The notes: generated by a model not told the origin, from the sequence alone. 19,701 nt of DNA from an uncultured archaeon (GCA_964590575.1 CAZPWM010000058.1:1-19701); one strand, 5' to 3'. Shown: positions 1-19,701, counted from the first letter of the stretch. Made by a program: numbers and translations.

Positions 1-1205
1 CTTCAGTGTATCAGGGTACCTATGAGGATGTAAAGAACGTTCATGAATTAGCTGATGCTGTCCTTGCAACACAACCTGAAGATTGGATAGCTCTTGAAAT
101 GAATTTCATGAAGTTTGAGGCTGATATGAGAAACTATCCCACAACAATGTATCAGACATCAACCATGGAGAGGATTCGTGAACTCATCGATAGTGATCCC
201 AGATTTGGTTTCTATGAGATCGTATTGAATGATCACCTATCAATACGTGCACAAGTAGATGGCGACACTGAGGAACGCATTCGCTGTATTGATAGAGGAA
301 TACAGATTGCGGAAAAGTTTGACGATAGGCTTCGAAAGGCACACCTTCTAATACAAAAAGGAAATATCATCATGAACTTTGACAGAAAGAAATCAAGAGA
401 GGCACTAGAACAAGCTTATCAGATTGTAGAATCCTCGTTAGGAATTCCTGCAAACTATGCAAATATCATATATTATCTGAGTATTTTGGATGCAATAAGA
501 GGTGAGTTTGACAGTGCTATCAGCGGTTGTCTGAAGGCTGTCACTATTCGAGAACGAGCAGGTTTGGAGAGTGGGAATGCCGCTTCTTTCCTTTCCATCT
601 TCTACAATGAAATAGGAGAGCCTGAATCAGGTCTTGAATGGGGTCGCATGGCTGAGGACCAGTTCAGTAGTAGACCATTTCTGATATATCACGCTATACT
701 ATTTCAAATTTGGTCACTCATTCTCCTGAAAAGACTCACAGAGGCTCAAGCCCTACTTGATTCATCACGAGAATCAATCTTGAAATCTGGAAATGAAGAT
801 CAACTTGCATGGTTTCATTTTGTATCAGGTGTTCTGGAAATGGAAGATGGTGATCTTCCTCTAGCATTAAGCAGTATTGAACAAGGGCTTAAAATCTATG
901 AACAACAGGAATCGGCACTTCTTATGGAAAACATCTTCTTGCATCAACTAGCGAAGATCGAAATCATGTCCTGCAAGACGGAAGAAGTAGTTTCTCCTTC
1001 ATTGGCAATTTTAGAAGAAAGAGCTTTGTCTGAGGATCTTCCTGGAGTTCTAGGACAGGTATTATTGCTCAAGGCTGATATTGCGCTTTTAAATAATGAT
1101 GAAGCACTTCTAAGAGAGATCATCCCACTGCTTAGAACACTTTCAGAGAGAAAGAATCTGCAGTTCTTGAAACCTTATTTTGAGAGCTTACAAAGAAAGC
1201 TATAG
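1..1205 (+). CDS. TPR/helical-repeat protein, 5'-truncated by the window edge
   Basis: The frame is open from base 3 to TAG at 1203-1205. It has repeated TPR-like helices (e.g. YYLSILDAIRGEFDSAISGCLKAVTI, FVSGVLEMEDGDLPLALSSIEQGLKI). The GTG at 6 is probably not the true start. Confidence 0.8.
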   Translation, partial: SVYQGTYEDVKNVHELADAVLATQPEDWIALEMNFMKFEADMRNYPTTMYQTSTMERIRELIDSDPRFGFYEIVLNDHLSIRAQVDGDTEERIRCIDRGIQIAEKFDDRLRKAHLLIQKGNIIMNFDRKKSREALEQAYQIVESSLGIPANYANIIYYLSILDAIRGEFDSAISGCLKAVTIRERAGLESGNAASFLSIFYNEIGEPESGLEWGRMAEDQFSSRPFLIYHAILFQIWSLILLKRLTEAQALLDSSRESILKSGNEDQLAWFHFVSGVLEMEDGDLPLALSSIEQGLKIYEQQESALLMENIFLHQLAKIEIMSCKTEEVVSPSLAILEERALSEDLPGVLGQVLLLKADIALLNNDEALLREIIPLLRTLSERKNLQFLKPYFESLQRKL

Positions 1206-1263
1206 CTATCACATTCTCTGTCCCAGACTATCTATCTGCCCCGTTAATAGAATGCGTGAATGT

Positions 1264-1374
1264 TCATGGCCAGACATCATAACTAGGCATTATGTCAATA
1301 ATTCCGAATCCTTCCAATACAAAGAAAATAACAACAATTAGAAGTATGATGATGATATCATATCTATCTAGTTT
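1264..1374 (-). pseudogene. Start-less paralog of the adjacent membrane micropeptide (KLDRYDIIIILLIVVIFFVLEGFGIIDIMPSYDVWP*)
   Basis: Manual translation aligns to 1442-1555 (DxxDI, VIF, LE, ID, PS, terminal WP). The position equivalent to the ATG is CTA (1369-1371), and an in-frame TGA lies just upstream at 1375-1377. Confidence 0.65.
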
Positions 1375-1410
1375 TCAAATCCTACTAATTGTGTAAGTGG
1401 ACTACTGCTA

Positions 1411-1426
1411 CTCGCTCAATAGCGAG
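1411..1426. terminator. Small hairpin between the two micropeptide copies
   Basis: CTCGCT-caat-AGCGAG forms a 6-bp stem, 15 nt downstream of the stop of 1442-1555 on the minus strand. Function is not established. Confidence 0.3.
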
Positions 1427-1441
1427 AATGGCTCGGTTAGG

Positions 1442-1555
1442 TTATGGCCAGCCCGCGCCAACACTGGGTATTAGATCAATAAAGTTCAGGCTTTCTAATA
1501 GTAAGAAGATAACGAGTATGACAAGTATTATGATAACGATGTCTTTCCAATCCAT
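1442..1555 (-). CDS. 37-aa single-pass membrane micropeptide MDWKDIVIIILVILVIFLLLESLNFIDLIPSVGAGWP
   Basis: ATG at 1555 is preceded by SD-like GGAGGGA, and the ORF ends in TAA at 1442-1444. It has a hydrophobic core and an adjacent paralog with synonymous-codon divergence. It is missing from the ORF track because it is short. Confidence 0.75.
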   Translation of the reverse strand: MDWKDIVIIILVILVIFLLLESLNFIDLIPSVGAGWP

Positions 1556-1698
1556 TTTTCACATCCCTCCAAAGGACGCGAACAATCATACGGTTTATGT
1601 GAGGTTCCTTAAAAATTCAGCTATATACTTGATGAATACAGTATCAGCAGCTGTATTTTTCTGGTTTGGCCAAAAATTCAGAAACTGGAAATGAGTCA

Positions 1699-1720
1699 AA
1701 CAAGAGGTTAATCTCTTGTT
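1699..1720 (-). terminator. Inverted repeat downstream of the C25 protease gene
   Basis: AACAAGAG-gttaat-CTCTTGTT is a perfect 8-bp stem ~22 nt after the stop at 1743. Confidence 0.4.
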
Positions 1721-1742
1721 CAATATCAGATAATCATTCCGC

Positions 1743-4700
1743 TTATCTCCTTCGTTTGACAACTACATATATCGCGACCACTATTCCTCCTACAATGAGT
1801 AGTATAAAGCCAATAGGGGGCGGTGGTGGGGGAACAATTATTGAAGCATTGAAAATCACTCCACCTATCAACCTGCATTTGATGAAGATGTCGACCATGA
1901 ACAAACGTCCTTCACCAGGTGTAATTGCTGAGAGTGAATCAAGAAATAGCGTGACCGTTTCATTTGCTTCCGCATCCATGGGTTGCGAGGAATAGTCTAG
2001 TATTGAGGCATTCCAAACATCTCCATAGTTTCCTAATTGAGTCACCTTAAGGTAGACATAGCTAGTAGTATTTGTTGGATTCCCAACATAGAACGTTCCC
2101 ATACCAGGCGAGCTCATTTCAATAACATAGACATTCTCGTATCCGAAGTTGTTGAATTTGTTTTCAGCTCTCTCCTCCGGATGGGACAGGTTTACCATCA
2201 AACAAGCACCTTGAGCGAGTATTGGTGTAAATGAGAAGGTTACACTATCTGTCATATCTTGGGTTGGAGAAACTGTAGCCTCTCCAATTGGCGTCCAAGA
2301 TACTCCGCCACCAAATGGTGCGTATGAAAGAGTCACTTTTGTGGAATCAGCCGCAATAATACCATTGTTATGTACGATTACTTCAATGTCGTGAACTTCA
2401 CCTTGAGTCATATAATCAACTTCAACACTATTTCGGTAAATAACAATGTCCGGACAGTCCCAGAAAACCTCTCCTGAGGCTATTGCTAATTCAGCCTGAT
2501 TGGAATGAGAAATCCATGGGTCTGGACCCTCGTTAGAAGCAAAACGTTGGAAACAATCAACTGTAGACCCAGTCGATGACCATACCAGCACATTCATGAA
2601 TCGAGTTGGTCCCGGCGAAACTTGCCAGTGAAACTCAGTTATTCCTGGTTCCAAATCAGCTATGTGATATCCATCAATAAGGATGGTTTTAGACTTGTCT
2701 ACAAGATATTCATTGAATGTGATTGTAAGTATATCATCTCCGATTATTGAATTCGGTGAAACAGAGATACTTGCGTCGCTATGAATTACCTCAATACTAC
2801 CAATATGAGGTCTGACATTGTGCTTTGTCACTGTCACATTGATATGTGAATAATCTGCTGAGGGATCTACATCAAAGATGGCTTGTCCATTAGGGTCGGT
2901 ATATCTGACCTCATAGACAAAAGCTCCTTGTTGAATGCAGACCTTTGCGAAGTTTATTGGGTCCCCAGTTTGTGAATTAATGACTGTCACAGCAAATCTT
3001 TGAGGATTTGCGGTTCCAACTGAATCTGGATAAGATACATTGATCCATGTAGGAGTCTCAGTCCATAGCTGGGTTTCAGGGTCTCCAAAGAGATGATATT
3101 CTTCAAATGTTGTTTCGACTTTATGTAGAGGATAATAATAATCATTAAAGGGCCAGATATAATCACTTCTTAACTCATTCCATCTCCCTTTAGCATATAG
3201 TTTACCAAAAATGAGCGCTGCTCCCATCTCATATATTGGCTGGTTATTTGATTCAAGGAATCCAGGCCAGAACGCCTGGATTAATCCATCCATCAATTGC
3301 GCACTCACGCCAGCGTAGGCAGGACGCGACGATGAAATTGCTGCAACAGCACCCCCTCCCTCCAGTCTTGTTATGTTCTCAGCATAACACTCATTCTCGT
3401 AGTCAGAGAATAGATTTGTGGTATCAAAAGGGGGTGCTCTCCCAAGGTACAAGTACACCTGATCAGTCTCCCCATCAAACCATCCTGTGTTACATGCAAT
3501 ACTAATTATCAGAGGTAACTTGTTTTCATTTGTCAGGTCTGAAAAGTACGACGTGTTGAAGAATGGGAACTCCCATCCCTCCGTTATATCTCTAACATGT
3601 GTATTTGGATAGACCATATTCTTGGACCCACCATGACCATAGTACAAGACAAAGAATCTTCCTTCGTTGATATTCGGCGTTATGTTGAGTCTTGCAATTT
3701 CTGTGAAATGTAAGGAAGTTTCAGGTGGAAGGTCATAACTCATGAGCCATCCATAATCAGAATAATATGGAAGAAGCGATTCAGAAACTAAAGTCTCATC
3801 AATAAGTATTAAGTCTTCAAGGTCTACGTCCGGATAGGGTATGGCCGGTGAAACATACCCATCTGATATACGGTCGTAATGCAGATAATCACATGAATAG
3901 TTGATGTGAACATTGTACCCGTGTGTACTATCATTCAGAGTATGTCTAATCCTCTCTAGAGCGGACATGAAGGGAAAGAGCACTTCCTCTATTCCATCTC
4001 GATTGTCGTCACCATCATTATCCCAGAAAGCTCCCGCGAAAAGTGCGTCGTTATAGAAAGATGAATCGACTGGAGGGTACTGTTCATATTGAAGAGTCTT
4101 ATTAACAATTATCTCAGCTTGTTCTACTGTATCAACTGACATTCGTCCGTAGATCATATCTGGAAGACACCCTTCTCCCTCGACGTTGAAATAGCCCAGG
4201 TCTGATGCGATGTAACCACAATCACCAAAAAAAAGACTCCAGGTGACAAATACGTCACTCATATGTTGAACCTCATAGGTGGTCGGAATATATTCGACAT
4301 CACCTAAAAGTAGGACATAAGTAGGTGCTGGATGCCCGTAATCATAGGCATCATTAATTATCTTCTTAACTTCGTCACGATCTCCTGCGTCTACAAGACA
4401 AACCTCTGAAGGAACTCCCTTTCGCTTCTTCCACTCTGCTAACCTATCAGCCTGAGACTTGAAATGATGAGTTGTGATGATCAAATACTCAGCATCACCC
4501 TGACAACCCTGTACTAGTGTTGCACACGTTGTAGCAAATCCCGGCTGAGCTGTATATGGGCTATTACAAGAGTCATAGTTCAACAGAATATTGAAAAGAA
4601 TACGCTCAAAAGCTACAGAGCATAGACGGTCTGCAACTGGCTGGATCTGTGCTGGAATGTTGTACTTCATCTTGATCACTATTTGGGAATACACCAACAG

Positions 4701-5417
4701 TGTTGTATTGACAGGGTTATATTGTACTGGATAGAAACTCAGTCCCAACAGTCTATGGCCTCTCATTATCAATGATGAGGAATTGAATCCTCCCTCTATA
4801 CTTGTTATGTTTCCTGGGAAGAAGGTGTCATTTGTGTAGATTGGACCGAAATCTATTGATGATACATCTAGACTTGATTCGTCTACTGCAAATGGAATAT
4901 CTTCAGTTGGGGATGGTGTGATGTTGTACCCGCTGGTGATGTCAGATGATGAAGCTAGAACTTCAATCGAAACATTGACATCGTGGGGAATCTCCACATA
5001 CTCGAACAGACATGGTAAAACTGGTGCACCCGGACTTTGTATTGAACTAGCTCCAGGCATTTCCAAGTCGTCATACACTGTTCCGTTTATTGTATTTTTA
5101 CCTCTCCAGAATCCATGGAAATCTGCCACAATCGTGATTCCCGACGTGTCTGAAATAGTAACATGGGCTTCAGCTGGAGTTCCAGGAGCTGAGGAGTCAA
5201 AAGAAACCCATAATCCAGCCTGCGACAGAACAGAACTCACTTCGCAGGGGCGACTTTGGAATGACTGATCAGAAAAATCTGGTTCTGCAATCTTCTCAGG
5301 ATTTGCTCTCATCAATACTTCAATCATTGTTATCGATGATATGACAATCATAGCACTAATGGAAACCGCTGTAAATTTCAGAAAAAGCTCCTTCCTATTC
5401 ACACAAGCCTTCTTCAT
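1743..5417 (-). CDS. Membrane-anchored C25-family (gingipain-like) cysteine peptidase, ~1224 aa
   Basis: It has an N-terminal hydrophobic segment and a propeptide-like region (PGAPVLPCLFEYVEIP). C25 motifs are YLIIT..LAEWKKRKG, YVLLLGD, PDMIYGR, catalytic YYGHG and ISIAC, and YHLFGDP. Ig/CARDB-like C-terminal domains are followed by a PPPPPP linker, a TM helix and KRRR. The start is placed at ATG 5417 because GGAGG lies 8 nt upstream; the ORF track starts at 5456. Confidence 0.88.
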   Translation of the reverse strand: MKKACVNRKELFLKFTAVSISAMIVISSITMIEVLMRANPEKIAEPDFSDQSFQSRPCEVSSVLSQAGLWVSFDSSAPGTPAEAHVTISDTSGITIVADFHGFWRGKNTINGTVYDDLEMPGASSIQSPGAPVLPCLFEYVEIPHDVNVSIEVLASSSDITSGYNITPSPTEDIPFAVDESSLDVSSIDFGPIYTNDTFFPGNITSIEGGFNSSSLIMRGHRLLGLSFYPVQYNPVNTTLLVYSQIVIKMKYNIPAQIQPVADRLCSVAFERILFNILLNYDSCNSPYTAQPGFATTCATLVQGCQGDAEYLIITTHHFKSQADRLAEWKKRKGVPSEVCLVDAGDRDEVKKIINDAYDYGHPAPTYVLLLGDVEYIPTTYEVQHMSDVFVTWSLFFGDCGYIASDLGYFNVEGEGCLPDMIYGRMSVDTVEQAEIIVNKTLQYEQYPPVDSSFYNDALFAGAFWDNDGDDNRDGIEEVLFPFMSALERIRHTLNDSTHGYNVHINYSCDYLHYDRISDGYVSPAIPYPDVDLEDLILIDETLVSESLLPYYSDYGWLMSYDLPPETSLHFTEIARLNITPNINEGRFFVLYYGHGGSKNMVYPNTHVRDITEGWEFPFFNTSYFSDLTNENKLPLIISIACNTGWFDGETDQVYLYLGRAPPFDTTNLFSDYENECYAENITRLEGGGAVAAISSSRPAYAGVSAQLMDGLIQAFWPGFLESNNQPIYEMGAALIFGKLYAKGRWNELRSDYIWPFNDYYYPLHKVETTFEEYHLFGDPETQLWTETPTWINVSYPDSVGTANPQRFAVTVINSQTGDPINFAKVCIQQGAFVYEVRYTDPNGQAIFDVDPSADYSHINVTVTKHNVRPHIGSIEVIHSDASISVSPNSIIGDDILTITFNEYLVDKSKTILIDGYHIADLEPGITEFHWQVSPGPTRFMNVLVWSSTGSTVDCFQRFASNEGPDPWISHSNQAELAIASGEVFWDCPDIVIYRNSVEVDYMTQGEVHDIEVIVHNNGIIAADSTKVTLSYAPFGGGVSWTPIGEATVSPTQDMTDSVTFSFTPILAQGACLMVNLSHPEERAENKFNNFGYENVYVIEMSSPGMGTFYVGNPTNTTSYVYLKVTQLGNYGDVWNASILDYSSQPMDAEANETVTLFLDSLSAITPGEGRLFMVDIFIKCRLIGGVIFNASIIVPPPPPPIGFILLIVGGIVVAIYVVVKRRR

Positions 5418-5718
5418 TCTAGGCTCCTCCATGCATGTACCAAAGGTCGGGTACAATTACTATTATTAATAAAACACATGATTGTGTGCATAAACCAGAA
5501 ATTGGATTGGAGCTGCGAGATTTAGATTCTGAAGTCTTGAAAGATTGTATCAGGTTGAAAATTAAGCTTTAATTATAACCTTGCCCCTAAGCCTACTCAG
5601 TCGTAAAACTGTGGAAAGGTTAGCGTACATATTCCTCTCCGATAACAATGAATTTCTTAAGATTCAACAGGAGATTAAGGATGTAATTCTAATCCCATGT
5701 TGCGGGAATACCACAGAC

Positions 5719-5862
5719 ATGGATCGAATTTGCTCATTCTGTGGGGATCCTATCGAGAAGAGTCAAATGATTCTGTGAAAAGTGGAGGGGGAATCTCAAT
5801 CTTTCTGCACAAACACATGTGCAGACAATTTCATCAAGTCACTTCGTTTGACACCATCATAG
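5719..5862 (+). pseudogene. TRASH/YHS-like metal-binding small protein with an in-frame TGA at 5776-5778
   Basis: Reading through the TGA gives MDRICSFCGDPIEKSQMIL*KVEGESQSFCTNTCADNFIKSLRLTPS*, a complete CxxCG...FCxxxCxxxF pattern. It ends 3 nt from the convergent GNAT stop. The upstream in-frame PCCG may belong to the gene. Confidence 0.65.
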
Positions 5863-5865
5863 AAA

Positions 5866-7068
5866 TCAAAATCTGACGTATGACACAAATGTGTCAGGCG
5901 GGAATATTGCTTCAAGTTTTCTCGCAGTGTCAGTATCACATCTAATCTCTTGTAGTGACCTTAGTAGTGTTGGCGGTGTAATCCCTCCAATCATCTCTGA
6001 GAGTTGAAATGCATTCAGAGAAATATCCGGTTTTGAAGTGCTCCTTTCAGCTTTCAGCTTTCCACCATCTGGAATGAGTGTGTATACTCCAGTGTTCCAA
6101 GGACATTGGTCATCAAACAACTCAATAGTGACTTGGTCTACTGTCTTCTCTGGAATTCTGATACTTTGGCAGTAGCCCTCAAGGTCAACAACCCGCATCA
6201 TCATTGAACCCAGCATAAATGATTCAGTTGTATGGATGTCCCTGAAGTAATGTCTAACAGGCACTTCTGCATCAGTCCACCATGTGATTTTACTTACGTT
6301 GGCGGAGTAATTCCTGACCAACTCAACGATTGAGGGGAAGATATCATCACTGGAATATCTTGTCGTGCCTACAGTCAGTTCAAGGGGCTGATTAGGAACA
6401 CCTCCTCTGAATCTAAACCAAACACAACCCACTGGACCATTCTTGTCCTCAAGTATGTGAACAATACCATTCTTCATGACATAATCCAAGAAATCAGTAT
6501 TTGAGAAGAACCTTGACCCTAACCTAGCCATTGACCTTTCAATTTGAATGATAGTTTCCCTGTCTTCCGGGTCTTTTGCCTCTCTCGAAATAATATCTTC
6601 TCTAGTCTTGCCTAAACTTATTTGATCTCTCTTGAAGACATGCTTTGCGCGTCTTTCTGCCACTGCGTATGAGAATTTTTCATAGAAGGGTCTATAGAAT
6701 GGGTCTAGTATTGAAAGACTAGCCTTCTCATCTCGCATTCTTGGAAATGAGATATCAAAGAGTTTCCTAACGAGCCCTTTTCTACGGTAAGCACCATCCG
6801 TTGTGACTGCCCATACTCCTCCAAATCGTACTGGAGCTCCCCTGATAATCTGCTCGTGTTCAGATGTTGTAAAGAAGGAGAGTGTTGCAACAACCTTGTC
6901 ATTGTCCACTGCAACATATGCGTAGTTCTCTTTTTCCGGATTATTCCATCGCTTTATCCAATCTTGCTTCAGATAGTCTTCGTAATCTGTAGCGGCTTCA
7001 AATGCTTTCCAAAGTACTCTGACTGCAGACTCACGGTCTTCTTCGCAAGCTTCCCTAACCTCAATCAT
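5866..7068 (-). CDS. Eis-like GNAT acetyltransferase (GNAT domains plus SCP2-like C-terminus)
   Basis: 400 aa. It has the acetyl-CoA-binding motif VWAVTTDGAYRRKGL, the motif LDPF..PFYEKFSY, and Eis-type C-terminal motifs MMRVVDL and DDQCPWNTG. Confidence 0.88.
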   Translation of the reverse strand: MIEVREACEEDRESAVRVLWKAFEAATDYEDYLKQDWIKRWNNPEKENYAYVAVDNDKVVATLSFFTTSEHEQIIRGAPVRFGGVWAVTTDGAYRRKGLVRKLFDISFPRMRDEKASLSILDPFYRPFYEKFSYAVAERRAKHVFKRDQISLGKTREDIISREAKDPEDRETIIQIERSMARLGSRFFSNTDFLDYVMKNGIVHILEDKNGPVGCVWFRFRGGVPNQPLELTVGTTRYSSDDIFPSIVELVRNYSANVSKITWWTDAEVPVRHYFRDIHTTESFMLGSMMMRVVDLEGYCQSIRIPEKTVDQVTIELFDDQCPWNTGVYTLIPDGGKLKAERSTSKPDISLNAFQLSEMIGGITPPTLLRSLQEIRCDTDTARKLEAIFPPDTFVSYVRF

Positions 7069-7226
7069 AGAGGAATTGCTGAATGGAAGTCTTCAAGTGC
7101 TTTTCGTATTGCGCGAATTACTTGGAGAATTCATGTCTAATCTTTTCCACCAGTTCCTCGCTCAAATCCGAATCTGTCGCGACGCGTTTCAGGTTGGAAA
7201 GAAACTCAAACAATAAGTCCCAAGAT

Positions 7227-9785
7227 TCATCTTGTGCTCTGAATGAAGGACGTCTGCTTCTTTTGCTGCTCCTCCCATTTTTTGCGTTCAGCTCGAAGTT
7301 GAAAGAGATCTACGTCCTTGTATATGATGCCTTCCTCTCCTTTGGGGACATTTCTTTCAATGCGTTCCTTTTCTGGCGTATAGATTAACGAGCCGCCAAA
7401 TTCCGCCACATTTGCGAAGAAGCAGTATGCGTAGATGGACCTTCTAGCATCAAAATGTGCGGCATTGAAATCTTCAGTAACTGGAGTAAATGCAGGATTT
7501 ATCACTAAATCTACTGGATGGTCCGAGTTCTTCAGCTCCACTCTAAGATCCATATCAAGAAAATCGCGACAGATTGCAATTGCAATCCTTCCATACTCCG
7601 TGTTGCATATAATGACTCTCTTGGAATCCTTGGCTGTTTCTATTCTCTCTATGAATCTCTTACCCTCAATGTTGATAATCGCAGGAATATGCTTCTCTTG
7701 TTCCCAGAGAATGCCTTCAGGTCCAAAGACTCTGCAGATATTGCGCTTGGATTCTTTGTCATGGTATGAACCTGGTATGATATACATTCCAAATTTCTTA
7801 GTGAGCTCTGTTAAATCTTGGACAAATTGGTCAAAGCTGAGGTCGATTGTCATCTCTGGGAAAATAAGGAGATTGACTCCTTCTGAGTGAGCTTTCTCTA
7901 TCATACTTCTCATCATCAATCTTATTGGTTCAATCGATTCACATCGAAGTCCAATGCGTCCATCCACCTTCTCCTCATACAGTTCATTCAGAATATCACC
8001 TTCCCTCGAGAGTCCCATCTGTGCTATACCCACTCTAAACTTGCCTCTCTCTGATCTCTCTGTCCCCTTAAGCAGGTCTCTGTGAACCATTTTGTACTTT
8101 GATTTTCTGGAATCTATACTTGATTCAATTCCGAGAGTTTCCACAGTCTTCTGTACCATTCTTTCAAGCAGGTCATTTAAGTTGGTGAGGTCGACCATCT
8201 CCTGCGTTGATGTTTCCTTTTTGATGATTGATTCCCATTTCTGCTGTTGATGTTGAAGAAGAGTAATCTCACTTTCCACAGTCTTAGCTAATCTGTACAG
8301 ACCTTTTTCATCCGCTAATTCTTTTGCCTTTGCCATCAATTTCCGTGCTTGTCGAAATTCGAAAGTGACTATTGCTAGCTTTGACTGAAGTAGATAGGTT
8401 TCTACGATGAGTGGATGTGAAGCTTGTTCTTTAGCAATCTCTACGAGACGTTGAGTAAGATCTTTGATTTTCTGGAGAATTTCATCCTCTCCAGTGGCTT
8501 TCAATTCAATTAGTAACAAGTCGCATAGGTGAATCATAGCAGTGACAGTCACAGTGTGATCAGCGATATCTTCCTCAACTACCCGCTCAAGAATTTCTTC
8601 AGCCCTCACTCTGTCGCGAGTGCGACCACTTTTCTTGAGGAAGAGAGCATTGGAGACCCGATATTGTAGGTTGACCACAATGCTATCTGATTCTTCATTT
8701 ACCTGTTCAAGTTTTATCAGGTATTCTTTAGCTAGGTTAGCATCGAAACCCTCCAAGGCTAACCCTACAAGCTCACTAAGAACTGATGCAATCAATCTGG
8801 TATTTCCCATATCTTCAGAGATGGCTAAGCTGCGTTGGTAATACTCTAATGCTATCTCAGGATTGTTCTTTCTTCTAAAACACTCACCGATATTAGTAAG
8901 CGTAAGAGCGATTCCTTCTTTGGCTCCCATATCTTCGTATATGAGTAGACTACGCTGATAGAACTCCAAGGCGTAATCTAGTTCACCCTTTAAGCTGTAT
9001 ATCTCACCTAAATTATTGAGCGCAAGAGCAAACTCTGGTCCAATGCTAAGATGTTCCTGGATAGCCAAGCTTTTGTTGTAACACTTAGCAGCTTCGTTTA
9101 GGTTTCCCTTCAATCTGAAAATGACACCGACGTTGACAAGTGACACTGCAACATCTTGCTTGGAAGCCACCTTCTCTTTCATTGCTAAACTCTGTTGATG
9201 ATATTCCAACGCCTTGTCTAACTCCCCCTTTGATGCACTGATGTTACCAAGGTTATTCAGTACTCTGGACATTGCACTCTCATCTTTCAGTTCCTCGCAG
9301 ATTGCTAGACTTTCCTTGTAGTATTCTGTAGCCAAATCGAGATTTCCCTTTGTCCAAAATACTAGTCCAATATTATTGAAGGCTCCAGAAATACCCTTTC
9401 TATCTTCAAGCTTCTCTTTAATTCTAAGACATTGTTGATGACATTCTAGTGCTTGTTCTAAGTCCCCCCTGTACCAATGAATGACCCCCGTCTGTGAAAG
9501 TAAATTTCCTTTTCGTTTCTGAAGTTCTTCATCTTCTTCAACCTGTTCTAATCCAATAGAAGAGATCAGCATCTCAGCCTTCTCTACCGTATCAAGACCT
9601 TCATCTAGCCTACCCGAACGCCATGAAATTTCTGCTTTAAGAATCAGGGCATCTAACGTCATTAGAGGGTCATTGAGCTCTTCATTTACAGAAAGAGCCC
9701 GAATGATTTCAAGAGCCTCTTCGTATTCTCCTTTCTCGCTTAGGTTCCTAGCGCGAGAAAGCTCTTCCAGAACAGAATCTTTCAC
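7227..9785 (-). CDS. TPR-repeat protein fused to a C-terminal carbon-nitrogen hydrolase (nitrilase-fold) domain
   Basis: Tandem ~40-aa TPRs (NNIGLVFWTKGNLDLATEYYKESLAI etc.) are followed by a helical linker. The C-terminal domain (~8042-7227) has RVGIAQ and the triad IFPE (7854-7856), QEKH (7692-7694) and AICRD (7569-7571). GTG start at 9785. Confidence 0.88.
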   Translation of the reverse strand: MKDSVLEELSRARNLSEKGEYEEALEIIRALSVNEELNDPLMTLDALILKAEISWRSGRLDEGLDTVEKAEMLISSIGLEQVEEDEELQKRKGNLLSQTGVIHWYRGDLEQALECHQQCLRIKEKLEDRKGISGAFNNIGLVFWTKGNLDLATEYYKESLAICEELKDESAMSRVLNNLGNISASKGELDKALEYHQQSLAMKEKVASKQDVAVSLVNVGVIFRLKGNLNEAAKCYNKSLAIQEHLSIGPEFALALNNLGEIYSLKGELDYALEFYQRSLLIYEDMGAKEGIALTLTNIGECFRRKNNPEIALEYYQRSLAISEDMGNTRLIASVLSELVGLALEGFDANLAKEYLIKLEQVNEESDSIVVNLQYRVSNALFLKKSGRTRDRVRAEEILERVVEEDIADHTVTVTAMIHLCDLLLIELKATGEDEILQKIKDLTQRLVEIAKEQASHPLIVETYLLQSKLAIVTFEFRQARKLMAKAKELADEKGLYRLAKTVESEITLLQHQQQKWESIIKKETSTQEMVDLTNLNDLLERMVQKTVETLGIESSIDSRKSKYKMVHRDLLKGTERSERGKFRVGIAQMGLSREGDILNELYEEKVDGRIGLRCESIEPIRLMMRSMIEKAHSEGVNLLIFPEMTIDLSFDQFVQDLTELTKKFGMYIIPGSYHDKESKRNICRVFGPEGILWEQEKHIPAIINIEGKRFIERIETAKDSKRVIICNTEYGRIAIAICRDFLDMDLRVELKNSDHPVDLVINPAFTPVTEDFNAAHFDARRSIYAYCFFANVAEFGGSLIYTPEKERIERNVPKGEEGIIYKDVDLFQLRAERKKWEEQQKKQTSFIQSTR

Positions 9786-10024
9786 AATCTCTCATCCTGA
9801 TACACTCATAGAAGTGAATGCGTAACCACACCTTTTCTACAGACACCTCATTTGCAAAAAAGGATTTCCAGCAGTGCGCCAATACTTGAAAGTAAATCCT
9901 TAAATCTAATTTCTTCATATGCTCCTTTACAATGCGAGGAAACATGACATTCCAGTATTGGTTCCACATTATTAGTGGGAACTAATGCTATGTCCTTTTC
10001 CTCGTGATGCCTGCGTTTTCTTTG

Positions 10025-10113
10025 TGGTCCTCTCGGGGGAGAGGACTAGGTCTGCGGACTGTAGCTTCACGCGAGCAGCCGCCTTGGATGTCTTTTCCTC
10101 ATTGGAGGTAAAA
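10025..10113 (+). promoter_or_regulatory. GC-rich structured leader (three hairpins) upstream of the 67-aa ORF
   Basis: Stem GTCCTCTC-gggg-GAGAGGAC at 10027-10046, a bulged stem at 10054-10082, and TTTTCCTC-attg-GAGG-t-AAAA at 10093-10113, which pairs with the SD. Confidence 0.4.
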
Positions 10114-10118
10114 CAAGA

Positions 10119-10322
10119 ATGTCAGGAAGTATTTCACGAAAACGGAAACACAAGGTAATACGTCAAAGTAGTAAGGAAGAGGTTAGATGGTACTTGAAGT
10201 TCTTTGCAGATATTATTGAGGATCATCACGAGAGGACGATGTTTCCAAATTCGGAGTATACTACTCTGACACCGGAACAGCTTCTTCGTTTAGTTCAGGG
10301 TGAACTCTTGAGTTCGAAGTAA
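10119..10322 (+). CDS. Small hypothetical protein, 67 aa, with a basic N-terminus (RKRKHK)
   Basis: Strong SD GGAGGT at 10104-10109, ATG at 10119, TAA at 10320-10322, followed by a hairpin and T-tract. Confidence 0.6.
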   Translation: MSGSISRKRKHKVIRQSSKEEVRWYLKFFADIIEDHHERTMFPNSEYTTLTPEQLLRLVQGELLSSK

Positions 10323-10351
10323 GACTCTGAATTATTCTAATCTGAAAAGTA

Positions 10352-10393
10352 AGAGGTGGGGAGGGTCTCATTTAACCCTCTACCTCTGTTTTT
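10352..10393. terminator. Terminator-like hairpin between convergent genes
   Basis: AGAGGT..GAGGGT-loop-ACCCTC.ACCTCT followed by GTTTTT, located between the stops at 10322 (+) and 10398 (-). Confidence 0.55.
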
Positions 10394-10397
10394 CTAA

Positions 10398-11186
10398 TCA
10401 TTTACGCCTTAGAAAGACCAGTGCAAGCACGATTATAACTGCGACACCTACACCTACGGTAATTAGCAGATACAGGATGTCAGGTGTTCCAGTTGTTGGT
10501 GTAGTTGTTGGCTCAGTAGTTGTTGGTGTCCAGACCGTGTCATTAACAACAATGTTGTCGATGGCAGCACCAATAGCATTCAAGCTACTAAACTCAAAAT
10601 ATGCTGAACTTGCGACATCGTTGCTAACAAAGTCCGTAACTTTAGTCCCATTGTGGTAAATGTAGAAATGACCTCCACTTGTTCTTGTAACAACAAAGTG
10701 GTGCCAACCTTCTATGCCTGTAACTGGTCGGAATTGATAAAAGAGAACTCCATCAGCTCCTCGCATCTCCCAAATGTCAAACCGGTCCATGGTTATGTAA
10801 GCTTCAACAGAAACAAACATTGAACTGTAATTGGTGATTGGTCTACTCCCATTTGACATGAATATAACATCGATAACTCCTACATTATCGTCATCATCAG
10901 GAACATACATATCGAAACTCCAGGTTCCAACATTCGTTGTACTGTCATATCTTGCAATGTTGTAATCATCATCAAGTGCGACCAATGCGCCACTTGCAGC
11001 TGAGTAGTTGCCTGCTATCGGAAGCGCAGTGGTTTCATTGTATCCTAGTATAGTCCAACCGTCATAGTTGCCATCATCGAAGTTATCACTCCACACAACA
11101 GTGGCTTCTGCCGTCCCTGTGAATATCGACATACAAAGTACGGACAACATCAGACAGGTGAGTATTGTAATCCTTCTAGTTTTCAT
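10398..11186 (-). CDS. Secreted, C-terminally membrane-anchored protein with a concanavalin A/LamG-like beta-sandwich
   Basis: Signal peptide MKTRRITIL..AEA, then WSDNFDDGNYDGW and GWHHFVVTR..FYIYHNG, a Thr/Pro linker, a TM helix and RRK. ATG 11186 with upstream GGGAG is preferred over GTG 11213. Confidence 0.78.
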   Translation of the reverse strand: MKTRRITILTCLMLSVLCMSIFTGTAEATVVWSDNFDDGNYDGWTILGYNETTALPIAGNYSAASGALVALDDDYNIARYDSTTNVGTWSFDMYVPDDDDNVGVIDVIFMSNGSRPITNYSSMFVSVEAYITMDRFDIWEMRGADGVLFYQFRPVTGIEGWHHFVVTRTSGGHFYIYHNGTKVTDFVSNDVASSAYFEFSSLNAIGAAIDNIVVNDTVWTPTTTEPTTTPTTGTPDILYLLITVGVGVAVIIVLALVFLRRK

Positions 11187-11213
11187 ATCAGGTTTCTCCC
11201 ATCCTTTGTCCAC

Positions 11214-11979
11214 ACGACAAAGAACTAAACCATGAGTATTCTCTTATTTGATATTATTGTTTCCCTTTGTGGGTATATGATGAAAAATGCCGAAGTCCGA
11301 GATGTTTCAGGCTATGATCTGAAATTCTTACATCGAATGATTTCTGAGCTTAATCACAAAGTTGTTTCGGAATGAAGCATATTATTGTCGATTATGTCCG
11401 AGAAACATCACCGTTTTTGTAATTATTTAGAAATTATAGATTTTGACCTGAAATTGCCCTACCGAATCTATGTTATTTTTAATTATGCAATTTGTTATAT
11501 TATTGAAATAGGTATTATTTAATAATTCAATGAATGTTTTAGCACACATTTTCAAACTAATATTAGATATTTCGAAACCATTCTGTGCATAGTTTTGTTT
11601 TAATTAGAAACCCTAGACGTTTCCCAGTGTATGAAAACGTCTATCAATTCTCAATTCATGTCATATTATGACCACATTATTCCAGAGATTTTATTCGACA
11701 ATATTTCGGTTATTTGCGTTCGAAAATGTACACATTAACACATTATTTGAACGAAATCTTGAATAGAATTCATTATTGATGTTCTATCTGGGACAATGAA
11801 GCATATAGAGTAATCTTACAGAATAATAGTATATTGACTAGGGCCTTGGAATTGAAGAATATCAGATCATTGGACCTCGAAAACTAAAAAAACTGATCAA
11901 ATGACCGACACTCGATGAATCATCGACATCATGAATTTTCCGACCCTGAAGCAGGACCTGTTTCAATAGGTGGCACAAG
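11214..11979. promoter_or_regulatory. Long AT-rich divergent promoter region with several palindromes
   Basis: No credible ORF. Palindromes at 11614-11643, 11660-11672 and 11912-11926, and direct repeat AATGAAGCATAT at 11371 and 11795. Confidence 0.5.
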
Positions 11980-12480
11980 ATGGTTCGTCAAAGACTCACT
12001 CCGTCATCAAGTTTTACACAAGAACTGATTTCATTTCCTGAAGGTGAAGTTATCAAGAAATGTATCGAATGTGGAGTTTGCACTGCGAGCTGTGCTATAG
12101 CTTCTTTGTCAAATAGCAATCCACGAAAGATTGTACAAAAGATATTGGTTGGAGCCAGAGAGCCTGTCTTGAATAGTGGTCAACACTGGTCGTGCATGAC
12201 CTGTCAGTTTTGTGAGAGTCGGTGTCAACACGGAGTTAGTCTTGCTGAAGTGTTTCGAGCTGTACGGATGGTTGCTATTCGGGATGGAAGAATCCCACTA
12301 GAAATCCAGACCGCGGCACAGACAATTATCAAAGACGGATGGTTACTCAAGGAATCCTACACTGACTATGTCGCTGATGAACGAGGCCAATTGGGCCTTA
12401 GTTCTCGGCTTAGTTGGAACAGTCGCTACACAGATCAGATTGGTTCAAAGTATTTCAAATCTGGAGGAAAGAGCGGGTGA
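11980..12480 (+). CDS. hdrC: Heterodisulfide reductase subunit C-like (copy 1, divergent)
   Basis: Two 4Fe-4S motifs, CIECGVCTASC and W.CMTCQFCESRC, plus NPRKIV; coupled to the following hdrB. Confidence 0.88.
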   Translation: MVRQRLTPSSSFTQELISFPEGEVIKKCIECGVCTASCAIASLSNSNPRKIVQKILVGAREPVLNSGQHWSCMTCQFCESRCQHGVSLAEVFRAVRMVAIRDGRIPLEIQTAAQTIIKDGWLLKESYTDYVADERGQLGLSSRLSWNSRYTDQIGSKYFKSGGKSG

Positions 12481-13373
12481 AAGAACTACTCCTGTTTCGG
12501 GGATGCACTACACCCGTGCACCTACCATCATACGAAGCAGCAACGCTTCTTGTGTTGAAGAAACTAGGAGTGAGAGTTTCACCGCTGAATAACGCCAACT
12601 GTTGCGGAGCTCAGAATATTGAAACATTGAACTCAAAGGCGCATTATGCTCTCTGTGGACGCCTTCTTGCCATGGCGGAAGCCCAGGGAAAGGATATCCT
12701 GACCATTTGTGGGTCTTGCTCGACATCTTTGAAACAAGCAAAGAAAATCTTGGATGCTGACAAGAATATCCAACGAGAAGTGAACAAGCTTCTAAAGACT
12801 GAAGGTCTCAAGTATAGCGGATCTGTTGAAGCAAAACATCTTCTTGATGTCTTTCAAGAGGACATAGGTTTATTGAAACTCAAGAACGCAATAACTAACC
12901 CGTATCCAAGTATTAGGATTGCTGCTTACTATGGATGCCACGCTGTGCGACCGCTTGGGATTGAATCAATTGGTAAAACAGAAACACCGGACATTATTGA
13001 CAAGATAATCACAATTGCAGGCGGGGTGTCTGTTTACTATGATGGGAAGTATCAGTGTTGTGGTGCTCCACTTCTAGTTTTTAATGAACAAATCGCTACT
13101 AAAATTGGAAGGAAGAAAATTACCAATATCCGATCATCTCGTGCAGAGTGTATTGTGACATCTTGTAGTTTCTGTACTATCCAATTAGCCCAAGTCCAAT
13201 TCATTGGTAGAGTCGGGACGAAACGAATACCAGTCCTGACATTGCCTCAATTTCTTGGCCCTGCTTTGGGAATACAAGATGAATCACTTGGTTTGCAAAT
13301 GAATCGAATTAACCCTAGTCAGATAACAGAACTATTAGTTGAATCGAGGAGTGACAATGGAATTTACGGATAA
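12477..13373 (+). CDS. hdrB: Heterodisulfide reductase subunit B-like (copy 1, divergent)
   Basis: Two CCG domains (FRGC..NCCG..CGSC; YYGCH..QCCG..CSFC). The start is GTG 12477, overlapping the hdrC stop (GTGA), with GGAGG at 12463-12467. Confidence 0.9.
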   Translation: MKELLLFRGCTTPVHLPSYEAATLLVLKKLGVRVSPLNNANCCGAQNIETLNSKAHYALCGRLLAMAEAQGKDILTICGSCSTSLKQAKKILDADKNIQREVNKLLKTEGLKYSGSVEAKHLLDVFQEDIGLLKLKNAITNPYPSIRIAAYYGCHAVRPLGIESIGKTETPDIIDKIITIAGGVSVYYDGKYQCCGAPLLVFNEQIATKIGRKKITNIRSSRAECIVTSCSFCTIQLAQVQFIGRVGTKRIPVLTLPQFLGPALGIQDESLGLQMNRINPSQITELLVESRSDNGIYG

Positions 13374-13917
13374 ATCCAAACCTTACAGAGGAGACTTTCC
13401 AGTCCGAGATGAGGATGTGAATAGTGATTTCAAGTATGAGGTTGCTAACCAGGTCGGAGGAGAAGGTCTTCTACGTTGCTTGAAATGTGGGGCTTGCAGT
13501 GGCGGATGTCCTGTGGGTTCGGTGATTGATTACAGACCTCGAAAGGTCTTGGGGAATGTACTGCTTGGTCTGAAAGACGAAGTTCTCTCAACCGACCAAA
13601 TCTGGTTATGTGCCGCTTGTTTCACATGCGAGGAGCGATGCGTTCAGCAGGTCAACTTTACTGATGTGGTCACTGTTCTTCGGAATATGGCAAGTAAAGA
13701 AGGTAACGCAGCTCCCGGCTACGTGAAAATGGCAGAGATGGTCATGAATAATGGGCGTGTGAGTACAAGAACCGGACTTGTCGACAAGATGCGTGAAACC
13801 CTAGGACTACCCGTTCTTCAGGAACCTGACATAGAGCAACTCAGGAAAATCATGCAAGCTGCTGGGTTTTATGAAGTGATAGAAGCCAACAAGAAAAAGG
13901 AGGTAGACTCAGAATGA
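13357..13917 (+). CDS. hdrC: Heterodisulfide reductase subunit C (copy 2)
   Basis: Motifs [26 protein letters not shown] and LRNMA. ATG 13357 is preceded by GAGGAGTGA. Confidence 0.92.
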
Positions 13918-14810
13918 AGAAAGCACTCGCGTGGGGTTGTCTAGTTCCAACTCGACGGTCTCTGATTGGATATGAAGCAGCCACAAGGAAGGTCTTGGAT
14001 CATCTAGGTATTGAAACAGTAGACATTCCCAACGAGACCTGCTGTGCTCCGTTTTGGATGCAGTCACTTGACCTCACAACATCAATCGCTATGGCTGCAA
14101 GGAATCTTGCCAAAGCAGAAGAGATGGGTCTTGATCTCTTGACTCCTTGCAGTGGTTGTTTCCACTCATACAAACGAGTGAACCATGTTCTAGAGACCTA
14201 TCCCGATATGCATGAGCGTGTAGATGACATCTTACGAAGTGTGGGGTTGAGTTATGAAGGAAAGGTCGAATCACGACATATTGTAGATTTCTTGTATACT
14301 GATATTGGTGCGGCAGAGCTTAAACGGAAATCCACCAGAGACCTGAGTAGTATCTCTATCGGCCTTAGGTATGGATGTCACATGCTCAAACCTCACGAGC
14401 TGCTTAACATCGAGTATTCTGAACGACCTACCTTTGCAGATGAACTCATTGAGCAGTTTGGTGTTAATAGTGTACAATACGCTGGTCGTCACAGATGTTG
14501 TGGAGGTCTCTTGAGAGGAGTGCAGGATGACGTTGCAGATCGTATCCTTCATGAGCGTCTTGTAGACGCAAACAATGCTGGAGTTGATGGTATCGTTACT
14601 GTCTGTTCACTCTGTCATCTACAGCACGATATGGGCCAGAGGAGTATCAAACGAAAATTCGGAATGGATGACCTCGAGATTCCAGTTCTGCATTTCCCAC
14701 AAATTCTTGCTCTTGGGTTTGGCTACTCCCCTGAAGAACTTGGACTCGACCTTCATACTGTGAAGACGGATAAACTTGTTGCGAAAATTATGGGGGGTGG
14801 TAGTAGATGA
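13914..14810 (+). CDS. hdrB: Heterodisulfide reductase subunit B (copy 2)
   Basis: Motifs WGC..TCCAP..CSGC and [29 protein letters not shown] overlaps at both ends. Confidence 0.92.
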
Positions 14811-17800
14811 GCGACGCCAACTTGCGGATTGGAGTGTTTGTCTGCAACTGTGGACTAAACATAGCTGGGACGGTTGACTGTGAGGCTGTAGCAGAGTATG
14901 CGGCGCAACTACCTGATGTTGCCCATTCTGTTGATTTGTTGTTTGCATGTTCAGATGATGGACAAGCGAATATCAAGAAAGCAATAAAGGAACATAGTCT
15001 TAATCGTGTGGTTGTTGCATCATGTACACCTCGAACTCATGAACCTGTATTTCGAGCATGCGTTGAAGAGGCTGGACTTAACAGATACTTGTATGACCAG
15101 GTCAACCTTCGTGAACATGTCAGTTGGGTTCATATGGATGACCATGACTTAGCTACGATGAAGGCTCAGGAACTTGTCGCTATGGCTGTTGAACGTGTTA
15201 GGTACCTCGAGCCCCTAGAGAGAAAGGCCGTTGATGTCATTCAAAGTGCTGCTGTTATAGGTGGTGGTGTCGCTGGGATATCAGCCGCTCTGGACCTTGC
15301 CAATGCAGGATTTGAAACTCACCTCATTGAGAGTCGTCCAACAATTGGTGGACAGATGGCGTTGTTAGACAAGGTGTTTCCACAAAATGACTGTGCAATC
15401 TGCATACTTGGACCTATCATGTCGAAAGTTGGCCAGCATCCTAAAATCAATCTCATGACCTATAGCGAGTTAGATAGCGTTGAGGGGTATGTTGGAAACT
15501 TCAGGTTGAAGGTTCGAAAGAAATCACCTTTCATTGATTATGAAAAATGCAATGGTTGTGGTGACTGTGAAGGAGTCTGTCCTGTTAGTGTTTCAAGCGA
15601 ATATTCGTTTGGTATTGCTACTCGAAAGGCGGCCTATCGACCATTCCCACAAGCAGTACCTAACAAGTACACCATCGACAAACGAGGAACATCACCTTGT
15701 AAGATTGCATGTCCCGCTCACGTGAATGTACAGGCTTTCATCACACTCCTCAAGGAAGAGAGGTTCGATGAAGCTTTGGAGATTTACCGTAAGAACTCTC
15801 CATTCGCAGGCACCCTGGGTCGAGTCTGTACAAATCCCTGTCAGGTGGACTGCGAACGCGGGAAATATGATGAAGCGATTAGCATACGAAATCTTCACAG
15901 ATTCCTAGCTGATTATGAACGAGCTAATGGTGAAGTTAAGGTAGAATCTGTTCAGCTTGACAATAAGAAGAAGAAGAAATCTGTAGCAGTTGTTGGTGCA
16001 GGTCCTTCTGGATTGGCATGTGCCTACGATCTTGTCAAGAAGGGTTACCCTGTAACCATCTTCGAGGCGAGGAAGGAGGCGGGGGGTCTCCTCCGTTGGG
16101 GCATTCCAGAATATCGTCTACCAAGAGATGTGCTCCGAGATGAAGTTGATATTGTCAAGCAGCTCGGAGTCACAATCCAGACTGGAACAAAGGTCGACTC
16201 TATTAAGGAACTCAAGGATCAAGGCTTCAAAGCTGTTTTTGTTGCTACAGGAGCTCCTTCAAGTCGCAAGATGAAAGTAAAAGGTGAGAATGCCAAAGGT
16301 GTCCATCATGCACTTGAATTCCTTGACCGAGTCAATAGCGGCAAGACTGTACCAATTGGGAAGCATGTTGCAGTAATTGGAGGAGGTAACGCTGCTATTG
16401 ACGCTGCTAGAACTGCAAAACGATTAGGCGCTAGCAAAGTCACAATTGTCTATAGACGTTCTCGAGAAGAGATGCCCGCAATCGCGAGCGAAGTCGATGA
16501 GGCTGAGAACGAAGGAACAAAGATTGAATTCCTTGCGACGCCCGTTGAGATCTTAGAATCTGATAAGACTGTTTCAGGGATGAAATGTGTGCGGATGCGT
16601 CTTGGAGCTCCTGACGATTCAGGCAGAAGACGCCCTGTTCCAATCCCTAACTCTGAGTTCAAGATACAGGTTGACACTATCATTATCGCAGTCGGTCAAG
16701 AGGTCACGCCCGATGCTTTGATGAAAGGCCTTGAGGCCACTATGTGGGGCACTCTTGAGGTAAATCCTACTACTTTGGAAACCAATGTCAAGGGTGTCTT
16801 TGGAGGGGGCGATGTAGTCAGCGGAGGGGCTTCTGCAATTGAAGCCGTAGCTACTGGGAAAGAAGCTGCAAAATCTATTGACCGCTTTCTTATGGGTGAA
16901 GATCTCATCGAAGGCCGTGAAGAGGTTTTGATGCCAATTGAAGACATCGAGGTTGACGAAGCTGCTATGAAGATGAGGTTTGCTCCTGCAATGCGAACAA
17001 TAAGCATGGCAAAACGAAAGAGTACCTTCGCAGAGGTCGAGCTTGGATTCAATGAAGCAATAGCCATTGCAGAAGCGGAAAGGTGTCTGAGTTGCGGTGT
17101 TTGTTGTGAGTGCGAGAAGTGTGTTGAAGCCTGCAAGCTCGGTGCTGTTAACCACTCACTACAGGATGAGATTGTCGAGCTCAATGTAGGCACAATCATC
17201 GTTGCTACAGGCTTTAAGGTCCATGATCCATTTGAAACCCGAGAGTTTGGATATGGAACCTTTCAGAACGTAATTACAAATGCTCAACTTGAGAGACTTA
17301 CTAATGCAGCAGGTCCGACGCATGGAAAACCAAAACGCCCCTCTGATAATACTATACCACGAAAAGTTGCTTTCATACAATGTGTTGGGTCGAGGGATAG
17401 AAGGCTTCATCGAGACTACTGCTGCTATATCGGTTGTGAGAACTCTCTAAAACAAGCAATCCAGATTAAGGAGAAGTACCCAAAGACAGAAATCACCGTA
17501 TATGCTATGGATGTCAGGACTCACGGTCTCGGATACGAAGGTCTCTACAGACGAGCTCGTGAGATGGGCGTGGTTGTCGTCAAAGGAAGACCTTCCGAAG
17601 TCGAAGAAATCCCTGAAACTAAATCACTAATAGTGCTGGCTGAGGATCTATACACTGGTGCGCGTTTAGAAACAACAACTGACCTTGTAGTCCTTGCAAC
17701 TGCACTTCTACCAAACGACGACAATGCAGAAATGGCTCGGAAGCTAAAGATTTCAACAGGCGAATATGGTTTCTTGATGGAGGCTCATCCCAAACTCCGT

Positions 17801-18187
17801 CCAGTAGACTCATTCCAGGATGGTGTGTTCCTCGCTGGAGCTGTTCTTGGACCTATGGATATTCCAAAGGCAGTCGCCTATGGAAAAGGTGCAGCTGCTG
17901 GAGCTCAGGCTCTGATGGCTCCTGGTGTGTTTTATGTAGAACCCATCTATGCAGAGATTGACACAGATCTATGCTTTGATTGTGATCTCTGCACTGATGT
18001 CTGCCCATATGGTGCGATTACAGGGACCGGTGAAGAACGTCGGGTTATGTTCGAGCTATGTCAAGGATGTGGGACTTGTGCTGCTGCATGTCCAAAGAAC
18101 GCCATAGACATGCGACATTATCGTAGACAGCAACTATTGCCGCAGATATTAGCTGCTGCATCTGTTCAAGGAGAGTTGGTACATTGA
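14807..18187 (+). CDS. hdrA: HdrA with inserted GltD/NfnB-like NAD(P)H-flavin module (HdrL-like), 1126 aa
   Basis: HdrA N-terminus ([20 protein letters not shown]), GGGVAG and [13 protein letters not shown]. The insert at ~15692-17095 has [36 protein letters not shown] and YRR. HdrA then resumes (ATGF, QCVGSRD, HPKLRP) and ends in C-terminal ferredoxin motifs. Confidence 0.92.
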
Positions 18188-18615
18188 CGCGAAAGAGATT
18201 CGAACCAAAAATTGTTGCCTTTACGTGCAACTGGTGTTCCTATGGGGGTGCTGATCTTGCTGGTATATCTCGTATCCAGCATCCACCGAATGCGAAGGTT
18301 ATCCGGCTCATGTGTTCTGGACGGCTGGACCCTGTAATGGTGATTGAGGCTTTCAAAGGCGGAGCCGATGGCGTGATGGTTACGGGTTGCCACATCGGGG
18401 ACTGTCACTATTCAACTGGCAACTATCGTACACAGATCCGTTTTGACGCACTTCAGATAGCGATGAAGACGCTCGGTCTACACCCCGAACGACTCAAACT
18501 TCTCTGGGCTAGTGCCTCAGAAGGTCAACAATGGGCCGAAGGGATAACCGAGATGACCGAGTCGCTTCGGCCATTGGGCCCTAATCCACTCAAAGCAGGA
18601 GGTGAAGCAAAGTGA
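18184..18615 (+). CDS. mvhD: MvhD-family [2Fe-2S] subunit
   Basis: Motifs FTCNWCSYGGADLAG, MCSGRLDP, GADGV.VTGCHIGDCHY and WASASEG. The TTG start overlaps the hdrA stop (TTGA). Confidence 0.93.
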   Translation: MTRKRFEPKIVAFTCNWCSYGGADLAGISRIQHPPNAKVIRLMCSGRLDPVMVIEAFKGGADGVMVTGCHIGDCHYSTGNYRTQIRFDALQIAMKTLGLHPERLKLLWASASEGQQWAEGITEMTESLRPLGPNPLKAGGEAK

Positions 18616-19701
18616 CAGTAGCAGGAGATAAAGTAGATTTTAGTTCAATGAAACCTTCGGAAACCGCTCTGATCATCGGAGGTGGAGTTGCGGGTATGCA
18701 GGCAGCACTTGACTTAGCGGATCAAGGCTATCAAGTGGTCTTAGTTGAGAAAACCCCATCCATCGGGGGAGTGATGGCTATGCTGGACAAAACTTTTCCA
18801 ACCTTGGATTGCTCTGCTTGTATATTAACACCCAGACTAAGTGAGGTTTCTCGTCATCCCAACATTAAGTTGCTGACCTATAGCGAAGTCACCGGAATTA
18901 CAGGAGAAGCTGGAGATTTCAGAGTGAGGGTCCTAAAAAAGGCTCGAAAGGTTTTGGAGGACAAATGTTCAGGGTGTGGGGAATGCGTACCTCATTGCCC
19001 CATCCAAGTGAAGAATGAGTTTGACCAAAACCTCGGATACAGGAAGGCGATTTACGTCGGTTTTCCCCAGAGCACTCCTTTAGTATACACGATTGACAGT
19101 GAAAACTGCATCAAATGTGAGCTTTGCGTTAAATCATGTGAGAGAGAAGCTATCGATCTCACGATGGAGGATGAAGAGATAGAGGTTTCTGTAGGCGCCA
19201 TTGTTATTGCGACAGGCTATGAACTATTTGATGTGTCCAAATATCAAAGACTTGGTTATGGACGATTCAAGAATGTCATCAATGCACTGGAGTATGAACG
19301 ATTGATCAATGCCGCAGGTCCCACTGGTGGCAATCTCATGAGGCTTAGTGATGGCAAGATTCCAAAGTCTATCGGATTTGTTCAATGTGTAGGGGCTCGA
19401 GATGTCAAGATGGGTGTGCCCTATTGCAGCAGAGTCTGTTGCATGTATGGAATCAAAAACGCAGTAATGGCAAAAGAACTTCAACACGATAATGTCAAGA
19501 ATGCGACAGTGTATTATGCTGATATTCGAGCATATGGGAAAGGCTTCGAAGAATTTTACACTATGTCCAAAGAACGGTTTGGTGTTAGGTTCATTCGAGG
19601 CAGGGTAGGAGAAGTAGAGGAAGATTCTAAGACCAAGAACATCACTGTCTGGGTTGAAAACACAGAAACTGGAGAGTTCCTCAGGGACGAACATGAACTA
19701 C
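18612..19701 (+). CDS. hdrA: Second HdrA lacking the N-terminal domain; 3'-truncated by the window
   Basis: Not in the ORF track. GTG 18612 overlaps the mvhD stop, with SD GGAGGTGA upstream. Manual translation is open to the window end: ALIIGGGVAGMQAALDLA, LDKTFPTLDCSAC, CSGCGECVPHCP, CIKCELCVKSC, QCVGARD, YCSRVCCMYGIKNA. Confidence 0.92.
   Translation, partial: MTVAGDKVDFSSMKPSETALIIGGGVAGMQAALDLADQGYQVVLVEKTPSIGGVMAMLDKTFPTLDCSACILTPRLSEVSRHPNIKLLTYSEVTGITGEAGDFRVRVLKKARKVLEDKCSGCGECVPHCPIQVKNEFDQNLGYRKAIYVGFPQSTPLVYTIDSENCIKCELCVKSCEREAIDLTMEDEEIEVSVGAIVIATGYELFDVSKYQRLGYGRFKNVINALEYERLINAAGPTGGNLMRLSDGKIPKSIGFVQCVGARDVKMGVPYCSRVCCMYGIKNAVMAKELQHDNVKNATVYYADIRAYGKGFEEFYTMSKERFGVRFIRGRVGEVEEDSKTKNITVWVENTETGEFLRDEHEL

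Follow-up and report, generated by a model that had tools for sequence, protein, structure and literature searches.

The locus considered here lies within a stretch of 19,701 nucleotides from an uncultured archaeon (GCA_964590575.1 CAZPWM010000058.1:1-19701), which is called the window below and in which all positions are counted from its first letter. Two short minus-strand frames, named copy 1 and copy 2, are found immediately downstream of a large peptidase gene of the same strand, and a convergent gene reaches toward them from the start of the window. Contigs of two public runs cover the region around the second frame (X1 1100-1522 and X2 1148-1373, at a depth of ~4-6); X1 or X2 may be the source sample itself. 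Salt-marsh sediment holds this population, 58-84% of the sampled words being present in the public DNA runs X1-X5, among which no RNA run is listed. The genes and features discussed are as follows.

3..1205, plus strand: convergent TPR-like gene, cut by the window start; ~490 aa in relatives; Pfam TPR_12 at 1.5e-7
1264..1374, minus strand: micropeptide copy 2, an open frame of 36 codons and a TGA stop, reading LDRYD...DVWP after K
1380..1385, minus strand: GTAGGA, the weakened Shine-Dalgarno (SD) sequence of copy 2
1442..1555, minus strand: micropeptide copy 1, 37 aa, with an ATG start at 1553..1555 and a TAA stop, reading MDWKD...GAGWP
1566..1570, minus strand: Shine-Dalgarno sequence GGAGG, located 10 nt upstream of the copy 1 ATG
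1571..1582, minus strand: conserved part of the leader, TCGCGTC-N-TT-N, leading directly into the SD
1600..1623, minus strand: conserved promoter-like block TAGCTGAATTTTTAAGGAACCTCA, which contains TTTTTAA
1609..1615, minus strand: TATA-like TTTTTAA, ~54 nt upstream of the copy 1 ATG
1743..5456, minus strand: C25-family cysteine peptidase, ~1237 aa, the gene immediately upstream of copy 1

The translation of copy 1 is MDWKDIVIIILVILVIFLLLESLNFIDLIPSVGAGWP, a product built of a single transmembrane (TM) helix that is followed by the acidic tail ESLNFIDLIPSVGAGWP. In the AF2 model, for which a 21-row alignment was used, residues 3-22 are predicted as a helix with a pLDDT of ~92, and the tail is irregular with a pLDDT falling from 76 to 56. 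The copy 2 frame begins ~70 nt downstream of copy 1 and reads K-LDRYDIIIILLIVVIFFVLEGFGIIDIMPSYDVWP up to its TGA. Both frames are present in the sequence as a preliminary description of this DNA had quoted them, and the synonymous codon differences to which it drew attention (GAC/GAT, TTA/TTG, and CCC/CCT) are visible in the codons; over 34 codons, the two copies differ with a pS of 0.669 and a pN of 0.265. A search of the whole 3.4-Mb genome with copy 1 as the query retrieves copy 2 at an E-value of 0.0013, followed by the next match at 0.99. Furthermore, an external profile built from 19 relatives in other genomes, containing no sequence of this genome, finds copy 1 at E 6.3e-17 and copy 2 at E 1.5e-9 among 98,818 six-frame open frames of at least 20 aa, with the next match at 0.058. 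The two copies are homologues, and no other member of their family occurs in the 3.4-Mb, 91%-complete assembly.

The family comprises 23 ORFs in 14 Thorarchaeota genomes, namely this genome (G000) and 13 others. At E <= 0.01, carriers account for 13 of the 86 genomes of the taxonomic family and are distributed as eight of 27 genomes in one genus (g1) in addition to the own genome, four of 17 in a second genus (g3), and none of 41 in the other 14 genera. When 400 genomes of the phylum were searched, no more than three profile matches, all of them weak, fell outside the taxonomic family (E 2.9e-4 to 6.4e-4); they were taken as hydrophobic noise, two being situated within frames of 243-247 aa and one containing two TGA codons. 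When 1.84 billion representative proteins were scanned exhaustively with HMMER, 26 clusters of 37-80 aa with the same build were obtained at E <= 1e-3. The relatives that are named in their sources appear as a 'hypothetical protein' of 'Candidatus Thorarchaeota archaeon', in line with the early guess that the DNA is of Asgard origin.

The family has no match among the named protein or RNA families that were searched. Pfam returned 0 families for copies 1 and 2 at E <= 0.01, and the best E-value of 13 members tested against NCBIfam was 0.0077, member 1 scoring 10.7 bits with the TatA/TatE model, which has a cut-off of 53.9. These results support the view that the family had not been described before. 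Rfam gave no match within positions 1000-2000 at E <= 1, and the best score in the ESM Atlas, 0.80, belongs to clusters without a name and is below a meaningful level. The family is likewise not found in the titles and abstracts of the papers listed for Asgard small proteins, of which the supplements might list such ORFs, and the literature retrieved on Thorarchaeota gingipains concerns another group. Copy numbers vary among the carriers: there are two copies in G000, G004, and G093, three in G095, four in G002, and two free copies together with a fused one in G026. Birth-and-death turnover of the copies is thus seen within the family.

The coding nature of the frames is supported by the pattern of substitution. 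In a dN/dS-type comparison, pN was lower than pS in 20 of 20 pairs, which bears out the protein-level selection that had been proposed from the two copies alone. Differences at the codon positions follow the order 3 > 1 > 2 in 19 of the 20 pairs, and the recent G026_1/G026_2 pair shows 3 > 2 > 1. Comparison of the carriers shows saturation at synonymous sites (pS 0.5-0.98); copy 1 and G093_1, for example, are 78% identical, with a pS of 0.517 and a pN of 0.134. Homologues that keep the frame are recovered by profile searches in the 13 other Thorarchaeota genomes and in metagenomes, as expected for the real small-protein family that had been suggested, and its presumed hydrophobic core is recognized as a run of 15-21 residues, consisting of Ile, Leu, Val, and Phe, in 42 sequences. 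The 23 family ORFs start with ATG (12), TTG (8), GTG (2), or CTA (1).

Expression signals are also conserved upstream of the frame. All 14 aligned leaders have an unchanged GGAGG, which lies 7-10 nt ahead of the start codon, and single-base indels between the SD and the start indicate that the leader is non-coding. The 17-nt leader block TCGCGTC..TT.GGAGG has a mean pairwise identity of 0.787 in 15 copies. Further upstream, the 24-nt promoter-like block has the consensus TAGCTG(G/A)ATTTTTAAGGAAC-TCA, with a mean pairwise identity of 0.828 in 15 copies, compared to 0.497 for the spacer between the two blocks and 0.357 for the 40 nt further upstream. The promoter-like block occurs once in the 3.4-Mb genome when up to four mismatches are allowed, and it is therefore a conserved element specific to this locus rather than a general consensus or a repeat. 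Its geometry would fit an archaeal BRE/TATA promoter, from which a 5′ leader of 25-30 nt could be expected. A scan for promoters and terminators of the bacterial type, the model of which is ill-suited to archaea, found nothing above chance. A coding reading of the upstream conserved block (IAGFLRN...) was rejected because this frame is broken by stops and by indels between loci.

These data bear on the question of whether the frame is translated at all. The conservation might alternatively reflect a non-coding RNA, a regulatory region at the 3′ end of the peptidase gene, or the 101-aa plus-strand ORF (1389..1694) that overlies copy 1. The exact copy 1 sequence is indeed absent from 15 billion predicted proteins, and the upstream DNA is conserved above the synonymous sites of the ORF. 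Against this stand the codon-periodic substitutions in the minus-strand frame with pN below pS throughout, a frame that is open in 23 copies with a canonical start in 22, and the invariant SD ahead of the start. In addition, RNAalifold finds 0 pairs, and hence no consensus RNA structure, in 14 leaders, to which the lack of an Rfam match may be added; the plus-strand ORF is unconserved, as antisense frames reach no more than 38-40 aa in G093, which is the closest relative; and gene callers do predict orthologues of copy 1 in other assemblies. An origin of the conservation in anything other than translation is therefore extremely improbable, and the 37 residues of copy 1 most likely make up a translated membrane protein with a single pass, whose family is specific to Thorarchaeota, as judged from its sequence and those of its relatives.

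The members of the family share a common plan. They begin with M-[DE]-x-[KR]-[DR], continue with the hydrophobic run, and carry behind it the consensus L-[ED]-x2-[GN]-Φ-Φ-D-Φ-I-P, in which the Pro is found in at least 90% of the rows and the Asp is sometimes replaced by Asn. The tail that follows I-P is variable both in sequence and in length, from 3 to 25 residues. The preliminary description had taken a terminal PS-x(3-4)-WP before the stop as the signature of the family, which does not hold: a terminal WP, or WP plus one residue, is limited to G000, G093, G004, and four metagenomic clusters, and other tails end in PPP, in GFT, or in a longer stretch resembling ...DYFRYRS. The WP marks a subgroup, and the conserved part is the L-[ED]-x2-G-Φ-Φ-D-Φ-I-P segment. 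Of 42 sequences, 19 end in Pro.

In the same 42 sequences, the N-terminal flank of the helix contains 73 Lys and Arg residues, and the first 15 residues past the helix contain 7 Lys and Arg against 106 Asp and Glu. It could be deduced from this charge bias and the positive-inside rule that the micropeptide adopts an N-in/C-out topology. One variant, in G005, possesses two helices and ends with ITDLIPGTG in its C-terminal part, the promoter block and the SD being kept; its two hydrophobic segments would flip the motif across the membrane if both of them span it, which counts against the arrangement proposed below.

Copy 2 presents a different situation at its start. It is the sole family ORF (1 of 23) without ATG, GTG, or TTG: no such codon is present ahead of the hydrophobic part or of its only internal Met, and the frame is missing from the ORF listing for this reason. 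The position of the start is occupied by CTA (1369..1371), two codons past an in-frame TGA. Orthology links the second copies found in G000, G093, and G095. They have in common the upstream word GTAGCAGTAGT or a near variant of it, and the spacing from SD to start is identical among them. Both G093_2 and G095_2 are intact, with GGAGGA or AGGAGA followed by TTG, where copy 2 of this genome has GTAGGA and CTA. The stretch is unchanged in the contigs of the two public runs, which match the copy 2 ORF and its start, and an assembly error is therefore unlikely. Read-through of the TGA or a start further upstream was considered and rejected, as further stops and no start are found upstream. The fold of the spacer between copy 1 and copy 2 has a z of -0.48.

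CTA mismatches the initiator anticodon at two positions, which makes translation of copy 2 unlikely. On the other hand, copy 2 has a shorter non-synonymous branch than either of its two orthologues (0.096 vs 0.162 and 0.169), and long-standing decay is thereby excluded. Either the start was lost recently or some unconventional initiation persists; it must be one or the other. The balance tips slightly toward copy 2 being no longer translated, given the change of TTG to CTA and the weakened SD. Of the tandem pair of micropeptides that had been described, the first member stands, with its ATG, and the second lacks a start codon; copy 2 is an old tandem paralogue that probably survives here as a start-less relic.

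The C25 peptidase gene upstream, which the preliminary description missed, is the decisive context of the micropeptide. Its product bears a hydrophobic segment at the N-terminus, then a propeptide and a catalytic domain, and a TM anchor at the C-terminus, with KRRR behind the anchor. The matches to Pfam Peptidase_C25 (PF01364; E 5.5e-51, 174.4 bits vs a cut-off of 23) and Propeptide_C25 (PF08126; E 8.6e-16, 58.1 bits vs a cut-off of 22) are strong, H608 and C655 are invariant in 11 peptidase orthologues, and in an alignment to gingipain R the Cys falls on the ACVNG of that enzyme. By these sequence features, that is, the catalytic domain, the His/Cys dyad, and the propeptide, the neighbouring enzyme is a member of peptidase family C25, and it is predicted to be active as its dyad is intact.

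Peptidase matches at E <= 1e-20 occur in 26 of the 86 genomes of the taxonomic family. At 13 of the 14 best peptidase loci (E <= 1.1e-271), at least one micropeptide ORF lies directly downstream on the same strand; the 14th, in G007, is truncated by the contig end, which leaves 10 codons of an ORF whose beginning resembles that of cluster P0026. The 16 weaker or partial loci, which are paralogues, fragments, or parts of much larger frames, gave no profile match at E <= 1. The TPR-like gene borders the peptidase-micropeptide cassette everywhere, its orthologues in relatives having 60-83% identity. It belongs to a large paralogous family and is also found beside more distant C25 paralogues without micropeptide, and in G019 the TPR orthologue is kept where peptidase and micropeptide are both absent and another gene is in their place. 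Collectively, the micropeptide comes and goes with one clade of C25 peptidases, alongside which it is inherited, duplicated, and lost.

This linkage has to be weighed against the possibility that the micropeptide is an independent small membrane protein, whether membrane-perturbing, toxin-like, or stress-related, and that the synteny merely reflects shared ancestry of the locus. Type I toxins have fewer than 60 aa, one very hydrophobic helix, their own promoter and leader, and frequent duplicates. The micropeptide resembles them in its size, its very hydrophobic helix, its own promoter, leader, and SD, and its duplicates, with repeated duplication and decay of copies; besides, its carriers are confined to two genera of one family, so that synteny could be partly inherited. 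It differs from them in that there is a single locus per genome, always beside the C25 gene, with no further copy elsewhere in this genome, and in that a fused form exists, an in-frame fusion to a peptidase being hard to square with a toxin. The RNA component typical of such systems could be an unannotated antisense RNA, but neither an Rfam RNA (positions 1000-2000) nor a conserved antisense frame was found. Moreover, presence and absence follow the peptidase through a patchy distribution (g1, g3, and the 14 other genera), and the linkage has outlasted a long divergence, as the saturation of synonymous sites (pS 0.5-0.98) indicates. An independent role is accordingly highly unlikely.

A direct connection between the two genes is provided by G026. 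Its peptidase (P0029), for which the NCBI name is 'C25 family cysteine peptidase', has 1284 aa and shows, past the anchor and …SSNRSR, a second hydrophobic helix and then LLDWLMITDYIPYIGNAGG before the stop. This fused tail is homologous to the free copy G026_2 (LLDWFRITDYIPAIGEGG…) at both the protein and the DNA level, and against the family profile the fused copy reaches an E-value of only 0.007-0.03. The fusion is one event in one metagenome-assembled genome that is 81% complete; a search with the C-terminal 200 residues of the G026 protein for further fusions, among proteins of 706-2247 aa, found only the protein itself and an ordinary 1241-aa relative. Fusion of separately encoded proteins is classical evidence of joint function. 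In addition, we infer that the fusion fixes the relative topology of the parts, with the ectodomain outside, the anchor helix, a cytoplasmic loop, the micropeptide helix, and the motif outside again. This order is the topology expected for an N-in/C-out partner beside the anchor.

Taken together, we favour the reading that copy 1 is a functional accessory membrane partner of the C25 peptidase, at a probability of roughly 0.5; that it belongs to a real, translated gene family linked to this peptidase is held with much higher confidence. According to the proposed arrangement, the short charged N-terminus of copy 1 would be in the cytoplasm, the helix of ~20 residues would cross the membrane, and the acidic L-E-x2-(G/N)-Φ-Φ-D-Φ-I-P segment would be on the outer face together with the short, lineage-variable tail. 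The helix could pack antiparallel against the C-terminal anchor helix of the peptidase, so that its acidic juxtamembrane segment would face the protease ectodomain at its base. Through such physical contact, the micropeptide may position, stabilise, or gate the protease as a small accessory or regulatory subunit. The conserved separate promoter counts against the partner model, since the micropeptide and the peptidase need not be co-expressed.

Small accessory or regulatory membrane proteins with a single pass, such as CydX, AcrZ, KdpF, and MgrB, are well known in bacteria. Copy 1, with a single TM helix and fewer than ~50 aa, has the size of these subunits, which are 30-50 aa long, contain one TM helix, and are often missed by annotation. 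Their genes adjoin that of a large membrane or membrane-anchored partner, as does the micropeptide gene (13 of 14 loci, and one fusion), and the N-in/C-out orientation is shared with MgrB. In contrast, no sequence relation to them is detected in Pfam or NCBIfam, the host of the micropeptide is an Asgard archaeon, the copies are in tandem with variable tails, and the partner is a presumed extracellular C25 protease. To our knowledge, no micropeptide partner or subunit has been described for a surface C25 cysteine protease. The family behaves like small single-pass membrane subunits and regulators; as an Asgard family it had gone unnoticed, and no new mechanism is forced by the data.

The same neighbourhood could be explained in another way, in which the micropeptide is a dedicated substrate or precursor and the C25 enzyme cuts its outer tail at Φ-(D/N)-Φ-I-P; a short lineage-specific peptide would then be released as a signal or surface cue, or transpeptidated in a PorU-like manner. 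Several features speak for this explanation. The N-terminal part and D-x-I-P are conserved and are followed by a hypervariable tail of varying length, often capped by Pro (19 of 42 sequences), and tandem copies with unlike tails undergo birth-and-death turnover. Tail type is also uncoupled from the peptidase tree, which was built from 11 full-length peptidases after exclusion of those of G004, G007, and G086 as short or cut: five changes are required as compared to a mean of 5.6 after shuffling, so that no sign of co-diversification is seen among the 11 peptidases, which counts against the partner model, and the peptidase of G000 is sister to that of G094, yet copy 1 is nearest to G093_1. Furthermore, the catalytic dyad is intact, the protease is predicted to lie on the side of the membrane where the tail is placed, and the fusion in G026 is compatible with self-processing as well.

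Known precursor systems show a partial likeness of this kind. In the AgrD/AgrB system of Firmicutes, a short precursor with a membrane-associating N-terminal part is encoded beside a membrane cysteine endopeptidase, and a variable segment differs between lineages. There is no homology between the two systems, however; the protease here is of family C25, clan CD, with a large ectodomain, and the conserved neighbourhood of the micropeptide holds no gene for a receptor kinase or regulator. The micropeptide might also be a precursor of the RiPP or peptide-signal type, since a conserved leader and a variable core beside a protease would suit such a role; however, genes for a modification enzyme, an exporter, or a receptor are absent from the conserved neighbourhood.

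Characterised gingipains cut after Arg or Lys, and the copy 1 tail has neither of these residues, which weakens the case for a substrate. The differences between close pairs are not concentrated in the tail either, since the seven sites that differ between G002_1 and G002_2 are spread across helix and tail. A precedent within the C25 family is PorU, a sortase reported to act as a transpeptidase on dedicated C-terminal signals (PMC8545088, PMC4560394). The neighbouring archaeal enzyme shares with it the C25 propeptide and catalytic domains and the His/Cys dyad, but it scores 53.9 bits against the NCBIfam PorU model, for which the cut-off is 420, and its anchor is a C-terminal helix of its own in place of a T9SS domain. 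The order of the sortase- or PorU-type sorting signal, namely motif, TM helix, and basic tail, is reversed in the micropeptide; its motif comes after the helix, and sorting signals carry theirs before it. On these grounds, a role as substrate or precursor, with either outcome, is unlikely.

A more far-reaching version of this explanation, which we consider decidedly doubtful, would regard the micropeptides as membrane-tethered precursors or handles that are cut or transpeptidated outside the cell at Φ-(D/N)-Φ-I-P by the C25 enzyme. If it were true, fast-evolving, Pro-capped peptides (here LIPSVGAGWP) would be released as cell-to-cell signals or surface cues, or, alternatively, cargo would be attached to a peptide anchor embedded in the lipid, and the locus would represent an Asgard peptide-processing system without a described counterpart.

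Returning to the favoured reading of copy 1 as an accessory partner of the peptidase, the locus has a bearing on both annotation and physiology. Small membrane proteins as a rule go unnoticed in archaeal metagenome-assembled genomes, and the family provides a well-supported Asgard case in which expression signals are conserved, selection is purifying, and the linkage to a genetic partner is strict. It is a concrete two-gene system that is open to heterologous expression, for which the fusion in G026 offers a ready-made construct design. Cell-surface proteases of the gingipain family may enable archaea in sediments to use detrital protein as food, and if such proteases had a micropeptide dedicated to them as partner or substrate, they would be subject to a further, hitherto undescribed level of control.

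In the spacer between the two micropeptide copies, a short inverted repeat is present on the strand that encodes them:

window 1411-1426 (-): perfect 6-bp hairpin, CTCGCT-ATTG-AGCGAG

The spacer as a whole was predicted to fold no better than its shuffled versions (z = -0.48), and the single difference seen in a public DNA run, X1 (1420 T>A), is located in the loop of this hairpin. In several leaders (window 1556-1570 (-) and the leaders of the relatives' genomes G093, G095, and G086), the stretch GGAGG(A/G)-ATG-TGA holds a start-stop pair that lies immediately 3′ of the Shine-Dalgarno (SD) sequence and shortly ahead of the real micropeptide start, where the SD spacing is below that needed for normal initiation.

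Two members found in relatives depart from the usual form of the family:

L081:1069-1359 (+), on G005:C57: two-helix variant, also in locus L090; promoter block and SD in common with the family
L034:7476-7706 (-): G026_1, the free micropeptide copy closest to the G026 peptidase

The variant ORF of G005 has about 70 aa, a TTG start, two hydrophobic segments, and the C-terminal end ITDLIPGTGKGGW. Should both of these segments be membrane-spanning, the conserved motif would be placed on the side opposite to that inferred for the family. The first 32 residues of G026_1 match those of G026_2 exactly. From there its sequence departs into VWIFPFVPGHENGLP, without the D-x-I-P motif, a pattern suggestive of indel damage or of rapid change in this copy.

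Other genes of the window include the following:

window 3-1205 (+): convergent TPR-like gene, ~490 aa
window 5866-9785 (-): two genes, encoding a 400-aa GNAT acetyltransferase with an SCP2 domain and an 852-aa protein with TPR repeats and a C-terminal carbon-nitrogen hydrolase domain
window 11980-19700 (+): heterodisulfide-reductase (Hdr)-like operon

The Hdr-like operon, which encodes two HdrC-like/HdrB-like pairs (Fer4 and CCG domains), an HdrA-like flavoprotein fusion of 1126 aa, an MvhD/FlpD-like subunit, and an additional flavoprotein, is without relation to the micropeptide finding. The TPR-like gene has many paralogues in these genomes: its family is very large, and a single genome can give as many as 14 matches at E <= 1e-10. 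Copies of it adjoin distant C25 paralogues too, from which it follows that the C25-TPR pairing predates the micropeptide. In genome G018, the locus of a more remote C25 paralogue (42% identity) has two ORFs unrelated to the family downstream, in the place of the micropeptide:

L089:5698-6047 (-), on G018:C124: two small hydrophobic ORFs, ~55 aa each

The arrangement may be analogous to that of the family or due to chance.

The tree of the peptidase (window 1743-5456 (-), compared with loci L055-L057) is at odds with the genus labels, in that G094 of genus g3 is the sister of the window's own genome, G000, of genus g1 (support 98/97). Micropeptide copy 1 shares 78% identity with G093_1, a copy from another relative. 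Taken together, the sister peptidases and the resemblance of copy 1 to G093_1 suggest either an exchange of the cassette or a sorting of old tandem copies.
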